In this document: piece after piece, positions 1 through 64,000 of the stretch
Layout: every line of letters starts with the position of its first letter
Numbering within the stretch: the stretch's first letter is position 1
DNA from: Flavobacteriaceae bacterium
Lineage (GTDB): Bacteria > Bacteroidota > Bacteroidia > Flavobacteriales > Flavobacteriaceae
Direction of reading: 5' to 3'
Length of the DNA stretch: 64,000 nucleotides
NCBI GenBank assembly: GCA_037969055.1
Contig: JBBKWR010000119.1
Coordinates: 577 to 64,576, forward strand
Translations under genes and position numbers: made by a program
The notes under the pieces: generated by a model
Databases searched by the model: none
Told to the model about the DNA's origin: nothing
The model's input: the letters and a program-made list of their open reading frames with translations, nothing else

Positions 1-2
1 AA

Positions 3-44
3 GATTTTGATTTATTGCTATTGAATACAACAATTAAAAAATAA
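3..44 (+). CDS. 3' end of an upstream cassette gene (partial, ...DFDLLLLNTTIKK*)
   Basis: Open frame from the window edge to TAA at 42-44, directly followed by the attC-like left boundary ACTACTGCCAAC, as in the other cassettes. Confidence 0.5.
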   Translation, partial: DFDLLLLNTTIKK

Positions 45-63
45 AAAACTACTGCCAACAATG

Positions 64-1788
64 GTAACCGTTGCGCAAGCCATTCAGGCCAAAAAAATGG
101 ATCCATATGAGCCTCTTTACGAGCCTTTTTTCTTGTCAGCTCAGAAGGGGATAGCTAATTTTCGATGCTTTACAGAAGGGCCAAATAGGAATTGAACGGT
201 ACTTTTCACCAATGCTGCCAAAGCAAGCTGTCCTACCCCGCTTTTTATTCGTTTTTGAGTGAATTTCAGGTACTTCTTCAAATTATAGGCAATAGCGGAG
301 AGGTGCATCACCTTATTGGCCTGTTCAATGCCAATAGTATTTATCTTTCTGAGACCCATGAACTGGGTCAACGTTCCGAAAACAGGTTCCACCGTGCTTT
401 GCCGCTTACCTTTCATGTACCTGCCCTGTGGACTGTTGACCCTTGCAATGTTCCGTTCATACTCCGCCCTATAATAGGTAACACTGAACTTCTTCTCCTG
501 GGCGCTCTTGCCCAAACATTGTTCTTGTACCGGGCAACCCACACAAACATGCTTTCTTGCCCGATACTCCTTCTTCCTGGTCTTGGTGCGACTGTCCAAA
601 AACTCCTTGGTAAACGGTATCACCTTGCCTTGGGGGCATAGGTAATGGTCTTCCCCTTCATTGTAGATGAAACCGTCCGGACCACCCTTGTACGTGCCAT
701 GGGGCGGTATAAAGCTCTTTAGACCTTGTTGTTCTAGATAGGCATAGTTCTCTCCGCTACTATAACCCGTATCGGCTACACAGTTTTCAAACATCAAACC
801 TTGTTGCCATAAACGACCTCTTAAGCGTTTTACGATGTCCTGTAATTGTTGGTTGTCCTTGCCGTCGGCATGGTAGGCCCTGATATCCGTTATAACATGA
901 TGGGCGGTGTCAACACTCAACTGTGAGAGATAGTTCAGCTTCCGCGCCTTGCCCGGCTTTACGCTGATACGCGCATCCGGGTCCGTGGGGCTGTAGTGTG
1001 TTTTGTTGCTCGTGTACTTGCTGCCCTTGCTGCCCGCTCCCGGCCGTTGGTCCTGGTCCTTGGCCCATTTCCTGTTCCTGCTTTTTATCGCATCCAGCTC
1101 TTTCTTGTTCGCGGTGACCCCCCGTTGCCCTTCGGGGGCCTTATCCTCCTTGGATCTTCTTATCGGCGTTTTTTTTATCCATTGCACTGATATGCCGAAT
1201 ACTGTGCAGATGGGCCTCCAGGTCTTCCCTGGGGACCTTGAGCTCCAGACTGTCCATACTCGCATTCGCCTTGACAGGGGCCGAATCGATGGCCTGGGTA
1301 TGCCCACTGACCATGCCCTTGTCAACACACATTGAAAGTACTTGGGTAAAAACCTCCTCGAATATGGTCTCCGGGAATAGCTGGCGCGTCCGGCTTATCG
1401 TACTGTGCCAAGGTAGTTCCTCGTCGATATCGTAACCTATGAAGTAAAGGATATCCAGACGCATCGAACAGTGGTCGATCAGCTTGCGGTCGCTGATAAT
1501 GTTCTCCAGATAGCCCACCAGGCACAGTTTGAAGAACACCACCGGGTCGATGCTCTTCTGGCCGCTCTCCCCATAATAATCCCTGGTAAGGGGATAGAGA
1601 AAACCCAGGTCGACGGCACCTTTCAATCGCCTGTAGAAATTAGTATCGGGTACGCGGTCACTTAATTGAAAACTATTGAACAGCTTCTCTTGATAATCCT
1701 TTTTTCCCTGCATACCTAAAGTTACGATCGATCCTTGGATCGGCAATGATCAACAAAGACTTTTTTCGCTAACTTCTGCAACAGGCAC
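64..1788 (-). mobile_element. IS1182-family insertion sequence
   Basis: Transposase plus imperfect terminal IRs GTAACCGTTGCGCAAGC (64-80) and GTGCCTGTTGCAGAAGT (1788-1772); flanked by AATG (60-63) and ATTG (1789-1792), an imperfect 4-bp duplication. Confidence 0.85.
141..1713 (-). pseudogene. IS1182-family DDE transposase, frameshifted in an A8 run (1169-1176)
   Basis: N-terminal frame has SIDP, SDRKLI, PWHSTISRTR and IDSAPVKANAS; C-terminal frame has DPDAR, ADTGYSSGEN and RQSTVEPVFG; removing one A joins them (MDKKTPIRRSK). Confidence 0.85.
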
Positions 1789-1811
1789 ATTGTATAACCG
1801 CAATTACTGCG

Positions 1812-1827
1812 TCCCGAAGCTTCGGGA
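1812..1827. repeat. Perfect 16-bp palindrome TCCCGAAGCTTCGGGA (REP-like) inside repeat A
   Basis: Read directly; related CCCGAAGTACGGG at 43730-43742. Confidence 0.6.
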
Positions 1828-1951
1828 GATTACGTCCGAATCCACTCGGAAATGCTAAAGTCAGTGCTAAACCGAAAATTAACGCATACAAACCCGTAAC
1901 TGACGGTTATACGTATTCCAAGGTCAAATCCTAATATAAATTCAATCATTT

Positions 1952-2944
1952 TTAAGCTGCAAACTGCTGTATTTCAACGTATGGCGTTCCTCTTTTAATT
2001 ACCGAAAAAGCTCTTGCCAAAATCTTATTTCTTACGTTATTTAAAGCCACCATTTTTGGCTTGCCTTCTTCTAATTTTCTTTGGTAATATAATTTGAGTT
2101 CGCTATCACATTGAATGGCACTTACACTTGCTAATGTCAATAAGGTTTTCATCTTTCTATCGCCTATATGATGAACTCTATTCCTTCGTTTTATGCTTGT
2201 ACCGGATTGATACCCAAAAGGTGCTACACCGCAGTAACTCGAAAACTGACGCCAACTCTCAAACTTCTTAAAGTTGTCGGTATGGTAAATCAATTGACAA
2301 GACAATATCAGCCCTACTCCTTTCATGCTGTTAAGTAAATCGTAATTACGTTGACTCGTCTTATGTTCCTTGACTAGCGCTATCATACGTTGCTCGATAG
2401 CATGTATTTGCTTGGTCAGATAGTGAATTGTTTTTTCAATCGTCTTACAACATAAATCTGTTGATGGACTGTTCAATAAGTTCCGTGCTTCTTTAAGTGT
2501 ACTGGTCTTACCTGTTCTATCACGTACCAGCTGTTCTCTGAAAGCTAATAACCTTCCTAGTTCTTGAAGATAGGTTTCTTTAGGACTGCTCAACTTAAGT
2601 TCTTCTTTATGAATCCATGCATATCGTGCTATCATAGCAGCATCTAGGCGGTCCGTTTTACCTCTTACGATTCCGCTTGAACGTTTTATAGCTAATGGAT
2701 TTTCTTCTATATAATCGATAGCATTCTCACTCATAAATACAGCCAAATTAGTAGAGTAATGACCTGTATCTTCAAAACAGAAAAAGTAACCGACCTTTTT
2801 TAAGTGTTGCTCTGTCCATTTTACCAATGCTACATATCCTTTGTAAGTATTGCTAAATAAGCGATGTAGGCCTCTTTTATATAAATGTGCATCTATGGTC
2901 AATTTTGATACATCAATCCCTACTACGTCTTCATATTTTTCCAT
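1952..2944 (-). CDS. IS110-family transposase/recombinase
   Basis: VGIDVSK, FEDTGHY, KTDRLDA (DEDD RuvC-like domain); GVG and YCGVAPFGYQSGTS (catalytic Ser); NNVRNK. Confidence 0.95.
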   Translation of the reverse strand: MEKYEDVVGIDVSKLTIDAHLYKRGLHRLFSNTYKGYVALVKWTEQHLKKVGYFFCFEDTGHYSTNLAVFMSENAIDYIEENPLAIKRSSGIVRGKTDRLDAAMIARYAWIHKEELKLSSPKETYLQELGRLLAFREQLVRDRTGKTSTLKEARNLLNSPSTDLCCKTIEKTIHYLTKQIHAIEQRMIALVKEHKTSQRNYDLLNSMKGVGLILSCQLIYHTDNFKKFESWRQFSSYCGVAPFGYQSGTSIKRRNRVHHIGDRKMKTLLTLASVSAIQCDSELKLYYQRKLEEGKPKMVALNNVRNKILARAFSVIKRGTPYVEIQQFAA

Positions 2945-2997
2945 ATTTTTAAAAGTTGTGACTAATTACATAGTCATGATTTATAAAATGTTGCAAT

Positions 2998-3132
2998 GAC
3001 TATTACCTTTAATAGGAGTTAAATCCTGGTATTCCAAATGGTCCTAAAGCAACCTAAGAAAGACAAGAGGACTGATACGTATAACGGAGCTGTAACTCCA
3101 AAGACCGTTTTAGTTCTCCTCTTGTTTCTTAG
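2998..3132 (-). ncRNA. IS110 bridge RNA (target-binding loop 3054-3132, donor-binding loop 2998-3043)
   Basis: Two stem/internal-loop/stem structures whose loop strands match the target flanks and the predicted circle junction; transcript ends are approximate. Confidence 0.85.
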
Positions 3133-3244
3133 TAAAGTTAACTGACTAGAAAATATACGGTTGTAAAGTAAAGGAGACCGTTGGGTCAAATTGCTTTTCT
3201 GTCCTTCAACAGCCAGCTTCGGGCTGTCGGCGCAGGCCGCACAC

Positions 3245-3367
3245 ATGACACAACAATCGCTAAAAGCAATTTGGCAAGGTTCACTTGTCTTTTAAAAATA
3301 CGCGAATAAATTCACTATTTTTAAAATCCAGAACCTCACTACGTTTAGCGGGGCGTTAGCAAACATT
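3245..3367 (+). repeat. attC-like cassette repeat B
   Basis: ATGACACAAC-AAT-CGCTAAA...TTTAGCG-GGGC-GTTAGCAAACAT, with nested stems AGGTTC/GAACCT and TTTTAAAAATA/TATTTTTAAAA. Confidence 0.8.
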
Positions 3368-3380
3368 AAAAAATAATATT

Positions 3381-4580
3381 ATGAAAAATCTGATCTTATT
3401 TTCTTCTATTATTCTCTTGATTTTTGGATGTCAACAAAATCAAACAAAATCAAGTGATTCAACTTTAAAAACTTATTTTGAATCAAGTTCAATTCCATCA
3501 GCGATTATGGGCAGCATTGATGCAGATGGAAAGACCACCTGGCATCGTTTTGGACCTTCTATTTGGGAAGATTCAACGACAGTGGTTACAGAAGATAATA
3601 TTTTTAGGATTTTTTCTATGACAAAAGCTATTACCTCTGTTGCAGCATTGCAGCTTGTTGAAAAAGGGTTAATAGGATTGGACGATCCATTGAATGAGCT
3701 AATGCCAGAAATGATAGTCATTCCTTTATTAGATGAAGATGGAAACCTAATTCATAGTGATGAAATAATTACTTTGAGACAATTACTAACTCATACATCT
3801 GGGTTTGGCAAAAAGTTCTTTCACTCTAAATTATATAATTTCAATGATGAAAATTGGTCTTACGAAGATCTACCAAGACTTTTTCAGCCAGGTACATCAT
3901 TCGCTTATGGGGACGGTTTAGTTTGGGCTGGCAAAGTTGTCGAAAAAATAAGCAACCAAGATCTGGAAACTTACTTCAGAGAGCATATTACGGGCCCTTT
4001 AAAAATGGATAATACTTGGTATAATGTGCCTAAAAACTTAAGCGAAAATATAGTAACTCTGGGGGGACGTGATTCTTTAGGAATTATTAATACCTGGGCC
4101 CGTATTCCCGAAAAACCTCAAACTGATTATAGTGGAGCTAGTAATCTATTTGCTTCACCAAGTGATTATTTAAAATTTTTGCATTGTATGATGAACTTCG
4201 GAAAGTATGAAGGAGGTCAACTGTTAAAGAAAGAAACAGTACTTCTTATGCTAAAGGATAATTTGCCAATAGGAATTAAAATCCCGAAAATTGAAGAATT
4301 CGATAACGGTGGAATAATTGGGTATACAGGGGATCATTATGTAGGACTAACAAATGACAGATGGGGATTAGCTTGGGCAATAGAAAAGGATGAAAATGAG
4401 ATTCGACCAGTTAATTCTGTTTATTGGGCAGGAGCAGCAAATTCTTATTTTACGTTAGATGTAGAGAATAAAATTGCAATTGTATATTTCTCTAATTACT
4501 TCCCATTTAACGACAAGGAGGCCTATGACTTCTATAAGCTATATGAAAAAGAAGTCTATACAGAAATTATGAATAAATAA
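3381..4580 (+). CDS. Serine hydrolase, beta-lactamase/class C-like family lipoprotein (cassette)
   Basis: Lipobox LIFGC, SxxK motif (FRIFSMTK), LLTHTSG, FAYG, WAGAANSYF. Confidence 0.85.
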   Translation: MKNLILFSSIILLIFGCQQNQTKSSDSTLKTYFESSSIPSAIMGSIDADGKTTWHRFGPSIWEDSTTVVTEDNIFRIFSMTKAITSVAALQLVEKGLIGLDDPLNELMPEMIVIPLLDEDGNLIHSDEIITLRQLLTHTSGFGKKFFHSKLYNFNDENWSYEDLPRLFQPGTSFAYGDGLVWAGKVVEKISNQDLETYFREHITGPLKMDNTWYNVPKNLSENIVTLGGRDSLGIINTWARIPEKPQTDYSGASNLFASPSDYLKFLHCMMNFGKYEGGQLLKKETVLLMLKDNLPIGIKIPKIEEFDNGGIIGYTGDHYVGLTNDRWGLAWAIEKDENEIRPVNSVYWAGAANSYFTLDVENKIAIVYFSNYFPFNDKEAYDFYKLYEKEVYTEIMNK

Positions 4581-4722
4581 CGATGTGCTAACAATGTATA
4601 TAAAAAATAGGCGAAACCGCAATAAAATTAAGGGTTTTGACTCATATAAACTTTCTGCCTAACCGAAAGTTTGGTGCTACGAAATCGCCTACTTTTCATA
4701 TACTAACCGTTAGTGGCAATGC
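4581..4722 (+). repeat. attC-like cassette repeat C
   Basis: GATGTGCTAAC-AAT-GTATATAAAAAATAGGCGA...TCGCCTACTTTTCATATAC-TAACC-GTTAGTGGCAAT; arms 17/19 complementary; inner stem AAACTTTC/GAAAGTTT. Confidence 0.9.
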
Positions 4723-4759
4723 AAAGACGTAGAAAATATTATCAAAGTAACCAGACATT

Positions 4760-6157
4760 ATGAGTCAACCAGAAAACACACCATCTGACAATAATAATAG
4801 AACGCTATCTGCAATAGAACTAAGAGATATACTGCGAAATCCACCCACAGAGTTTATAAAGGAATCACATGGAATAAAAAGCATTCTAATAAGTCGTTAT
4901 ACTATTGAAGACGAACGCCTTATATTAGATAAGAGCATCACAGTAAATTTGCCATTGATTTTTGAGGGTTGCACATTTAAATCTAAAAAGCAGTTTTTTA
5001 TAAGTGGCATAACATGTAATGAATCTTTGATTTTTAATTTCTGTACAATATCCGATTCTATCTACTTCGACAGTGGAACATTCAAAAAAGAGGTCGTGCT
5101 AAAGTATGTGCACGTAAAGTACATTCATTTATCTGACTGCACATTTGATGAAGTTAGTATCTCTGGTTACCACATTGACGAAATCTGGATGTCGGGGAGC
5201 AAATTTGAAAGTTTGAATATAGGTGAACATCTAGTTGGCGACAACATAAGCAAACTCACAATCTTTGCAGAGGAAGATGAAACAGGTGATATTACTGTTA
5301 GGGAACAGGGTTTTGATGAGATACATTTGAGTGGAACAAATAAAGGTAGAACCTTCAATTTTGAGCAAGTGAAATGCGATACTGTTTCAATAATAAATTT
5401 TAAAAATGAAGGCTCATTAAATTTTTTCGGCATCGAACCGAAAGATGTTAACAATGACAAAAGATATTTCCAGATTATCAATAGCAATTTAGACAAAGTT
5501 CAATTTTATAGAGCTCATTTCTCCCAATATAAAGAGCTCATAATTATGGACAGCTTTATTACCGACGCACTGTTTATTGGTTGTAGGTGGAGTAACAATA
5601 TAAGAGCTCTATATGGGCCAGGATATCGCACGTTTAAAGATTCCCTAAAGACTGGGCGCAAGACAACAGATACGGAGATTGTTGCTATTAAGGAAGCTTA
5701 TAGGCAACTCAAAATTTCTATGTCGAAGCATAGTGATAAGATACAGGAACATAAATTCTATTCACAAGAGTTGAATTTTCACAACAAAACATTATCATGG
5801 GAACAACCATGGACAAACCAATTTTGGGATAAAGTTATTTTATTTTTCAGCAAAACCTTTAGTGACTATGGTCAAAGCTTTATAAAACCTTTATGCTGGT
5901 TATTAGTGGGGCATTATATTCTCTTTATACTTGCGTTGCAACTTAACGGATTTGATCCCTTACACATTTCACTTTCAGAACCTACAGCGACAGGTTTTAA
6001 AGAAGCATTTGAAAAGTTTTTTATTTATATAAATCCATTAAGAAGACTGGAAACATCTCTTTCTGGTTATTTAATTCTCTTAGACTTGTTAATGAGAATC
6101 TGGTCATCATATATGATATACAATCTCATTAGGGCATCAAGACGATTCATTTCATAA
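4760..6157 (+). CDS. Pentapeptide-like/beta-solenoid protein with C-terminal membrane domain (cassette)
   Basis: Periodic xxxxF/I repeats, then AYRQLK...SDYGQSFIKPLCWLL and hydrophobic helices. Confidence 0.65.
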   Translation: MSQPENTPSDNNNRTLSAIELRDILRNPPTEFIKESHGIKSILISRYTIEDERLILDKSITVNLPLIFEGCTFKSKKQFFISGITCNESLIFNFCTISDSIYFDSGTFKKEVVLKYVHVKYIHLSDCTFDEVSISGYHIDEIWMSGSKFESLNIGEHLVGDNISKLTIFAEEDETGDITVREQGFDEIHLSGTNKGRTFNFEQVKCDTVSIINFKNEGSLNFFGIEPKDVNNDKRYFQIINSNLDKVQFYRAHFSQYKELIIMDSFITDALFIGCRWSNNIRALYGPGYRTFKDSLKTGRKTTDTEIVAIKEAYRQLKISMSKHSDKIQEHKFYSQELNFHNKTLSWEQPWTNQFWDKVILFFSKTFSDYGQSFIKPLCWLLVGHYILFILALQLNGFDPLHISLSEPTATGFKEAFEKFFIYINPLRRLETSLSGYLILLDLLMRIWSSYMIYNLIRASRRFIS

Positions 6158-6166
6158 CACAAAGTA

Positions 6167-6310
6167 GCACATGCCACTCACAATGGGTATAAAACATAGG
6201 GCGGACTGTGGTTTTCGCAAATTTTGGATTCTTAGTAAACTTAGTCTCGGTGGACAAGTAAACAAACCCGAAATGCCCTACGTTTCATACCCGAGACGTT
6301 ATGTACAAGC
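6167..6310 (+). repeat. attC-like cassette repeat D
   Basis: ATGCCACTCAC-AAT-GGGTATAAAACATAGGGC...GCCCTACGTTTCATACCC-GAGAC-GTTATGTACAA; arms 16/18 complementary. Confidence 0.88.
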
Positions 6311-6393
6311 TCCATTTCCCAATGAATTTGAACAATATCCGACGCCTAAACCAGTTAATTCTATAAATATAGAATAGTCGAAAAGACAACAAT

Positions 6394-6696
6394 ATGGATC
6401 CCAAATTAATACTCCTATTAATTGTTGGAATAGTCGGATGGTTAGTTAAATGGTCCATTTTTAATTGGAAACGAAGGAGACGGAGAAACTATTATCGTAA
6501 TATATACCTTAAATCCGATGCATGGAAAAGGAAGCGTTATGTAGTTCTAAAACGTGACAATTGGAAATGTGTTTACTGTGGTAATCGTGCAACTCAAGTA
6601 CATCATAAAAGATATGCTAAAAAAAACATAGGACGAGAACCTATTAAATGGTTGGTCTCGATATGTAAAACTTGTCATGATAATCGACATATATAA
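6394..6696 (+). CDS. Small HNH endonuclease-like protein with N-terminal TM helix (cassette)
   Basis: VLKRDNWKCVYCG, QVHH, LVSICKTCH; hydrophobic N-terminus. Confidence 0.8.
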   Translation: MDPKLILLLIVGIVGWLVKWSIFNWKRRRRRNYYRNIYLKSDAWKRKRYVVLKRDNWKCVYCGNRATQVHHKRYAKKNIGREPIKWLVSICKTCHDNRHI

Positions 6697-6700
6697 AATA

Positions 6701-6748
6701 AGCCATGCACATCAATGGCAATAAGTAATTGCTATGTTCTAGCCTACA
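6701..6748 (+). repeat. Degenerate/truncated cassette repeat E (left part only)
   Basis: GCCATGCACATC-AAT-GGCAATAAGTAATTGC directly after the HNH stop codon; partly complementary to the cassette start GTTATGTACAAGC; no right arm found. Confidence 0.5.
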
Positions 6749-6835
6749 CAAGTATATTAATCGTAATCAGACTTTTGCCCCCAATTCCCATACCTAAAAG
6801 CTTTACACTAAAACCCAAGTAGGTCCGTTATTTAA

Positions 6836-7090
6836 TTGATGGATAACGTTATCAGAAATATCTTACCCAAATATTCAAGAGTATTTGGTTTTGTCCTCAC
6901 GTTCTTGATCTTCACCTCACATATTCCTGTTGATTTTTCCAATGTGTATATATGCAAGGGAAAGTACAGTAAGAAATATCATTACAGTAAGTCTTGTAGA
7001 GGATTGTCCAATTGCTCAACCAAAGTATACGAAGTAGAATTAAGTGAGGCCAAAAGGATAGGTAGGACCCTTTGTGGTTGGGAGGATTAG
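6836..7090 (+). CDS. Small Cys/His-rich putative metal-binding exported protein
   Basis: Hydrophobic N-terminus, then VYIC...YH...C..L..C...GRTLC; convergent with the integrase. Confidence 0.65.
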   Translation: MMDNVIRNILPKYSRVFGFVLTFLIFTSHIPVDFSNVYICKGKYSKKYHYSKSCRGLSNCSTKVYEVELSEAKRIGRTLCGWED

Positions 7091-7093
7091 CCA

Positions 7094-8812
7094 TTATTTA
7101 TTCTTAAGAAATCCAAATGGTTTTTTTATCAAGTTATAATCAAACGTTTCCACATCCGAATACTTACTAAACTCTGTTTTCATCCTATGATATATCTTTA
7201 ATGGTTGTTTTCCGAAGTCTTTCAAAAAGTACTCCTTTTTGGAGCCTAAATCCAATGCACCATAATATCTTGACCCTATCATAAATTCCATTGGGGGTAT
7301 GGGTATATAGAACTCTATTTTTATTTTTAGAGGTACTGCGTGGTAGTCAATTGTTATTCTTTTGATGTACTTTGCCACCATTGCTGATTTTTCCTCAAAA
7401 GGTAAGTTTTCAATTATGGTTTTTTTATTTTCCGCAAGCACCCTATTTTTTACTATTTTTTGCATGCTAGCATCAAAGTACTCCTTTATGAAAGGGTCTG
7501 ATAAATCTACCCATTGCTCGAACAGATTGAATTTAAAGTCATTTTCTAACTCTACTAGTACCCTATTGCCATTTACAAGCTTTTCTAGTTCGACAGCTAT
7601 TTCCCGAAGTGTTTCATCGGTTTTATAAGCTTGGTCATCTATCCTTTTTTTCTCAGCTCTATACGTTCCTATATAACCCCCCTCCTTAACAAATAGCTGA
7701 TGGTTTCTTTTTGTTTCTATCTTTAGCTGTTCATGCTTCTTTAAGTGGTACTCCTGTTTTTTCTCCAGTACTTTCTTTTGCCCTGTATTTCCCCCCGCCT
7801 GATAGGTTTGCTTTGCTTGCTCGTACAGTTCTTGACCAAGGAGTATTTTCTCAAAAATAAGCTTATCTATTGCCCAAGCCCTAACGGCTTTACTTCCGCA
7901 TTTTGGTATACCTCTATTTACTTCGCTCAAGCACCTGTAGTAAGAATGTCTATGCCTTTGTGAAACGGTATACCGTGTACCACATTTAGCACAAAACATA
8001 ACCTCATTTAAAATATACTTTTTTGATTTGCTCCCAGGTTTTTTGTACCTCTTCCCGATGCTTTCAATTACCTTATCGTGTGTATGCTTATCGATTATGG
8101 GGGGGACTACTTCTAATTCTAATTCATTGTGCTTTACCCTTCCTGAATAGGTTTTATTATATATCATATACCTAATGGTTGCAGGAGTCCATTCGATATC
8201 GTACCGTGTTTCAATACCCATTTCGTTGAGATGTTTAGCAATCCTTATATATCCGTATCCTTTTTGGTACAAATCAAAGATGGTTTTAACTGTCTCTAAT
8301 TCCCCAGGATGTATTTTCCATTTGCCTTTATCGTCCGTGGTGTAACCATAGGGGGTTAAGCCATGGGGAATTCCCTCCATTGCATTACGTCTTAGTACTG
8401 TTTGTATCTTCTTAGCTGTTATACGGGCAAAATGTGCGTCCATCCCCGCTTTTATCGTGTAGAATAGGTACGTGTTTTCATCGCTGAAATCATTTTCTAC
8501 ACCGTTATCGTACAGTAAAGTACCTGTTTCCCGTAAAAGGTCGGCAAATGTATGCCATGATATTTCATTTCGTGCCAGTCGGGAACTATCCCATATAAAC
8601 ACCCCTTTAATTTCCTTTTTCCTAATATCAATTAGCAATTCGGCAAATTTGGGTCGTTGTTCCTCGGACTTTTGACCGCTGATTATTCCCTCATCGTAAA
8701 ATTTATATGACATTTCTTTGTCGAGGGCGAACTCCTGACCTAGCAACCGTTGCTCTTTTAGACTCTTCTCCTTTGCCCTGTCCCTGCTCTTTCGGATGTA
8801 TATTGCTAACAT
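7094..8812 (-). CDS. Large serine recombinase (integrase)
   Basis: YIRKS catalytic motif, DSSRLARN, PYGY recombinase domain, Zn ribbon (CAKCG...YYRC...C), coiled coil. Confidence 0.93.
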   Translation of the reverse strand: MLAIYIRKSRDRAKEKSLKEQRLLGQEFALDKEMSYKFYDEGIISGQKSEEQRPKFAELLIDIRKKEIKGVFIWDSSRLARNEISWHTFADLLRETGTLLYDNGVENDFSDENTYLFYTIKAGMDAHFARITAKKIQTVLRRNAMEGIPHGLTPYGYTTDDKGKWKIHPGELETVKTIFDLYQKGYGYIRIAKHLNEMGIETRYDIEWTPATIRYMIYNKTYSGRVKHNELELEVVPPIIDKHTHDKVIESIGKRYKKPGSKSKKYILNEVMFCAKCGTRYTVSQRHRHSYYRCLSEVNRGIPKCGSKAVRAWAIDKLIFEKILLGQELYEQAKQTYQAGGNTGQKKVLEKKQEYHLKKHEQLKIETKRNHQLFVKEGGYIGTYRAEKKRIDDQAYKTDETLREIAVELEKLVNGNRVLVELENDFKFNLFEQWVDLSDPFIKEYFDASMQKIVKNRVLAENKKTIIENLPFEEKSAMVAKYIKRITIDYHAVPLKIKIEFYIPIPPMEFMIGSRYYGALDLGSKKEYFLKDFGKQPLKIYHRMKTEFSKYSDVETFDYNLIKKPFGFLKNK

Positions 8813-8831
8813 AGATTAAGTATTGAAAAAA

Positions 8832-8839
8832 CAAAGTTA
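8832..8839 (-). promoter_or_regulatory. Bacteroidota -7 element (TAACTTTG) for the integrase
   Basis: Matches TAnnTTTG, about 20 nt upstream of the ATG. Confidence 0.6.
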
Positions 8840-8850
8840 CATAATTCATG

Positions 8851-9417
8851 TTAGCCACTCCAATGGTTCCATTGCGGTCTACCATCCAACATTTTGTTCA
8901 TCGGTAGCCCATTGATCAATACTTCTCCATAACGCCCATCATAGCCCCGTACCCGAAAAAAAGCCTGTCCAAAATCGAATGCTGCGCGTTTTAAAAACAC
9001 ATCCCTCGTGGCCTGGAGCAAACCTGTATGCACCGAAGCGCCAACGACTTCGTCTAATTCTGAATCGGTCAGGGTAATCAGGTTATCATGCTGCTCCAGA
9101 ACAATATCCTTTTCAAGAAGGATCAACCCCAAAAGTAAGGTGTCATTTTCAAAACGTACCGGCATCCGTTTGGCAAGGTACTCGGGCGCGGAAATGTTTA
9201 AAATAAAGGCGCCCCAACTATCGGCATCAAGTATGAAAGTCCCATCTGCGTTTGGTTCTACAGTAAGGGTGGTTTCTTCCACTGCAACGATACCGTTTGC
9301 CACAGCTTTTTTTGTGCGTGCATCCACTATGGTTCCTTGCACCACCGAATAACTTTGACCTAGCAGGGATGAAAGTAAAAAGAAGAAAAAATATGTAAAA
9401 TATAGAAAACGCATTTT
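8851..9417 (-). pseudogene. 5' fragment of a TonB-dependent receptor (carboxypeptidase-regulatory-like domain plus start of plug), interrupted by the element
   Basis: Signal peptide, VQGTIVDA, FFRVRGYD...VLING..MNK..DGRPQW; stops at the element boundary with no beta-barrel. Confidence 0.8.
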
Positions 9418-9540
9418 ATCAAATGGTGTTGGTAACGAATTTTTCAAATTTAAATGGGCAACCTGCACAACACTTGCAGCAATGAAAATTAAATTGCGGC
9501 ATTTTCCATCGTGGGGACCAATTCAACGATTTTAGACGTG

Positions 9541-10608
9541 ATGAACACCAAAAATATTTTGCCAATCCTATTATTTGCATCCTGTTCGGCGCCAAGCCAA
9601 ACCCAGTACCATATACGCACAGTGGCCTTCTACAATGTTGAAAACCTCTTCGACACCTACAATGATCCATTGATCTTTGATGATGATCGTACCCCAGATG
9701 GAAAAGACCAATGGACCGAATCGCGTTATCGTCGCAAAGTGGAGCATCTCTCAAAAGTGCTATCAGAAATTGGGATGGAAGAAACGGGTAGCTCTCCCGA
9801 CCTCATTGGACTTTGTGAAGTGGAAAATCAACATGTTTTGGAAGACTTGATCGGACATCCCAATCTTAGCGACAAAAATTATGGCATTGTACATTTCGAT
9901 TCTCCCGACGAGCGGGGCATCGATGTTGCGCTTCTCTATAAAAAGGGCGCCTTTCTCCCTATTTCGTTTTCCAGTATTAGATTATTGCTGATAGATATAT
10001 CGGGGGAGCGAAACTACACCCGTGACCAATTGGTGGTTGGGGGCCTATTGGATGGGGAGCCCATTCATATTCTTGTCAACCATTGGCCCTCTAGAAGTGG
10101 AGGGGAAGTGGCGAGCAAACCTGGACGCCTTGCGGCTGCCGGATTGAACAAACATATTATCGATTCGCTACGGCGGATAGATTTAAATGCCAAAATAATA
10201 ACTATGGGAGACCTAAATGATGATCCTATCGATGATACTATAAAAAAAGTGCTGCAGACTACCGGGAATAAAGATGATCTTATAGCGGGTGGGCTATTCA
10301 ATCCGATGGACGCGCTGTTTAGATTGGGAATTGGGTCATTGGCGTACCGTGATAAATGGAACCTCTTCGACCAGATTATTTTAACTGAAAATTGGATAAA
10401 CAATCCGGCGAAGGGATATGGTTTTTGGAAGGCGGGCGTTTATAACAAATCCTATTTGGTCACCGAATTGGGACAGTACAGGGGGTATCCGTTCAGAACC
10501 TATGCCGGGGGCAATTATACCGGTGGTTACAGCGACCATTTTCCAGTATTCGTGTACTTGATCAAAGAAGGCACCATTCAATCTCCTTCCCAAAAAGAGC
10601 GGAACTAA
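9541..10608 (+). CDS. Endonuclease/exonuclease/phosphatase family lipoprotein
   Basis: LFASC lipobox, FYNVENLFD, RGIDVALLY, NHWPSR, GDLND, SDHFPV; start placed at the ATG. Confidence 0.9.
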   Translation: MNTKNILPILLFASCSAPSQTQYHIRTVAFYNVENLFDTYNDPLIFDDDRTPDGKDQWTESRYRRKVEHLSKVLSEIGMEETGSSPDLIGLCEVENQHVLEDLIGHPNLSDKNYGIVHFDSPDERGIDVALLYKKGAFLPISFSSIRLLLIDISGERNYTRDQLVVGGLLDGEPIHILVNHWPSRSGGEVASKPGRLAAAGLNKHIIDSLRRIDLNAKIITMGDLNDDPIDDTIKKVLQTTGNKDDLIAGGLFNPMDALFRLGIGSLAYRDKWNLFDQIILTENWINNPAKGYGFWKAGVYNKSYLVTELGQYRGYPFRTYAGGNYTGGYSDHFPVFVYLIKEGTIQSPSQKERN

Positions 10609-10618
10609 ACAAATTGAA

Positions 10619-11215
10619 TCAAAGTTCAGTAATTAAAATATTTCGCCACCTCACCTTGATACCGCCCCCATCATGGATCTGCAACGCGATAGAACCTACC
10701 CCGGCCCCAATCTTGTCGTCGGATATGGTGACCATTTCAGTGCCGTTCAACCAAGAGGTTAAAGTGTCTCCGTCTAATCGGATTTTCATTTGGTTCCAAT
10801 CGCCCTCTTTGAGAACGCTGTCTTTCGAAGGATCTGGTTTTATGAGCCATCCCCTACCATACGATTCATAAACACCGCCCGTATCATGTCCTTTGGGGGC
10901 GACCTCCACTTGCCAGCCGCTTACCTTGGTACCGTCGACGGTAGATCGTACAAACACCCCACTGTTGCCATCAGCTTCTTGTTTGAATTCAAGGGTTAAT
11001 TCAAAATTTTTGTAATGATCATCGGTTGCCAAATAGCCATACTGTTTGTCCTTTCCGCTTTCGCAAATCAGGTTCCCTTCTTCAACATACCATTGTTCAG
11101 TTCCATAAATGGTCCAACCGGTCAGGTCATTCCCGTTAAAAAGCGATTTTTCCTGTGCGACGATGCCCGTTATGGAATAAAGGAGCGTGACCAGCAATAC
11201 ATAAATATTTTTCAT
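10619..11215 (-). CDS. DUF1080 (3-keto-disaccharide hydrolase-like) protein
   Basis: LFNGNDLTGW, GNSGVFVR, IALQIH. Confidence 0.9.
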   Translation of the reverse strand: MKNIYVLLVTLLYSITGIVAQEKSLFNGNDLTGWTIYGTEQWYVEEGNLICESGKDKQYGYLATDDHYKNFELTLEFKQEADGNSGVFVRSTVDGTKVSGWQVEVAPKGHDTGGVYESYGRGWLIKPDPSKDSVLKEGDWNQMKIRLDGDTLTSWLNGTEMVTISDDKIGAGVGSIALQIHDGGGIKVRWRNILITEL

Positions 11216-11297
11216 CTTTTAATCTGTTTTATTATGTCTTTTCAATAGTTATTCTTCGGGCATGCGTTGTACAAATTGCTAAGAACATCATTTGACC

Positions 11298-11756
11298 TTA
11301 AGTCATCCATTGCGACCATGGGACACGGCTAAGTATTAACAACAAGCCCAACCCGTAAAAAATGGCGATGTTTTTGAATTTTTTGTTGCCTTCCATAAAT
11401 TTTTTGTGACGCGACCAGCCAACGGTAATAAAGATGACCGCAATAATATTGATGAACGGATGCTCTACGGCCAACAAGCGCGATGGTGCATTTAGTCCTC
11501 CCATCCCCAAAGTCTGTACCGCTTTGAACCCATTCGCCGATATGAAGTACAGCAAGAGTCCTACCAACAACTGGCAATGTGATAAAATCAAAGCAAATAA
11601 GCTGAGCCTATAATCTTTCTGGAGATTGAACATCTTTTTGCCGACAAGGCCCATTATGGCGTTGGCGACAGCCAAGAAGAGTATGGCCAAAACCACATAG
11701 GCCAAATAGGAATGTAATTGCAATATCCAGGAGTGTGCCAATCCGTTTTCATGCAT
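11298..11756 (-). CDS. Conserved four-TM membrane protein
   Basis: LHSYLAY, EHPFIN, SRVPW. Confidence 0.75.
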   Translation of the reverse strand: MHENGLAHSWILQLHSYLAYVVLAILFLAVANAIMGLVGKKMFNLQKDYRLSLFALILSHCQLLVGLLLYFISANGFKAVQTLGMGGLNAPSRLLAVEHPFINIIAVIFITVGWSRHKKFMEGNKKFKNIAIFYGLGLLLILSRVPWSQWMT

Positions 11757-12013
11757 AACTTAAAATTTAGTTTGCCTAAATGTAATGAATTTTGGGTATA
11801 AATAACCCCGCTATTACAGGTAGACCGTTATGATTAGGATTATTTCGGCCGCCAGCATTCCGAATGCACGAACATTGCCAATTTTGCCATTGTTCTCAAA
11901 CTTGTACCAACTGAAGGTGGGGGATCAGCTTCTTTTACGATTCCTTCATTCAATGGGTTCCAAACCTAGATTATGGTTTGTCTCACTTGCATAAGTGCCG
12001 CAGATATGGGATG

Positions 12014-13651
12014 TCAGCTCTTATAGGATTGCAAGAGTTGTAAGGTAGAGCTATCGTGATTGCCGATTTCCGGTTCCTGGATATCCTTGAGGGTTTTGCC
12101 GGCTAACTGTTTGCCCAATTCTACCCCCCATTGGTCATAACTAAAGATATTCCAAACAACCCCTTCCACGAAAATTTTATGCTCATAAAGCGCGATGAGC
12201 GCTCCAAGACTTTTTGGCGAAAGTTTATCGATGAGGATAGTATTCGTAGGTTTATTACCTTCGAAAACCTTAAAAGGGACTAACTTTTTAACCGCATCGG
12301 CGGAAAGCGACGTTGCCTCCAATTCTTTTCGGACCTCTTCCGCTGTTTTTCCATTCATTAGTGCTTCGGTCTGGGCGAAAAAATTGGCCATAAGTTTATT
12401 ATGGTGGTCGGCATTACCATACAGTGATTTTTTATATCCGATAAAATCGGCAGGGATCAATTTGGTGCCCTGATGGATGAGCTGAAAGAAGGCATGCTGC
12501 GAATTGGTGCCCGGTTCTCCCCAAATGATGGTCCCCGTTTGATACCCGACCCGATTCCCATTCCGGTCAACACTTTTTCCATTGCTTTCCATAATTCCCT
12601 GTTGTAAATATGCGGAAAAGCGGCTTAAATATTGTGTATAGGGTATTATCGCTACGGTCTCGGCCCCATAAAAATTGTTGTACCATATGCCCAAAAGGGC
12701 TAATACCACCGGAATGTTCTGATCAAACTCGGAAGATTTGAAATGCGCATCCATGTCATGTGCCCCGGACAACAGCGCATCAAAATGCTCGTAACCCACG
12801 GCAAGGGCAATCGAAAGCCCTACAGCGCTCCAAAGCGAAAAACGGCCGCCCACCCAGTCCCACATTGGGAAAACATTTTCGGGTGTGATACCAAATTCTG
12901 CGATTTTTTCGGTGTTGGTCGAAACCGCTGCAAAATGTTTGGCTATATCTTTTTGGGTAGCGTTTTTCAAAAACCAATTCTTGATGGTGGTGGCATTGCT
13001 CAGGGTCTCCTGGGTGGTAAAGGTTTTAGATACTATCACAAAAAGTGTGGTCTCTGGATCTAGCGTTTTTAGAACCTCTTGCACGTGATCTCCATCGACA
13101 TTGCTTACAAAATGCAGTCGCAAATGGTTCTTATAAAATTTCAAGGCTTCCACGACCATTGCCGGGCCCAAATCGGAGCCCCCAATGCCGATATTCACCA
13201 CATCGGTAAATTTTTTCCCCGTATGGCCCTTCCTTTCTCCTGAAATAATAGATGCTGTAAATGTCCGGATCTGTTCTTTGACCAGATAAACTTCAGGAAC
13301 GATATTGGTTCCCTCAATAGCAATGGCGTCGCCCGACTTCGCCCTTAGGGCAGTGTGCAAAACAGCCCGGCCCTCTGTTTGGTTGATGGTATCACCGTTA
13401 AAATATTTTTCTATGGCATTTTTGAGATTTGCATGCTCCGTCAACTGTAGCAACAGTTTCATGGTCTCATCAGTAATCCTGTTTTTGGAGTAATCAACCA
13501 AAAAATCATGCCACCTTATACTAAACTTCTTGGCCCGTTGTGCATCTTGGGCAAAAAGTGATTTTAAGTGGATGCCTTTGGTTTCCTTATAATGTAGTTG
13601 CAATTTTTTCCAAGTATCAGTGCTAATTGGGTCGGTGTTCTCTAGCGACAT
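12014..13651 (-). CDS. pgi: Glucose-6-phosphate isomerase
   Basis: [38 protein letters not shown]. Confidence 0.98.
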
Positions 13652-13652
13652 T

Positions 13653-14936
13653 TCAATGATTGAGGGTTAGCAATTCAAGATGTTCCTCTTTTAGACTTGT
13701 GGTATATTCCATACAGTCCAACTGATATTTTATAGGGTCGATGTAGGTAAAATACTTAGGTTGTAAAGTTCCGTCCAGCGGTTTCGCCAATGGAAGTTCT
13801 TCGCGAAGCGGATCGACCTGTGTTCCATTCCTCCAAAAACGATAACACACATGTGGCCCACTGGTGTTTCCAGTCATGCCAATCCATCCAATAACATCAC
13901 CCTGTCGCACGAATTGGCCCCTTTTCACATTTTGGTTCTTCATATGAAGGTATTGTGTGGAATAGGTGCTGTTGTGCCTAATCTTGACGTATTTCCCGTT
14001 TCCGCCCTTGCGCGTAGATTCTGTAACCGTGCCATCGGCGGTCGCCAAGATCGGGGTTCCAACGCCCGCTGCATAGTCAGTTCCTTTGTGGGCCCGTACC
14101 CGGTTACCGTAATAACGTATTCTTCTTTTTAGGTTGTACCTGGAGGAAATTCTGCTAAATTGGACCGGTGCCCTTAAAAAAGTTCTTCTCAGATTATTGG
14201 CATCCTCGTCAAAGTAGTCAACAATACTCTTTAAAGAATCGTTTTCATAGGCGAAGGCATAAATCGGCCTGCCATTGTGTTCAAAGTAAGCCGCTTCAAT
14301 GGGGCCTGCACCGGCATAGATGCTATCATTTATATACTTTTCTTTGTAGATGACCTTGAACTTGTCCCCTTCCTGAAGCCGGAAAAAATCGATGGTCCAT
14401 GCGTAAATTTCGGATAGATTGTTCGTGACATTATAGTCTATTCCTTGATCCAGAATTGCTTCCGACAACGAGGTTTTTATGATTCCAGAGGCTTCCCTTT
14501 CGACATATTTAACCTTTCTTTTGTTTTTATAGGCCGTCACGCTATCCCGTAGATCGATCACGGTATAGTTGATGGCATCATTCTCATAAATAAATATTTG
14601 GGCAGTTTCGGAGGTATCTTTGGAGGAAAGTATCATGTAAGGATTCCCTACCCGTATTCTACGAACATCGAAGGTATCTTTAAAATCTTGTGAAATTTTG
14701 AAAATTTTTGGATAGTCAACTTTGTTCTCCAACATCAGTTCTCCAAAACTATCCCCGTTTTTTACGGTATCGATCTTTACCTTAAATTGGTCTAGGTTAA
14801 ATCCGAATTGCTTGGTGATCACTTTTTCAACTTTCTCTTTTTGAAAAGTAATCTCTTTTGCGGTTGCCATTGGTTTGTCTTCCTTACAGGAAAACAAAAC
14901 AGCCATTACAATAAAAATGCCCCAATATTTATTCAT
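13653..14936 (-). CDS. M23 peptidoglycan DD-metalloendopeptidase
   Basis: HKGTD, YLH, GPHVCY. Confidence 0.92.
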
Positions 14937-14938
14937 GC

Positions 14939-15907
14939 CTATTGAACTATTTTTTCTGGGTTAAAGATATGGTCTACCCATTGTTTACCCCAATTATTTA
15001 ACTCTTGTTTTGAATATAAATTTGGAAAGAAAACCACTTTTTGAAAACTCGGTGGTAGGTATTCTTTCCAATTGGTGCCTCCAGTGGCATTGATTTCATC
15101 CTTGTCTTTACCCAAATAGCGATGGGCGGAACCCATGTGCATCAATGGCCAATTAACGTTAGCATTCAGATCTAGAGTCTTTAACGCTTCAATAAGGAGT
15201 TTATTATCTTGTTTTTCTGCTGGTAGTTGTAAGAATTTATGATAGATTGTACTATTGTTTACTTGCTTGGCAATGCGGATCAATCGCGGGGTATATCGAT
15301 ATTCGAATTGTTTTAGGGTCAGGGTCTTTTCGCCCGTACTGATATCGGTGGCCCCTTTTTTCCAATAGATATGTTCGTATAATTCCTCAATGGTATTTTC
15401 TTTGGAAAAACGGTCCCGATCGCTATAATGTACTAAATTTTCCAATGGGGTGGCGTAGAGCTCAATCATTCTGTACTGTGCGGATTGAAATCCACTTGCT
15501 GGTAACAGGGCCATTCTATAATGCAGGAACTGTTCCCGCTCCATCCCTTTTATCATGATACTGAATGAAGAAATGAGTGCTTGGTAATAGCTGTTGATCC
15601 TCCGGGCCTTTTCAACCATAAAGTCTACATTTTGGGAACGATCGTCTACAATCTGCTTCTGTTCGTGCAAAATCAACTTAAAATACAGTTCGGTGATCTG
15701 ATGGTACATGATGAAGATTTCCTCATCGGGAAAATAGGTCCTAGGAACCTGAATGCTCAAGAGGGTGTCTAAATGAATATAGTCCCAATAGGTAAGGTAG
15801 CGTTGATAGAGGAGGCCATCCAAATAAGAACTTAGGTCTTGGCCCGAATCCTTATATTTTTCCTCAAGTTTTGAAATCTGGGATTCGATATGCTCCTTAT
15901 TATCCAT
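14939..15907 (-). CDS. kynA: Tryptophan 2,3-dioxygenase family protein
   Basis: FIMYHQITEL, PASGFQSAQYR, ATGGT. Confidence 0.88.
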   Translation of the reverse strand: MDNKEHIESQISKLEEKYKDSGQDLSSYLDGLLYQRYLTYWDYIHLDTLLSIQVPRTYFPDEEIFIMYHQITELYFKLILHEQKQIVDDRSQNVDFMVEKARRINSYYQALISSFSIMIKGMEREQFLHYRMALLPASGFQSAQYRMIELYATPLENLVHYSDRDRFSKENTIEELYEHIYWKKGATDISTGEKTLTLKQFEYRYTPRLIRIAKQVNNSTIYHKFLQLPAEKQDNKLLIEALKTLDLNANVNWPLMHMGSAHRYLGKDKDEINATGGTNWKEYLPPSFQKVVFFPNLYSKQELNNWGKQWVDHIFNPEKIVQ

Positions 15908-15914
15908 CGAGGTA

Positions 15915-16706
15915 TTAATCCATTATAATTTTAAACTGATGTTTTAGTCCGTTGTAGGCTTCCAAATCAGCTTTGATAGCGCCAACCGCAAGATCCGCCT
16001 TTATCCTGATTGGAATCCTGTTGTCGTCTGTTGATACCCAAAGCGAAAGACTTTCCTGCTCTTTAAAAATCCTTCCGGATTGTACCAATGGTCTAAATTT
16101 ATAACATTCTATCTTACCGAATTTGGTTTTTAGTACCTCTAAGCCCAAATATTTCAATTTAAAGTCAAATATCCCATCATCGTCGTAGAGCATTTTCAAA
16201 TTTACCGCTTCCCCCACTACCAAATCATCTGGATTGTAGTTGTTGCGGAGATAGTAGAAGGCGGAAATAAGGTCCTGGATGCTATCCTGAAGTTTAAAAC
16301 TTTGCTTCTTCTTGTTCTTTTTATCATGTAAGACCGCTTGTTCGCTTTTATGGTCAAAGTTGATCTCGATATCTTTGGTATAACCGCCCTCGTCTATTTT
16401 GCGAATGAACCTATACGGTTTACCATCATCTTTTCCAAAATAGCTTTCGTAGGTATCATCAACCTTAAAAAAAATGCTGGCCCATCCCGTGGTCCTTCCT
16501 TTGCCAACCACATGATAAACGGGGATGTTGTTTATTTTAGCCGATTGGACATGGAGCGTCGCATAACTGGCATTTAGAAGTCCATAATGCATCCGAAACT
16601 TCAACCATTCCCCTGGTTTAAATGCGGATTCCTTGTTATGGCCACCATTTTGGGCCACCAGCAATTGTCCGGCGAGTATGAAAAGAAGTGCGCAAAATTT
16701 TCTCAT
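15915..16706 (-). CDS. DUF3108 domain protein
   Basis: GEWLKFRMHYG, LWVSTDDNRIP. Confidence 0.85.
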   Translation of the reverse strand: MRKFCALLFILAGQLLVAQNGGHNKESAFKPGEWLKFRMHYGLLNASYATLHVQSAKINNIPVYHVVGKGRTTGWASIFFKVDDTYESYFGKDDGKPYRFIRKIDEGGYTKDIEINFDHKSEQAVLHDKKNKKKQSFKLQDSIQDLISAFYYLRNNYNPDDLVVGEAVNLKMLYDDDGIFDFKLKYLGLEVLKTKFGKIECYKFRPLVQSGRIFKEQESLSLWVSTDDNRIPIRIKADLAVGAIKADLEAYNGLKHQFKIIMD

Positions 16707-16815
16707 GGATTAAAATTGGTCGTAAAATTAGTAAATCACGATCGTATTACATTTTAACGTATAGTTAATAAAACAACTATTATTCCAAAGTATTGTATAA
16801 CCTTGCCGTACCAAC

Positions 16816-16847
16816 AAAAAAAGCCCTGATGAAACATCAGGGCTTTT
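16816..16847 (-). terminator. Intrinsic terminator
   Basis: AAAAGCCCTGATG-TTT-CATCAGGGC followed by T7. Confidence 0.9.
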
Positions 16848-16918
16848 CCTAAATAACCAACCAAACTTTAAATTATGAAAAACCAATACTTAAAGTTGTA
16901 AGGGAACCACCCCTTACT
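16816..16918 (-). ncRNA. Candidate ~100-nt small RNA
   Basis: TAAATTTG promoter (16923-16930), 5' hairpin GTAAGGG/CCCTTAC, second stem AACTTTAA/TTAAAGTT, terminator; no ORF. Confidence 0.65.
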
Positions 16919-17099
16919 GGCACAAATTTAATACATGATTTTAAGCTTGTAAACCTTTTAACTTACTTTAACTATTCTCTTAACAGTTATTTATAATAGA
17001 TTGCCAGAATTGGGAAACCATTAAGAATCTTTAGGGGCATTTTCACCCATTAAAGCCAATTTCATAGGTTCAACGCCTTTTTTTACAGTCATGTCATAA

Positions 17100-18242
17100 T
17101 TACAATGTGCCACGGGCTTCCTGTTCCCGCTCGATCGACTCAAATAGGGCTTTAAAATTGCCTTTGCCAAACGATTTTGCACCCTTACGTTGTATGATTT
17201 CAATGAACATAGTTGGCCGATCCAATATTGGCTTTGTGAAAATTTGCAAGAGATAACCCTCATCATCCCTATCGATAAGGATACCAAGTTTACTCAAGGG
17301 AGCCAAATCTTCGTCGATCTCACCTACCCTATCCAATACGTCTTCATAGTAAGTCGCTGGAACGGTCAAAAATTCGATGCCGCGTTCTTTTAGGGCAGTT
17401 ACGGTTTCAATAATATTATCGGTTGCCAGGGCCATATGCTGGACCCCTGCCCCATTATAAAATTCTATATACTCTTCGATCTGCGATTTTTTTCGACCTT
17501 CGGCCGGCTCATTTATGGGAAACTTGATACGGCCATTTCCATTGCTCATCACTTTGCTCATAAGCGCGGTATATTCTGTTGAAATATCTTTGTCGTCGAA
17601 AGAGACCAATTGTGCAAAGCCCATCACTTTGGCATAAAACTCGCACCATTTGTTCATTTCATTCCAACCCACGTTTCCGACCATGTGATCAACATATTTA
17701 AGTCCAACATCCACAGGTCTGTAAAATGGTTCCCATTTGCGAAATCCAGGCAAGAAAACACCTTGATATTTTGCCCGCTCCACAAATACATGAACGGTTT
17801 CACCATAGGTATGAATCCCTGAAAGTACTACACTGCCATGTTCGTCAGAACTTGTTTTGGGAGAGAAATAGCTTTTTGCACCCCTTGTTGTGGTTTCCTT
17901 AAAACTCTTTTCGGCGTCGTCTACCCATAACGCGATAACCTTCACCCCATCTCCATGGGCATCGATATGCTTATTGATTTCTCCGCCTGATTTTAACGGA
18001 GAGGTGAGTACCAGTCTGATTTTACCCTGTTGTACCACATAAGACACGGTATCTTTTAACCCGGTCTCTAGGCCTGCATAGGCCAAAGGTTGAAATCCCC
18101 AGGCGGCCATATAATAATGAGCGGCCTGTTTGGCGTTGCCCACATAGAGTTCTACATAATCGGTGCCCAACAAGGGCAAAAAATCTTCCGCTTCGGGATT
18201 TTCGATGGGAAGATGTAATGAGGTTTTATCCAGTACTGACAT
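17100..18242 (-). CDS. hppD: 4-hydroxyphenylpyruvate dioxygenase
   Basis: DHMVGNV, GVQHMAL, EIIQRKG..SFGKGNF. Confidence 0.97.
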   Translation of the reverse strand: MSVLDKTSLHLPIENPEAEDFLPLLGTDYVELYVGNAKQAAHYYMAAWGFQPLAYAGLETGLKDTVSYVVQQGKIRLVLTSPLKSGGEINKHIDAHGDGVKVIALWVDDAEKSFKETTTRGAKSYFSPKTSSDEHGSVVLSGIHTYGETVHVFVERAKYQGVFLPGFRKWEPFYRPVDVGLKYVDHMVGNVGWNEMNKWCEFYAKVMGFAQLVSFDDKDISTEYTALMSKVMSNGNGRIKFPINEPAEGRKKSQIEEYIEFYNGAGVQHMALATDNIIETVTALKERGIEFLTVPATYYEDVLDRVGEIDEDLAPLSKLGILIDRDDEGYLLQIFTKPILDRPTMFIEIIQRKGAKSFGKGNFKALFESIEREQEARGTL

Positions 18243-18468
18243 TGTATTTGTTTTTTAAAGTGAAAAGGGGGCGTTGATACCAAAAATCCCACATCCAAAT
18301 TTATAGAAATGGTATGTTTCGAGAACCTGTAATGGGGTGTCCAAACAGACAGGCAGACTACACTGATCTACTTACCACATGGCCCTAAGGTGGGCGGTTA
18401 TATCAATTCTAAGTTGAAGCATCGTAGTACAAATATCGTGAAAAAGAATGGAAGTAATGACAAGATTC

Positions 18469-20736
18469 TCAAAACCAATACCCTACACTAAAAAAGAAAT
18501 TATCGGTCTTCCCTTCTGGGCTCCATGAATAATGCACTTGCACCGGGCCTAAGAAAGATTCCCATCCATATCCTACCCCATATCCCGAATAATTAGGGTT
18601 TGTAAACCATTCCCCGGTCCTAAAAATATCATCTTCGACGTTGGCAAAATTTGCGGTGAACAAGAAATGGTTTTTGCGAAAGAACTCGAGGTCGAGACGA
18701 CCATAGGCTTTTACATAGCTGTTCCCGGGCAGACTTAAAAAATCATAGCCCATAAAAGTTACGAAGTTGTTGATAAGATCATTGCCGAATCCGCCCAACA
18801 CAAAATCGAAGGAGGTAACATTCGAAGTGCCCAATTTAAATCCGCCCTCCGTCTCCAAATTTAATGAAAGGTTTGGAAATATTGGGATAGCGGCACCCAT
18901 CCGCGCCTTTGCGATAGAGAACTCCTTAAAATTTTGATTAAAGTCGGAAGACAACACATAAAAATGAAAATCCCCACTAAAGAACAAACCCCTGCTTGGA
19001 AAAAATCGATCATCATAGGTATCTAGCCTTAACTGCCCGAAAGTGCTATAAAAGGTGCTTTTTTCAAAAATGGTGAGATCTTCCTCCATTTTTAGGTTGG
19101 TTATGGCGGACCCATCGGTAAGGGCCCCTAAAGTACGGGTACTGTATTTTAAAAATTTGTGTTCAATGCCCATGGTATATGAAAATTCCTCCCTCAACAC
19201 GGTTTGAATATACAGTTGGTTGGTAAAATCGGTAACATTTAGGTTAATTCGGTTGACATTAATTCCAACAGGAATTTCGAAGTTACCGCGGATCAATCCG
19301 AAATCGATTTGTCGGTCAAAAGCGTTATACCTGGAATTTAAGCCATAACTCCAATAAGAACCCTTATCTACATAATATTCGAAATTATACCTAAGATTGT
19401 CCCCTAACATCAAATCCATGGATGAAACATCGTCCCGCATTAAAAAACTCTTGCGGGTCAAATTAATGAGGGCGGAACTTTTGTATAAATCATCGTAGTG
19501 GGCCGCCAGTCTCAAAAAAGTTTTGTTCTGGTTTTCGGTCATGTTCAAAAAAAGATCTTCGCCTAGGCCATTTTGGCTGAGCTTGTACCGTATGGTCTTG
19601 AAATTTCCCGTGGCCGAAAGGTTGCTGATGCCTTGTTGCAATTTTTCAAAAGTTATTTTTTTGCCCAGTTCAAAGCGCAATTTACCCTTGACGTAACCGC
19701 GGGTATAGTTGTCCACATCCCCATCAATAACCAAACGGTTTACGACGAGTGTATCCTGAACGGCAACGGGATCAACAGGTTTCCTTTCGAAGTCTTGGAA
19801 ATTGGAGAGGTTTTTGAGCTGGTCAAAAACCAATCGGGCCGCTTTTTCACCACTATCGATGATTTGTCGATAGGCTATGAAATCAATCATGGAATACTCA
19901 TTGATCTGGGGCTGGATATAGATATCGGTTTGCTGTGATTTATTGGCCATTGCGGCTACTGTCCTAAAGTTATTGACCTGCAGCAGAATTTCGGTTGCGG
20001 AAGAAAGTTGATCCCTGTTCGCCAAACCATGTTGCACATCTGATCCTATAATAACGTCGGCCCCCATGGCCTTAACCTGGTCTATTGGATAATTATTCAC
20101 CACTCCGCCATCGATCAAAGTCTTTTGATCGATGATGGCTGGCTCAAAAAGTGACGGTAGCGCAGCACTGGCCATTACCACCTCCGGGAGGTAACCCTTG
20201 TCCAAAATGACTTCCTCACCCGTTTCCGCATCGGTTGCGATGCATAAAAATGGAATTGGCAATTTGCTGAAATCTTTGATATCCTTTACATGATAAAACA
20301 ATCTTACGAATTCATTATACACGTTTTGACCCCCTGAATAAGCCTGAGGCACGCTTATCCTAAAGTTGTTAAACGGTAAAGTAATCGCATAGCGCTCCGA
20401 ATCTTCCTTCTCATAAAAAGTCTTGGCGCTGCGTGGTAAATTGTCCTTTATCAGGAAATCAAAATCTATGTTTTTAAAGATCGAATCGAGTTGGGTAGCT
20501 GAGTACCCTGCGGCATAGAGCGCCCCTATTACCGCACCCATGCTAGTGCCCCCGATATAATCAATTTGAACACCGGCTTCTTCTATAACCTTTAAAGCCC
20601 CAATATGTGCCATCCCCTTTGCTCCGCCGCCGCTCAATACCAATCCTACTTTAAGCCGTTCATTATCATTGCTCTCCTGTGACATTGCCCCTAGGGCAAA
20701 TAATAGAATACTTATATATAGAATATTTTTTCGCAT
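18469..20736 (-). CDS. Patatin-like phospholipase with POTRA and beta-barrel domains (PlpD-like)
   Basis: LSGGGAKG, GTSMG, DGG; C-terminal ...VGYWF; second Met taken as start. Confidence 0.9.
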   Translation of the reverse strand: MRKNILYISILLFALGAMSQESNDNERLKVGLVLSGGGAKGMAHIGALKVIEEAGVQIDYIGGTSMGAVIGALYAAGYSATQLDSIFKNIDFDFLIKDNLPRSAKTFYEKEDSERYAITLPFNNFRISVPQAYSGGQNVYNEFVRLFYHVKDIKDFSKLPIPFLCIATDAETGEEVILDKGYLPEVVMASAALPSLFEPAIIDQKTLIDGGVVNNYPIDQVKAMGADVIIGSDVQHGLANRDQLSSATEILLQVNNFRTVAAMANKSQQTDIYIQPQINEYSMIDFIAYRQIIDSGEKAARLVFDQLKNLSNFQDFERKPVDPVAVQDTLVVNRLVIDGDVDNYTRGYVKGKLRFELGKKITFEKLQQGISNLSATGNFKTIRYKLSQNGLGEDLFLNMTENQNKTFLRLAAHYDDLYKSSALINLTRKSFLMRDDVSSMDLMLGDNLRYNFEYYVDKGSYWSYGLNSRYNAFDRQIDFGLIRGNFEIPVGINVNRINLNVTDFTNQLYIQTVLREEFSYTMGIEHKFLKYSTRTLGALTDGSAITNLKMEEDLTIFEKSTFYSTFGQLRLDTYDDRFFPSRGLFFSGDFHFYVLSSDFNQNFKEFSIAKARMGAAIPIFPNLSLNLETEGGFKLGTSNVTSFDFVLGGFGNDLINNFVTFMGYDFLSLPGNSYVKAYGRLDLEFFRKNHFLFTANFANVEDDIFRTGEWFTNPNYSGYGVGYGWESFLGPVQVHYSWSPEGKTDNFFFSVGYWF

Positions 20737-20757
20737 GCTTTTTATTGGTCGCACTAA

Positions 20758-22545
20758 TCAATGAAATGTTTCATAAATTTTTTTTGCCTTGGCCATTCCT
20801 ACCGATTCTGCCAAGTTCTCAATGGTGGCCTCCCTGATACGTTTTACAGATTTGAAATGCCTTAAAAGATCTTGGGCGGTTTTCTGCCCGATGCCATCAA
20901 TTTGTTCCAATGTGGAATTGATGGCAGATTTACTTCTTTTGTTGCGATGAAATGAAATGCCAAAGCGATGCGCTTCGTTGCGCAATTGCTGGATGATCTT
21001 CAGGCTTTCAGATTTTTTATCCAAATATAAGGGAATGGGGTCCCCTGGGAAGTAGATTTCTTCCAAACGTTTGGCTATACCAATGATGGCAATCTTACCA
21101 CGAAGTCCTAAAATATCCAAGCTCTTCAACGCAGAAGAAAGTTGACCTTTACCGCCATCAATGACCACAAGTTGTGGAAGGGACCCACCCTCCTCCTGGA
21201 GTCGTTTATATCGGCGGTAGACTACCTCTTCCATAGAAGCAAAATCATCTGGCCCCACTACCGATTTGATATTGAAATGCCGATACTCTTTTTTAGCAGG
21301 TTTTCCATCCCTATAAACCACGCAGGCCGCTACCGGATGGCTTCCCTGAATATTACTGTTATCGAAGCATTCAATATGCCGGGGCTCTGTCGAGAGTCGT
21401 AAATCGGCCTTCATCTGGGCCATGATCCGATTTGTATGTCTATCCGGGTCGATAATCTTGATCTGTTTGAATTTTTCCTGTCTGAAATATTTGGCGTTGC
21501 GCTCACTGAATTCCATTATCTTTTTCTTGTCTCCCAATTGGGGGACGGTAACTTTCAAATTTGGTGCAACGCTCACCTCGAACGGTAGGTATATTTCTTG
21601 TGATTGTGAATTGAATCTTTGCCTAATTTCTACTATAGCAAGCTCTAGTAAGTCCTCATCTTTCTCATCGAGCTTTTTCTTGATCTCCATCGTATGTGAA
21701 CTAATAATCGACCCATGCGACAATTGTAGAAAATTCACGTAGGCGAAGGCCTGGTCAGAAATGATAGAGAATACATCTACATTACTGATCTTTGGGTTGA
21801 CGATAGTGGATTTTGCCTGATAATTTTCCAGGATGTCTATTTTATCCTTGAAGCCTTGGGCCTCCTCGAATTGCATTTCGCCTGCTCGGACGTTCATCTG
21901 TTTTTTAAAAAAGTGCAGTGAAGATTTAAAATTTCCCTTAAGGATTTCTCTAATAGCATCGATCTGTTGTTGATACTCCTCGGCACTTTGAAGGTTTTCG
22001 CACGGGGCTTTACAATTTCCCAAATGATATTCCAAACAAGCCTTAAACTTGCCCATCTCTATTTTTTCCGTTGAAAGATCATAATTACAGGTCCGCAATG
22101 GATAAACGCTCTTTACCAAATCGAGTAAAGTGCGTACGGTCTTCATACTCGTATAAGGACCGAAGTATTCGGAACCATCCTTGATCAATTTTCTAGTGGG
22201 AAATATTCGAGGAAACCTTTCATTTTTAATGCAGATCCAAGGATATGATTTATCATCTTTTAACAACACATTATACCTTGGGCGCAGTGTTTTGATCAGA
22301 TTGTTCTCCAATAATAAGGCATCAGATTCGGTATGGACCACAATGTGCTTGATCAATTTGATCTTCTTGACCATGACCCGTGTCTTGCCGTATTCTTGCT
22401 TCTTATTGAAATAGGAAGCTACCCGTTTTTTGAGGTTTTTGGCTTTCCCGACGTAGAGGATCTTATCGTCGGAATCATAAAATTGGTACACCCCAGGCTC
22501 GTCCGGCAGGGTACTCAAATGAATTTCAATAGGTATTTGGGGCAT
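20758..22545 (-). CDS. uvrC: Excinuclease ABC subunit C
   Basis: PGVYQ...YVGKAKNL, IECFDNSN, IDGGKGQ, HhH. Confidence 0.98.
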   Translation of the reverse strand: MPQIPIEIHLSTLPDEPGVYQFYDSDDKILYVGKAKNLKKRVASYFNKKQEYGKTRVMVKKIKLIKHIVVHTESDALLLENNLIKTLRPRYNVLLKDDKSYPWICIKNERFPRIFPTRKLIKDGSEYFGPYTSMKTVRTLLDLVKSVYPLRTCNYDLSTEKIEMGKFKACLEYHLGNCKAPCENLQSAEEYQQQIDAIREILKGNFKSSLHFFKKQMNVRAGEMQFEEAQGFKDKIDILENYQAKSTIVNPKISNVDVFSIISDQAFAYVNFLQLSHGSIISSHTMEIKKKLDEKDEDLLELAIVEIRQRFNSQSQEIYLPFEVSVAPNLKVTVPQLGDKKKIMEFSERNAKYFRQEKFKQIKIIDPDRHTNRIMAQMKADLRLSTEPRHIECFDNSNIQGSHPVAACVVYRDGKPAKKEYRHFNIKSVVGPDDFASMEEVVYRRYKRLQEEGGSLPQLVVIDGGKGQLSSALKSLDILGLRGKIAIIGIAKRLEEIYFPGDPIPLYLDKKSESLKIIQQLRNEAHRFGISFHRNKRSKSAINSTLEQIDGIGQKTAQDLLRHFKSVKRIREATIENLAESVGMAKAKKIYETFH

Positions 22546-23035
22546 TACTTATCCGTAGCTTTTGTATTGGTTGATCGAGTTAAATTACTGCCTTTTTATA
22601 AAAGCACCCAGCAATTTTATGATTTTAACCCGGCTTTGTGAAAGTTGTGGAATTTTATTTAGATTTTGTACCCATTCGCAAAAAATGGGATTTAAAATAT
22701 TATTCTTGATAAGCATTGGGGCTCAAATTGACTCCGATTAGCGACCTAAATAGGACCATAATTTGTTGCATTTATAACAATTGAATAATGTTTACTGTAA
22801 TGTTCAATAAAAAATAAAAAAAAAGTCCTAATTCCGCCATAGCATTAATTCTACTTTTCTATGTCATTGTATTTCATCTATTTATAAATCAAATGACGCT
22901 ATAATCACGATAAATTTAGGCCTTTAGAAGGCATAAAAACCACGACTTTGTGCATTTTATCGATGAAATCTTACACTTGATGGAAAATCTAAAGCTTTTT
23001 TTATATATATTTAAAACATCAAAATCGATAAGAAC

Positions 23036-23122
23036 ATGGACAAGTACATTATTACAATTGGGTCGTACTTAATCCTTATGCTCATTTTCAAACTATACTA
23101 TTATGTAACTGTTAAGGAATAG
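23036..23122 (+). CDS. Putative 28-aa membrane peptide MDKYIITIGSYLILMLIFKLYYYVTVKE
   Basis: Translated by hand; single hydrophobic stretch; A-rich leader. Confidence 0.4.
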   Translation: MDKYIITIGSYLILMLIFKLYYYVTVKE

Positions 23123-23195
23123 CAAAGTATTAAGTAACCCCACTACTTATTATATTTTAAGAACCCCCAGCTTCTTAAGAGTTTAATCCAAAATC

Positions 23196-23765
23196 ATGTT
23201 TAAAAAAGATTTGAGATTGAACTTTATTGCCCTTCGGGAAAAAATGGCTGAAGAAGCCATATTAAACGCTAGTCTAAGCATAGCGAACCAATTGCTGAAA
23301 ATGCAAATTTGGGATGCTGATTATTATCATATTTTTCTTTCCATTCCAGAAAAGAAAGAGATAGATACCAGTTTTATTTTATCTATCCTTCAAGGGAAAG
23401 ACAAACATGTGGTTCTTCCAAAGGTGTACCAAAAACAAATTCTCAAGCATTATCTACTTACCGATAGTACCAAACTTCAAGAAAGTCCCTGGGGTATTCC
23501 CGAACCCGTGGACGGGATAGAAATCGACGCCTCCAAAATAGATATTGTGTTCATACCCCTTTTAGCATTTGATGCTAAGGGCTTTAGGGTTGGCTATGGC
23601 AAAGGATTTTACGACCGTTTTCTCAGTGAATGTCGTACAAATGTCATTAAAATCGGCTTATCCTTATTTGGTGCTACAGCAAATATTAGCGACGTTACCG
23701 AGCATGACCTGCGTCTGGACTACTGCGTAACACCAGAAAAAATTTATTCTTTTAAGTCAGAATGA
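23196..23765 (+). CDS. 5-formyltetrahydrofolate cyclo-ligase
   Basis: WGIPEP, RVGYGKGFYDRFL. Confidence 0.95.
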   Translation: MFKKDLRLNFIALREKMAEEAILNASLSIANQLLKMQIWDADYYHIFLSIPEKKEIDTSFILSILQGKDKHVVLPKVYQKQILKHYLLTDSTKLQESPWGIPEPVDGIEIDASKIDIVFIPLLAFDAKGFRVGYGKGFYDRFLSECRTNVIKIGLSLFGATANISDVTEHDLRLDYCVTPEKIYSFKSE

Positions 23766-24418
23766 TCAGGGCCAGAAGTGGATGGTACAACCTTCTTTTT
23801 ATCGCCAAATGCCTTTTTGTTAAAGACAATCAAGATACCGACTCCGGTGCTAATGGCCGTATCGGCCACATTAAAAACAGGTTCAAAAAAACGAAAACTG
23901 CCACCGCCAAAATAAGGAACCCATTCGGGCCATGTGGTGTCTACCATAGGAAAATATAGCATATCGACTACCTTCCCATAAAATAAACCACCATAGGGCT
24001 TTTCGGAAAAAAGGGTAGCCACTTGTCCAACGCTATCGTCGAAGATTGTTCCATAAAAAACCGAGTCAATAATGTTACCCAAAGCCCCTGCAAAAATGAA
24101 AGAAACTGCCAATACATAGGTAGTATTGCTTTTCTTTTTTATAAGGTCGAAGAGCCAATAGCCAATTCCGAAAATGGCGAATACCCGGAATATTGTCAAG
24201 ATGAGCTTGCCCACTGCATCCGAAATGGGCAGGACATCGCTCAACTTAGCGCCCCATGCTGCCCCTTCGTTTTCAATAAAATGAATTTTGAACCAATCGA
24301 AAACAGCTACAGAATCCCCAAGAATAAAATGGGTCTTAATATAAATCTTGCTCAATTGGTCAATCACCAAAATCAGAAAAATTAATACGAGGGATTTCTT
24401 TAAGCTCATAATATGCAT
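23744..24418 (-). CDS. lspA: Lipoprotein signal peptidase II
   Basis: DQLSK, NEGAAWG, GALGNIID, VVD, FNVAD. Confidence 0.93.
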   Translation of the reverse strand: MHIMSLKKSLVLIFLILVIDQLSKIYIKTHFILGDSVAVFDWFKIHFIENEGAAWGAKLSDVLPISDAVGKLILTIFRVFAIFGIGYWLFDLIKKKSNTTYVLAVSFIFAGALGNIIDSVFYGTIFDDSVGQVATLFSEKPYGGLFYGKVVDMLYFPMVDTTWPEWVPYFGGGSFRFFEPVFNVADTAISTGVGILIVFNKKAFGDKKKVVPSTSGPDHSDLKE

Positions 24419-24442
24419 TTGAAAGGTTCAAAAATAGACATA

Positions 24443-25063
24443 TTATTCGGTTTTGGTAAGGTGGATGTTTCCGGTTGTAGAGGACAGTACATATTTATTC
24501 AGGCCGCCGGGAATATCATCTTCCTGGACCGATCCAAACTTGCTTGTCGCTGTGATATCGGCTTGGGCAGATGATGCCCAAATATCGCCACTTAGGGATA
24601 ATACTTCAACAGACCCCGAGACATTATCGAGTTGGCATCGACCATCATTGAGGGTTACCTTTAAATTTTCGTAATTACCCATGATCGAAATATTGCAACT
24701 TGTTCCATAAAGATCCACACTTTTATGTTGGGGAAGTACTATGAACAATGCGATCGAGACCACCTTATGTGCACTTAGCTTATCATTGGGAGCCACGAAC
24801 GTTGGAGGAAATCCCGCACCTATCAATATCGCGCTACCTTCTTCCTTCACCGTAAGCAACAGATCTTTTGTGTATTCCCCATCGATCTTTGCTTCTACGA
24901 CCAATTCATCACTGTTGGAAGTAGCTATGTTTATTTCAAAACAATTATTGGCATCTATGCCGATAAAAGTAATATCCGGATGTAGGATGGTTTTATGTAT
25001 TATTTTTTGGCTATATGCGAACTGGCAAATAAGGAACAGAATAATACAGAGTCGCTTAGGCAT
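24443..25063 (-). CDS. Exported beta-strand repeat (DUF4097-like) protein
   Basis: Signal peptide; SGDI/TGNI repeats. Confidence 0.65.
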   Translation of the reverse strand: MPKRLCIILFLICQFAYSQKIIHKTILHPDITFIGIDANNCFEINIATSNSDELVVEAKIDGEYTKDLLLTVKEEGSAILIGAGFPPTFVAPNDKLSAHKVVSIALFIVLPQHKSVDLYGTSCNISIMGNYENLKVTLNDGRCQLDNVSGSVEVLSLSGDIWASSAQADITATSKFGSVQEDDIPGGLNKYVLSSTTGNIHLTKTE

Positions 25064-25163
25064 ATCACGAATAATAAAACCCGCAAGATTTTCTAGTACC
25101 TTGCAGGTTTGGGATTATAAAATTTTAAGAATAGGCCTGGAATTTGTTTGTAATGCAATATCC

Positions 25164-25547
25164 TTATTTCTGCATGTTTTTGGCTTCAATGCTCAAGGTA
25201 GCGTGTGGCACAAGCTTCAATCGTTCCTTATTGATTAATTTACCTGTAACCCGGCATACCCCAAATGTCTTGTTTTCGATACGTAATAAGGCATTTTTTA
25301 AATCTCGAATAAATTTTTCCTGACGGATCGCCAACTGCGTATTGGCCTCCTTGCTCATGGTCTCCGAACCTTCTTCAAAGGCCTTAAAGGTTGGGGAGGT
25401 ATCGTCAGTGCCGTTGTTCCCATCATTCATGTAAGCGCTTTTCAAAAGCTCTAAATGACTCTTTGCCTTTACGATCTTATCTTCTATTAGCACTCTAAAT
25501 TCCGCCAAATCCTTATCCGAGAATCTTATTTTTAAATCTTGCTCCAT
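25164..25547 (-). CDS. TraR/DksA family transcriptional regulator
   Basis: ALLRIENKTFGVCRVTGKLINKERL..VPHATLS. Confidence 0.9.
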   Translation of the reverse strand: MEQDLKIRFSDKDLAEFRVLIEDKIVKAKSHLELLKSAYMNDGNNGTDDTSPTFKAFEEGSETMSKEANTQLAIRQEKFIRDLKNALLRIENKTFGVCRVTGKLINKERLKLVPHATLSIEAKNMQK

Positions 25548-25551
25548 GATC

Positions 25552-28500
25552 TTAATGTTTTTGTATAAATAATTTTGTGTTTACCTCGTCGAAGGCAATT
25601 TCAATGCCATCTTTCATAGTTTCCTTCAAAACGAGATCTGCTGTTAACGTTTCCGTCTTTATGTATTCCAAATTACTTTCAATGGCCGATTCTACAAATC
25701 CGTCCTTTTGGATTTTAACATCGATTTTATCGGTTACTTCAAAACCTGAATCCTTTCTCATATTTTGAATTCGGTTTACGAGTTCCCGGGCAATGCCTTC
25801 TTTTCTAAGGTCTTTACTGATATTAATATCCAAGGCTACGGTAAAGGCGCCTGAACTGGCCACCTGCCAACCTTCAATATCTTGGGATGATATCTCTACA
25901 TCCTGAAACTGTAAATTAATGGTTTTATTTTCAAATGCAATGGATATTTCGCCATTTTGCTCAATTTCTTGGATATCTTCCTGGCTAAAACCCGAAATTG
26001 CCTGCGCAATCGACTTCATTTTGTTCCCATATTTTGGACCTAAAACCTTGAAATTAGGCTTAATATTCTTGACCAAAATGCCCGAGGCATCGTCTAACAG
26101 TTCAATTTCCTTCACATTTACTTCGGATTTTATCAAATCCGCCACCGCTTCGATTTCCAATCTTTGCTTTTTATTCAAAACAGGAATCATAATTTTTTGC
26201 AAGGGCTGCCGGACCTTAATCCTCTCTTTTTGTCGGATTGAGAGGACCAAGGAAGAAATTTGTTGCGCCTTCTGCATTTTGCTTTCGAGGGCCATATCTA
26301 CAATTGAGGCGTCAAAAACGGGAAAATTGGACAAATGTACACTCTCAAATTTTTCGCGTTGCGAAGTCGAAGTTAAATCTGTGTATAGCCTATCCATTAA
26401 AAAAGGGGCAATGGGAGCCGATAATTTTGATACCGTGACCAGACAAGTGTACAAGGTTTGATAGGCGGAAATTTTATCCGTTAGATCATTTCCCTGACCA
26501 GAATTTCCTTTTTTGGCTGGCTTCCAAAAACGTCTCCTGCAAAGGCGAACGTACCAGTTGCTCAAATTTACCTGGACATAATCTGATATTGCCCGTGCAG
26601 CTTTTGTGGGTTCATAATCGTCGTAAGCCTCATCCACTGTTTTCACCAAGGTGTGAAGTTCGGATAGTATCCAACGATCAATTTCAGGACGCTCCTTTAT
26701 CGGAATGTCATCTTCGGCAAAGGTGAACCCGTCAATATTGGCATAAAGCGCAAAGAACGCATAGGTATTGTACAGGGTGCCAAAAAACTTCCGCTTTACT
26801 TCAATGATCCCATCTATATCGAACTTAAGATTGTCCCAAGGATTTGCGTTGCTGATCATATACCATCTGGTGGCATCCGCGCCATGCGCATCCATCGTTT
26901 CAAAAGGATCGGCAGCGTTTCCCAACCTTTTTGACATCTTTTTACCTTCCTTATCGAGCACCAATCCGTTGGAAATCACATTTTTATAGGCTACTGAATC
27001 GAACACAATGGTCGCGATAGCATGGAGCGTATAAAACCAACCCCGCGTCTGGTCAACACCTTCCGCAATAAAATCTGCAGGGAAAGTTTTATTGCCATCG
27101 ATTAAATCCTTGTTCTCATGAGGATAATGCCATTGCGCATAGGGCATCGAACCACTATCGAACCAAACATCGATCAGATCGCTTTCGCGCATCATGGGAC
27201 TACCCGATGCAGAAACAAGGATGATCTGGTCCACAATATTTTTATGTAGGTCAATTTTGTCATAATTATCTTCCGACATATCGCCCACCACGAATTCATC
27301 AAAAATATCCTTCGCCATTACGCCGGCCTTTATTGCCTTTGCCATCTCTGATTTTAATTCGGCCATAGAGCCAACAATCAATTCTTCCTTACCATCTTCA
27401 GTTCTCCAAATTGGTAGTGGAATGCCCCAATATCTGGATCTCGATAAATTCCAGTCATTTGAGTTGGCCAGCCAGTTTCCAAACCGACCTTCTCCCGTTG
27501 ATTTGGGTTTCCAATTGATCTGTTGGTTCAATTCGAACATCCTATCCCTAACATCGGTGATCTTGATGAACCACGAATCTAAAGGGTAGTACAGAATGGG
27601 CTTGTCTGTACGCCAACAATTAGGGTAACTATGGGTATATTTTTCAACTTTAAAGGCCTTATTTTCTTCCTTCAGGCGTATCGCGATCTCGACATCAACC
27701 GAGCGTTCCGGAGCCTTGCCTTCGTCGTAATATTCGTTTTTGACATACTTGCCGCCGAGTTCTCGGAGTTCTGGGCGGAACCTCCCCTGCAGGTCTACCA
27801 AGGGCACGGGATTATTGTTTTCGTCCAAAACAAGCATGGGCGGGACCTCTGGGATGGCCTGTTTGGCCACAAGGGCATCGTCAGCGCCAAAAGTGGGTGC
27901 CGTGTGTACGATTCCCGTTCCATCCTCGGTAGTAACAAAATCGCCGGCAATGATCCTAAAGGCATTTTCGGGATGCTGATATGGCAATGTGTAATCCAAT
28001 AGTTGCTCGTATCGAATACCTATCAAATCTTTACCCTTGAAACCTTTAACAATATAATAAGGAATTTTTTTGTCCCCTGAACCGTAGCCCAGCAAATCGG
28101 GCTTCTTATCGACCTGGACAAACTTACCCACGAACTGTTTCGAAACTAAATTTTTCGCCAGTACCACGTTGGTCGGCTCAAAAGTATATTGGTTATAGGT
28201 CTCGACCAATACGTAGTCAATTTTTGCCCCTATGGTCAGGGCGGTATTGGAAGGTAGGGTCCAAGGTGTGGTCGTCCATGCTAGAAAATAAACGGTACCC
28301 TCATTTTGAAGAATTTTGGGAAGCGATGCCTCGACCGCCTTAAATTGCGCTACTACAGTCGTATCCGTTATATCTTGATAGGTGCCAGGTTGGTTAAGTT
28401 CGTTGGAGCTCAAACCCGTACCTGCCTTTGGGGAATAGGGTTGGATAGAGTAACCCTTATAGATCAATCCCTTGTCGTAAATCTGCTTTAACAACCACCA

Positions 28501-28977
28501 GACCGATTCCATGTACTTTGACTTGTAGGTTATGTACGGGTCATCCATATCCACCCAATACCCAACCTGCTCTGTCATTTTATTCCAAACATCGGTATAA
28601 CGCATTACCGCTTTTTTGCAAGCAGCATTATAATCCTCGATCGATATTTTCTTTCCAATATCTTCTTTGGTAATGCCGAGCTCTTTTTCGACGCCAAGTT
28701 CTATGGGCAATCCATGGGTATCCCAGCCCGCTTTCCGTTTTACCTGAAAACCCTTCATCGTTTTGTAGCGCGGAAAAATATCTTTGATGGTCCTGGCCAT
28801 CACATGATGAATTCCGGGCATTCCGTTGGCAGACGGTGGCCCTTCATAAAAGACATAGCTAGGTTGGCCCTCCCTTGTGGAAATGCTCTTTTCAAAAATT
28901 TGGTTCTCTTTCCATTTGTCCAGAATTTCTTCAGCAACTTTTGGTAGGTTCAACCCTTTGTATTCTGCAAACTTCAT
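25552..28977 (-). CDS. ileS: Isoleucine--tRNA ligase (type 2)
   Basis: GPPSANG.PGIHH, GWDTHGLP, WTTTPWT, KMSKR. Confidence 0.98.
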   Translation of the reverse strand: MKFAEYKGLNLPKVAEEILDKWKENQIFEKSISTREGQPSYVFYEGPPSANGMPGIHHVMARTIKDIFPRYKTMKGFQVKRKAGWDTHGLPIELGVEKELGITKEDIGKKISIEDYNAACKKAVMRYTDVWNKMTEQVGYWVDMDDPYITYKSKYMESVWWLLKQIYDKGLIYKGYSIQPYSPKAGTGLSSNELNQPGTYQDITDTTVVAQFKAVEASLPKILQNEGTVYFLAWTTTPWTLPSNTALTIGAKIDYVLVETYNQYTFEPTNVVLAKNLVSKQFVGKFVQVDKKPDLLGYGSGDKKIPYYIVKGFKGKDLIGIRYEQLLDYTLPYQHPENAFRIIAGDFVTTEDGTGIVHTAPTFGADDALVAKQAIPEVPPMLVLDENNNPVPLVDLQGRFRPELRELGGKYVKNEYYDEGKAPERSVDVEIAIRLKEENKAFKVEKYTHSYPNCWRTDKPILYYPLDSWFIKITDVRDRMFELNQQINWKPKSTGEGRFGNWLANSNDWNLSRSRYWGIPLPIWRTEDGKEELIVGSMAELKSEMAKAIKAGVMAKDIFDEFVVGDMSEDNYDKIDLHKNIVDQIILVSASGSPMMRESDLIDVWFDSGSMPYAQWHYPHENKDLIDGNKTFPADFIAEGVDQTRGWFYTLHAIATIVFDSVAYKNVISNGLVLDKEGKKMSKRLGNAADPFETMDAHGADATRWYMISNANPWDNLKFDIDGIIEVKRKFFGTLYNTYAFFALYANIDGFTFAEDDIPIKERPEIDRWILSELHTLVKTVDEAYDDYEPTKAARAISDYVQVNLSNWYVRLCRRRFWKPAKKGNSGQGNDLTDKISAYQTLYTCLVTVSKLSAPIAPFLMDRLYTDLTSTSQREKFESVHLSNFPVFDASIVDMALESKMQKAQQISSLVLSIRQKERIKVRQPLQKIMIPVLNKKQRLEIEAVADLIKSEVNVKEIELLDDASGILVKNIKPNFKVLGPKYGNKMKSIAQAISGFSQEDIQEIEQNGEISIAFENKTINLQFQDVEISSQDIEGWQVASSGAFTVALDINISKDLRKEGIARELVNRIQNMRKDSGFEVTDKIDVKIQKDGFVESAIESNLEYIKTETLTADLVLKETMKDGIEIAFDEVNTKLFIQKH

Positions 28978-29139
28978 ATGCAATGCTTCTGGTACCGCAA
29001 ATTAAGGCAGCAAAATTAGGAATTTTTGATTGAATAGCAGAGCTATGTGTGCAGGCAAATCAACTATAAATGCAAGTTCAAGTTCAAAGCCATTAAAAAG
29101 GACCTCTAGGAGTAGTTCGCCAGCGTGAATTTTGACGGT

Positions 29140-31545
29140 TTAAAATTGGACGCCAAATCCAAGAACTAAATTGGTGCCTGGCGCCACAATACCTGAGGAA
29201 TAAGACCTATATCGTTGATCTGTAATGTTTTCCAGCCCTAAGGAGGCCTTGAAAGCATTTGAAATCTGGTACTGGGAACGAAAGTTCAATGTGTACCATG
29301 AGGGTGAAAAAGGATTGCCGTTGGCATCTTGGGCATAGATATAACCTTTACTGCGTTCCGAAGGGGCTAAATCTTCAAATGCAATCTCGCCATTATAATT
29401 CAAAAATAAGTCGGCTCTAAATTTTTGATTTTTCCAAAGGATATGAAAATCACCAAACGTTGGAGCCACATGTCTTCCGGGAGAGTCGGTACCATCATTT
29501 TCCTCCTCGATGCCCTTTGTAAGGGTAATGTTCGAACTAAGTGAAAAATTGTCCGTAACAAAGGCCTCAATACTAAACTCAAATCCGAATACGTAAGCCT
29601 TGGCGGCATTCTGGATCGCCTGAACATTGCTCAGCTCCCCATTGTATTCTATTTGTTGTTGCCCATTGAACAGAAAATCCCTTCTAACCAATGCGTCCAC
29701 CAAATAGGTATAGAATGCCGCCCCTTTGAACACTAATTTATCATCGAAATTCTTGAGAAGCCCTAGCTCGGCATTATAAGCATATTCAGGTTCCAGATTG
29801 GGATTTGGAACCACCACTGCCCCTGGTTCGGAGTCAAATATTTTGCCCACATCATCAATATTGGGTGCGCGGAAGCCTGTTGAGCCGTTAAGGGTAACCT
29901 GCAGATCTGCTTTGGGAAACCAACTAAATCCAATACTTCCGGTCAAGGCCCCATTGTTCAGATCGGCATTATCAAAGGGAAATGGATAAAATGTTTTGTC
30001 AAAAAGGGCATCGATCCAAACATGACTGTATCTAAGCCCAGTGAGCAAGCTAAAATTGGGCATTGCCTTATACTCACCGTTCACATAACCGGCCAACGTC
30101 TGCCAGGTAGACCCATCGGGGTATCTGGAGGCCCCATTGGAAACAACGTTCGTGGTTATATCGGTTTGACTTCCCACTGAACGCACCTTATTAAAGATGT
30201 ATTCCCCTCCATAGTATAACCTGAGGTTGCCAATCTTCTTGTTCTCAAAATCGATATTCGCTGAAATCGCATCGACTTTTTCATCCGTACCAAATCGGAT
30301 GTTATCCTGAAAATCCCTTTCCCATCGGCTTTCATTAAAATGTTGATAGGCAGTGGTAATTTTCAATCCATCATAAAAAAGTCCTTTGCCTTTTTTATTG
30401 ATCTGCATGTTCGCCATGAACCATTTTTGTGGACCATATTGCCATTCAGCTGAACGGAGTCCGTCTCCCCTAGGCCTGATCAAACGATCATATCTTGAAT
30501 AATCGGAAGTTTCGGAATAGTGGGTATTGAGGTTTAAATTCCAATTGTTGTTTGGGCGGAAGGCAATCTTTTGCATTACATTGATTTGATCATAGCCGGT
30601 AGGGTTCTGTTTTTCCGGGTCGGGATTGGAAACGACCAAATCTGTTCCATTAATAGTATTTACATAGTAATCGCGCAGGTAAGAATCCGGCCCGTACTTG
30701 CCCATGGTAAGGTCCCCAAAATTATTGTAGGTAACGCTCGTAAGTGACGCCCAGCTATTGCCTCCTATGTTCATGTCTATATGTCCGGTGCGCTCATTGT
30801 TCGCCGAAGAAAATCTAAGTTCGGAGTTGCCCGATATCCCAATGCTGTCTTTTTGGGCAAATATTGGATCTTTCGTATAAAAATTCATTACCCCGCCCAT
30901 CGCATCACTTCCATAGATAACCGATCCGGGGCCAAAAATGACTTCCGTTTTTCGTACCGCAAATGGATCGATGGAAATTACATTCTGCAGGTTGCCACCC
31001 CTAAAAATGGCATTGTTCATCCGTACCCCATCTACGGTAAGTAAAAGCCTATTGGTTGCAAAACCCCTGATCATGGGGCTTCCACCGCCTAATTGGCTTT
31101 TTTGGACAAAAACTTTTCCGCTAACTTGCAAAAGATCAGCAGCAGTTTGGGGATTGGCAAAATCAATCTGTTGCGCATCAATGGAGGCAATTTTTTGTGG
31201 GATATCTTTTTTTTGTTGTTCCCATTTAGAAATAGACATGACCACCTCCTCCAATTGGTGGGCCTTAATGGTAAGAAAAAAGCGGGCGCCATGTTTTTGT
31301 ATTGATGACTTGGTACTCCTTCTCATCTCGTACCCAAGGTGCTTAAAAACAATTCGCTCTTTGTTTTGGAAACCAGAAAGATCACATTTACCATCAAAAT
31401 CTGAGAGGGATGTTATCGATTTGTCCAAATTATATACGGCAACATTCGGGATGGGTTCCCATGTTTCGGCATCCAAAATGATAATTTCCTGGGCGTTTAC
31501 AGCCTGAAAAATGAAAAAAATAATAGCATATGTAATCCGTTGCAT
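29140..31545 (-). CDS. TonB-dependent receptor
   Basis: Plug SQLGGGSPMIRG, GPGSVIYGSDAMGG, FRAPN, terminal Phe. Confidence 0.92.
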   Translation of the reverse strand: MQRITYAIIFFIFQAVNAQEIIILDAETWEPIPNVAVYNLDKSITSLSDFDGKCDLSGFQNKERIVFKHLGYEMRRSTKSSIQKHGARFFLTIKAHQLEEVVMSISKWEQQKKDIPQKIASIDAQQIDFANPQTAADLLQVSGKVFVQKSQLGGGSPMIRGFATNRLLLTVDGVRMNNAIFRGGNLQNVISIDPFAVRKTEVIFGPGSVIYGSDAMGGVMNFYTKDPIFAQKDSIGISGNSELRFSSANNERTGHIDMNIGGNSWASLTSVTYNNFGDLTMGKYGPDSYLRDYYVNTINGTDLVVSNPDPEKQNPTGYDQINVMQKIAFRPNNNWNLNLNTHYSETSDYSRYDRLIRPRGDGLRSAEWQYGPQKWFMANMQINKKGKGLFYDGLKITTAYQHFNESRWERDFQDNIRFGTDEKVDAISANIDFENKKIGNLRLYYGGEYIFNKVRSVGSQTDITTNVVSNGASRYPDGSTWQTLAGYVNGEYKAMPNFSLLTGLRYSHVWIDALFDKTFYPFPFDNADLNNGALTGSIGFSWFPKADLQVTLNGSTGFRAPNIDDVGKIFDSEPGAVVVPNPNLEPEYAYNAELGLLKNFDDKLVFKGAAFYTYLVDALVRRDFLFNGQQQIEYNGELSNVQAIQNAAKAYVFGFEFSIEAFVTDNFSLSSNITLTKGIEEENDGTDSPGRHVAPTFGDFHILWKNQKFRADLFLNYNGEIAFEDLAPSERSKGYIYAQDANGNPFSPSWYTLNFRSQYQISNAFKASLGLENITDQRYRSYSSGIVAPGTNLVLGFGVQF

Positions 31546-31546
31546 A

Positions 31547-32266
31547 TTAGCTGAAAACTTCATTTAAAATGGCAAGGGACTTTGGCTTTCGAAATCCTTG
31601 CAAATGCAATTCAAAATACTGAACAAGGGATTTTAAAAGGTCTTGTCGGTTTTTCTTCTTCATCTTGACAATTGAAATGGCATCAAAATCTATGCCCAAA
31701 AAGGTTTTGAAAAAACTAAGGTTCTCCCCGGCAATGACAGGATTCAATGAAGGTGTATTGGTAAATTTCCCTTCGCGTAGGTCAAAATAAGAAGCATCCA
31801 TGTTCTTGAGATCCGGATAAAAGCCCAAATATTTAGTGAATGCGACTAAAAAATAAATATGGAAGTTAACACTTTCGTGGTGTGAATCGAGCCATTGTAG
31901 GGAAGCGGTCAAAAAATTGAAAAGTCCAATGTTTCGCTCTTCTTCATGAATACTGTTCCCGATCATTTCTGCCAGAAAAAGGGTCATCGCATTTTTTGCA
32001 ATATCGGTATGAAGGGTTTGATAGGGAATATCAAGTTTCGCCTCGCGGATGCTTTCCAATGTTCCCTTATTGCGATGCGCGGCAACGATTTCCAATTGTG
32101 TCAAGGGTTGAAAGTAAGCAGGTTTCAATTTACCCTTTTTGGTGGCCAATACCCCTTTTATCAGATATGATTTAAGTCCGTCCGAAGCGGTAAAAGCCCT
32201 TACGATCAAGCTCGTATCCCCATACTTCAAGGATGAAAGAACTATGGCTTTTGTAGTAACCTGCAT
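31547..32266 (-). CDS. recO: DNA repair protein RecO
   Basis: AIVLSSLKYGDTSLIV, FQPLT, LGFYP. Confidence 0.92.
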   Translation of the reverse strand: MQVTTKAIVLSSLKYGDTSLIVRAFTASDGLKSYLIKGVLATKKGKLKPAYFQPLTQLEIVAAHRNKGTLESIREAKLDIPYQTLHTDIAKNAMTLFLAEMIGNSIHEEERNIGLFNFLTASLQWLDSHHESVNFHIYFLVAFTKYLGFYPDLKNMDASYFDLREGKFTNTPSLNPVIAGENLSFFKTFLGIDFDAISIVKMKKKNRQDLLKSLVQYFELHLQGFRKPKSLAILNEVFS

Positions 32267-32504
32267 ATTTTTGGTCGGGTTTGGTACAAAGATAGACGGA
32301 ATGTTCCATTAGCGTTAATGGCCATTCCCAAGAAATTTCGTTTGCTGGATTTTAAAAAAACTTCGCATGCCGTTATTTAGGGAAAGTAATAAACCCTTAT
32401 CCATATTTTATGTGATGGATAAGGGTTCAGGTATAATAATGGCTTAAAAAGGTATTTCTTAAATAACGTAAAACGATCCCACTGAAAAAAAACGATAGTC
32501 TGTT

Positions 32505-33848
32505 TTATATGACCCCTTGGGCCATCATCGCATCGGCGACCTTAACAAATCCGGCAATATTTGCTCCTTTCACATAGTTGCAATAGCCGTCTTTTTCCTT
32601 GCCATATTGAATACAAGAATCATGGATGTCCTCCATGATGCCCTTCAAACGTTCATCGACCTCTTCCCGTGTCCAGCTGATCCTAAGGGAGTTCTGGGAC
32701 ATTTCCAACCCAGAAGTAGCAACGCCACCAGCGTTCGACGCCTTTCCTGGGGCAAACAAAATCCTGGCTTTCTGGAATTCATGGATGGCATCGGGTGTGG
32801 AAGGCATGTTGGCACCTTCGGCCACGCAGACACAACCATTTTTTATCAGGATCTTGGCGCTTTTGCCATCCAATTCGTTCTGGGTAGCGCAGGGCAGGGC
32901 AATGTCGCACTTGACTTCCCAAGGGGTCTTCCCCTTAAAGAATTTTGCGGACGGGTATTTTTTAGCATATTCCGAAATACGGCCCCTTTTGTTGTTCTTT
33001 AGGTCCATCACATACGCCAGTTTCTTGGCGTCGATGCCATCCTTATCAAAAATGTATCCTTCAGAATCAGATAGTGTCAACACTTTTGCGCCGAGATACA
33101 AAGACTTTTCAGCAGCGAATTGTGCCACATTCCCAGATCCGGATATCACCACGTTTTTTCCGGCGAATTCCAATTTTTTGGTTTGCATCATGCTCTGCGC
33201 AAAATATACCGTACCATATCCAGTGGCTTCGGGGCGTATTAAGGAACCCCCCCAAGAAATGCCTTTGCCCGTTAGCACGCCGGTAAATTCATTCCTTATT
33301 TTTTTGTACATCCCAAAAAGGAAGCCGATCTCCCTGAAACCAACGCCAATATCACCAGCTGGCACATCGGTATTCGGGCCGATATGTCTACAGAGTTCCG
33401 TCATAAATGCATGGCAAAAACGCATTACCTCATCATCCGATTTTCCCTTCGGATCAAAATCAGAACCCCCTTTGCCACCGCCCATAGGTAAGGTGGTCAG
33501 ACTATTTTTGAAAACCTGTTCGAAGGCTAGGAACTTTAAAATACTGGCGTTCACCGATGGATGGAACCGAAGTCCCCCTTTGTAGGGCCCGATGGCAGAA
33601 TTCATCTGGACCCTGTAGCCCCTGTTCACATGAATTTCACCTTCATCATCTACCCAGCACACCCTAAAGGAAATTAACCTTTCGGGTTCTACCATCCTGA
33701 GTAGGATATTCTTACCACTATAAATTTTGTGTTTGGCAATATAAGGGATTACCGTTTCAGCAACTTCCTGTACCGCTTGGATAAATTCGGGTTCATGGCC
33801 ATTCCTGACCCGCACCTCATCCATAAAACCTTTGATCTTTGCATCCAT
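32505..33848 (-). CDS. gdhA: NADP-specific glutamate dehydrogenase
   Basis: GPYKGGLRFH, GGGKGG, RPEATGYG, SGSGNVA. Confidence 0.97.
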   Translation of the reverse strand: MDAKIKGFMDEVRVRNGHEPEFIQAVQEVAETVIPYIAKHKIYSGKNILLRMVEPERLISFRVCWVDDEGEIHVNRGYRVQMNSAIGPYKGGLRFHPSVNASILKFLAFEQVFKNSLTTLPMGGGKGGSDFDPKGKSDDEVMRFCHAFMTELCRHIGPNTDVPAGDIGVGFREIGFLFGMYKKIRNEFTGVLTGKGISWGGSLIRPEATGYGTVYFAQSMMQTKKLEFAGKNVVISGSGNVAQFAAEKSLYLGAKVLTLSDSEGYIFDKDGIDAKKLAYVMDLKNNKRGRISEYAKKYPSAKFFKGKTPWEVKCDIALPCATQNELDGKSAKILIKNGCVCVAEGANMPSTPDAIHEFQKARILFAPGKASNAGGVATSGLEMSQNSLRISWTREEVDERLKGIMEDIHDSCIQYGKEKDGYCNYVKGANIAGFVKVADAMMAQGVI

Positions 33849-33953
33849 AAATTAGTTCGGAATAAGTTGATTTTTATTGATATTAGAATTTAACGGCAAA
33901 AATATATTATTCTAACAATTTTAAGGAACTTTTTTTTACTATTTGATAATTTC

Positions 33954-35108
33954 CTATCCGATAGCCTGCCCCAAATCGGCGATCAGGTCCTCGGCGTCTT
34001 CAATACCAACGCTCAACCTGATGAGGGCATCAACGACACCGCTTTTTTCGCGTTCTTCTTTGGGGATGCTCGCGTGGGTCATGCTTGCAGGATGTCCGGC
34101 TAAACTTTCTACACCGCCCAATGATTCGGCCAAGGTAAAAAGTTTCAATTTTTCTATAATCTTTATAGCGTTGGCAAAGTTGCTTCCCTTGGGTACAAAC
34201 GAAATCATGCCCCCAAAATCATTCATTTGGGTTTTGGCGATCTGATGGTTGGGATGGTTCTCAAATCCTGGCCAATACACCTTCTCTATTTTGGGATGCT
34301 TTGCTAAATATTCGGCCACGACCCTTCCATTTTCGCAATGCCGCTGCATTCTCACATGCAAGGTCTTAATGCCACGGAGCACCAAAAAACTATCCATGGG
34401 GCCACATACCGCGCCACTTGCATTTTGTATAAAATAGAGTTGGTCGGCCAATGCCTTGTCTGTAACAATCAACGCACCGACCACCACATCGCTATGGCCC
34501 CCTAAATATTTAGTTGCGGAATGCATGACGATATCGGCACCAAGATCTAATGGTCGCTGTAAATAAGGTGTAGCAAAAGTGTTGTCGACCGCCAACAAAA
34601 TTTTGTGCTTTTTTGCCAATAGTGAAACGGCTTTTAGATCGATGATTTTCATCATCGGATTGGTCGGGGTTTCTACCCAGATCAATTTGGTATTTTTATT
34701 GATATAATCCCCAATCTTTCCTGCATTTTGCATTCCTATAAAATGAAAAGTAATTCCGAATTTTTCAAATATCTTTTTGAACAGACGGTAACTACCCCCA
34801 TATAAATCATTTGTGGAAATTACTTCATCGCCAGGATTCAACAATTTGATAACGGCATCAATAGCTGCCAAGCCACTGGCAAATGCCAAGCCATATTGGC
34901 CATTTTCAATGCTTGCCAAACTTTTTTCCAAGGCCGTTCTGGTCGGATTCGCACTACGTGAATATTCGAATCCCTGGTGTGCGCCTGGAGTACTTTGGGC
35001 ATAGGTTGAAGTTTGGTAGATCGGGGGCATTACCGCCCCATAAGCTTTGTCGGGTTGTTGACCCCCATGTATTGTCTTGCTGTTGAATTTTAACTTTTTT
35101 TCGTCCAT
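33954..35108 (-). CDS. Cystathionine gamma-synthase/gamma-lyase
   Basis: YSRSANPT, ETPTNP, HSATKYLGGHSD, SLGGVESL. Confidence 0.93.
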   Translation of the reverse strand: MDEKKLKFNSKTIHGGQQPDKAYGAVMPPIYQTSTYAQSTPGAHQGFEYSRSANPTRTALEKSLASIENGQYGLAFASGLAAIDAVIKLLNPGDEVISTNDLYGGSYRLFKKIFEKFGITFHFIGMQNAGKIGDYINKNTKLIWVETPTNPMMKIIDLKAVSLLAKKHKILLAVDNTFATPYLQRPLDLGADIVMHSATKYLGGHSDVVVGALIVTDKALADQLYFIQNASGAVCGPMDSFLVLRGIKTLHVRMQRHCENGRVVAEYLAKHPKIEKVYWPGFENHPNHQIAKTQMNDFGGMISFVPKGSNFANAIKIIEKLKLFTLAESLGGVESLAGHPASMTHASIPKEEREKSGVVDALIRLSVGIEDAEDLIADLGQAIG

Positions 35109-35190
35109 CGCGTATAATTATTCCCACAAATGTATCGTTATCTTTGGAAGCGCACAATGAAAGGAAGATTTTACCGCTAACCTAGAGTTT

Positions 35191-35934
35191 ATGAAATTCC
35201 AAATTACCTACTTAATTGCTTTATTGTTATTGTTTGGTTGCAAAAAAGAAACCAATCTTACCTTTGAACCCTATGTACTCACCCTTAAGGAATGCTTAGA
35301 TTGTCCTTCTGTTTCCATAGCTATACCTAGGGCAATGGAACGATCTAAATTGGCCAAAACCATTAACGCTGCCCTACAAGAAGAAATTATCTCGTTATTG
35401 CTATTCGATGACGAAATGGAGGTTTCAAATATGGAAGAAGCCATTACTTCCTTCAAAAATGGCTATTTGGAATTGAAAAAACTCTATGCCGACGAGCCAC
35501 CAGGATGGGAGGCCACTATTGACGGCAAGGTTGTTTATGATGATACTTCCTTGTTAACCATAGAATTGAATTCCTATTTATTTACAGGTGGGGCGCATGG
35601 GTATAGCGCTCAGCGTTTTCTTAATTTCGATAAGGTAAAAGGTAAAGAATTGGAAAATTGGCAGCTTTTTAGCAATCAAGCGGACTTCCAGCATTATGCC
35701 GAGATGAAATTCCGGGAGCAAGAAGCCATTCCCAAAGACAAATCGATCAACCATACTGGTTTGATGTTTGAGAAGGACAGCTTTTATCTCCCAGAAAATA
35801 TCGGTTATACCGAAGAGGGGGTTAAATTGCTTTACAACCCATATGAGGTGGCCTCCTTTGCCGATGGCCCAATAATCATCACGCTACCTTACAAAGAAGT
35901 GGATGCATTTTTAGTGGCTAAAGTCAAGTCATAA
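35191..35934 (+). CDS. DUF3298/DUF4163 lipoprotein
   Basis: LFGC lipobox, TGGAHG, YNPYEVA. Confidence 0.88.
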   Translation: MKFQITYLIALLLLFGCKKETNLTFEPYVLTLKECLDCPSVSIAIPRAMERSKLAKTINAALQEEIISLLLFDDEMEVSNMEEAITSFKNGYLELKKLYADEPPGWEATIDGKVVYDDTSLLTIELNSYLFTGGAHGYSAQRFLNFDKVKGKELENWQLFSNQADFQHYAEMKFREQEAIPKDKSINHTGLMFEKDSFYLPENIGYTEEGVKLLYNPYEVASFADGPIIITLPYKEVDAFLVAKVKS

Positions 35935-35942
35935 TACCATAT

Positions 35943-36398
35943 CTACAGCATTTTTTGGAGCGCTAATATTGTCCCTAAATGTAATCCCTCATGGTAAATA
36001 TTGAATGCCATGGCATCCTGGATATTTTTTAAAGTCACTTTTACGCTGGTCGTATATTCATTGAATTCTTTAAAAAGTCCGTTTTCGAAGTCCACTTTTG
36101 TCCATTCCATCGTTGCGAACAATAAGTCAGTTGTCATTTGTATTTCTTCATCGGTCGCTGTGCCATCCGGTACGGATCCTTTTTTGAATTTATCGACCAT
36201 GAAATCGGAAATCCGCATCGGAAGATTACTTAATCTATAGACGAGGATTTGTTGCGTTACGACTACATGGGCGATGTTCCACCAAATATTATTGCGATGG
36301 CCCCGTGGAATATTCAAGGGTAGTTCTCTTGAGGTTTCGGTCAAAATGCGGTATAAAACTTTACGGTTTTGTAAATTGATATTTAATATTTTTTCCAA
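35943..36398 (-). CDS. DinB family protein
   Basis: NNIWWNIAH, HEGLHLG. Confidence 0.85.
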   Translation of the reverse strand: MEKILNINLQNRKVLYRILTETSRELPLNIPRGHRNNIWWNIAHVVVTQQILVYRLSNLPMRISDFMVDKFKKGSVPDGTATDEEIQMTTDLLFATMEWTKVDFENGLFKEFNEYTTSVKVTLKNIQDAMAFNIYHEGLHLGTILALQKML

Positions 36399-36541
36399 AG
36401 TATTTGGTTTAGATGTGCCATAGAATTGGGGTTCCTAAACCTAAAAGTAGTACAATTGAAGGAAAATAAGTTTCTTTGCAGCGCATTGAACCCCCCCATT
36501 AAATAATAATAATCCATAAATCACACCCTTTTGATTGGTAA

Positions 36542-36916
36542 ATGAAGAAGACACCGGTACCTATGAAAAAAATATACCATTTAAGCACATGCAATACCTG
36601 CAAACGGATTCTGGAAGCGTTACAGCCATTAAAAGGCGTTGCACTACAGGATATCAAAACCGAACCGGTTACTTTGGAACAGTTGGAAGAAATGCACAAA
36701 TTGGCCGGCACCTATGAGGCGCTTTTCAGCAGAAGGGCCCAGTTGTACCAGCAGCGGAATTTAGGGGCAAAGACACTCGTAGAAACAGATTACAGGAATT
36801 TGATCTTAGAGCACTATACTTTTTTGAAGCGGCCTGTTGTTATGGTTGGGGGACAAATATTTATCGGAAACGCCAAAAATCAAGTCTTGGCCGCCAAACT
36901 AGCCCTTCATCCTTGA
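36542..36916 (+). CDS. ArsC/Spx family protein
   Basis: TCNTC, LKRPV. Confidence 0.85.
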   Translation: MKKTPVPMKKIYHLSTCNTCKRILEALQPLKGVALQDIKTEPVTLEQLEEMHKLAGTYEALFSRRAQLYQQRNLGAKTLVETDYRNLILEHYTFLKRPVVMVGGQIFIGNAKNQVLAAKLALHP

Positions 36917-37821
36917 ACAAACGAACACTCGCCATATTTGCAGCGGTCGGTGCCACGATCATTTATGGACTCAATCATACGATTGCCAAAGGGATCATGC
37001 CAGACCATGTGCAGCCTTTTGGATTTATCGTCTTGCGGGTCAGCGGGGCCGCCATTTTATTTTGGATAATATCAATCGCGGGACCCAAAGAGAAAATTGA
37101 AAAAAAAGATTACCCCCGCATGCTTCTTTGTGCCCTATTGGGTATGGGCATAAACATGTTGGTATTTTTTAAAGGCTTGTCGCTATCAACGCCCATTAAT
37201 AGTTCCGTTTTGGTAACGACCACTCCCATTATCGTATTGATTCTTTCTGCCGTACTCATCAAAGAAAAAATAATCTTTAAAAAGGTACTCGGCATCACCA
37301 TCGGCCTACTAGGTGCGCTGGGCCTGATCCTCTTCGGAGCGGAGATCAGGCAGGATGCCCCCAACATCCCACTCGGAAATTTTTTGATCATGATGAATTC
37401 CGTGTTTTATGGATCCTATTTGATTGTTGTGCGGCCACTGCTCAAAAAATACCATCCATTTACTTTTATGAAATGGCTGTTCACTTTGGGCATTGTGATA
37501 TGCTTGCCCTTCGGCTACGACCAAGTCATGGAAATAAGTTGGCAACAGTTGCCTTTTAAGGCAATCTGGGGCATAGTATTTGTGGTAGTGGGAACAACTT
37601 TTTTAACTTATTTCCTCAATATTTTTGCCCTGACCCAATTGAAGGCATCAACATTGAGCGCCTTCGTTTACATACAGCCCTTGGTGGGCATTTTGTTCGC
37701 CGTGTCCTCTGGTCTTGACTCCCTCACCACGGTAAAGTTACTAGCTGCAAGTTTCGTGCTACTAGGGGTCTACCTTGCAAGCAAAAGGCCCATTCGTCCT
37801 TGGTCAAACCAACAACCTTAA
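36913..37821 (+). CDS. DMT/EamA transporter
   Basis: About 10 TM helices in two EamA repeats. Confidence 0.9.
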   Translation: MNKRTLAIFAAVGATIIYGLNHTIAKGIMPDHVQPFGFIVLRVSGAAILFWIISIAGPKEKIEKKDYPRMLLCALLGMGINMLVFFKGLSLSTPINSSVLVTTTPIIVLILSAVLIKEKIIFKKVLGITIGLLGALGLILFGAEIRQDAPNIPLGNFLIMMNSVFYGSYLIVVRPLLKKYHPFTFMKWLFTLGIVICLPFGYDQVMEISWQQLPFKAIWGIVFVVVGTTFLTYFLNIFALTQLKASTLSAFVYIQPLVGILFAVSSGLDSLTTVKLLAASFVLLGVYLASKRPIRPWSNQQP

Positions 37822-37902
37822 CCCTAATTTTGTGATTCCGGCATAGGAGCAAGCATGCTTCACAATTTTTATCCTTATTTTTAGCGCCATAAAAAACATA
37901 GC

Positions 37903-38877
37903 ATGACCAAAAAACCCTCCTTCATTCAAGCGCTTTCCCTACCCGTTATCGCCGCACCCATGTTCCTCATTTCTGGTCCGAAGCTTGTTGTGGAATGTTG
38001 TAAAAACGGCATCGTAGGTACTTTTCCCGCACTAAACCAGCGCACAAGTGAAGATTTTGAAGAGTGGTTGATCGAAATAAAATCGGCTCTCGATTTGTAC
38101 GAAAAAGAAACGGGAAAAAAGGCTGCCCCATATGGTGTTAATCTGATAGTGCATGCGACCAATCCGAGATTGGAGGCAGATCTTAAATTGTGCATCAAAC
38201 ATAAGGTGCCGATTATTATTACTTCGTTGGGGGCCGTGTCTATGGTGGTGGATGCCATTCACAGTTATGGCGGACTCGTGTTTCACGACGTCATTAAAAA
38301 AAGACATGCCGAGAAGGCAGCTGAAGCTGGGGTTGATGGACTCATCCTTGTCGCAGCAGGGGCTGGTGGCCATGCTGGCACGATCAATCCAATGACCTTG
38401 GTGGCCGAAATCAAAAAATTCTTCCATAAAACCATTATTCTTTCCGGCTGCATAAGTACCGGTAGGGATATCGCCTCGGCGATGCAAATGGGTGCAGATT
38501 TGGCGTATATGGGCACTCGATTCATCAATACAAAAGAGAGCAAGGCACCAGAGGCCTATCGACAAATGATCATTGATGCCGGTTCGAGCGATGTGGTCTA
38601 TACCGCAGCCGTCTCTGGGGTGCACGCCAACTTTTTGGGGGGAAGTCTAAAAGCTGCCGGACTTACCGATGAAGATCTGAAGAAAGATACTAAAATCGAT
38701 TTTGGAAAGGAACTTGATACAGAGGCCAAGGCATGGAAAACCATATGGTCTGCTGGTCAAGGATCAGCCTTAATAGATGACAGCCTTCCCGTACATGACT
38801 TGGTCGATCATTTAAAATCAGAATTCAAATCTGCCATCGAGGAACAAGCCAGCCTTTTGGCAACCTTTCCAAAATAG
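37903..38877 (+). CDS. Nitronate monooxygenase family flavin oxidoreductase
   Basis: AAPMF, GAGGHAG, MGTRF, WSAGQG. Confidence 0.9.
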   Translation: MTKKPSFIQALSLPVIAAPMFLISGPKLVVECCKNGIVGTFPALNQRTSEDFEEWLIEIKSALDLYEKETGKKAAPYGVNLIVHATNPRLEADLKLCIKHKVPIIITSLGAVSMVVDAIHSYGGLVFHDVIKKRHAEKAAEAGVDGLILVAAGAGGHAGTINPMTLVAEIKKFFHKTIILSGCISTGRDIASAMQMGADLAYMGTRFINTKESKAPEAYRQMIIDAGSSDVVYTAAVSGVHANFLGGSLKAAGLTDEDLKKDTKIDFGKELDTEAKAWKTIWSAGQGSALIDDSLPVHDLVDHLKSEFKSAIEEQASLLATFPK

Positions 38878-39065
38878 TTGCATGTGGAGCGATAAAAAGT
38901 GATGGATTAAGGGGTTTATTCGTTGTTGTATCAGACAAAAGATAAATTCGTTGAAGCCTTGCGGTTTGATTGGCCATACCCACCGAAACATCGCTAAGCA
39001 GAATGGAAGACCGTACCTTATTTATTATTTATTGTCTAGTGTTAATTGATAACTGCCCCGACCAA

Positions 39066-40028
39066 ATGCCTGTTCTAACAAGTAACTACAATCCGCCATT
39101 TTTGTTCAAAAACGGTCATTTTTCGACGATTTATGCCGGAATTATAAGAAAAATACCAAATTTTAAGCAAAAACGGGAGAGATTGGAATTGGCCGATGGC
39201 GACTTTTTAGATCTCGATTGGAGCTATACCAGCAAAGCAACTGAAAAGGTAGTTGTATTGATCCATGGACTTGAAGGAAATGCGCAACGCGCTTATATAA
39301 CCGGAAGTGCAAAACAATTCAATGAGGCAGGCTATGATGCATGCGCCATCAACCTTCGATCTTGTAGCGGAGAAACCAACCGCTTGTTCCGATCCTACCA
39401 CTCCGGTGCAACGGAAGATCTCGAATCGGTCATCCACCATATTTTAGGGACAAAAAAATATGGGGAACTTTATATTAATGGTTTTAGCCTTGGGGGCAAC
39501 ATGGCGCTTAAATATCTAGGGGAAGGAAGAAAGGTGCCCGCTGAAATAAAGGGCGCAGTAGCAATTTCTGTCCCTTGTAGCCTCCACAGTTCGCTCGTCA
39601 AATTATTAACGCCCAAGAACATCCCATACACCATCCGCTTTAAAAAACACCTTGTGGAAAAGCTAAGGGCCAAGCAACTTCTATTCCCAGAAAAAATATC
39701 AGATGCGGATATTAGCGCCGTTGTTACCTTAAAGGATTTTGATGATATCTACACTAGCCGAGCCCATGGATTCAAGGATGCTCTTGACTATTATGAGCAA
39801 TGCAGTTGTTTGCAGTTTTTGCCCAACGTACAAGTACCGGCTTTAATTATCAATGCGAGCAACGACTCCTTTTTGGGACCAGAATGTTATCCAATTAGAG
39901 AAGCGGAAAAAAACCCTAATCTCTATCTGGAAATACCTGATTATGGCGGGCATGTGGGTTTTTACGACAGAAAGAGTATCTATTACAATGAAAATAGGGC
40001 AATAAAATTTCTGAACGAGGCATTTTAA
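39066..40028 (+). CDS. YheT-like alpha/beta hydrolase
   Basis: HGLEG, GFSLGGN, GGHVGF; start moved to MPVL. Confidence 0.9.
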   Translation: MPVLTSNYNPPFLFKNGHFSTIYAGIIRKIPNFKQKRERLELADGDFLDLDWSYTSKATEKVVVLIHGLEGNAQRAYITGSAKQFNEAGYDACAINLRSCSGETNRLFRSYHSGATEDLESVIHHILGTKKYGELYINGFSLGGNMALKYLGEGRKVPAEIKGAVAISVPCSLHSSLVKLLTPKNIPYTIRFKKHLVEKLRAKQLLFPEKISDADISAVVTLKDFDDIYTSRAHGFKDALDYYEQCSCLQFLPNVQVPALIINASNDSFLGPECYPIREAEKNPNLYLEIPDYGGHVGFYDRKSIYYNENRAIKFLNEAF

Positions 40029-40071
40029 ATTGACCTATTCCTTATATTAGTACTTCCAAATAAAAACCTAG

Positions 40072-40551
40072 ATGAAAAAAGTTTTGAGCATAATAGCCCT
40101 TGGCGCGTTGATTGCCAATTGTGGTGAAAAAAAAGAAGAAAAAAAGGAGGGTTTTGAAATGAACCGTGCCAAAACCGAGACCAAGACTGTGGTGGCCACT
40201 GAGTCGGTACCGGTTGACCTAAATAACGACGGGGTCGGACCGTTTAAGGACATCACTTTCGACGATGCCATAAATACACAAATGGCAGCGGCTGGCGAGG
40301 CCAAGTTCAAAGCAATATGTGTGGCGTGCCATATGGCCGAACAACGCTTGATCGGACCGGCCCTAAAAGGAGTTTATGAGCGTCGAAGCCCTGCATGGGT
40401 TATGAACATGATCAGCAACCCGGACAAAATGATTAAGGATGACCCTATTGCTAAAGCATTATTAAAAGAATACAATAACGCGATTATGCTCAACCAAAAT
40501 CTTTCCGAAGAAGATACCCGTGCGGTAGCCGAGTATTTAAGAACACTATAA
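40072..40551 (+). CDS. Cytochrome c lipoprotein
   Basis: Lipobox, CVACH haem motif, GPALKG. Confidence 0.9.
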   Translation: MKKVLSIIALGALIANCGEKKEEKKEGFEMNRAKTETKTVVATESVPVDLNNDGVGPFKDITFDDAINTQMAAAGEAKFKAICVACHMAEQRLIGPALKGVYERRSPAWVMNMISNPDKMIKDDPIAKALLKEYNNAIMLNQNLSEEDTRAVAEYLRTL

Positions 40552-40732
40552 CGCTCTTTTTATAAAGCTATAATTAAGCCATTATCCTTACTTCTTGTTT
40601 GGACAATGGCTTTTTTTATCATTTCTTGGCAGCCAATAACATTCGCAGACCAATGATGGGATTTCGTTTATGGACGGCCGTTATTCTTTTCAATCAAACA
40701 TCTGAACTGCAAAAAATGATTAGATTTAGGGC

Positions 40733-41866
40733 ATGGCCCTCTTCGAAAATCCTATATATGTTGCCAGTATCTTATGCTTGATGGTAATATTGTCGGTATA
40801 TGTCGCCAAAACCAAAATAGGTGAAAAATTGAGCGCGGCCCTGTTGGTGATCCTGTTCACGGCAGTACTTGCCAATCTGAAATTGATTCCCTCTGCCTCC
40901 AACAGTATTCCGCTTTATGAAGGTATTTTTACAACCTTGGCGCCACTTTCAATCTTCTATTTGATGCTTGGGGTTAACCTCAGCTCAATCAAAAAAGCTG
41001 GGGCCCCCATGATTATATTGTTTATGATTGGGTCGCTGGCGACCCTTTTAGGAATACTCTTGGCATGGGTAGTGGTCGCTCCGCAAAAAGTAATTGGTGA
41101 GGATGCAAACATTATCGCAGGGATGTTTACCGGCACCTATACTGGGGGAAGTGTCAATTTTAATGCGGTCGCCCTAGAATACGATTTTCAGGATCGGGGC
41201 ATTCTTTATGCAGGCACCATTGCCGTCGACAATGTGATTACTACCGTCTGGATAGTGGTTACTTTGTTGTTCCCGCCCTTGTTGCGAAAGTTCTGGAAGG
41301 ATAAAAAAGTAAGTAGTGGAACCCAATATCATCCCCATCCGGAAAAAGACCTAATAGATCTGCGTGCTTTGATGTGGCTTCTATTTTTGGGCCTATCCGC
41401 CCTTTTTATTTCAGAGTTGATCGCTGAATCGCTACCAGCAATACCTCAAATTTTGACCATAACCACCTTCGGCATTCTCCTGGCACAGACCCGCTTGGTG
41501 CATAGCCTAAAGGGAAGCCATACGCTTGGACTCTACCTTGTTTATATATTTCTTGCAGTAATTGGCGCCTATTGTGAGGTCAGTTCCGTCATTGAATTGC
41601 AGGAAGTGGGGCTAACCCTTTTTGGTTTCGCCGCTTTGGCCGTCTTTTTACATGGGGTAATCGTTATAATACTGGGAGGCCTGATCTACAGGGATTGGGA
41701 GATGATCGCCATTGTGAGCCAGGCGAATATTGGAGGGGCCGCTACGGCACTTTCCCTTGCCGAGGTATTTGTGAGAAAGGAACTCATTTTACCTGCCATC
41801 CTAGTGGGTACGTTGGGTAGCGCTTTGGGTACTTATCTGGGGTTTTTGGTGGTGAATTTGTTATAA
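40733..41866 (+). CDS. DUF819 membrane protein
   Basis: TYTGGSVNF, SQANIGG. Confidence 0.88.
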   Translation: MALFENPIYVASILCLMVILSVYVAKTKIGEKLSAALLVILFTAVLANLKLIPSASNSIPLYEGIFTTLAPLSIFYLMLGVNLSSIKKAGAPMIILFMIGSLATLLGILLAWVVVAPQKVIGEDANIIAGMFTGTYTGGSVNFNAVALEYDFQDRGILYAGTIAVDNVITTVWIVVTLLFPPLLRKFWKDKKVSSGTQYHPHPEKDLIDLRALMWLLFLGLSALFISELIAESLPAIPQILTITTFGILLAQTRLVHSLKGSHTLGLYLVYIFLAVIGAYCEVSSVIELQEVGLTLFGFAALAVFLHGVIVIILGGLIYRDWEMIAIVSQANIGGAATALSLAEVFVRKELILPAILVGTLGSALGTYLGFLVVNLL

Positions 41867-41962
41867 TAATCGGTCAAGTCGTAATGCCATTATCCACTTC
41901 TTTAGCATAACCGCTGGGCGTGCATTTCAGTTTCGACTAGGGTAACGTAGGTACAATTTTTT

Positions 41963-43546
41963 TTAACGTTTATCAACCGCAACCTTATAGGTTGGATCTT
42001 CCATCATGTTTACTTCAATGATGTCCTCCGCATTCTCAAGTAACCGGATACAATCCTTGCTCAAATGTTTTAGATGAATTTTCTTCCCCACCTTTCGATA
42101 GCGCTCCGTAATCTTGTTCAATGCCTCGATGCCCGACATATCGGCCACACGGCTCTCATTAAAATCTATGATTACTTCCTCGGGGTCGTTTTGGACATCA
42201 AACTTTTCAGAAAAGGCTGTGGTAGATCCAAAGAACAAAGGCCCATATATTTCATAATGTTTTATCCCATTATCGTCTATATACTTCCTGGCCCTAATGC
42301 GCTTGGCATTTTCCCAAGAGTAGGCCAGGGCCGAAATGATTACCCCAAATAACACCGCTATCGCCAAATTATGGGTGATCGCGGTAATCAAGGTCACCAA
42401 GACCATTACGACTACGTCAGAATTGGGCATTTTTCGAAATGTTTTGAAACTGGCCCATTCAAAGGTGCCTATGGCAACCATAAACATAAGGCCAACCAAG
42501 GCTGCCATTGGTAAACGCTCGATCAAACTTGATCCAAACATGATAAAAACAAGTAACATTACCGCTGCTGTAATGCCCGACAACCTCGCCCTAGCCCCAG
42601 AGGAGGTATTGATCAAACTCTGTCCGATCATGGCACATCCACCCATTCCCGAAAGAAACCCGGAAAGAATGTTCGCCGTGCCCTGGGCCACGCATTCTTT
42701 ATTGCCACTGCCGCGGGTGTCGGTTATTTCATCAATGATATTGAGGGTTAAAAGACTTTCGATAAGTCCCACTCCTGCCACGATAGCAGCATACGGGAAT
42801 ATGATCTTGAAGGTTGTAAGGGTAAGGGGTATTTGTGGAATGGAAATGGGGGGGAAACCGCCTTTGATCGAATCTCCTTCCTTTATCGTATCTGCAACGG
42901 TCAGCGTATCAATACCAAATCCAATTACTATTGCGGAAACGACCAGAATGGCAAGGAGCGAGGAAGGTATGGCTTTCGTGATTTTTGGAACACCCCAGAT
43001 AATCAGCATGGTCAAGAGGGTTAGCCCCAACATCGTGTAAAGCGGCAGACCGGACAATAAATGTGAGGTACCTTTTTGATAGAAATTGGGAAACTGGGCC
43101 ATAAAGATGATAATGGCCAACCCATTCACAAAACCGAACATGACGGGGTGTGGCACCAAACGAATGAACTTACCCAGCCGCAAAAGGCCCGCTAAAATTT
43201 GAAGGATGCCCGCAATAATGACGGTTGCAAAAACATAGTGCAAAATGGTTTCCGGTTCAATACCGGGAAAATTACGCTTCAATTCCAAGATGAGCCCCAC
43301 GAAAATAACGGCTATCGCCCCCGTAGCGCCAGAGATCATCCCGGGCCGCCCACCAAAAATGGAAGTGATCAAGGCAAGAACAAAAGCCGCGTACAATCCA
43401 GTCAACGGCGAAAAACCAGGGATCAGTGCAAAGGCAATCGCTTCGGGCACCAATGCCAGGGCCACCGTAAGTCCCGATAAGATTTCGGTCTTATAGTCTA
43501 CCTTCTGCTTAAAATCGAATAAGTTCAAATACTTCTTCATGCCCAT
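41963..43546 (-). CDS. SulP family anion transporter with STAS domain
   Basis: ALVPEAIAF, GGRPGMISG, GPLFFG. Confidence 0.95.
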   Translation of the reverse strand: MGMKKYLNLFDFKQKVDYKTEILSGLTVALALVPEAIAFALIPGFSPLTGLYAAFVLALITSIFGGRPGMISGATGAIAVIFVGLILELKRNFPGIEPETILHYVFATVIIAGILQILAGLLRLGKFIRLVPHPVMFGFVNGLAIIIFMAQFPNFYQKGTSHLLSGLPLYTMLGLTLLTMLIIWGVPKITKAIPSSLLAILVVSAIVIGFGIDTLTVADTIKEGDSIKGGFPPISIPQIPLTLTTFKIIFPYAAIVAGVGLIESLLTLNIIDEITDTRGSGNKECVAQGTANILSGFLSGMGGCAMIGQSLINTSSGARARLSGITAAVMLLVFIMFGSSLIERLPMAALVGLMFMVAIGTFEWASFKTFRKMPNSDVVVMVLVTLITAITHNLAIAVLFGVIISALAYSWENAKRIRARKYIDDNGIKHYEIYGPLFFGSTTAFSEKFDVQNDPEEVIIDFNESRVADMSGIEALNKITERYRKVGKKIHLKHLSKDCIRLLENAEDIIEVNMMEDPTYKVAVDKR

Positions 43547-43815
43547 TATTTCAAGGGCGCAAAAATACCATTTATTCCCCGCTTCAAGCCGTCAACTATT
43601 CGAAAATATAATCTTATTTATGAACTTGGATAGCGTATTATACCTCTTACCCATCCATTTTTATTTGTATCGTGAATCAAAACGGGTATCTAATGAAGGT
43701 CTATAAACAACGTACCCTATAATTTTTAACCCGAAGTACGGGAAGTATAGGTTAAAATTGAACGGTTTTTTTTTACGATTTGATACTGCATAATCTTTGT
43801 GTAGGGGCATATAAT

Positions 43816-43845
43816 AAAAAATCCCAACACTTTCGTGTTGGGATT
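43816..43845 (-). terminator. Intrinsic terminator
   Basis: AATCCCAACAC-GAAA-GTGTTGGGA followed by T6. Confidence 0.85.
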
Positions 43846-43887
43846 CTCCGTTATCTATCTTGTTAATCCTTTAAGGATATTTATATA

Positions 43888-44550
43888 TTAAAAGGCCGTA
43901 AGTATTTCAAAATTTCCGACAAACACGCCAGATACAACAACACCAGAGCCATCTTCATAACTATAAGAACAATCGATTGTTCCTGTGTTGGTCGCTAAAT
44001 CGAAAGTCCTCGCATTAATTCTAAATACATGCCCGTGTGCTGCCTCTCCATCAGGGAATCCTACATGATCATATGCGATACTTGAAGCTATTTGACCAAA
44101 AGTCTGTGTACCTACCGGTGTGGTATTTGTAAAACCCGTAATATCATGTTCAGAGGAGTGTTGACCTTCCATTATAATATCTAAATAGCCCAACGGATTG
44201 CCCTGCGGGTCCCACACAAAGAAGGATGTTTCTGCAAGTGTTGGTTTCGTGGTAATTAAATTGCAGGTTATTTTAGTGTAATGGGTCGTTGATGTTTCAA
44301 AGGCTATTTGGTTAGTAGCATCTTCAATAATTTCGCCGTCTGAAAATACAAAGGTGAACGCTCGATCATAATCCCCAGCCGCATCATCAACAAGTAAATA
44401 TGCCTTAGGGGTCACATAGGCGTTGGTACCTATAACAAATTCTGTGTCTGTATCACCAGGGACGGATTGAAGTACTGGTGTGGGTTCATTGTTATCAGAC
44501 GCACAACTATGAATAATAATAATGGCACATAAGTAGAAAATTTTTTTCAT
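43888..44550 (-). CDS. Hypothetical lipoprotein
   Basis: IHSC lipobox; acidic and Thr-rich; no family recognised. Confidence 0.7.
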   Translation of the reverse strand: MKKIFYLCAIIIIHSCASDNNEPTPVLQSVPGDTDTEFVIGTNAYVTPKAYLLVDDAAGDYDRAFTFVFSDGEIIEDATNQIAFETSTTHYTKITCNLITTKPTLAETSFFVWDPQGNPLGYLDIIMEGQHSSEHDITGFTNTTPVGTQTFGQIASSIAYDHVGFPDGEAAHGHVFRINARTFDLATNTGTIDCSYSYEDGSGVVVSGVFVGNFEILTAF

Positions 44551-44882
44551 GGTTTGGTTTTTAGTTCAAACCATAACGCTAAATTTTTCTATTAGTTGTA
44601 TTTAACATAAAATAATGAGTAAAGTGATTAAAGGACAATTTTCCAAGCGTGTTTTTAATTTCGGCTTTACCAGTACTTCAATTTATGCTTTAGTAAGGCT
44701 CTCGGACCATAACTATATCAAACTGGATGGATCAAAACAGAATATTTGCAGTACCAGAACCATAAGAAAATCAGAAGCTTAAAAACTTCTGGGCTTGAAG
44801 CATTGGCGATATTTCATGAAGTTAGGGTCTATACAAAAGTCTGTTTCTGAATATCGAATGTCGATTGTGCAACTTGCGCGTA

Positions 44883-45857
44883 TTACCAATTGTTCAACCC
44901 CAGAAGCTTTTCACCAAGCTCCGATAATTTGGCAGTTTCGTATTTGGTCTGCTCCCAATTTCTGGGATCTCCCGGAAAGGCATAGCCTTCGGGTGCAATC
45001 CGGTTTTTCCATGAATTTACACGCCATTGTCGCAGTTCGTCATTGTCCTCCTCCGCGGGCATCATAGAAATGTATTGCGCGATGCGCACCTTGTTCGCGG
45101 ATTTATTGGGACGGATACCATGGGGTTCGGTACTGTTAAAGATCAAAAGGTCCCCTGCCTCCATTTTTACCTTAATGATCTTGTCTTGTAACGCTGATAC
45201 ATCGGGCTTGAACCGGTCGCGCTGCTCGGGCTGGGTTAGTTTCCACGTATCGTAATTTCGGTATAGCCAGGGAATACATTGAAAGCCCCCCATGTTCTCA
45301 TCGGTCTGGTCGGCTAGGGCCAACACCCCTTGCACGTTCTGCGGTCGGGTCTCAGGGTCATAATCCCAATGGATAAAACCCTTGTATTCATGCCCGGGCC
45401 GCATGGGGAAATTAAGGTTCGCACGATCGATGGTCACCCATAGCTTTTCGGTACCCCATACATCAACAAATGCGTCATATACTTTCTTCATCTGGCGGTT
45501 ATTCCATAAGTGCTGGTGATTGTAAACCTCAACCATCCCGGTTCCGGTAAGTTCCTTCATTTTCATTTCAGCCCTTGGGGGGGCGTACCAAGACTCTGGA
45601 TCATTGGGATCTTTCCCTTCGAATTCCCATAAAAACTGAGCGGTCTCTCGTGCCTGTTCCTTGGGCACAACATTTTTGACGACAATATAACCGTTCTGTT
45701 TCCAAAACTCCCAATCGTTCTCGCTCAAGACACGCAAGGGTTTTCCGTTCGATCTATCGTTCAATTTGATCTTGCTACTTGTCGCGGTAGAAGGATTACC
45801 AGGAATCGCTTCGTGCGCCTTGTTGGCCATTTCCATTTTAGAATACTTCCCTTGCAT
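44883..45857 (-). CDS. Phytanoyl-CoA dioxygenase family protein
   Basis: NGYIVV, HWD, GDLLIFN...HG. Confidence 0.88.
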   Translation of the reverse strand: MQGKYSKMEMANKAHEAIPGNPSTATSSKIKLNDRSNGKPLRVLSENDWEFWKQNGYIVVKNVVPKEQARETAQFLWEFEGKDPNDPESWYAPPRAEMKMKELTGTGMVEVYNHQHLWNNRQMKKVYDAFVDVWGTEKLWVTIDRANLNFPMRPGHEYKGFIHWDYDPETRPQNVQGVLALADQTDENMGGFQCIPWLYRNYDTWKLTQPEQRDRFKPDVSALQDKIIKVKMEAGDLLIFNSTEPHGIRPNKSANKVRIAQYISMMPAEEDNDELRQWRVNSWKNRIAPEGYAFPGDPRNWEQTKYETAKLSELGEKLLGLNNW

Positions 45858-46008
45858 ATTATTAGGCTTTAAGTTGTTTTACATTCTTTAGCGTAAAATT
45901 AATTATTTGGAGTACCATTCTCCACGCTCATATTGACCATTATTTGAACTATATTATCCATATTTGTATAATTGTTATATAACTTATTGAATTTAGTTAA
46001 ACTATCAC

Positions 46009-46857
46009 ATGAAAATTCAATTAGAAAGCATAGACACGGATACTAAATCGCCCATTCGTGTCCTGCACGATCCCAAGTTGAACGATATGTTTTTTTGGCA
46101 CTTCCATCCAGAGTATGAACTGGTGTATATTAAAGGTGCCAGTGCCAAACGCCATGTAGGTGACCATATCTCCACTTACGAAGACAGTGATCTGGTCTTT
46201 ATTGGTTCCAATATTCCCCATTTGAATTTCGACCATGGTGTACAGACTGAATATCGTATGGAAGTATTGCACATCAAGCCCGTTTTCCTAAAGATCATTG
46301 GCGAGGATATTCCTGCCTTTTTAAACATCCAACGTCTCTTTGAACAATCGAAATATGGAATTGCCTATTTCGGCGACACTAAAAGGGATGTGGGAACTCG
46401 GATCAAAGAGCTCTATCGCCTTTCCCCTTTTGAATTGATTGTGGAATCCCTCAAAATCTTAGAAGTGCTTGCGAACAGTACGGAATACACCTTGCTTCAC
46501 GCAGCCCCATTTGTTAGCAAGTATAACGAAAAAGAACAGGCACGTATTCGACACCTATATGCTTTTATTGATGAGCATTACCAAAGAAAAATAGGTGTCG
46601 ATGAGGTGGCATCGCTCTGCAACTTGACCAAACCTGCGTTTTGTCGTTACTTTAAAAAAGCGACGGGCAATACCTTCGTGGGCTTCTTGAACCAATACAG
46701 GGTCAGTCAGGCCAAACGTCTGTTGTTAATTGGCAAGAACATAGGGGAAACCTGTTACGAATGCGGATTTGAAAGTCTTTCTTATTTTAATAGAACATTT
46801 AGGAAGGTGACCAATGAAAATCCGTCTGAGTTCAAAAAGAGGATGATGTCTGGGTGA
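46009..46857 (+). CDS. AraC family regulator
   Basis: WHFHPEYEL cupin domain; CGFESLSYFNRTF HTH. Confidence 0.95.
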   Translation: MKIQLESIDTDTKSPIRVLHDPKLNDMFFWHFHPEYELVYIKGASAKRHVGDHISTYEDSDLVFIGSNIPHLNFDHGVQTEYRMEVLHIKPVFLKIIGEDIPAFLNIQRLFEQSKYGIAYFGDTKRDVGTRIKELYRLSPFELIVESLKILEVLANSTEYTLLHAAPFVSKYNEKEQARIRHLYAFIDEHYQRKIGVDEVASLCNLTKPAFCRYFKKATGNTFVGFLNQYRVSQAKRLLLIGKNIGETCYECGFESLSYFNRTFRKVTNENPSEFKKRMMSG

Positions 46858-46955
46858 ACCTGACCTTGCCTCCCTTAAGCTATTTACATGTTCATAATTA
46901 TCTTTGTACGCTTGCTTATTGGAGACAAATTGGCCACTGTTATGGAATGTGTACC

Positions 46956-46992
46956 AAAAAAACCGCCCCGGACAAAGTATCCAGGGCGATTC
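46956..46992 (-). terminator. Intrinsic terminator
   Basis: CGCCCTGGA...TCCGGGGCG followed by T7. Confidence 0.75.
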
Positions 46993-47019
46993 CTAACTAA
47001 ATAACCAACCAAAAATTGT

Positions 47020-47930
47020 TTATTTCTTTCTGCTCCGTTGCACCTTCATGATCGGGTTCGAAGTCTTTTGTCTTTTTTTATCGACCTGGCCCTTGCCAGA
47101 TTTTAAATACTGCTGATATCCTTTACCCTTAAATTCATATACAGTTTCACTTGCGGGATGGTACAGTTCTATGGTACTGTCATTAATAACGTACAGCTCA
47201 AAGTAATCATTGCCCAGGAAGTCGTACGCAAGTGTTAAAGTTTTGAGCGTTTCATCGTTTTCTATGTCATACACCTGAGAGTCGCCCTCAAAATCCCATT
47301 GCAAGGCCCCGATCGGGGTGCCGACCCCATCCACGGAAGACCTGAAAAAGGTAGGTAAAAACTGTAGGTAGTTCTCCTGATCAAAATCGTTGATTTCCCC
47401 CAGTTGGCTGGTATAGCTTTTTTCCCAGGCATCGTATTCCTGCAAAAAGTAATTGATGTTGTCGTAGAAAACAAAATCATAATCGAACGTATTGACCTGA
47501 TAGCCATTTAAGTAATAGGAAGTATTGGATCGTGCGTCAAAAAGTTCGATCGTGTTGCCATTCACCGCATATAATTCTAACTGCCATAGTCCGTCGACAT
47601 CATGGTCGATCTCCACCAATCCAGGAAGGGTGCTGTAATAACCTACATCGATGCCATACCCATTTCCGGTTTTTCCGATGCCCACTATATTATTATTGGC
47701 ATATAGGCTTCCGTTGTTAAAAGAGATGGTAAAGGCGCGTTGTAAAAATGGTACCTCCCCATTGCCCTTGGTAGCGTTGATGTCTACATACCATAGGTCA
47801 TATTCGTTTAGGACCCGATCGGTGTTGAAGGCAGATTCCTCTATATATGGATCTTCCAATATAACCTCCGAGTAACAAGATCCCAATAGGGCGCCCATCA
47901 TAATATATCCAAAGAGTAGTTTAGCCTTCA
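47020..47930 (-). CDS. Conserved flavobacterial lipoprotein
   Basis: LLGSC lipobox after MKAKLL; YDLWYVDI; no catalytic motif recognised. Confidence 0.7.
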
Positions 47931-48048
47931 TAGTTAATAATTTTATGTGTTGCCTATTATAAAACAAGCACCGTGCCACAATTTTAACTATTTGATTATC
48001 AATGTTTAAGATTGCAGATTATATTTGTAGTAAGTTTGAGGCAACAAT

Positions 48049-49059
48049 TTGGCATCCATGAACAAAACTCAAAAATTTGCGGTAATCGGTGGTGGCAGTT
48101 GGGCAACCGCCCTCATAAAAATGCTCTTGGTCAATCAAAGACGTGTTGGTTGGTACATGCGGAACAGCGACGCGATAGAGTTTATGAAGATACATCATCA
48201 CAACCCCAATTACTTGACTTCGGTAACCTTCGATATGGCCAGGTTGGAACTATCGGACGATCTCAATGAGACCATAAGGAGGGCCAATATCCTAATCTTT
48301 GCCATCCCTTCAGCTTTTTTGGAAAGCGAATTGGAACAATTAACCGTTTCATTGAAGAAAAAAATCGTCTTTTCCGCCATAAAAGGTATCGTGCCTGAAA
48401 CCGGATTAATTGTCGGGGAACATTTTCACCAAAAATTTGATATCCCCTTTGAAAATATAGGGGTTATTACAGGACCTTGCCATGCCGAAGAAGTGGCTTT
48501 AGAGCGCCTGTCGTACTTGACCATAGCCTGTACCGACAAAGAAAAGGCCAAATTAATGGCCGATAATCTCAATAGCGATTATATAAAGACCAAGATTTCC
48601 AAAGATATTATTGGCACCGAATATGCTGCCATGCTCAAGAACATTTACGCAATTGCGGCAGGGATTGCCCATGGTTTGGGATATGGTGATAATTTTCAGA
48701 GTGTGCTCATGAGCAATGCGATCCGAGAGATGAAAAGGTTTACCAAACGTATCCATAAAATAGATCGGAACATCAATGACTCGGCCTATCTCGGAGATCT
48801 TTTGGTAACAGGGTATTCCGTATTCAGCCGGAATCGCATGTTCGGCAATATGATCGGAAAAGGATATACGGTAATGAGTGCACAAATGGAGATGCGCATG
48901 GTCGCTGAAGGCTATTATGCCACCAAAAGTGCTTATGCGCTAAAATCAAAATTTAAAAAGAAAGCACGAACACCAATTATAGATACGGTGTATGCGGTAT
49001 TGTATGAAGGGAAAAATGCAAAGCAGGAATTCAAGGATCTGACAGATCTATTGGATTGA
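48049..49059 (+). CDS. gpsA: NAD(P)H-dependent glycerol-3-phosphate dehydrogenase
   Basis: GGGSWATA, GPCHAEE, LKNIYAI, GDLLVT..S..SRN. Confidence 0.95.
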   Translation: MASMNKTQKFAVIGGGSWATALIKMLLVNQRRVGWYMRNSDAIEFMKIHHHNPNYLTSVTFDMARLELSDDLNETIRRANILIFAIPSAFLESELEQLTVSLKKKIVFSAIKGIVPETGLIVGEHFHQKFDIPFENIGVITGPCHAEEVALERLSYLTIACTDKEKAKLMADNLNSDYIKTKISKDIIGTEYAAMLKNIYAIAAGIAHGLGYGDNFQSVLMSNAIREMKRFTKRIHKIDRNINDSAYLGDLLVTGYSVFSRNRMFGNMIGKGYTVMSAQMEMRMVAEGYYATKSAYALKSKFKKKARTPIIDTVYAVLYEGKNAKQEFKDLTDLLD

Positions 49060-49103
49060 GACAGTAGGCTATGGATACCGTATAGAAATCATGGCAAATA
49101 GGT

Positions 49104-50777
49104 TCAAATCCGCTCTAAGGAAAAATCGGAATGCTCTTTCAGGTCGGCCATTAATTCTTCCTTCCAGATCAATAGCTGGGCATCCCCTGTCTTATAAATT
49201 CTTTTAAATTCGTCTAGAATGGGATCCATTAAAGTGCGCACGCTATCAATATCAAAATATAGCCTTCCCGTTCTACGGATAAAAAAATCCATGGGATTCT
49301 GTACCATCTCAAAATCGATGCAAAAACACAGTTCCGCCAGTGCCATTCTAACATACTTATCCTTATCATTCAACTCGGCATAGTTGGTCAAAATGGTTTC
49401 TGTTTGTTTACCATACGTTGAGACCAAGAATCGAGCGTCCTGCTCCGTAAACCCATCTTTTTTGATCCTGTCATGTATCTCGGTGGTATATTTTTTTACA
49501 TGTTTAAATTTTTTGAAATTTTCATTCCCACAAAGTGGAATTTCATCGGTAAAGCATTCCTTGAATTTCTTGCCTTCCTCTTCTTCCATTTTTTTGGCAA
49601 TCCTATCAACCACCCTTTCCGCCATTTTTCTGTAGCCCGTAAGCTTACCCCCGGCGATACTTGTCAGCCCTGTTTCTGAGGTAAATATCTCATCCTTTCT
49701 GGAAAGTTCGGAAGCCGATTTTCCCTCCTCATGGATCAAGGGTCTCAGTCCGGCCCAAGAAGATATTATATCCTTTAATTCCAAGTTGATCTTTGGGAAC
49801 ATATTGTTGACCGCTGAGATAATATATATCGCATCCGCAATATCGGTCCGCACCTTATCCTTATCCGAATTGTAATTGGTATCGGTCGTCCCGACATAGG
49901 TGACCTTCCCTCGGGGAATGGCGAACAACATTCGGCCATCCGGCACATCGAAATAAACCGATTGTTTAACGGGTAATTTCTGATGTGGGAAGACTAAATG
50001 TACGCCTTTGGTAAGGTGCAACCGCTTGCCATGTTTGGAATGGTTCACCGATCGGAGTTCGTCGACCCAAGGGCCAGCTGCACTGATGACATGTTTGCAT
50101 TTAATGTTGAAGTTCTTGCCGGTTAACACATCGCTGATCTTTACCCCGGTAATGGCCCCATCCTTGTATATGAAATCGTTTACTTTGGCATAATTCAGGG
50201 CCTGTGCCCCATAGCGAAGACTGGTCTTTATGTTTTCTATGGTCAGTCGCGCGTCATCGGTCCTATACTCTGCGTAATAGCCGGCGCCTTTTAATATTTT
50301 TTTGGGCAACAAAGGTTCCAATTTCAATGCCTCCTTTTTCTCCAACATCTTTCGCTTATCGTCACCACTTACCTGTGCCAAAATATCATAGACCTTTAGT
50401 CCGATAGAGGTCAGCCATTTGCCATAGGAACCATTTTCGATCAAAGGGAGCAACATTTTTTCGGGTTGAACCAAATGTGGTGCCAGTTTGTGGACAATCG
50501 CCCGTTCCGAGCCAACTTCCTTCACCAGCCAAAAATCGAACTGCTTCAAATAACGTAACCCTCCATGGATCAATTTGGTGGATTTGCTACTGGTGCCAGA
50601 CGCAAAATCGCCCTTTTCGACCAAGGCTACCTTAAACCCGCGAGAGGCCGCATCCAATGCAATACCTCCCCCTGTAATGCCACCGCCAACTACGACAAGG
50701 TCATATTCCGTTTTAGAGAGTTGGGAGATGGTCTTTGTTCTGTCTGAATTTGAAAATTTAATATTCATGCTGTGCAC
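49104..50777 (-). CDS. glpD: FAD-dependent glycerol-3-phosphate dehydrogenase
   Basis: GGGITG, GTSSKSTKLIHGGLRYL, GGKLTGYR. Confidence 0.93.
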   Translation of the reverse strand: MHSMNIKFSNSDRTKTISQLSKTEYDLVVVGGGITGGGIALDAASRGFKVALVEKGDFASGTSSKSTKLIHGGLRYLKQFDFWLVKEVGSERAIVHKLAPHLVQPEKMLLPLIENGSYGKWLTSIGLKVYDILAQVSGDDKRKMLEKKEALKLEPLLPKKILKGAGYYAEYRTDDARLTIENIKTSLRYGAQALNYAKVNDFIYKDGAITGVKISDVLTGKNFNIKCKHVISAAGPWVDELRSVNHSKHGKRLHLTKGVHLVFPHQKLPVKQSVYFDVPDGRMLFAIPRGKVTYVGTTDTNYNSDKDKVRTDIADAIYIISAVNNMFPKINLELKDIISSWAGLRPLIHEEGKSASELSRKDEIFTSETGLTSIAGGKLTGYRKMAERVVDRIAKKMEEEEGKKFKECFTDEIPLCGNENFKKFKHVKKYTTEIHDRIKKDGFTEQDARFLVSTYGKQTETILTNYAELNDKDKYVRMALAELCFCIDFEMVQNPMDFFIRRTGRLYFDIDSVRTLMDPILDEFKRIYKTGDAQLLIWKEELMADLKEHSDFSLERI

Positions 50778-50883
50778 TGGGTCAACGGTTAATAATTAGT
50801 TTCCACTTCGGTCCGATCTGTTCATAAAAGAATTAATGTATTCATGATTGAACGGGAGGCCCCTTCTAGTAGGGCAAGGTGGA

Positions 50884-52392
<1,509 letters not shown>

Positions 52393-52557
52393 CTAAGATA
52401 GGATTTAAATGTTCGATTTCAAAAGGTATCAAAGGTAGTAAACAATACGTGGGATTCGGGTTAGAACCTATAGGGTTTAACGGACAGGAATTCCTATAAA
52501 ATAAGCGGGGTGATCCTGATAAAAAATTGAATGGGAGGGGCTGGCAAAAAGTTGTGC

Positions 52558-52866
52558 TCACCTATTAAAGTCATATTCCCTTTCTACCTTGCATATTCGA
52601 ACGTTATACCATTCGTACCATTTCGCAATTCCTTTTTGTTGGGCCAACAAATGATCTGTATTTGACTTCCAATTGGCAATTGCCTCCAAACTTTCCCAAT
52701 AACTCACGGTGATGCCAACCTCATCCCTAGCAGTATCCACCCCTAAAAAACCCGGTTGTTTTTTTGCGAGGTCTTCCATTTTGTCCGCCATTATCGAATA
52801 TCCCAGATCGCCGTCGCTACGGGTTGAAGTGAAAATCACGGCGTAATATGGTTTCTTGCCTTTCAT
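52558..52866 (-). CDS. Antibiotic biosynthesis monooxygenase family protein
   Basis: YYAVIF, QPGFLG, ITVSYW. Confidence 0.85.
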   Translation of the reverse strand: MKGKKPYYAVIFTSTRSDGDLGYSIMADKMEDLAKKQPGFLGVDTARDEVGITVSYWESLEAIANWKSNTDHLLAQQKGIAKWYEWYNVRICKVEREYDFNR

Positions 52867-52925
52867 TAGAATTAATTAAGAAGTACAAAATTTTATTTGC
52901 CATTCGGGAGCCTCCCAAAATACAG

Positions 52926-53282
52926 CTATAATATATAGGCTTTGTCCAAAAAGTAGCCCACTATAGCTTCCTTCATTAAAACCGATTGCTCTCCGGCCTT
53001 TAGTGGCGGCAATTCTTCCTTGACCGTATAATGGGGCCATCCTTCCTCATCAAAATAATCAAATTCATAATACCCATAGGGTTCCAATAGGCGGCATATT
53101 GCAATGTGCATGAGGTTCAGCTTCTCATCCTTTTTATATTTTCTTTGGTATTGGCCCAGTTCCTGTACCCCCACCAAATATATGATTGCATCTAATTCTA
53201 AGGGATCTCCATCGGCGAATTGGGCAGAAAGCTTAGTTACCAATAATTCCCAACGCTCCTTCAGTTCTGTATCTCTTGCCAT
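52926..53282 (-). CDS. Conserved hypothetical protein
   Basis: GVQELG, KLNLMHIAIC, GWPHY. Confidence 0.75.
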   Translation of the reverse strand: MARDTELKERWELLVTKLSAQFADGDPLELDAIIYLVGVQELGQYQRKYKKDEKLNLMHIAICRLLEPYGYYEFDYFDEEGWPHYTVKEELPPLKAGEQSVLMKEAIVGYFLDKAYIL

Positions 53283-53379
53283 AACATTTTTTTACCCTAT
53301 TTCGTGGCCTTTACCTACGATCAATTTGGGATTTCCAAAGGTACAAATCAAAGTTCTATATTTGTCAAAACACCTTTAT

Positions 53380-53910
53380 ATGAATTTTCTGGATATCGTG
53401 TTGGGGTTATTGCTACTGTGGGGCCTGTGGAAAGGACTTAACAATGGCCTTTTTGTCGAGATTGCATCGATCATCGCCCTGATCGCTGGTATATACGGTG
53501 CTATACATTTTTCCTATATCGCAGGCAACTACCTTTCACAAAACATGAATTGGGACGAACGATATATTAGCATTACAGCTTTCGTCATTACATTTATAAT
53601 CATTGTTTTGGTCGTTCAGTTGGCAGGAAAATTCTTGACTAAGATTGCCGATTTTGCCATGTTAGGCCTAATCAATAAAATAGCTGGGGGCCTATTTGGT
53701 GCCTTAAAAGTGGCCGTGATCATAGGGGCGCTTTTGGTTTTTTTTGACCGCATCGACCGATCAAGCACCTTCATCGACGACGAGACCAAAACAGAATCAC
53801 GACTTTACGGTCCCATAAAAGATATTGGGGCGTTGGTTTTTAGCAGGGTCCTACAGGAGCAGAAAGATGTAAAAGAGCGAAGATTTAAGGTGGAAAGAGA
53901 CACGTTATAG
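53380..53910 (+). CDS. CvpA family protein
   Basis: MNFLDI, G...E, NKIAGGLFG; TATATTTG promoter at 53357-53364 supports this start. Confidence 0.88.
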   Translation: MNFLDIVLGLLLLWGLWKGLNNGLFVEIASIIALIAGIYGAIHFSYIAGNYLSQNMNWDERYISITAFVITFIIIVLVVQLAGKFLTKIADFAMLGLINKIAGGLFGALKVAVIIGALLVFFDRIDRSSTFIDDETKTESRLYGPIKDIGALVFSRVLQEQKDVKERRFKVERDTL

Positions 53911-54188
53911 TCATTTGCCAGTGAATGATGTAATATCTTGCCTACCAATTGAAAAAAAATCTAGCCCTATATTATTTAAGGACAAAAAAACTGATCGCTT
54001 CTATAATGCGGTACACGCTACTCCGTTAAAATTGCATTTCATCGAATAAAATCCATTTTTTATAGATAATCTCCATAAATTAATTATCATTACTCGTTGA
54101 GAATACCCCATTCAACGATCACGAACACGAGAACCCCAATCTTCGGTACCTACTAGCGAGAACGCCTACTTACAATTTAGAACATTGT

Positions 54189-54671
54189 ATGAAATCGAAG
54201 TTGCACTTTACCGTTTTGGTATTCCTTGTTTTGTTGGCTGCATCTTGTACTAAAGATTCGTATCAAAATACAGATTCCAACATACCGATCGCAGCAAATG
54301 CGGTTGCGGTAGAACAAGAACTACTGGGTGTTGTTAACGAACATCGCGCCTCCCTGGGATATGTAGCTCTGGAATATAGTGCCGTGGCCTATGAATATGC
54401 CAATAAGCACAATGATTACATGATTTCGAAGGGCGGTATAAGTCATGACAATTTTAGCGCGAGGGCCACGAGTATTGCTTCACAAGTAAATGCCGAAGAG
54501 ATTGCCGAAAATGTTGCCCGTGATTATGATAACGCGCAAGAGGCATTTCAGGGCTGGCTTTCAAGTGCCAACCACAAGAAAACCATGGAGGGAGATTTTA
54601 GCCATACCGCGGTAAGTGTCAAAATGGATTCCAATGGTAATTTCTACTTCACCCAATTGTTCTTCCGGTAG
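54189..54671 (+). CDS. CAP (SCP) domain lipoprotein
   Basis: VNEHR, SHD, ENVA, WLSSANH, TQLF. Confidence 0.9.
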   Translation: MKSKLHFTVLVFLVLLAASCTKDSYQNTDSNIPIAANAVAVEQELLGVVNEHRASLGYVALEYSAVAYEYANKHNDYMISKGGISHDNFSARATSIASQVNAEEIAENVARDYDNAQEAFQGWLSSANHKKTMEGDFSHTAVSVKMDSNGNFYFTQLFFR

Positions 54672-54810
54672 TATACGCTAAAGCGGTTTTCTTTTCCTAA
54701 ATTTGAGTTGCGAATTTTTTTTGAATAGGGCTAAAGGCCTCATATCGAAGCGATGTATCGTATGGCGACGATATTGTCATTAACGTTTACCCCCTTATAA
54801 GGATAATACT

Positions 54811-55350
54811 ATGGAAGTAAAGGCACCTTTCAACCTTAATAAATGGCTCGAAGAAAATCGAGATTCCCTAAAACCCCCCATTGGAAACAAGAATCTGTAC
54901 AAAGATGCAGTCGATTACATAGTGATGGTGGTGGCGGGCCCTAATGCAAGAAAAGATTATCATTATAACGAGACCGAAGAGCTTTTCTATCAACTGGAGG
55001 GCCATATCGAAATACATATTCAAATTAATGGCAAAAAGAAAACCATGAAGCTAGGCCCAGGGGACATGTACCTCCATCCGGCGAAAGTGCCCCACTCCCC
55101 CGTACGGCATGAAGGGAGCATTGGGCTCGTTATTGAACGCAAACGCGCCGGTATGAACGTAGACGACGGCTTACTATGGTTTTGTGACAATTGCAATCAC
55201 AAATTATATGAAGCCTATTTTACCTTGAACGATATCGAAAAAGATTTTTTATCCCACTTTAGCCATTTTTATGGTTCCAAGAAACTGCGTACTTGTGATA
55301 ATTGTGGTACGGTCATGCCGGTAGACAAACGCTTTGTGGCAGAAGATTGA
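54811..55350 (+). CDS. nbaC: 3-hydroxyanthranilate 3,4-dioxygenase
   Basis: LKPPIGNK, GPNARKDYH, PHSP, two CxxC. Confidence 0.95.
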   Translation: MEVKAPFNLNKWLEENRDSLKPPIGNKNLYKDAVDYIVMVVAGPNARKDYHYNETEELFYQLEGHIEIHIQINGKKKTMKLGPGDMYLHPAKVPHSPVRHEGSIGLVIERKRAGMNVDDGLLWFCDNCNHKLYEAYFTLNDIEKDFLSHFSHFYGSKKLRTCDNCGTVMPVDKRFVAED

Positions 55351-55353
55351 CTT

Positions 55354-55731
55354 ATGGACACGCTTGTTAAAATATTAATTGGTCTAGTGGTGTTACTCCA
55401 CTCCTACTTTCTCTGGTTCGAAATGTTTGCATGGACTACTAAAGGAAAAAAGGTGTTTAGCAAATTTCCGCCTGAACTCTTCGAGCCGACCAAACCCATG
55501 GCGGCCAATCAGGGTCTCTATAATGGTTTTTTGGCAGCCGGCCTACTATGGACCTATTTTATCGAAGATGCTGTTTGGAGAAACAATATCGCCCTCTTCT
55601 TTTTAGGCTGTGTTGCCGTGGCCGGAATTTATGGGGCATTGACAGTGGCAAGAAAAATATTCTTTATACAAGCGGCACCAGCCTTGATGGCAATCCTATT
55701 AATATTGATAGGCGACTTATCTTTCTCATGA
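55354..55731 (+). CDS. DUF1304 membrane protein
   Basis: NQGLYNGFLA. Confidence 0.9.
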   Translation: MDTLVKILIGLVVLLHSYFLWFEMFAWTTKGKKVFSKFPPELFEPTKPMAANQGLYNGFLAAGLLWTYFIEDAVWRNNIALFFLGCVAVAGIYGALTVARKIFFIQAAPALMAILLILIGDLSFS

Positions 55732-57266
55732 GCAATGCAAGCATTATTAAATACTTAGCGATTTTCTTCGGGGGTACCCTCTTTTCTGTTTACTTGTTTT
55801 ATTCCATTAATGAAAAGTACATCGCAAGAAATAATGCTACCGTAGAAACCGCTATCACGAAAGTAGAGTTAAAGCTTGCGCGGGAAATTGAAAAAATTAA
55901 CTTGGCGATGGAGGCTTCTGCAGTCTTTATCGCAAATAATAAAAACCTTTCGTCCGATAAATTCGCGGATATCACCTCCCCCTTCGTGGAAGATCTCTAC
56001 GGTATCATGAAACTTGGATGGGCCCCAAAATCTATAACCGACCCAGCGCAAAGTGGGCGCTTTGGAACATTTATGATTGCGTTTACAAATCCGTCCGATA
56101 CCAGTGGTATCATTGGTCAAAACTTAGCCGAATTGATCATGGATTCTGGGATAGAAAACACCTTGGGCTCTAAGAAAATATCATACTCGATGCCTTTGGA
56201 CTTTTCGAAAAGAGGTCCGGAATTTCGTGGATTTATTTCGATGATGTTGGTAGTCGATACGCTGGGAAGAAATCAGAAAGGTATTGTTTTCGGTGAATTT
56301 CAGATGCGGGAACTTATTGAAAGGACGTTGGATTTTGAACTGCCCATATTGGATATTCTTATTTTAGATGACGCGGATAGCATCGTCCCTTTATATAGTA
56401 GTTTCCCATTTTCCAATGATTTGCCGTTAAACTATTCGGAAAAATTAAATGTAAATGCCGCCAACAGATTGTGGCAGATCCAAGTCTATCCTAAAATTCG
56501 ATATACCAAATATCCGAATGCATTGGAGTCCTATTTTGTACTATTACTTGGGGTTTTGTCGACGTTATTGTTGATTATGGTCGTAAGGCAAAAAGACCAA
56601 TATGGCTTTGACCTACTGAATGAAGTTCGCCAACGTACTTACGAACTCGAAGAATCCAATAAATTAAAAGAAAATTTATTGCGAGAAATTCACCATAGGG
56701 TTAAGAACAATTTACAAATAACCTCAAGCCTCATCAACCTACAAAAAAGGAAACTAACTGATAAGGAGACCATACAGGCATTGGAAAGTAGCCAGGGAAG
56801 GATTTCGGCCATTGCATTAATACACCAAAAAATATATCAAGATGTAAGTGCCAAGGCGGTTGATCTTAAAGGGTATTTGGTGGATTTAATAAATTCACAT
56901 AAAAATATTTCACCTTCGGTAAAATATGAAATAAAATGCCCTGAAATATCAATAGACTTGGACACCGCCGTTCCGATCGCCCTTATTACTTCCGAATTGG
57001 TGATCAATGCTTTCAAACATGCTTTTAATGAAGTGACGGCAGAACCAAAATTGAATTTGTTGGTACAAAACCTAGAAGATGATTTTATCAGTTTAACCAT
57101 CTCAGATAATGGAAAAGGAATTCCTCCTAATTTAGAAATTAGCCAAAGTACTGGTCTAGGATTTGAGATCATCCAAAAGCTATGCAGGCAGATAAATGCA
57201 AAATTTTCATATACCTCTGATGGATCCGGAACCCACTTCAATTTAATTTTCCAACAAAAGGGCTAA
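55728..57266 (+). CDS. Membrane sensor histidine kinase (CHASE-like sensor, HisKA_2 type)
   Basis: Two TM helices, EIHHRVKNNLQ, ELVINAFKHA, DNGKG, GLG. Confidence 0.9.
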   Translation: MSNASIIKYLAIFFGGTLFSVYLFYSINEKYIARNNATVETAITKVELKLAREIEKINLAMEASAVFIANNKNLSSDKFADITSPFVEDLYGIMKLGWAPKSITDPAQSGRFGTFMIAFTNPSDTSGIIGQNLAELIMDSGIENTLGSKKISYSMPLDFSKRGPEFRGFISMMLVVDTLGRNQKGIVFGEFQMRELIERTLDFELPILDILILDDADSIVPLYSSFPFSNDLPLNYSEKLNVNAANRLWQIQVYPKIRYTKYPNALESYFVLLLGVLSTLLLIMVVRQKDQYGFDLLNEVRQRTYELEESNKLKENLLREIHHRVKNNLQITSSLINLQKRKLTDKETIQALESSQGRISAIALIHQKIYQDVSAKAVDLKGYLVDLINSHKNISPSVKYEIKCPEISIDLDTAVPIALITSELVINAFKHAFNEVTAEPKLNLLVQNLEDDFISLTISDNGKGIPPNLEISQSTGLGFEIIQKLCRQINAKFSYTSDGSGTHFNLIFQQKG

Positions 57267-57394
57267 GCGGATTGTCTCACTCAAAGCTTTGATTGTTAAT
57301 ATCCTTTTAAGGATAGTTTAAGGTCTCTATTAATTCGTAGCTTTGCCATCCTAAAAGTTATCGATACTAACAAAATATTCAAAAAAAGTTATAA

Positions 57395-58948
57395 ATGTCA
57401 AAAGTTGCATCCACCTTCGGAATTGATAAAGCTCTAAAAGCCCTGGGAATTCAGGATATAAATCTAGGAACCTCGACGGGCTCCAATAATTTTTCCACGG
57501 GTGAAATATTGGAATCATACTCGCCAGTCGACGGCGCATTGATAGGCAAGGTAATGACCACCTCAAAGGCCGATTACGAAAAAGTAATGACCGCCGCAAC
57601 GGAGGCGTTCATGACTTGGCGTACGAAACCGGCGCCCCAAAGAGGTGAGATTGTACGACAGCTTGGGGATAAGTTAAGGGAATTGAAGGAGCCGCTCGGG
57701 AAATTGGTCTCCTATGAAATGGGCAAAAGCTACCAAGAAGGTTTGGGCGAGGTACAAGAAATGATCGATATCTGTGATTTTGCGGTAGGACTATCCAGAC
57801 AACTTCATGGATTAACCATGCACTCAGAAAGGCCAGGTCATAGGATGTACGAGCAGTATCATCCCCTTGGGGTCGTGGGTATTATCTCTGCATTTAATTT
57901 TCCAGTGGCCGTTTGGGCATGGAACACGGCCTTGGCGTGGATCTGTGGAGACGTATGTGTCTGGAAGCCCTCTGAAAAAACTCCCTTGTGCGGAATCGCC
58001 TGTCAAAATATTGCAGCAGCAGTTTTTAAGGCGAACGGATTGCCAGAAGGCATTTCTTGTTTGATCAACGGCGATTATAAGGTTGGGGAAATGATGACCC
58101 AAGATGCTCGTGTGCCTTTGGTTTCTGCCACTGGTTCTATACGAATGGGTAAAATAGTGGCTCAGGCGGTCGCGGCAAGATTGGGCAAATCCCTATTGGA
58201 ACTTGGCGGCAACAACGCCATTATCGTAACCCCGGATGCTGATATCAAAATGACCGTGATCGGTGCCGTTTTTGGCGCGGTAGGTACTGCCGGACAACGT
58301 TGCACGTCCACTAGGAGGTTGATCATCCATGATTCGATCTATGACAAGGTAAAGAATGCCGTGGTCGATGCCTACAAACAATTGCGTATCGGTAATCCGT
58401 TGGATGAGAAAAACCACGTGGGCCCGCTCATAGACGTAATGGCGGTTGAAATGTATGATAAAGCGCTTAAAAAGGTAGTTGCAGAGGGCGGAAAATTAAT
58501 CGTAGAAGGGGGAGTTCTAAAGGGAGATGGATATGAAAGTGCTTGTTATGTGAAACCTGCAATAGCGGAAGCCAAACCCAATTTTGAAATCGTACAGCAC
58601 GAAACCTTCGCACCTGTATTATACCTGCTGAAATATTCAGGGGAAGTGGAAAATGCCATTGCCATTCAAAACGGAGTGGTACAAGGACTTTCTTCCGCCA
58701 TAATGACCAATAGCCTTCGGGAAGCCGAACGATTTTTATCTGTAGGAGGAAGTGACTGTGGTATAGCCAACGTAAACATAGGTACCTCTGGTGCCGAGAT
58801 CGGTGGAGCCTTTGGGGGCGAAAAAGAAACCGGGGGCGGTCGCGAATCGGGTTCGGATGCTTGGAAGGTGTATATGCGCAGGCAGACCAATACCATTAAC
58901 TACACCACGGAATTGCCCTTGGCGCAGGGAATCAAATTCGACTTATAG
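57395..58948 (+). CDS. Aldehyde dehydrogenase (ALDH7/AmaB-like)
   Basis: SAFNFP, LELGGNN, GQRCT, GAEIGGAFGGEK. Confidence 0.92.
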   Translation: MSKVASTFGIDKALKALGIQDINLGTSTGSNNFSTGEILESYSPVDGALIGKVMTTSKADYEKVMTAATEAFMTWRTKPAPQRGEIVRQLGDKLRELKEPLGKLVSYEMGKSYQEGLGEVQEMIDICDFAVGLSRQLHGLTMHSERPGHRMYEQYHPLGVVGIISAFNFPVAVWAWNTALAWICGDVCVWKPSEKTPLCGIACQNIAAAVFKANGLPEGISCLINGDYKVGEMMTQDARVPLVSATGSIRMGKIVAQAVAARLGKSLLELGGNNAIIVTPDADIKMTVIGAVFGAVGTAGQRCTSTRRLIIHDSIYDKVKNAVVDAYKQLRIGNPLDEKNHVGPLIDVMAVEMYDKALKKVVAEGGKLIVEGGVLKGDGYESACYVKPAIAEAKPNFEIVQHETFAPVLYLLKYSGEVENAIAIQNGVVQGLSSAIMTNSLREAERFLSVGGSDCGIANVNIGTSGAEIGGAFGGEKETGGGRESGSDAWKVYMRRQTNTINYTTELPLAQGIKFDL

Positions 58949-59018
58949 AAAGAAATGTTTATGAAAATCGCTTACTGGGCGTCAGTGCCCAATACATTCC
59001 TAAAGTGAAAATACTAAA

Positions 59019-59092
59019 CAAAAAAATCCCGCTACCTTTCAAGTATCATACCCGTTCCCCCGATCGGTAGATATTGTAAAACAGCGGGATTA
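59019..59092 (-). terminator. Long structured terminator
   Basis: ATCCCGCT...AGCGGGA followed by T7, enclosing further stems. Confidence 0.65.
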
Positions 59093-59160
59093 ACCAACTA
59101 AACTAACTCAAACACTTTTGTTAAAGGTATCTCCCAAAATTGAATTCGGGACCTTTTAAT

Positions 59161-59289
59161 TTATGCCCTTGAACTTGAGCGATCCGATTTTGTATCCCTT
59201 ACACTCCAGCTACCATGCAGTAGCGCCTGGGTTCCCAAAACGATGACCATAAAGGCAAAAGTCAATATTTTTACAATTTCATCTTTCAT
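59161..59289 (-). CDS. Putative 42-aa membrane peptide MKDEIVKILTFAFMVIVLGTQALLHGSWSVRDTKSDRSSSRA
   Basis: Translated by hand; one TM stretch; direct repeats upstream and a terminator downstream. Confidence 0.5.
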   Translation of the reverse strand: MKDEIVKILTFAFMVIVLGTQALLHGSWSVRDTKSDRSSSRA

Positions 59290-59352
59290 CTTTCAATGTT
59301 CTAAATTGACTCCATAAATGTAACTAAAGTCTGACTTTCAACTTAATACAAT

Positions 59353-59384
59353 TGTATAATTGGTAGTTTTTTATGTATAATTGG
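59353..59384. promoter_or_regulatory. Direct repeat TGTATAATTGG x2 with 21-bp period (LytTR-like operator)
   Basis: Exact 11-mers at 59353 and 59374; similar pair at 59673 and 59694. Confidence 0.55.
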
Positions 59385-59855
59385 CAGACTTCCAATACAA
59401 ATATGCCTTATTCAAATGCTGGGGTTCGAATTCCATTTCGCTTTTAGCTCACCTGCAACGCCTTAAAGTAGTCATTTCTAGTCACTTTTACCCCACATAG
59501 CGCAAAAATCTTTTTAGCGCTAGAAAGTAATATATTTCCAGTTATTGTGTACCCAAGAATTCAAAATTGGATATGAAAAGCCCCATCACAATGCCGGAAC
59601 TTGGTCGGGAGTGATGGGGCTCGCTAATTTTTATACGAAATTATCCCATTTATGGTTCGTTGTAAGAAGATTTTGTATGAATGGTCCTGTAAATTGTATG
59701 GATGGATTTTTAGACAGCCCATCATTTTCCAATAAAACGCCCATCAGCCATTTCTATCTTACCTGTTTGATTATCAACATTTAATAGTCATATATTTAAT
59801 ATTTTAAGCTTTTTTTTAATACATTGGCAGCTATAATGCTAAAATAGTAGTCAAT

Positions 59856-60305
59856 ATGACAAAAAAAACCACCAATCTGCTCGGTATCATCATTGCCATC
59901 CTAGCGGGCACTTTCTTCTACTTGAAACTATGCAGTTCATGCGGCGTCCCATTGTTGGAAGATCCCGATAAGGAAGTGGAGGTTGTTCCAACAACGTCCC
60001 AACCCACTTTGTACTCCTTGGCATTTAGTTTTGGTGATCATAGGTACAGCGCAAACGACAATTACAACTTTAATGAGTCTTCGCCCTCTATTTTAATACC
60101 AATTACACAGAAAGTATTAGATGGCATTGCCAGTTTAAGTGCTTTTTTGTTAGAAAATAAAGGTAACGTAATCAACACTTCAGGAGAAATGACGCGGAGA
60201 ATGGTTCCTAAAGAAAATGTATATCCAGGCACTTTAGCGTACGTCATAGCTGCACGCACAAAGCATCCCAATAACAACACCACACTGGTATCATTAAATA
60301 GATAA
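59856..60305 (+). CDS. Membrane-anchored hypothetical protein, possibly a shortened OmpA-family gene
   Basis: N-terminal TM helix then CSSC; no complete OmpA motif. Confidence 0.5.
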   Translation: MTKKTTNLLGIIIAILAGTFFYLKLCSSCGVPLLEDPDKEVEVVPTTSQPTLYSLAFSFGDHRYSANDNYNFNESSPSILIPITQKVLDGIASLSAFLLENKGNVINTSGEMTRRMVPKENVYPGTLAYVIAARTKHPNNNTTLVSLNR

Positions 60306-60325
60306 TTAACCCTAAATTATAAAAT

Positions 60326-60880
60326 ATGGATTTTGAAAATATGAATATTTGGTGCTGGTTGATACCTGCGCTAATTGGAATTATCTGCGCAATATTTGGA
60401 TACCTGCTTGGTAAAGGAGGAAGTAAGTCGGTTGACAACGCTGCTGATCTTAAGTTATTGAAAGATAAGAATGCAAAGCTACAGGCAGACCTTGATGCTT
60501 GCAATAACAAATTGACATCGAAAGCATCCACCCCAACAGTGACTCCAGCCTCTATTAAGAGTCCTAATGTCGCCTCCCACCCATTTAATGCAGGTGCCGC
60601 AAAAGCAGCGCTTGGCAAGTCCGTTAAACAAGATGATTTGAAGGTCGTTGAGGGAATTGGTCCAAAAATAGAACAGATGTTCCGTGCTTCCGGTATCACT
60701 ACTTGGAAGTCTTTATCCGAAACTCCAGTTGCCAAATGTCAGGAAATTTTAGATGGTGGGGGTGATCGTTACAAGGTCCACCAACCCGGATCTTGGCCCA
60801 TGCAAGCGAAAATGGCTTATGAAGGAAAATGGGCTGAATTGGCCAAGTGGCAAGACGAACACGATTACGGTAAATTATAA
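60326..60880 (+). CDS. Membrane-anchored helix-hairpin-helix (DUF4332-like) protein
   Basis: TM helix, coiled coil, DDLKVVEGIGPKIE, WPMQA. Confidence 0.8.
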   Translation: MDFENMNIWCWLIPALIGIICAIFGYLLGKGGSKSVDNAADLKLLKDKNAKLQADLDACNNKLTSKASTPTVTPASIKSPNVASHPFNAGAAKAALGKSVKQDDLKVVEGIGPKIEQMFRASGITTWKSLSETPVAKCQEILDGGGDRYKVHQPGSWPMQAKMAYEGKWAELAKWQDEHDYGKL

Positions 60881-60898
60881 TCAAAAGTACCAAGTAAC

Positions 60899-60934
60899 AA
60901 ACCCGGTGGTACCATGCACACCGGGTTTTTATTT
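60899..60934 (+). terminator. Intrinsic terminator between convergent genes
   Basis: AAACCCGGTG...CACCGGGTTTTT. Confidence 0.8.
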
Positions 60935-60962
60935 TCAAAAGCCAATATTCGCGGGGTTGACT

Positions 60963-61958
60963 TTAAACCATTCCGTTTGCCTCTACCCATTTAAAACGAT
61001 ACTGGTCTTCTGGAAATTTCATTCTGGTGGCGATTCGCTCCAATCGATCTGGCAAGGCCATAAGATAATCCCTTGCTTTTTCTGCTTCATCGTTGATGGC
61101 CCGAATGCCACCTATTTGCCAATGGGCATTCAACTTTCTCAAGATGTCTATATAGTCAAGGGCAGTGTAGACGCCTAACCGTTGTGCGCAATTCGAAAAA
61201 TTTTCAAAAGCGGCACCAATGCTGCCACCCGATTCCCTTAAGAAATGGGCGGGCATCACGATTTTTTTTCGCATCATATCGGCAAAGGCCAGCATCATTC
61301 CGCTTGGATCTTCCTCAAAAATAGTTTTCACAAATTCCCGATATGCCAAATGATGTCGCATTTCATCCCCCGCAATAATGGTACACATTTTTCCCAAAAG
61401 TTGGTTTCCTTGCTTTTTTGCCATCTGGCCTACCCTTTTGTGTGAAATGTTCGTGGCCAATTCCTGAAATGAGGTATAGACAAAGTTTTTATACGGATCA
61501 CGGTCTGTGCCGATATCAAATCCATCGGCTATTAAGTGTTGGGTGGTAATTTCAACTTCTTTCATATTTACCCTTCCCGAAAGATATAGGTACTTGTTCA
61601 AAACATCTCCATGTCGGTTTTCCTCCGCGGTCCATGCCCTTACCCATTTCGACCAACCATTCTTATTTTCGCCATGCTGGTTTATGCCCTCCACATCCAT
61701 CAACCAAGATTCATAAGTAGGGAGCGCTTCCTCGGTGATCGTATCGGCCACCATGGTTACCCAGAAATCATACCCTAATTCTTTTGATTCCCCGCGCAGG
61801 ACTTCAACCTCATCAAGGAAGCCATCTCGTTGGGAATCTGGTAGAAAATCACTCGGTTGCCAAATTTCCTCAATGGGTATCAAGTAGTTTTCCATAAAAC
61901 CATTGACACGGGGCTCAATGGCCTGCATCACTTCTAACCTTATGTTTTTAGCGGACAT
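60963..61958 (-). CDS. Acyl-ACP desaturase
   Basis: TEEALPTY, WTAEENRHG, DEMRH di-iron motifs. Confidence 0.93.
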   Translation of the reverse strand: MSAKNIRLEVMQAIEPRVNGFMENYLIPIEEIWQPSDFLPDSQRDGFLDEVEVLRGESKELGYDFWVTMVADTITEEALPTYESWLMDVEGINQHGENKNGWSKWVRAWTAEENRHGDVLNKYLYLSGRVNMKEVEITTQHLIADGFDIGTDRDPYKNFVYTSFQELATNISHKRVGQMAKKQGNQLLGKMCTIIAGDEMRHHLAYREFVKTIFEEDPSGMMLAFADMMRKKIVMPAHFLRESGGSIGAAFENFSNCAQRLGVYTALDYIDILRKLNAHWQIGGIRAINDEAEKARDYLMALPDRLERIATRMKFPEDQYRFKWVEANGMV

Positions 61959-62019
61959 TGCTTCTTTTTTACAAAGTTCGTTAATAAAATGAACAAAATA
62001 TAGTGATTTGCGCTGTTTT

Positions 62020-62745
62020 TCAATTACGCCCTTTCTCTCCCGGATAGAATTCATGTACCGGGTCACTTTGCCACACTTCCTTGGTATCTACGTCCATTAT
62101 GGAAAGTGGCCCTTTAAAAGCTGCGCCCGTATCAATATTCCACACATTGGCAGCTTTTACGGGCAATGTTTTTCCAATGCGGGTGACCGGGGTATGGCCT
62201 ATGTAAATTTCATTATAATGGGTCAATCTTTTGGGATACCACGGATCATTTATGGATAGTTTGGGATTCAATGAAAGCGATAATTCCCACAACGTTCTGT
62301 CCCAATATAGTGTTTTTGTAAAATATTCAAAAGCAACACCTTTCAAATTGGTAAAGCCCGCGTGCAAGAACATTCGATTGCCACTATCCAAGTGATAATT
62401 TATCAAATTTTCATAAAACCTGAGGTGCCTGTCTATGGTAAGCCCATCCACATTTTTATAGGATGCCGTGGTGGCACTTCCCCCATGCTGTAGCCAGAGG
62501 GGATTATCTTTCCCTTCGGTCAGCCATTCATAACATAAATCATCATGGTTTCCACGAAGAAATATGCAGCTGTGCGTGTCCTGAAGTTCCAGGAGAAAAT
62601 TTACCGTTTCAACGGCCTGGCTCCAACCGTCCACATAATCCCCTAGAAAAATTAGCTTGTCAGTCGAGGAAACTGCTGCCCTTGCCATTACCTGTTCCAA
62701 GGCCTTTAGGCCAGCATGAATATCCCCAATGACCAAATTTCTCAT
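62020..62745 (-). CDS. Metallophosphoesterase (Ser/Thr phosphatase-like)
   Basis: GDIH, GDYVD, RGNH, GHTP, IDTG. Confidence 0.92.
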   Translation of the reverse strand: MRNLVIGDIHAGLKALEQVMARAAVSSTDKLIFLGDYVDGWSQAVETVNFLLELQDTHSCIFLRGNHDDLCYEWLTEGKDNPLWLQHGGSATTASYKNVDGLTIDRHLRFYENLINYHLDSGNRMFLHAGFTNLKGVAFEYFTKTLYWDRTLWELSLSLNPKLSINDPWYPKRLTHYNEIYIGHTPVTRIGKTLPVKAANVWNIDTGAAFKGPLSIMDVDTKEVWQSDPVHEFYPGEKGRN

Positions 62746-62985
62746 AACGCAAAAGTCGCAATTAAAGCGATTTGCACAAGCGGAAATCTTACCAAAATAA
62801 ATATTGTGATTAAAAAGAGATCTCTTCTTTGTTTGGTTAAAGATGGAATGGAAAGCTTAGTATCCTCTCAAATGGCGCTAATCTTTTAGGGCGGATCACG
62901 AAAGGCCCAAACGCTAATATTTCGGTCAATATTTTGGAATAAAGTACGAATTGTCGTTACCTTGGCCCAAGTAATTTAAGGCTTT

Positions 62986-63936
62986 ATGAAGCAAGTATTT
63001 TGTATAGGTGAATTGTTGGTCGATTTTGTTGCCGAAAAACAGGGCAACGATCTTTCCAAGGCTGAAATTTTTACTAAAAAGCCGGGAGGTGCCCCTGCAA
63101 ATGTAGCTTGCGCCATTGCCAAGTTGGGAGGGAACAGCAAGTTTGTCGGTTGTGTGGGCAAAGATCCTTTCGGTACATATTTGTTGGAAGTCTTAGCGGC
63201 AAACCACGTTGATATATCCCTTGTACAACGATCAAAAACTTTTACGACCTTGGCCTATGTTTCCATTTCGGAAGATGGGGAGCGGGATTTTGTTTTTAGC
63301 CGTGGGGCGGACAAAGAACTAAAGTATGACCCAGATCTTAAAAATGCCATCAAGGGCAATATGATACATTTGGGCGCAGCCACCGCCTTACTCGGCGGAG
63401 ATTTGGAAAAAACCTATGGCCGATACTTTTTTGATGCGCTCACCCTTAAAGCCTTTATTAGCTTTGATCCCAATTTTCGCTCAGATCTTTGGAAAAATCA
63501 AGAAGATATTTTTGTCAAAAAATGCATGCCTTTTATTGAAAAATCGCACTTGGGCAAATTTAGCTTTGAGGAGGCGCAACTCCTGTCGGGTAAGACCGAT
63601 CTATACGAATGTTGTGATTTTCTTCACAAGGTGGGCACTAAGATCATAACAATAACTTTAGGAAAAGATGGCACCTTTTTAAGTACCACTACCTTTAAAA
63701 AAATAATTCCTAGCATGCCGGTTACCCCTATTGACACCACAGGGGCAGGGGATGCATTTATTGGCTGCCTTTTGCACCAGATTTCTGCCCTTAAAGATAC
63801 CGACATTATTTTCGAGGATACGGAAATGCTGATTAAGATGGTGGCACTTGCAAACAGGGCAGGTGCTATCACCACCACAAATTTTGGGGCGATCCCTTCG
63901 TTGCCCGATCAAAATCAACTACACGCCATAGGATGA
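62986..63936 (+). CDS. PfkB family carbohydrate kinase (fructokinase-like)
   Basis: GGAPANVA, DPNFR, DTTGAGDAF. Confidence 0.93.
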   Translation: MKQVFCIGELLVDFVAEKQGNDLSKAEIFTKKPGGAPANVACAIAKLGGNSKFVGCVGKDPFGTYLLEVLAANHVDISLVQRSKTFTTLAYVSISEDGERDFVFSRGADKELKYDPDLKNAIKGNMIHLGAATALLGGDLEKTYGRYFFDALTLKAFISFDPNFRSDLWKNQEDIFVKKCMPFIEKSHLGKFSFEEAQLLSGKTDLYECCDFLHKVGTKIITITLGKDGTFLSTTTFKKIIPSMPVTPIDTTGAGDAFIGCLLHQISALKDTDIIFEDTEMLIKMVALANRAGAITTTNFGAIPSLPDQNQLHAIG

Positions 63937-64000
63937 ACCAAGCCTCACTGCATCAATTCATGGTTTCGGAATACCTCAATGCAAAAAAGGATACAGATTT
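63933..64000 (+). CDS. 5' end of the next gene (partial)
   Basis: ATGA overlap with the pfkB stop codon; frame open to the window edge. Confidence 0.5.
   Translation, partial: MNQASLHQFMVSEYLNAKKDTD

Follow-up and report, generated by a model that had tools for sequence, protein, structure and literature searches.

A decaying integron-like cassette array in a flavobacterium, with palindromic AAC...GTT sites and a probable trans-acting tyrosine recombinase devoid of the IntI insertion

How did a series of unrelated, AT-rich genes, all read in one direction and interspersed with long hairpins, come to stand together in a flavobacterial genome? The question is raised by the left end of a 64,000-nucleotide stretch of DNA (the window; assembly GCA_037969055.1, contig JBBKWR010000119.1, positions 577 to 64,576), in which a first-pass annotation had seen an integron-like gene-cassette array. 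Integron surveys, in the sections of PMC9024848 considered here, report almost no integrons in Bacteroidetes. We conclude that the window very probably holds the tail of an integron-like cassette array whose boundaries are palindromic AAC...GTT sites. A Bacteroidota tyrosine recombinase that is without the IntI insertion likely shuffles the cassettes in trans and is predicted to cut the folded bottom strand at GTT.

The array in the window is real, with palindromic AAC...GTT sites, all on the forward strand, where the first-pass annotation had placed them. Sites, cassettes and neighbouring features are as follows.

1..44, + strand: gene of the cassette closed by site A, the 3' end of a 79-aa ORF; no Pfam match
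57..63, + strand: left core of site A, AAC plus four bases, likely a target duplication of IS1182
64..1788, - strand: IS1182-family element, lodged directly after the AAC core of site A
1789..1912, + strand: both arms of site A and its variable middle (covariance model, folding)
1913..3173, - strand: IS110-family element, transposase 1952-2944, between right arm and spacer of site A
3174..3182, + strand: right spacer and GTT of site A; GTT at 3180-82 is the putative crossover
3180..3354, + strand: cassette of 175 nt with no ORF; 6/7 bases at its start match the 5' end of site B
3252..3357, + strand: site B, a short variant of 106 nt; AAC at 3252, GTT at 3355-57, right spacer of 4 nt
3355..4708, + strand: serine hydrolase cassette, ORF 3381-4580, 399 aa, beta-lactamase fold; PF00144
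4590..4711, + strand: site C, intact, 122 nt (covariance model)
4709..6297, + strand: orphan-ORF cassette, ORF 4760-6157, 465 aa; own-end match 7/7
6179..6300, + strand: site D, arms intact, 122 nt; CAC replaces AAC
6298..6703, + strand: last cassette, HNH-type ORF 6394-6696, 100 aa; PF01844 at E 3.5e-4, slightly under cut-off
about 6704..6732, + strand: site E, a dead left half; core two bases short, right arm absent
6836..7090, + strand: 84-aa ORF with no site behind; island cargo, not a cassette
7094..8812, - strand: large serine recombinase; PF00239, PF07508, PF13408
8851..9468, - strand: 5' part of an outer-membrane receptor-like gene, interrupted at about 8860 by the island

All five sites carry the bases AAT directly behind the core, and the right arm ends 4-6 nt before GTT. 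Site A measures about 136 nt from AAC at 57 to GTT at 3180-82 once its two insertions are subtracted. Coordinates and covariance model bear out the hairpin layout proposed for repeats A-D (AAC, AAT, arm, complementary arm, 4-6 bases, GTT; 106 to about 136 nt), and the CAC of site D and the truncation of site E to its left half are likewise confirmed. The genes were said to stop about 15 nt before their sites: the distances from stop to core are 12, 9, 21 and 14 nt, of which 21 does not agree, and the notion that every site follows a gene fails at site B, which follows the ORF-less cassette. The array had been given the span 48..6748, about 3 kb of which consists of the two antisense insertion sequences inside site A. 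The cassette genes are indeed AT-rich, with 33-34% GC compared with 42% in the remainder of the window.

A covariance scan, proposed earlier as a check, was run with a model trained on 52 sites from other genomes. Sites C (E 1.9e-13) and D (1e-11) are found strongly, site B scores 0.048 and the central part of site A 0.72, and there is no other match below E 1.9 in the whole 64 kb. A plain repeat search of the window reveals little because the site sequences diverge, and in Rfam no family reaches its gathering score anywhere in the window, with four chance matches within 1-7200. The bottom strand folds better than the top strand in each of B, C and D, with z scores against shuffles of -3.6, -3.5 and -2.5, respectively.

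The window array is decaying, with site A blocked by two insertion sequences and site E dead. The IS1182 transposase is split over two overlapping frames (141-1328 and 1141-1746), and all eight IS1182 left-end matches in the genome itself and 80 loci fall at a site's AAC+4 position. In a run X6 contig, 1912 is directly followed by 3174, with IS110 missing from site A; one of the four other IS110 copies in the genome abuts a site half, and site targeting by this element is not clear. The array was likely brought to its present locus by a serine-integrase island, of which the large serine recombinase is likely the integrase. The 3' part of the interrupted receptor gene begins at C313:359, on a contig that bears the other island end and has no recombinase in its 360 nt; receptor frames span 909-943 aa in 13 of 15 congeners, and the uncut gene is present in a run X6 contig. 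To the left of the window, where the first-pass annotation had advised looking, the array does continue for 576 nt up to the contig end, but no array recombinase stands there. The contig holds at least two co-oriented sites without an adjoining integrase, but the array is cut off by the contig's left end, where the recombinase of the family would lie.

Each cassette extends from one GTT to the following GTT and would be captured or excised as a circle joined at GTT. In 178 cassettes, the 5' end of the site is complementary to the start of its own cassette at a mean of 6.1 of 7 bases, compared with 2.6 for the next cassette (own-end match higher in 157, lower in 13). As the 7 bases before AAC complement the start of the same cassette, the full site forms in the circularised cassette. 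The serine hydrolase cassette of the window sits directly behind an attI-like hairpin in sediment contigs of runs X2 and X3, which belong to one study, and another cassette comes after it there; its neighbours on both sides differ, and the 5' break falls exactly at GTT. Cassette capture and shuffling, as first proposed, is supported by this own-end complementarity, by the changed neighbours of the hydrolase cassette with their break at GTT, and by the 60 kinds of first cassette among 63 attI-like sites. No cassette circles were seen in assembled contigs. In run X1, one contig of 112 nt ends loosely in the reverse complement of the right end of site B, followed by the start of the ORF-less cassette; it was left unused as circle evidence because its printed orientation misfits a simple circle. 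As for cargo, the top NCBIfam match of the hydrolase is esterase AcmB, under cut-off, no resistance family is reached, and a 74% relative of the gene exists without flanking sites. The 465-aa orphan ORF has no Pfam or NCBIfam match and is absent from 300 family genomes at E 1e-30.

Across the family, structure is kept where sequence is not, as the first-pass annotation had suggested. Sites were gathered by a scan that demands pairing and a 3-nt left spacer, and counts of pairing and layout therefore lean that way: in this pre-selected set, arm covariation is 0.46 compared with 0.11 after shuffling, 13 of 19 pairs vary on both sides, 143 of 171 sites have no bulge (5 have an extra base on the left arm), the computed bottom strand is the more stable in 147 of 170, and spacers measure 3 nt on the left and 4-7 nt on the right, unlike the classical 5-6 nt. 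A G.T pair occupies stem position 12 in 90% and 74% of sites in the two main classes. Only AAC/GTT and the next purine are conserved in the cores, and the consensus RYYYAAC / GTTRRRY fits just 9 and 12 of 194 sites, with none of B, C and D among them.

The first-pass annotation put no name to the recombinase, and here it can be taken further: a tyrosine recombinase on two other contigs of the same genome, C422 and C245, is a strong candidate for the enzyme, linked to the sites by gene position. On C422 the catalytic residues are all present (R235, K260, H324, R327, H350 and Y359) and the intact gene stands beside an attI-like site, not beside the window array; the C245 copy is split by a frameshift. 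Both genes are trailed by GTT, and the ends of the first cassette on C245 match at 10/10. The start of the arrays is marked by a short hairpin and GTT, located 38-76 nt behind the gene for the recombinase, and the arrays share the direction of that gene. In 78 related loci, the 345 kb downstream of it contain 175 sites and the 679 kb upstream contain 5. The attI-like hairpin is found in 64 of these loci, as 41 distinct self-complementary sequences. A Bacteroidota -7-like word occurs in 40 of the 64 attI loci, mostly at one place inside coding sequence, and the full promoter pattern upstream of attI in 0 of 64. The array recombinase is distinct from the genome's own XerC and XerD, and a phage collection holds no relative at E 1e-45.

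The IntI insertion (I2) is absent from this family: two catalytic landmarks are 60-66 residues apart in 39 family rows (63 in the array recombinase) compared with 105 in 21 IntI rows. The recombinase scores 210 bits with TIGR02249 (cut-off 265) and aligns to IntI4 in two separate stretches. Archaeal XerA is the closest structure, and IntI4 is among the closest solved structures. IntI forms one side of a branch with support 99 and no family member inside, in a quick tree with SH-aLRT support only that speaks to membership of the IntI clade and not to the branching order of family and IntI. The structural model reached a pLDDT of 80.6 from an alignment and 36 from the single sequence. Model residues 5-78 align to the N-terminal domain of T4 UvsW (Z 7.0, rmsd 2.0, in the middling range for the tool), and the domain aligns to N-terminal parts of XPB (Z 5.8-5.9). 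Of 60 relatives, 7 match Pfam HARP (PF07443) with E values of 1 or below, one of them above cut-off, with the best match at E 1.7e-7 (residues 30-68); the C422 protein does not match Pfam HARP, and searching solved structures by profile with the N-terminal domain returned no HARP protein. Sites nevertheless follow two of ten short relatives that are devoid of the domain. For long relatives, the idea of tandem HARP repeats was dropped, given that Pfam gives no support in the six scanned. Three of these six have a doubled SAM-like domain.

We infer that the array sites recombine as folded single strands. The bottom strand of each site is the likely substrate. Strand and direction would plausibly be set by the unpaired 3- versus 5-to-7-nt spacer and the two fixed G.T stem pairs, replacing extrahelical bases, and, more tentatively, the N-terminal HARP-like domain might read the junction of single and double strand in place of the I2 helix.

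An alternative with the same cassettes and recombinase family is that recombination is double-stranded or carried out by host XerCD, as in pdif modules and phage CTX, with the hairpin not being the substrate of a dedicated enzyme. XerA and XerCD on dif are likewise simple recombinases without I2, most sites are bulge-free, some genomes have sites and no recombinase match, and CTX too uses a folded strand, recombined via XerCD with neither I2 nor extrahelical bases (in the part of PMC4792948 considered). However, the core halves lie 59-221 nt apart (mostly 120-127 or 183-192), far wider than a Xer core, the arms covary, and the arrays begin right behind a dedicated recombinase gene, with the genome's XerC and XerD separate, which leaves this alternative improbable. 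An ordinary attC cluster (CALIN) served by a canonical IntI elsewhere is very unlikely. The GTT/AAC core, the bottom-strand bias and the targeting by insertion sequences do recall attC, as does the G adjoining the right core in 98% of sites, which is likewise reported for attC (PMC2727003), and canonical IntI occurs in 90 of 301 genomes of other classes of the phylum. However, in agreement with the first-pass remark that no IntI was in view, none exceeds the TIGR02249 cut-off in the genome itself (85% complete) or in 22 family genomes; the covariance model misses the attC sites of R100; and in the classical L-box register 190 sites reach a mean of 2.6/7 pairs and a maximum of 5, so none attains 6/7, compared with 7/7 for the aadA1 attC. 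This departure from the L-box layout upholds the earlier suggestion of a distinct Bacteroidota site type. That the large serine recombinase assembles the array, being the sole recombinase adjoining it, is scarcely credible and was rejected, given that its island terminates inside the receptor gene (at about 8860) on one side and on C313 on the other, and that no relative of it occurs in 100 tyrosine-recombinase loci, many with arrays. Equally far-fetched are selfish repeats (MITE or REP-like) or terminators behind acquired genes, which suit the abundance of the palindromes, their place after stop codons and their attraction for IS elements but leave unexplained both the complementarity to the far 5' end of the same gene and the homology between plasmids that begins exactly at the G of GTT.

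An integron-like array with its own I2-less tyrosine recombinase shares much with classical integrons (class 1; Vibrio cholerae VchIntIA, PDB 2a3v): one-gene cassettes from GTT to GTT, an AAC...GTT core, own-end complementarity, variable sequence with conserved structure, bottom-strand bias, and a simple tyrosine recombinase beside an attI-like entry site. Classical integrons have the IntI insertion, whereas the array recombinase is without it and adds an N-terminal HARP-like domain. Compared with attC, the array sites are without the extrahelical left-arm base and have two fixed G.T pairs instead; compared with classical attI, the attI-like site is a near-perfect hairpin, and the recombinase gene is co-oriented with the cassettes. 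The 'inverted'-integrase integrons of Treponema and others, as part of PMC4889954 describes them, have a co-oriented integrase too, but theirs are IntI proteins. The CALIN described in parts of PMC4889954 and PMC9024848 are clusters of attC sites without an integrase, which the window array resembles at this locus in that it is decaying and has no integrase beside it on a contig that ends within the array. However, the window sites misfit classical attC, and their putative cognate recombinase is encoded elsewhere in the genome and belongs to another family.

The sites are widespread, occurring in 59 of 60 Flavobacteriaceae genomes, with the recombinase in 53 of 60. Six of the 59 site-bearing genomes have no recombinase match at E 1e-70, one of them a single-contig congener with 19 sites.

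The same site type bounds tet(X) and other resistance genes on Bacteroidota plasmids, and site C is identical at 107 of 122 bases to the site behind estT on the Riemerella plasmid pRCAD0416RA-1. New here are the recognition of tet(X2), aadS, ereD, blaOXA-347, lnu(H), catB and estT as cassettes of this type, the family membership of 'xerD', and the cassette match in Riemerella. The 'xerD' next to tet(X3)/tet(X5) is treated as a XerD of unknown role in the sections of PMC7473080, PMC7494873 and PMC11194056 considered. In the tree, the one beside tet(X3), under the name TnpF, falls among the array recombinases, and behind its gene come a hairpin, GTT and tet(X3); the Acinetobacter copy has a shorter N-terminus than other family members, and the site that follows tet(X3) is cut. 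In Riemerella anatipestifer, aph(3')-IVb integrates without homology, together with 27 nt upstream and 140 nt downstream, and the section of PMC13148043 that reports this notes an attC-like stem-loop behind the gene and a mechanism not yet elucidated, and names no recombinase, attI, site consensus or array. The stem-loop belongs to the present site family. On pRCAD0416RA-1 the two ends of the integrating unit correspond to one and the same position within two GTT cores belonging to this type of site, and by this sequence match the published integration unit spans exactly one GTT-to-GTT cassette. In the literature searched, mostly outside subscription journals, no account of the present system was found apart from PMC13148043.

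Taken together, we consider it probable that Bacteroidota run a second kind of integron, in which the tyrosine recombinase is fused to HARP and has no I2, attI is a hairpin and the folded sites carry no bulge. It would be present in most Flavobacteriaceae, lie outside the IntI profile used by surveys, and have built up the resistance clusters found in Riemerella, Empedobacter, Sphingobacterium and Bacteroides; on Acinetobacter plasmids, the xerD-tet(X3) unit would be an integron head that was captured. The window's own array is just a decayed example of the system. Given sites in nearly all and a recombinase in most of the Flavobacteriaceae genomes, a major gene-shuffling system appears to have been overlooked. 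It would offer testable answers to the role of 'xerD' beside tet(X), as raised in part of PMC7473080, and to the homology-free integration of resistance genes in Riemerella (PMC13148043, in part), as well as a surveillance marker, because the ends of a Bacteroidota resistance gene can reveal it to be a cassette. In the part of PMC4792948 considered, the question of how the I2 helix and extrahelical bases arose jointly is called a chicken-and-egg problem of integron evolution; if our reading is true, this system would provide a living example of folded-strand recombination without the I2 helix.

The hairpins at the left end of the contig (65,066 nt, in a genome of 457 contigs that is 85% complete) lie where the first-pass annotation placed them. 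The window covers positions 577-64576 of that contig, C119. Three of the five sites claimed there stand in full, B, C and D; site E is a left half only, and site A is split by two insertion sequences.

Palindromic sites of the cassette array (window coordinates)
57 (AAC) to 3180 (GTT), site A, interrupted by IS1182 (64-1788) and IS110 (1913-3173)
3252-3357, site B, AAC to GTT, imperfect palindrome
4590-4711, site C, AAC to GTT, imperfect palindrome
6179-6300, site D, CAC (for AAC) to GTT, imperfect palindrome
about 6704-6732, site E, left half only

A covariance model trained on 52 sites, all from other genomes, recovers C (E 1.9e-13), D (1e-11) and B (0.048), with no match below E 1.9 outside the array in the whole 64-kb window. 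Genome-wide it has at least 14 matches at E 0.01, with 150 of 2136 candidates scored. A contig of sequencing run X6 joins 1912 to 3174, that is, site A without its IS110. The cassette ending at B (3180-3354), which has no ORF, contains an inverted repeat of 12 nt, one copy at its start and the other in the left arm of B, and relatives of it are present in runs X1 and X6.

Across 171 distinct sites AAC is followed after 3 nt by a stem of about 16-18 bp enclosing a variable middle, and 4-7 nt separate the stem from GTT; this layout and the counts that follow come from a scan that required the 3-nt spacer and thus describe only sites of that form. Most sites measure 120-127 or 183-192 nt; 143 sites have no bulge, 23 an extra right-arm base and 5 an extra left-arm base. 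At stem positions 7 (59-81%) and 12 (74-90%) a top-strand A stands opposite C, giving G.T on the bottom strand, which is the more stable computed fold in 147 of 170 sites. Structure is conserved over sequence, as had been proposed: both partners vary in 13 of 19 pairs, and pair covariation is 0.46 versus 0.11 when shuffled and at most 0.10 when slid. The canonical L-box spacing, not found on first inspection, is indeed lacking, given that 190 sites reach at most 5 of 7 pairs in the classical register, against 7 for the aadA1 attC of R100. RYYYAAC fits 9 and GTTRRRY 12 of 194 sites. These are not classical attC sites. According to excerpts of PMC2727003, the classical extrahelical bases are those of the left arm, and sites without them still recombine, with weaker strand choice; hence a bulge-free substrate is plausible.

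In integrons, each site's 5' end is complementary to the first bases of the cassette it belongs to, both deriving from one circle. The same own-end match is seen in the window for the ORF-less cassette (6/7), the hydrolase cassette at 3355-4708 (6/7) and the cassette of a 465-aa gene ending at D (7/7). Over 178 distinct cassettes from related loci it averages 6.1 of 7 bases, versus 2.6 against the next cassette and a random level of 2.5, and is higher than the next-cassette match in 157, lower in 13 and tied in 8. Cassette ORFs lie on the plus strand in 145 of 183 cases and on the minus strand in 3, with no ORF of 60 aa in 35. In contigs of runs X2 and X3, both from a single study, the hydrolase cassette recurs with 2-3 differences over 629-829 nt, begins exactly at GTT 3355 behind different sequence, and is followed after site C by a different cassette. 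Its DNA has no match in the 15 congeners searched, and a 74% copy with no flanking sites occurs in one of 60 relatives; the 465-aa gene has no match among 300 family genomes. Judged by these junctions, the array units behave as cassettes, in line with the shuffling originally suggested. A pair named from its sequence as HigBA-like toxin-antitoxin lies between two sites elsewhere in the genome (C384; L015:814-1407), like the pairs between sites in Vibrio chromosomal arrays.

The recombinase had been left unidentified, and no tyrosine recombinase lies beside the window's array on this contig. The genome has 13 matches to tyrosine recombinases, and two of them come from one family, here a candidate by position.

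Candidate recombinases (by contig)
C422, recombinase, 375 aa, intact
C245, recombinase, split by frameshift

Each gene has a GTT within about 60 nt behind it, followed on C245 by a complete cassette with ends matching 10/10. The closest relatives of this genome's recombinase are in Maribacter, Arenibacter and Cellulophaga, which points to a Flavobacteriaceae genome. In close-relative loci (80, less 2 in which the gene end is missing) similarity past the stop codon extends as far as a GTT and is lost beyond, and 64 of 78 have a called hairpin 5-7 nt ahead of that GTT, the attI-like site. The hairpins comprise 41 distinct sequences, and 63 first cassettes are of 60 kinds. Sites lie downstream on the strand of the gene (175 in 345 kb versus 5 in 679 kb upstream). 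The commonest hairpin with its spacer is the very sequence preceding the hydrolase cassette in X2 and X3, a link between the window's cassette and this attI-like site. The protein lacks the IntI insertion (60-66 residues there versus 105 in IntI), scores below the TIGR02249 cut-off and, in a quick tree with unresolved deeper forks, is placed outside the IntI clade.

At its N-terminus the protein has a further domain, about 80 residues long, which matches Pfam HARP in 7 of 60 relatives (best E 1.7e-7). The predicted model of this domain aligns with T4 UvsW (Z 7.0, rmsd 2.0 over 62 residues) and with XPB (Z 5.8-5.9), in both cases at the N-terminal domain. Domains of this type can bind forked or mismatched DNA. 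In 20 chosen distant loci, among which kin are not independent, sites follow 9 of 10 long forms versus 2 of 10 short forms; the tenth long-form locus stops 149 nt past the gene. A divergent 126-aa gene with a CxxC-type zinc motif and a weak DUF2116 match lies upstream of the recombinase in 76 of 80 close loci (L023:1545-1925 on C422), and is possibly a regulator or accessory factor. One Maribacter chromosome carries four modules of divergent gene, recombinase and attI (L038, L045, L049, L050), 96-99.9% identical and in unrelated places, three of them with a common 2.5-kb unit containing a small serine resolvase; the recombinase/attI platform itself seems mobile.

With no more than 57 candidates scored in any genome, sites turn up in 59 of 60 from the family, and the recombinase in 53 of the same 60; the one genome without sites also has no recombinase, and six have sites only. 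The single-contig congener G219 carries 19 sites, and at E 1e-70 nothing in it matches the recombinase; orphan arrays are probably common. Ordinary attC sites served by a canonical IntI are an unlikely account, against which stand the L-box result and the finding of canonical IntI in none of 22 family genomes. Phylum-wide, IntI exceeds the cut-off in 90 of 301 genomes, with one among 91 listed from the class of this genome. The two integrase types thus look largely split by class in these searches, and some genomes, such as G015, have both. Excerpts of PMC9024848 report a single complete integron in Bacteroidetes proper, from Salinibacter.

An IS1182-family element targets the sites: its left end lies four bases behind the AAC core in 8/8 matches, and a left arm follows in 6/8 matches of its right end (copies at window 64-1788, on C339, C60 and C424, and in loci L027, L041, L046, L077 and L080). 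Classical attC sites are known targets of IS110 elements and group II introns. On Chryseobacterium plasmid NZ_CP041688 (L106) five sites lie behind the recombinase, and this array contains an IS110 and a group II intron, both antisense. A 1770-nt contig of run X1 departs from the window at the AAC of site C (4592) into other sequence, probably another element inserted there in a related population. The array lies inside an island, because the island cuts a receptor-like gene at about 8860 and the remainder starts at C313:359; a run X6 contig has the uncut junction. The serine recombinase at the island's end (7094-8812) was rejected as the cassette enzyme, having no relative in 100 loci of the tyrosine recombinase. 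The array runs off the contig end on the side expected for its recombinase.

On plasmids, a 'xerD'/TnpF adjoining tet(X3) is among the best matches of the recombinase (50 Acinetobacter records of 237), and it groups with array recombinases in a quick tree. Behind it comes a hairpin and, 7 nt further on, GTT and tet(X3); a cut half-site lies beyond the tet(X3) gene. Among 40 of 65 records listed, at least seven plasmids (Sphingobacterium, Empedobacter, Bacteroides, Riemerella, one Acinetobacter) match the tet(X3) region from the G of that GTT or one base earlier, and an eighth, partial match starts later. Four of them carry tet(X2) between two full sites, with ends matching 10/10 and differing neighbours. 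A 10-base own-end match is also found for aadS, blaOXA-347 and lnu(H), and for ereD and catB, which are antisense to the array (L182, L183, L184) and therefore need their own promoters. Excerpts of PMC7473080, PMC11194056 and PMC7494873 note the xerD adjacency and give no cassette reading.

Window site C shares 107 of 122 bases with the site behind estT on pRCAD0416RA-1. Our literature search returned no description of this system beyond PMC13148043. That paper reports that, on natural transformation of Riemerella, aph(3')-IVb flanked by 27 nt (upstream) and 140 nt (downstream) integrates without homology, and notes an attC-like stem-loop, leaving the mechanism open. The 262-aa APH(3') gene of pRCAD0416RA-1 is taken as aph(3')-IVb from its length and the strain name; each of the two reported ends falls between the two T's of a GTT core there, and its own-end match is 9 bases. 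The Riemerella integration is independent experimental support for movement of one GTT-to-GTT unit, and does not identify the enzyme. With classical integrons the system shares these GTT-to-GTT units and the complementarity of a site's 5' end to its own cassette start. However, it is set outside them because it lacks both the IntI insertion and the attC layout that define them. It works like an integron, as a variant of the kind and not a member.

Follow-up and report, generated by a model that had tools for sequence, protein, structure and literature searches.

The window, by which we mean the whole stretch of 64,000 nucleotides that was analysed, contains an intact IS110-group element of 1,261 bp (1913-3173, minus strand) with a predicted bridge RNA of the IS621 type, which likely directs insertion six bases before the GTT of a cassette repeat. 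Judging from the sequence comparisons set out below, we put the probability of this reading at roughly 0.9.

The element and its recombinase

Read on the minus strand, the left end of the element starts with CTTTAC at 3173 and the right end closes with TTGGAATAC at 1913, such that the left junction AACGGTCTC/CTTTAC occupies 3182-3168 and the right junction TTGGAATAC/GTATAAC 1921-1906 (here and below, a slash marks the point of insertion). The left target flank AACGGTCTC (3174-3182, minus strand) corresponds on the plus strand to the spacer of the cassette repeat plus its GTT (R'), and the right target flank GTATAAC (1906-1912, minus strand) is the inner arm (L') of the repeat. A contig from a public run (X9), with 29 bases on its short side and hence slightly below our bridging rule, omits exactly 1261 bases and runs from 1912 directly into 3174 within the same cassette context. 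The non-coding DNA amounts to 229 nt upstream of the recombinase gene and 39 nt downstream, which places the element in the IS110 group and not in IS1111, since a long non-coding end upstream of the gene separates the two in the relevant parts of PMC11208160 and PMC11187229. None of the 25 longest inverted repeats listed of at least 12 nt lies at the element ends.

The gene (1952-2944, minus strand) encodes an IS110 recombinase of 330 aa in which an N-terminal DEDD domain (PF01548) is joined to a C-terminal domain with the catalytic serine (PF02371), the combination that characterizes the IS110 family. It scores 176 bits against the NCBIfam IS110 model NF033542 (cut-off 140), and a PDB search gave two matches, ISCro4 and IS621 (E 1e-22 to 1e-25). 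The residues that correspond to the catalytic set of IS621 (PMC11208158), D11, E58, D98, D101 and S247, are all present and are invariant across 11 aligned relatives.

In the source assembly (84.6% complete, 457 contigs) there is no second copy of the element and no exact empty 16-mer target, and two guide-compatible sites stand empty. Near-identical copies (95-96% amino acid identity) occupy three other cassette sites (loci L051/L052, L056 and L122), and a phylum-wide protein search matched 2 of 400 other genomes at E 1e-60.

A predicted two-loop RNA in the leader

The recombinase leader (minus strand 2945-3173) is predicted to contain a bridge RNA with a core at 2990-3135 (minus strand, as are all features of this section), in which a target-binding loop is followed by a donor-binding loop; single-sequence folds, an alignment fold and covariation point to this arrangement. 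The preliminary description of this DNA had already named segments of both loops and the long stem of the target loop, and every one of them was recovered in place. The target loop (3054-3132) has a closing stem of 3117-3132 with 3054-3071, to which folds and covariation both attest. It carries the left target guide AACGGTCT (3102-3109; in a longer form AACGGTCTT, 3101-3109) and, located by script, a hairpin formed by GGAG and CTCC (3086-3099) and the right target guide GTTATACG (3078-3085). In RNA letters and with position numbers taken from IS621 (PMC11208158, PMC13626964), the left guide AACGGUCUU (3101-3109) covers positions 1-9, its final U reading C or T, and the right guide is GUUAUACG followed by UAU (3075-3085), where the UAU complements donor ATA after strand exchange (the handshake). 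The donor loop (2990-3053), likewise based on folds and covariation, has an outer stem of 3049-3053 with 2990-2994, which reaches eight bases past the previously given start at 2998, and contains the left donor guide TTGGAATACC (3028-3037, with the core UUGGAAUAC at 3029-3037) and the right donor guide TAAAGGTA (3004-3011; UAAAGG plus UAA at 3003-3011).

When the leader was shuffled 20,000 times with dinucleotides preserved, no shuffle retained more than two of the four guide words and 28 retained two, in keeping with the four guide matches claimed at the outset. Folding of 2995-3135, which had been suggested as a check, gave z = -3.17 with 1 of 200 shuffles equally good (for the longer 2960-3172, z = -1.82 and 9 of 200). 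The donor guides pair in another structure in the single-sequence fold of 2995-3135; the donor loop as given above is seen in the 2960-3172 fold and in the alignment fold. For the latter, 48 leaders were drawn from 53 clusters at 85% identity, and they fold as a pair of stems that both contain an internal loop and a small hairpin. In this alignment 92% of cells are paired (slid controls 35-52%) and 21 of 24 pairs have two-sided changes, figures that are somewhat favoured by the tested structure having been derived from the same 48 sequences. The covariation of the stems in 48 relatives sustains the original reading of an IS621-type two-loop bridge RNA. Rfam returned no match at E 0.1 among 12 loci.

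The donor guides match the end-to-end junction over 10 and 8 nt in the window element, and the donor-guide match to the own junction is 7-9 of 9 in 101 of 104 elements; covariation on the donor side is weak because donors vary little. One may ask whether only the target loop is processed, to a short seekRNA, with the donor loop dispensable or on a separate molecule, as for ISEc21, where an RNA of 58-74 nt is enough (PMC11187229). This would suit the 46 of 104 elements in which only 7-8 of 9 bases of the left donor guide match, but we consider it rather improbable, since the donor-loop stems covary as well as the target-loop stems, the AAAGG of the right donor guide is invariant in 48 of 48 aligned RNAs, and the last three bases of this guide drift toward the target sequence in several lineages. 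We thus keep to a bridge RNA with both loops. As a separate observation, the leaders of loci L095 and L096 have two tandem target-loop-like hairpins, with guides that are similar but not identical, upstream of one recombinase gene.

Guides follow targets in relatives

By similarity to the window recombinase, 160 loci were gathered (one further locus with the wrong copy was excluded), and scaffold motifs alone parsed 116 of them. Among the 44 unparsed loci, five have upstream DNA that is truncated or comes from another element, and the others are contig-end cuts or pattern misses. Guide/target covariation, which the preliminary description had named as a check, was evaluated on one element per 70% protein cluster (n = 26) with 10,000 shuffles; three rows that allowed two left ends were left out, and one guide comes from a previous parse. 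The check came out clearly: guide and own flank agree at 6.85 of 8 positions on the left (shuffled 2.51) and at 4.27 of 5 on the right (shuffled 1.68), and in both cases 0 of 10,000 shuffles were as high, counts that overstate the effect because the relatives are kin and were collected by similarity to one protein. Within the window's subclade (n = 24), guide positions 5-8 match at 3.88 of 4 compared with 2.41 after shuffling (again 0 of 10,000). The guide classes GTCT, TGTT, TTTA and AGTT at these positions face an identical flank in 41 of 45 elements of this subclade, and one that is identical or one C/T off in at least 42 of 45. Guides of relatives include AACGTGTTT and AACGTTTAT.

That the guide matches are relics of an internal duplication of element ends and flank, devoid of guide function, would be compatible with the single copy in the source assembly. 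We regard this as very improbable, given that the matches are to opposite strands in the order known from IS621 and that the covarying stems and guides span 35-100% protein identity. We therefore continue to treat the matching segments as guides.

Specialisation on cassette repeats, as initially proposed, is borne out in the relatives. Cassette-site guides form one branch (SH-aLRT 99.7 in a quick tree search without bootstrap), and left flanks have AACG in register in 45 of 48 (three more are off by one base) and 30 of 30 members of the two cassette subclades, compared with 0 of 21 in deeper relatives, which insert at other repeats. Sister lineages with the same scaffold have unrelated targets that match their own guides. 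The near-identical copies sit at AACGGTCTY/GTRTA and tolerate mismatches at right-guide positions 11-16, so that only about five bases of the right guide would be used, with U:G wobble. The target was at first described as one exact 16-mer; the rebuilt empty cassette site is real, but the 16-mer has to be relaxed to AACGGTCTY/GTRTA.

The source genome itself has three paralogous IS110 elements (G000, contigs C265, C172 and C97) with the same scaffold and other guides and flanks, two of them aimed at the palindromic repeat CCTGCCGGCAGG and one at AGCTTCAGC/TGAAT. Another IS110 lineage, only distantly related (~32% identity; G000:C339 upstream of 3097, and L057 at 700-960), lies at the opposite end of cassette repeats. 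The L057 leader contains ATGAACCGT, which matches its own left flank, and this is possibly a second convergence on cassette sites.

The cassette repeat and its arrays

The rebuilt empty 16-mer is found in 132 of 400 family genomes, with up to 17 copies each (reversed control 0), and all 20 empty-site loci that were read represent one attC-like repeat of ~140 nt with the layout YAAC-AAT-GTATAACC...GGTTATAC-GAGACC-GTT. In three folded examples the arms pair. The point of insertion is where the inner arm meets the spacer, six bases short of GTT, and the element runs opposite to the cassettes. The body of the interrupted repeat (1789-1912, plus strand) is near-identical to 20 intact sites, and a contig matches 1787-1913 without difference. 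Three further attC-like sites follow on the plus strand: one closes a short cassette with no plus-strand ORF of at least 70 aa (3245-3363), one comes after a beta-lactamase-fold cassette at 3381-4580 (4583-4717) and one after a 465-aa cassette at 4760-6157 (6172-6306). By a strict rule, the far arm of the hairpin was detected in 23 of 38 and 8 of 17 right flanks (shuffled 13% and 9%) and in 1 of 11 others; the rule misses the window site because an IS1182-family element interrupts its other end.

This IS1182-family element (64-1788, minus strand, ends approximate), with its gene in two frames, interrupts the short spacer at the opposite end of this cassette repeat and is flanked by AATG and ATTG, such that one site has been struck at both ends by unrelated elements. 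After the interrupted site, 3180-3250 is a very short cassette with an internal inverted repeat, and related sequence occurs in public runs. The product of 3381-4580 falls far below every curated beta-lactamase cut-off and matches a methyl acetate hydrolase model best, so that it is more likely a serine hydrolase. Directly past the end of the array, a gene for a large serine recombinase (7094-8812) lies on the opposite strand.

In 138 cassettes from four arrays, delimited with our own detector, the hexamer that follows GTT agrees with the inverse core at the end of the same cassette at 4.6 of 6 positions (shuffled 1.95, maximum 2.36), which is a signature of integron-type cassettes. No protein in five genomes exceeded the TIGR02249 cut-off for an integron integrase. 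The recombinase at the array head scores 188 bits where 265 are required and has ~24 residues where the profile has ~66; being below the cut-off and without most of the IntI insertion, it led us to reject a true IntI integron. Arrays of relatives begin directly downstream of a co-oriented tyrosine recombinase of ~400 aa: among the matches fetched (25 of 58), a site lay downstream on the same strand at 12 of 17 loci and upstream at 1 of 24. The head of the window's own array lies off the contig. By their sequence features, these arrays are integron-like (rAID-1-like) and not IntI integrons. According to the relevant part of its description, IntegronFinder 2.0 detects hardly any integrons in Bacteroidetes (10.1101/2022.02.28.482270).

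At G206:C8 near ~235,000 (L116, 10243-11451) and at L205-L229, the cassette arrays start with a co-oriented Xer-like recombinase that lacks the IntI insertion, and homologues of the array recombinase occur in 57 of 150 family genomes searched. The source genome has two such homologues (C245, 7647-9794, and C422), both interrupted by a stop codon within the region that the profile matches. On C245 one cassette and a site come next before the contig ends, and this homologue is a possible array head.

The foldable nature of the repeat raises a further possibility, namely that the guides read sequence while selection of a site further depends on the folded hairpin or on a protein of the host or the array, which would preclude free reprogramming. 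All readable targets of the clade lie at one position of the foldable repeat, the near-identical copies put up with the right-guide mismatches described above, the two guide-compatible sites of the source assembly are empty, and a logic of sequence plus structure has been described for another IS110 element in part of 10.64898/2026.03.19.712850. We nevertheless think this unlikely, as sister lineages with the same scaffold use unrelated targets matching their own guides, and within the clade a changed guide base goes with the same change in the flank (positions 5-8). Our preferred reading remains that the guides of the RNA direct the choice of site.

Core, handshake and proposed mechanism

The donor has AC at positions 8-9, where the target has TC or TT, and because these are unlike, a shared core could comprise one base at most; an IS621-type dinucleotide core common to donor and target is absent from the window's subclade. 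Among the left junctions of this subclade, position 8 is T in 42 of 45 and position 9 is T in 30 of 45, and donor ATAC occurs at 0 of 48. Right junctions have donor bases in 56 of 56 cases, partly by construction of the parser. In the sister subclade, donor and target share GC in 29 of 30. A C core had been claimed for the element, and C is indeed shared in this copy, but this is partly coincidence in view of the T in 30 of the 45 left junctions. The left junction retains the bases of the target and the right junction those of the donor, so that the C need not be shared. The donor AT at positions 6-7 faces AU of the target loop exactly as in IS621, and by hand count, positions 6-8 form two pairs before strand exchange and four after. 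The handshake likely spans three bases, and the top strand likely sets the outcome. In part of the sister subclade (L069, L072, L077, L171 and L173, also L061 and L082) the right end stops at TTGG(A) and is then followed by a full target half-site unlike the left flank, which is not a simple duplication.

By analogy with IS621, the element would be released, either by excision or by copying, as a circle in which TTGGAATAC abuts CTTTAC, and a recombinase tetramer would bind the bridge RNA. The target loop would then read AACGGTCTY/GTRTA and the donor loop the circle junction, the top strands would be cut after position 9 and swapped, and pairing of the target-loop UAU with the incoming donor ATA could drive the reaction forward. 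The inserted element would separate GTT from the rest of the hairpin, and the site is likely frozen, with the genes spared.

A full junction of right end and left end was absent from the fetched loci, and a search for the junction motif in five genomes gave one match, by chance, outside any element. At 5 of 80 right junctions, CTTT, the start of the left end, follows. For IS621, single-strand excision and donor-only half-match events are described in part of 10.64898/2026.08.31.748434; the five CTTT junctions would fit such half-match events and may thereby lend indirect support to the predicted circle junction.

Contig sets from four RNA libraries contain pieces of the element or its relatives. 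In one, a 244-nt contig of another element (18 differences) spans 2986-3183 at a depth of 152, compared with 2-3 for gene contigs; it includes target flank, and such contigs show neither level nor strand, for which reasons we give it no weight as a sign of expression. A sigma-70 scan upstream of the RNA in the integrated form found no site, and promoters of Bacteroidota differ from the sigma-70 pattern. By eye, the candidate TTGACC-17-TACAAC spans the joined element ends.

Significance and relation to known systems

Taken further, the data invite a broader and more tentative proposal, which we consider possible but somewhat less probable than its negation: a clade of bridge recombinases in Bacteroidota may have converged, independently of the IS1111-attC group, on non-IntI cassette sites, where it would recombine without an obligatory shared core and use a three-base handshake instead, the top strand always setting the junction and guide drift tracking subfamilies of cassette sites. 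If the core-free part is true, the clade would yield a programmable recombinase that needs no core, and with it a ready-made tool to probe the arrays. In any case it provides dozens of naturally reprogrammed bridge RNAs with readable targets, of which we found none described for the phylum in the literature searched. The clade further suggests that not all such systems obey the shared-core rule of IS621, a point that matters for the freedom with which bridge recombinases can be directed. In addition, the element shows to the base where the functional end of an integron-like repeat lies, a repeat that Flavobacteriaceae commonly have and integron software misses, and it could be used for placing reporters in arrays or for testing the effect of a blocked site on the shuffling of cassettes.

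Earlier work has described bridge RNAs encoded upstream of IS110 genes, as well as attC targeting by IS1111 elements under RNA guidance (PMC11208160, PMC11187229). In the literature searched, including part of the supplements of these two papers, there was no account of the clade or of IS110 elements targeting cassette repeats of Bacteroidota; a recent survey of 32,190 predicted bridge RNAs (10.64898/2026.10.21.760802), of which we consulted part, possibly includes it.

From what is described of IS621 and ISCro4 (IS622) in parts of PMC11208160, PMC11208158 and PMC13626964, the window element shares with them a recombinase with DEDD domain and Tnp serine, an RNA in the long left end, the order of target loop before donor loop, left guides of 9 nt and the AU/AT handshake at 6-7. 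It differs in its distant protein and Bacteroidota host, in having donor AC against target TC or TT in place of a CT core, in a right guide of 5-7 nt, and in a target that is a cassette repeat instead of a REP element. ISEc21, also of the IS110 group, has an upstream non-coding region, abutted ends in the circle and no target duplication, as is seen or, for the circle, predicted for the element studied here, but it targets a coding sequence of IS3 elements and is described as using a single-loop seekRNA (PMC11187229, in part). The IS1111-attC group (ISKpn4, ISPst6, ISPa25) likewise shows RNA-guided insertion at one end of cassette sites, but in the portion of PMC11187229 that treats it, the RNA lies downstream of the gene, there are sub-terminal inverted repeats of 7-17 bp, and the targets are IntI attC sites of Proteobacteria. 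With its guides upstream of the gene, the window element was rejected as a member of that group, and since it is of the IS110 group and not of the IS1111 type, its targeting of cassette sites is likely convergent.

As for the arrays, they resemble integrons in that the sites fold and the cassette ends match. The closest described system, by layout, is rAID-1 of Bacteroidales (10.1101/471110, in part), where a XerD-like tyrosine recombinase is followed by co-directional genes with repeated intergenic sequences. rAID-1 is defined there by >44% identity to the B. fragilis recombinase and by immunity-gene cargo; the arrays here are found in Flavobacteriaceae and carry mixed cargo. Overall, the likely mechanism of this element is a known one; its lineage, its target and its reduced core appear new in view of the literature searched.

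Follow-up and report, generated by a model that had tools for sequence, protein, structure and literature searches.

A row of gene cassettes with self-pairing ends in a Flavobacteriaceae genome, and a tyrosine recombinase as candidate for their mobility

Near the left edge of the window, by which we mean the whole 64,000-nucleotide stretch analysed, repeats bounded by AAC and GTT alternate with short units of DNA, most of them carrying one gene. An earlier note had proposed that each unit begins with bases complementary to its own end, as integron cassettes do, and that the units were therefore excised and inserted as circles. Are these repeats indeed recombination sites, and if so where is the crossover, what enzyme is responsible and is the system an integron at all? 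The reading we favour, at a probability of roughly three in four, is that the cassettes move as circles via a tyrosine recombinase of the Bacteroidota, supplied in trans, which acts on the folded bottom strand with crossover at GTT.

The array and the borders of its units

Four units, all on the forward strand and each with a start that pairs with its own end, form a row whose distal end lies in the window; the host is marine and Flavobacteriaceae-like, and its assembly is fragmented and 85% complete. The row is preceded by site R0, now in three pieces: a left end at 53..63, which closes the previous cassette (AAC core 57-59, 4-base spacer 60-63) and is truncated by an IS1182 element; a body at 1789..1912, with inverted inner arms around a variable middle; and a right end at 3174..3182, with the crossover GTT at 3180. 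The left end is uninterrupted on a contig of run X20, and the same site subtype is intact in the arrays of two other genomes. Cassette 1 (3180..3354) is geneless and contains site R1 (3252..3357, 106 bases from AAC to GTT, left core at 3252, detector score 34, fold z -3.5 for the bottom strand and -2.5 for the top). It is a deletion derivative of a longer geneless cassette family, about 85 bp shorter than its relatives, a full-length one of which stands immediately after an attI-like site in another genome. Cassette 2 (3355..4708) consists of ORF 3381-4580 and site R2 (4590..4711, 122 bases), and encodes a 399-aa serine hydrolase of beta-lactamase fold (PF00144) with a lipoprotein-like N-terminus. 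On Riemerella plasmids estT is followed by near copies of R2 (87%), as is blaOXA on a Myroides plasmid. Cassette 3 (4709..6297) combines ORF 4760-6157 with site R3 (6179..6300, 122 bases, left core CAC instead of AAC); its 465-aa protein matched no Pfam or NCBIfam family and had no match among 400 family genomes. Cassette 4 (6298..6847) carries ORF 6394-6696, encoding a 100-aa HNH-family protein (PF01844 slightly below cut-off), and ends in the decayed site R4 (6706..6850), the distal end of the array, which has a shortened core and no significant fold (z -0.2) and is missed by the site detector. A recognisable left arm lies 3' of the gene in only three of 12 relatives of the HNH protein, and a complete site pair in none. 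The final ORF, 6836-7090, is not a further cassette. A generic repeat finder did not pick up the sites.

Searching for the same cassette among other neighbours, as the earlier note had suggested, was successful for cassettes 2 and 3, in each case with unchanged borders. Cassette 2 recurs in genome G188 with 85% identity over the whole cassette and different neighbours, and a copy more than 99% identical lies directly after an attI-like site and is followed by another cassette in four runs of one study. A metagenomic relative of cassette 3 (77% at the amino acid level) shares its start and keeps the complementary end intact, among different neighbours. Identity among the copies of cassette 2 begins at GTT or one base earlier, whether a repeat or the attI-like site precedes the cassette, and the claim that crossover is at GTT is thus upheld. 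The body of the site moves along with the upstream cassette, both in G188 and on contigs of two of the four runs, and the bases with which each start pairs are internal to the mobile unit, some 120 bases short of its right end; only closure of the unit into a circle can bring the two together. The circle junction itself was absent from the contigs of seven runs, contigs being a form of data that drops rare forms. A loose end in run X1 was considered as the circle junction of cassette 1 and rejected, as it is an undeleted allele.

Self-pairing of cassette ends

All eight motifs cited in support of self-pairing are present where the earlier note placed them. Pairing was scored by comparing the seven bases after GTT with the reverse complement of the seven bases before each left core. 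The self-pairs of the window score 5, 5, 7 and 3 (total 20), and of the 24 possible assignments none other scores as high as the true pairing (p = 1/24). The fourth pair, at 3/7 ungapped, rises to 6/7 if loss of the core AA is assumed; in genome G374 the end of a relative of the HNH cassette (86% protein identity) is intact and pairs 6/7 with the start of the window's unit, and the window's fourth end looks like that end minus the AA of its AAC core. The mismatch in pair 2 (G4585) and the core change in pair 3 (CAC for AAC) are specific to the window, relatives carrying the complementary base.

For larger sets the sites were detected from inner arms and cores only, with no information from the outer arms. 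Among 101 units between adjacent sites, taken from 20-kb loci behind the recombinase described below, self-pairing averaged 6.08/7 versus 2.50 for pairing within the same repeat, being better in 92 units, tied in 5 and worse in 4; shuffling over all units gave 2.52 and shuffling within arrays 2.88, and each reached the observed value in 0/20000 trials. The second set, 133 distinct units from 76 of 80 further loci with both recombinase ends placed, gave 6.19/7 versus 2.48, with a shuffled mean of 2.52 and a maximum of 2.97 in 5000 shuffles (0/5000), the two sets possibly sharing genomes and related units not being independent. The permutation check that the earlier note had called for thus came out well above shuffled pairing in both sets, and its observation that ends pair better with their own cassette than within their own repeat extends to both. 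Across the window's own genome the detector returned 62 hits in real versus about 55 in shuffled sequence at score 22, 18 versus about 4 at score 33 and 8 versus 0 at score 40; at score 22 it is mostly noise genome-wide, and the own-genome test therefore uses the stricter threshold only. That test is weak, with seven units scoring 6, 1, 6, 5, 7, 5 and 1 for self versus 5, 0, 1, 1, 2, 3 and 0 for the same repeat. First cassettes after attI-like sites pair with their own ends at 6.36/7 (42 units). Pairing also reaches past the 7-base core, to position 10 and then over positions 12-14 (about 14 bases).

A candidate recombinase and the mode of recombination

No recombinase of the family considered here lies on the array's contig. 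The genome has two genes of this tyrosine recombinase on other contigs, C422, which is intact, and C245, which is frameshifted. Past the stop of the recombinase gene, at a distance of 43-55 bases and after a short conserved palindrome, a GTT is found in 67 of 77 loci, and we consider this attI-like site at the gene's 3' end a putative functional analogue of attI. Both C422 and C245 have it, and the first cassette of C245 pairs 7/7. It is also what connects the array to these two genes, as it precedes the near-identical cassette 2 in other samples. Across 76 loci, 197 sites lie downstream on the gene's strand (292 kb), one upstream (538 kb) and none on the opposite strand. The family is present in 88 of 250 sampled Bacteroidota genomes. 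Co-occurrence of recombinase and sites in 60 relatives (both 25, recombinase only 9, sites only 6, neither 20) is confounded by family, and within the family the counts of 24/8/3/1 are uninformative; one complete genome has a 12-site array, yet no recombinase match at 1e-40. At 19 loci with distant matches to the recombinase the detector recognised arrays in only 2, one or two sites in 8 and none in 9, so most distant members are without a demonstrated array.

The catalytic residues are all invariant across 32 members of the family, which by sequence and fold is closest to XerA (NF040815 above cut-off, 4a8e as top structural match). C422 aligns with VchIntIA in two blocks and has 22 residues where VchIntIA has 65, that is, it lacks the IntI insertion. 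The structure model built from the alignment has a pLDDT of 84.7 (a single-sequence fold, at 36, was unusable), and in it an N-terminal domain of 80 residues resembles the DNA-junction domains of UvsW/XPB with a middling Z of 6.9; this domain had no Pfam match, and a profile search of solved structures came back empty. Going by the model, it may stand in for the IntI insertion.

In the mechanism that we propose, units would be excised and inserted as circles by the tyrosine recombinase acting in trans, which would engage the bottom strand, in its folded form, at the GTT of each site. Closure of the circle would join the right arm of the site to the start of its own cassette and thereby complete an outer stem of about 14 bp. 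Recombinase monomers would bind two similar boxes of 13-14 bases flanking an unpaired spacer (3-4 versus 5-7 bases), each box carrying a G.T pair at a fixed place. The point of entry for new cassettes would be the attI-like site or else, as presumably here, a secondary site well away from the gene. That a single strand is recombined is suggested by patterns in the sites themselves. The bottom strand folds better than the top in 76 of 86 array sites and in 83 of 86 circle forms, with a mean bottom-strand fold of -28.9 kcal/mol in the circle form versus -23.3 in the array form. G.T pairs number 97 on the bottom strand versus 8 on the top in inner stems (103 sites, strand-neutral detection) and 88 versus 2 in outer stems (87 circles).

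The strongest competitor keeps the cassettes and the recombinase and has the sites recombine as duplex, in the manner of Xer/dif or pdif, the arms being repeated binding boxes. It would suit an enzyme closest to XerA that lacks the insertion IntI needs for folded substrates, and sites in which no extrahelical bases are conserved (bulges are scattered, 10 in the left arm and 26 in the right among 110 sites). The bottom-strand G.T excess, concentrated at fixed positions, could also reflect asymmetric protein recognition of duplex DNA. However, 44-210 bases of unrelated sequence separate the paired arms, the partner of each start sits within the unit, the mismatches are bottom-strand G.T pairs at 97:8 and 88:2, and the outer-stem bases vary freely yet in step, which duplex recognition does not predict. 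We therefore think recombination of duplex sites unlikely, and prefer the folded strand.

A second alternative would make these ordinary attC sites of a CALIN, an array mobilised by a classical IntI which either escaped the 85%-complete assembly or was supplied by another cell. AAC/GTT cores, the bottom-strand fold and cassettes with one gene are what it predicts, and HattCI did call a member of the present family an attC: P12002L_attC1 of Polaribacter phage P12002L, which scores 44 with our detector (PMC9892861, in the passages available). Yet in those same passages it is the only one of six sites without verified IntI1 junctions, and the 10 family sites detected in that phage do not include attC2, for which recombination was shown. 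Nothing in the genome exceeds the TIGR02249 cut-off for IntI, the arrays of relatives begin after a recombinase that is not IntI, and the attC consensus is absent along with the conserved extrahelical bases. Bacteroidota are moreover thought to be nearly free of integrons, IntegronFinder 2.0 finding almost none in Bacteroidetes (PMC9024848, in the part available). A missing classical integrase thus appears quite improbable. It is also very improbable that the units are linear elements of the MITE or transposon kind, ending in inverted repeats and mobilised, without passing through a circle, by a transposase or by the neighbouring serine recombinase; start and end are mutually inverted repeats, and a serine recombinase and two IS elements do adjoin, but the site body, which lies rightward of the "end", travels with the gene and so makes the inverted partner internal, there is no target duplication at cassette borders, arrays in other genomes come after a tyrosine recombinase and the serine recombinase marks the edge of an island. 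The idea that the repeats are terminators or REP-like palindromes pairing by chance can be all but dismissed, for although they follow stop codons and fold, their borders are exactly conserved while neighbours change, shuffles reached the observed pairing in 0/20000 and 0/5000 trials and an Rfam search of the window found no family at gathering score (three chance matches, E 2-7); that the repeats are recombination sites rather than simple terminators, as first proposed, is thereby sustained.

Related systems, resistance plasmids and insertion elements

The comparison with classical integrons qualifies the original proposal. As far as the accessible parts of PMC3053210, PMC8618304 and PMC9024848 describe them, integrons and CALINs share with the present system single-gene cassettes, AAC/GTT cores, crossover at GTT, self-complementary ends, a bottom-strand fold with unpaired spacer and variable middle, a docking site by the recombinase gene and arrays without an integrase. 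In contrast, the recombinase here has an extra N-terminal domain and no IntI insertion, its gene is co-oriented with the array and the docking site lies at the gene's 3' end. The core consensus GTTRRRY fits 11 of 110 sites and RYYYAAC 15 of 110, with only the AAC/GTT triplets fixed, and self-pairing extends to about 14 bases, beyond the 7-base core. Sites are mostly 120-125 or 180-190 bases long. With neither the GTTRRRY consensus, nor fixed extrahelical bases, nor an IntI insertion, yet with the bottom strand favoured, the array behaves as an integron would without being one.

Among systems already described, the nearest is rAID-1 of Bacteroidales, in which a XerD-like recombinase is followed by co-oriented low-GC genes with repeated intergenic motifs "reminiscent of integrons" (bioRxiv 10.1101/471110, available passages). 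The passages of that preprint and of PMC12247911 at hand describe rAID-1 in Bacteroidales only, for immunity genes, and define no crossover point, circle or attI; the latter, from 2025, treats the way in which rAIDs arise as an open question. GC is 33-34% in the three cassette ORFs versus 42% for the genome, and the array falls within the rAID-1 definition, which asks for at least two co-oriented genes whose GC does not exceed 41%. A rAID-type recombinase of B. ovatus, heading an immunity array, is 43% identical to C422 over 330 aa, a figure measured against another reference than the published criterion, which is more than 44% identity to BF9343_RS08045 at the 5' end. At the intergenic sites of the B. 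ovatus array, self-pairing scored 5.2 versus 3.2 (1/20000; 10 of 11 units, the remaining one being without a left boundary). These sites have the same layout and self-pairing as ours, but are 40-47 bases long, start with ATT rather than GTT, have a 2-base bulge and are not recognised by our detector. The window's array differs further in its mixed cargo (a hydrolase, a protein without family and an HNH protein) rather than orphan immunity genes, in its host, which is not one of the Bacteroidales, and in having no adjoining recombinase.

On public plasmids, nine of 11 scored units pair at 5-7 of 7, namely catB, estT, erm(F), ere(D), aadS, blaMYO-1, a GNAT unit, a MarR unit and a small two-gene unit, and blaOXA units on two plasmids do not (0/7 and 1/7). 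The start of tet(X) on an Acinetobacter plasmid pairs 7/7 with the end of tet(X) on a Riemerella plasmid. As resistance units on plasmids self-pair, surveillance could search for these sites. On balance, and with less assurance than for the mechanism itself, we lean towards a phylum-wide system of integron type, combining a XerA-like recombinase without the IntI insertion, an N-terminal junction domain and bulge-free single-strand sites; rAID-1 would be its gut branch, tet(X), estT, erm(F), ere(D), catB, aadS and blaMYO-1 would be cassettes, TnpF beside tet(X5) in Acinetobacter would be a truncated recombinase with its docking site, and integron finders would miss the whole. If true, cassette recombination through folded single strands needs neither the IntI insertion nor extrahelical bases. 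It would also offer a defined unit, a crossover point and a candidate enzyme for two open questions: how rAID arrays are built (PMC12247911, available passages), and how the resistance clusters of Riemerella formed, in which no mobile element has been seen (PMC10846147). Our literature search, which covered few subscription journals and the rAID-1 work only as a preprint without its motif logos, found no paper mapping these sites, calling tet(X) a cassette or testing the recombinase.

Taken alone, the window offers a single small array, decayed in part, and what it adds is exact mapping of borders and two IS families that, judging from their insertion points, target these sites. The IS1182-family element (64..1788, reverse strand; transposase in two frames, 1141-1746 and 141-1328; Pfam DUF772/DDE_Tnp_1_6, with the N-terminal piece matching NF033551 below cut-off) is inserted in the left spacer of R0. 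Its target position is the same in 7/7 N-side and 7/7 C-side flanks, and a 4-base target duplication, with one mismatch here, is likely. The IS110-family element (1913..3173, reverse strand; transposase 1952-2944, NF033542 above cut-off) occupies the right arm of R0, and the contig of run X20 joins 1912 directly to 3174. Elements of the IS1111/IS110 group that target attC were reportedly described by Post and Hall in 2009. The predicted target-binding loop of the bridge RNA lies at 3078..3109 on the reverse strand; its two 8-base guides (3078-3085 and 3102-3109) lie within a hairpin of -29.3 kcal/mol and each match one half of the insertion point, the two matches being on opposite strands, and the chance of finding both 8-mers in the 229-base leader is roughly 5e-5. 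The loop layout is that published for bridge RNAs, and attC-targeting elements are likewise IS110-family insertions in a cassette site with guides for the target halves (PMC11208160, in the part available); here the target is instead the Bacteroidota site family, and an IS1182 element strikes it too, at a fixed position. To the right of the array, a large serine recombinase (7094..8812, reverse strand; Pfam Resolvase/Recombinase/Zn ribbon) lies at the edge of the low-GC island which contains the array, and it probably moves the island, not the cassettes. The island interrupts, near 8852, a conserved gene of about 690 aa that is uninterrupted in relatives.

Pairing of cassette ends

According to the earlier note, the start of each cassette in the window is complementary to its own end, and all eight start and end motifs lie in the sequence exactly where it placed them. 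Scoring the bases after each GTT against the reverse complement of those before the unit's own left core gave 5, 5, 7 and 3 of 7 for cassettes 1 to 4 (starting at 3180, 3355, 4709 and 6298), the best of the 24 assignments. The mismatches represent local decay, as relatives carry the pairing bases. Base 4585, at the end of the serine hydrolase cassette (cassette 2), is the complementary T in the relative G188 and in contigs of five sequencing runs (X2, X3, X5, X6, X7); a relative of cassette 3, which encodes a 465-aa protein of no Pfam or NCBIfam family, keeps its AAC intact and pairs 10/10. The HNH-family cassette 4 does have a degenerate end, which appears to have lost two core bases, and its relative's end pairs 6/7 with the window start. 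A detector built from cores and inner arms only matched sites R1-R3 in the window and nothing else.

The permutation test proposed in the earlier note was run on 101 adjacent-site units lying downstream of the recombinase, taken from 20 loci in relatives: bases after GTT agreed with the unit's own end at 6.08, against 2.50 for the ends of their own repeat, 2.52 for shuffled pairs and 2.88 for within-array shuffles, which control for shared composition (0/20000 each). A further 133 distinct units from 76 other loci gave 6.19 versus 2.48, kin in the two sets not being independent and the sets possibly overlapping. Per-position identity in the first set was 0.86-0.93 at positions 4-9, 0.68 at 10, 0.03 at 11 and 0.74-0.82 at 12-14; at position 11 the start has A in 97 units and the end G in 84, a bottom-strand G.T pair.

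Across 110 sites, AAC-to-GTT length was 44-210, mostly 120-129 (67) or 180-199 (32). Three bases are unpaired on the left arm versus five or six on the right, and the paired stem has G.T pairs at two fixed places and no fixed bulge; counted strand-neutrally, 97 G.T pairs fall on the bottom strand and 8 on the top.

Mobility and the crossover point

Cassette 2 recurs in G188, 85% identical end to end with both neighbours different, as expected of a mobile unit in the earlier note; identity starts one base before GTT, and its site retains both ends around a different middle. A >99% identical copy (four runs, one study) starts at 3355 behind a docking palindrome; in the relative G001, among many others, this palindrome lies 3' of the recombinase gene. 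Two of the four runs show the copy extending past R2 into another cassette. Repeats have C immediately before GTT and the docking site usually has T (49/67), which places crossover within GTT, the triplet named in the earlier note. The site body travels together with the gene upstream of it, so each start has its partner inside the unit, and the two come together only when the unit is circular. Cassettes would thus be excised and inserted as circles, probably by single-strand chemistry; contigs of the runs searched showed no circle junction.

Full-length relatives of the gene-less cassette (window 3180-3354) contain, in inverted orientation, their own start together with part of the right arm of their site (L221, L223, L226, L227, L229, L234, L237), the reverse complement of a junction that arises only when the unit is circular or repeated in tandem. 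Nine loci have this inverted segment; in 7 of them it matches the start at 11-13 of 14 bases, and both change together. The window covers C119:577-64576, and just before it (C119:362-385) a left arm passes directly into the next ORF without a site body; here the site has collapsed and two cassettes are fused.

The recombinase and related systems

Tyrosine recombinases match 13 times in this fragmented 3.7 Mb assembly. Two belong to one Bacteroidota family, each with an attI-like site 3' of its gene: an intact 375-aa gene on contig C422, and a frameshifted one on C245 whose first cassette self-pairs 7/7. The family would act in trans on the window array. At C422, a five-fold 6-base tandem repeat (300-353) separates recombinase stop and attI-like site, and a transposase-like remnant, not a cassette, follows GTT. 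Closest records, from Maribacter, Arenibacter, Eudoraea and Cellulophaga, share 80-84% identity, which makes the host Flavobacteriaceae-like. Relatives occur in 34 of 60 near genomes, and a phylum-wide sample of 250 gave 88 with the family; 197 sites lie downstream on the gene's strand against 1 upstream. Loci of distant family members seldom had arrays that the detector could recognise (2 of 19). A complete genome (G014:C1:2830000-2849999) has a 12-site array and no recombinase match there, nor genome-wide at 1e-40. A 126-aa Cys-rich protein without NCBIfam family is encoded divergently upstream of the recombinase at L002:1545-1925, likewise in G001 and G004. On a Chryseobacterium plasmid (NZ_CP041688, L169:16266-20048) the genes that follow the recombinase are broken up by an IS110 and a group II intron.

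The C422 protein keeps all catalytic residues, exceeds the NF040815 cut-off, does not reach that of TIGR02249, and has 22 residues where VchIntIA has 65. UvsW and XPB N-terminal domains bind DNA junctions; the 80-residue N-terminal domain of C422 best matches UvsW (Z 6.9 over 63 aligned residues, rmsd 2.2) and the N-terminal domains of XPB (Z 6.0-6.2), below the level the comparison tool calls reliable. In classical integrons the attC cores read RYYYAAC/GTTRRRY and the I2 region contacts extrahelical bases (excerpt of PMC3053210); joint loss of bulges and insertion is consistent with co-evolution.

The feature is real, and the note's reading of circularising cassettes is supported, but the system is no classical integron: the array works like one, while the enzyme and sites lack the defining IntI and attC features. 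The results directly show end pairing, conserved borders, the docking site, linkage to the enzyme, the missing IntI features and the targeting by insertion sequences; circles, single-strand chemistry and action in trans on this array are inferred, and we put this explanation at roughly three in four. The system is integron-like and akin to rAID-1, the nearest description judging by part of its preprint (bioRxiv 10.1101/471110). One immunity array of B. ovatus carries a recombinase 43% identical to that of C422; its units self-pair too, at sites that are shorter and bulged. P12002L_attC1, the only one of six sites in PMC9892861 whose IntI1 junctions lack verification, belongs to the present family; in phage P12002L (L085:30009-40948) eight family sites share one strand and the genes lie on the other, with some small ORFs nested in a site's variable middle. 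In extracts, IntegronFinder 2.0 lists one complete integron in Bacteroidetes proper (PMC9024848), and Smyshlyaev et al. describe an 'integron-like' subgroup whose insertion is not fully conserved (PMC8138268).

Insertion sequences and resistance genes

The array lies in a low-GC island (1-8850) bounded on the right by a large serine recombinase; the island breaks into a conserved gene of about 690 aa (8851-9468), cut at codon ~205. GTT 3180 belongs to site R0, which is interrupted in two places. In one contig 1912 is directly followed by 3174, so the empty site of the IS110 is known; the element's leader forms a hairpin whose loop carries two 8-base segments, each matching one half of the target, on opposite strands, the loop layout described for bridge RNAs (PMC11208160, in part). 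A second, distant IS110 (C339, ~2780-3100) occupies a site's left spacer, its leader having segments that match that site end when read by eye; it would target the same site family with a different guide. The IS1182 (64-1788) is also inserted in the left spacer, as in 14 of 14 flanks listed. Its copies there and in C60, C339, C424, L044, L089, L103 and L139 share one fixed insertion position, and its ends mimic cores, CAC on one side and CCGTT on the other.

R2 copies at 87% occur on two Riemerella plasmids and one Myroides plasmid. Of 11 units scored near resistance genes, nine self-pair at 5-7/7 and the two blaOXA units do not. The tet(X) start pairs 7/7 with the tet(X) end, and stands behind a truncated TnpF and palindrome in A. 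baumannii and behind a repeat in Riemerella. Partial texts place tnpF next to ermF and tet(X) (PMC8693923) and state Riemerella resistance clusters to be without known mobile elements (PMC10846147). At L168:4516-6537 (NZ_CP044520) an N-terminally truncated recombinase, 54% identical to C422 residues 143-375 and annotated TnpF on plasmid FJ012881, precedes an attI-like palindrome, after which comes tet(X5); the recombinase query has matches in 50 plasmid records of Acinetobacter. At L166:1774-14705 (NZ_CP072192) erm(F), ere(D) and catB run antiparallel to their own cassette borders, most cassettes being otherwise.
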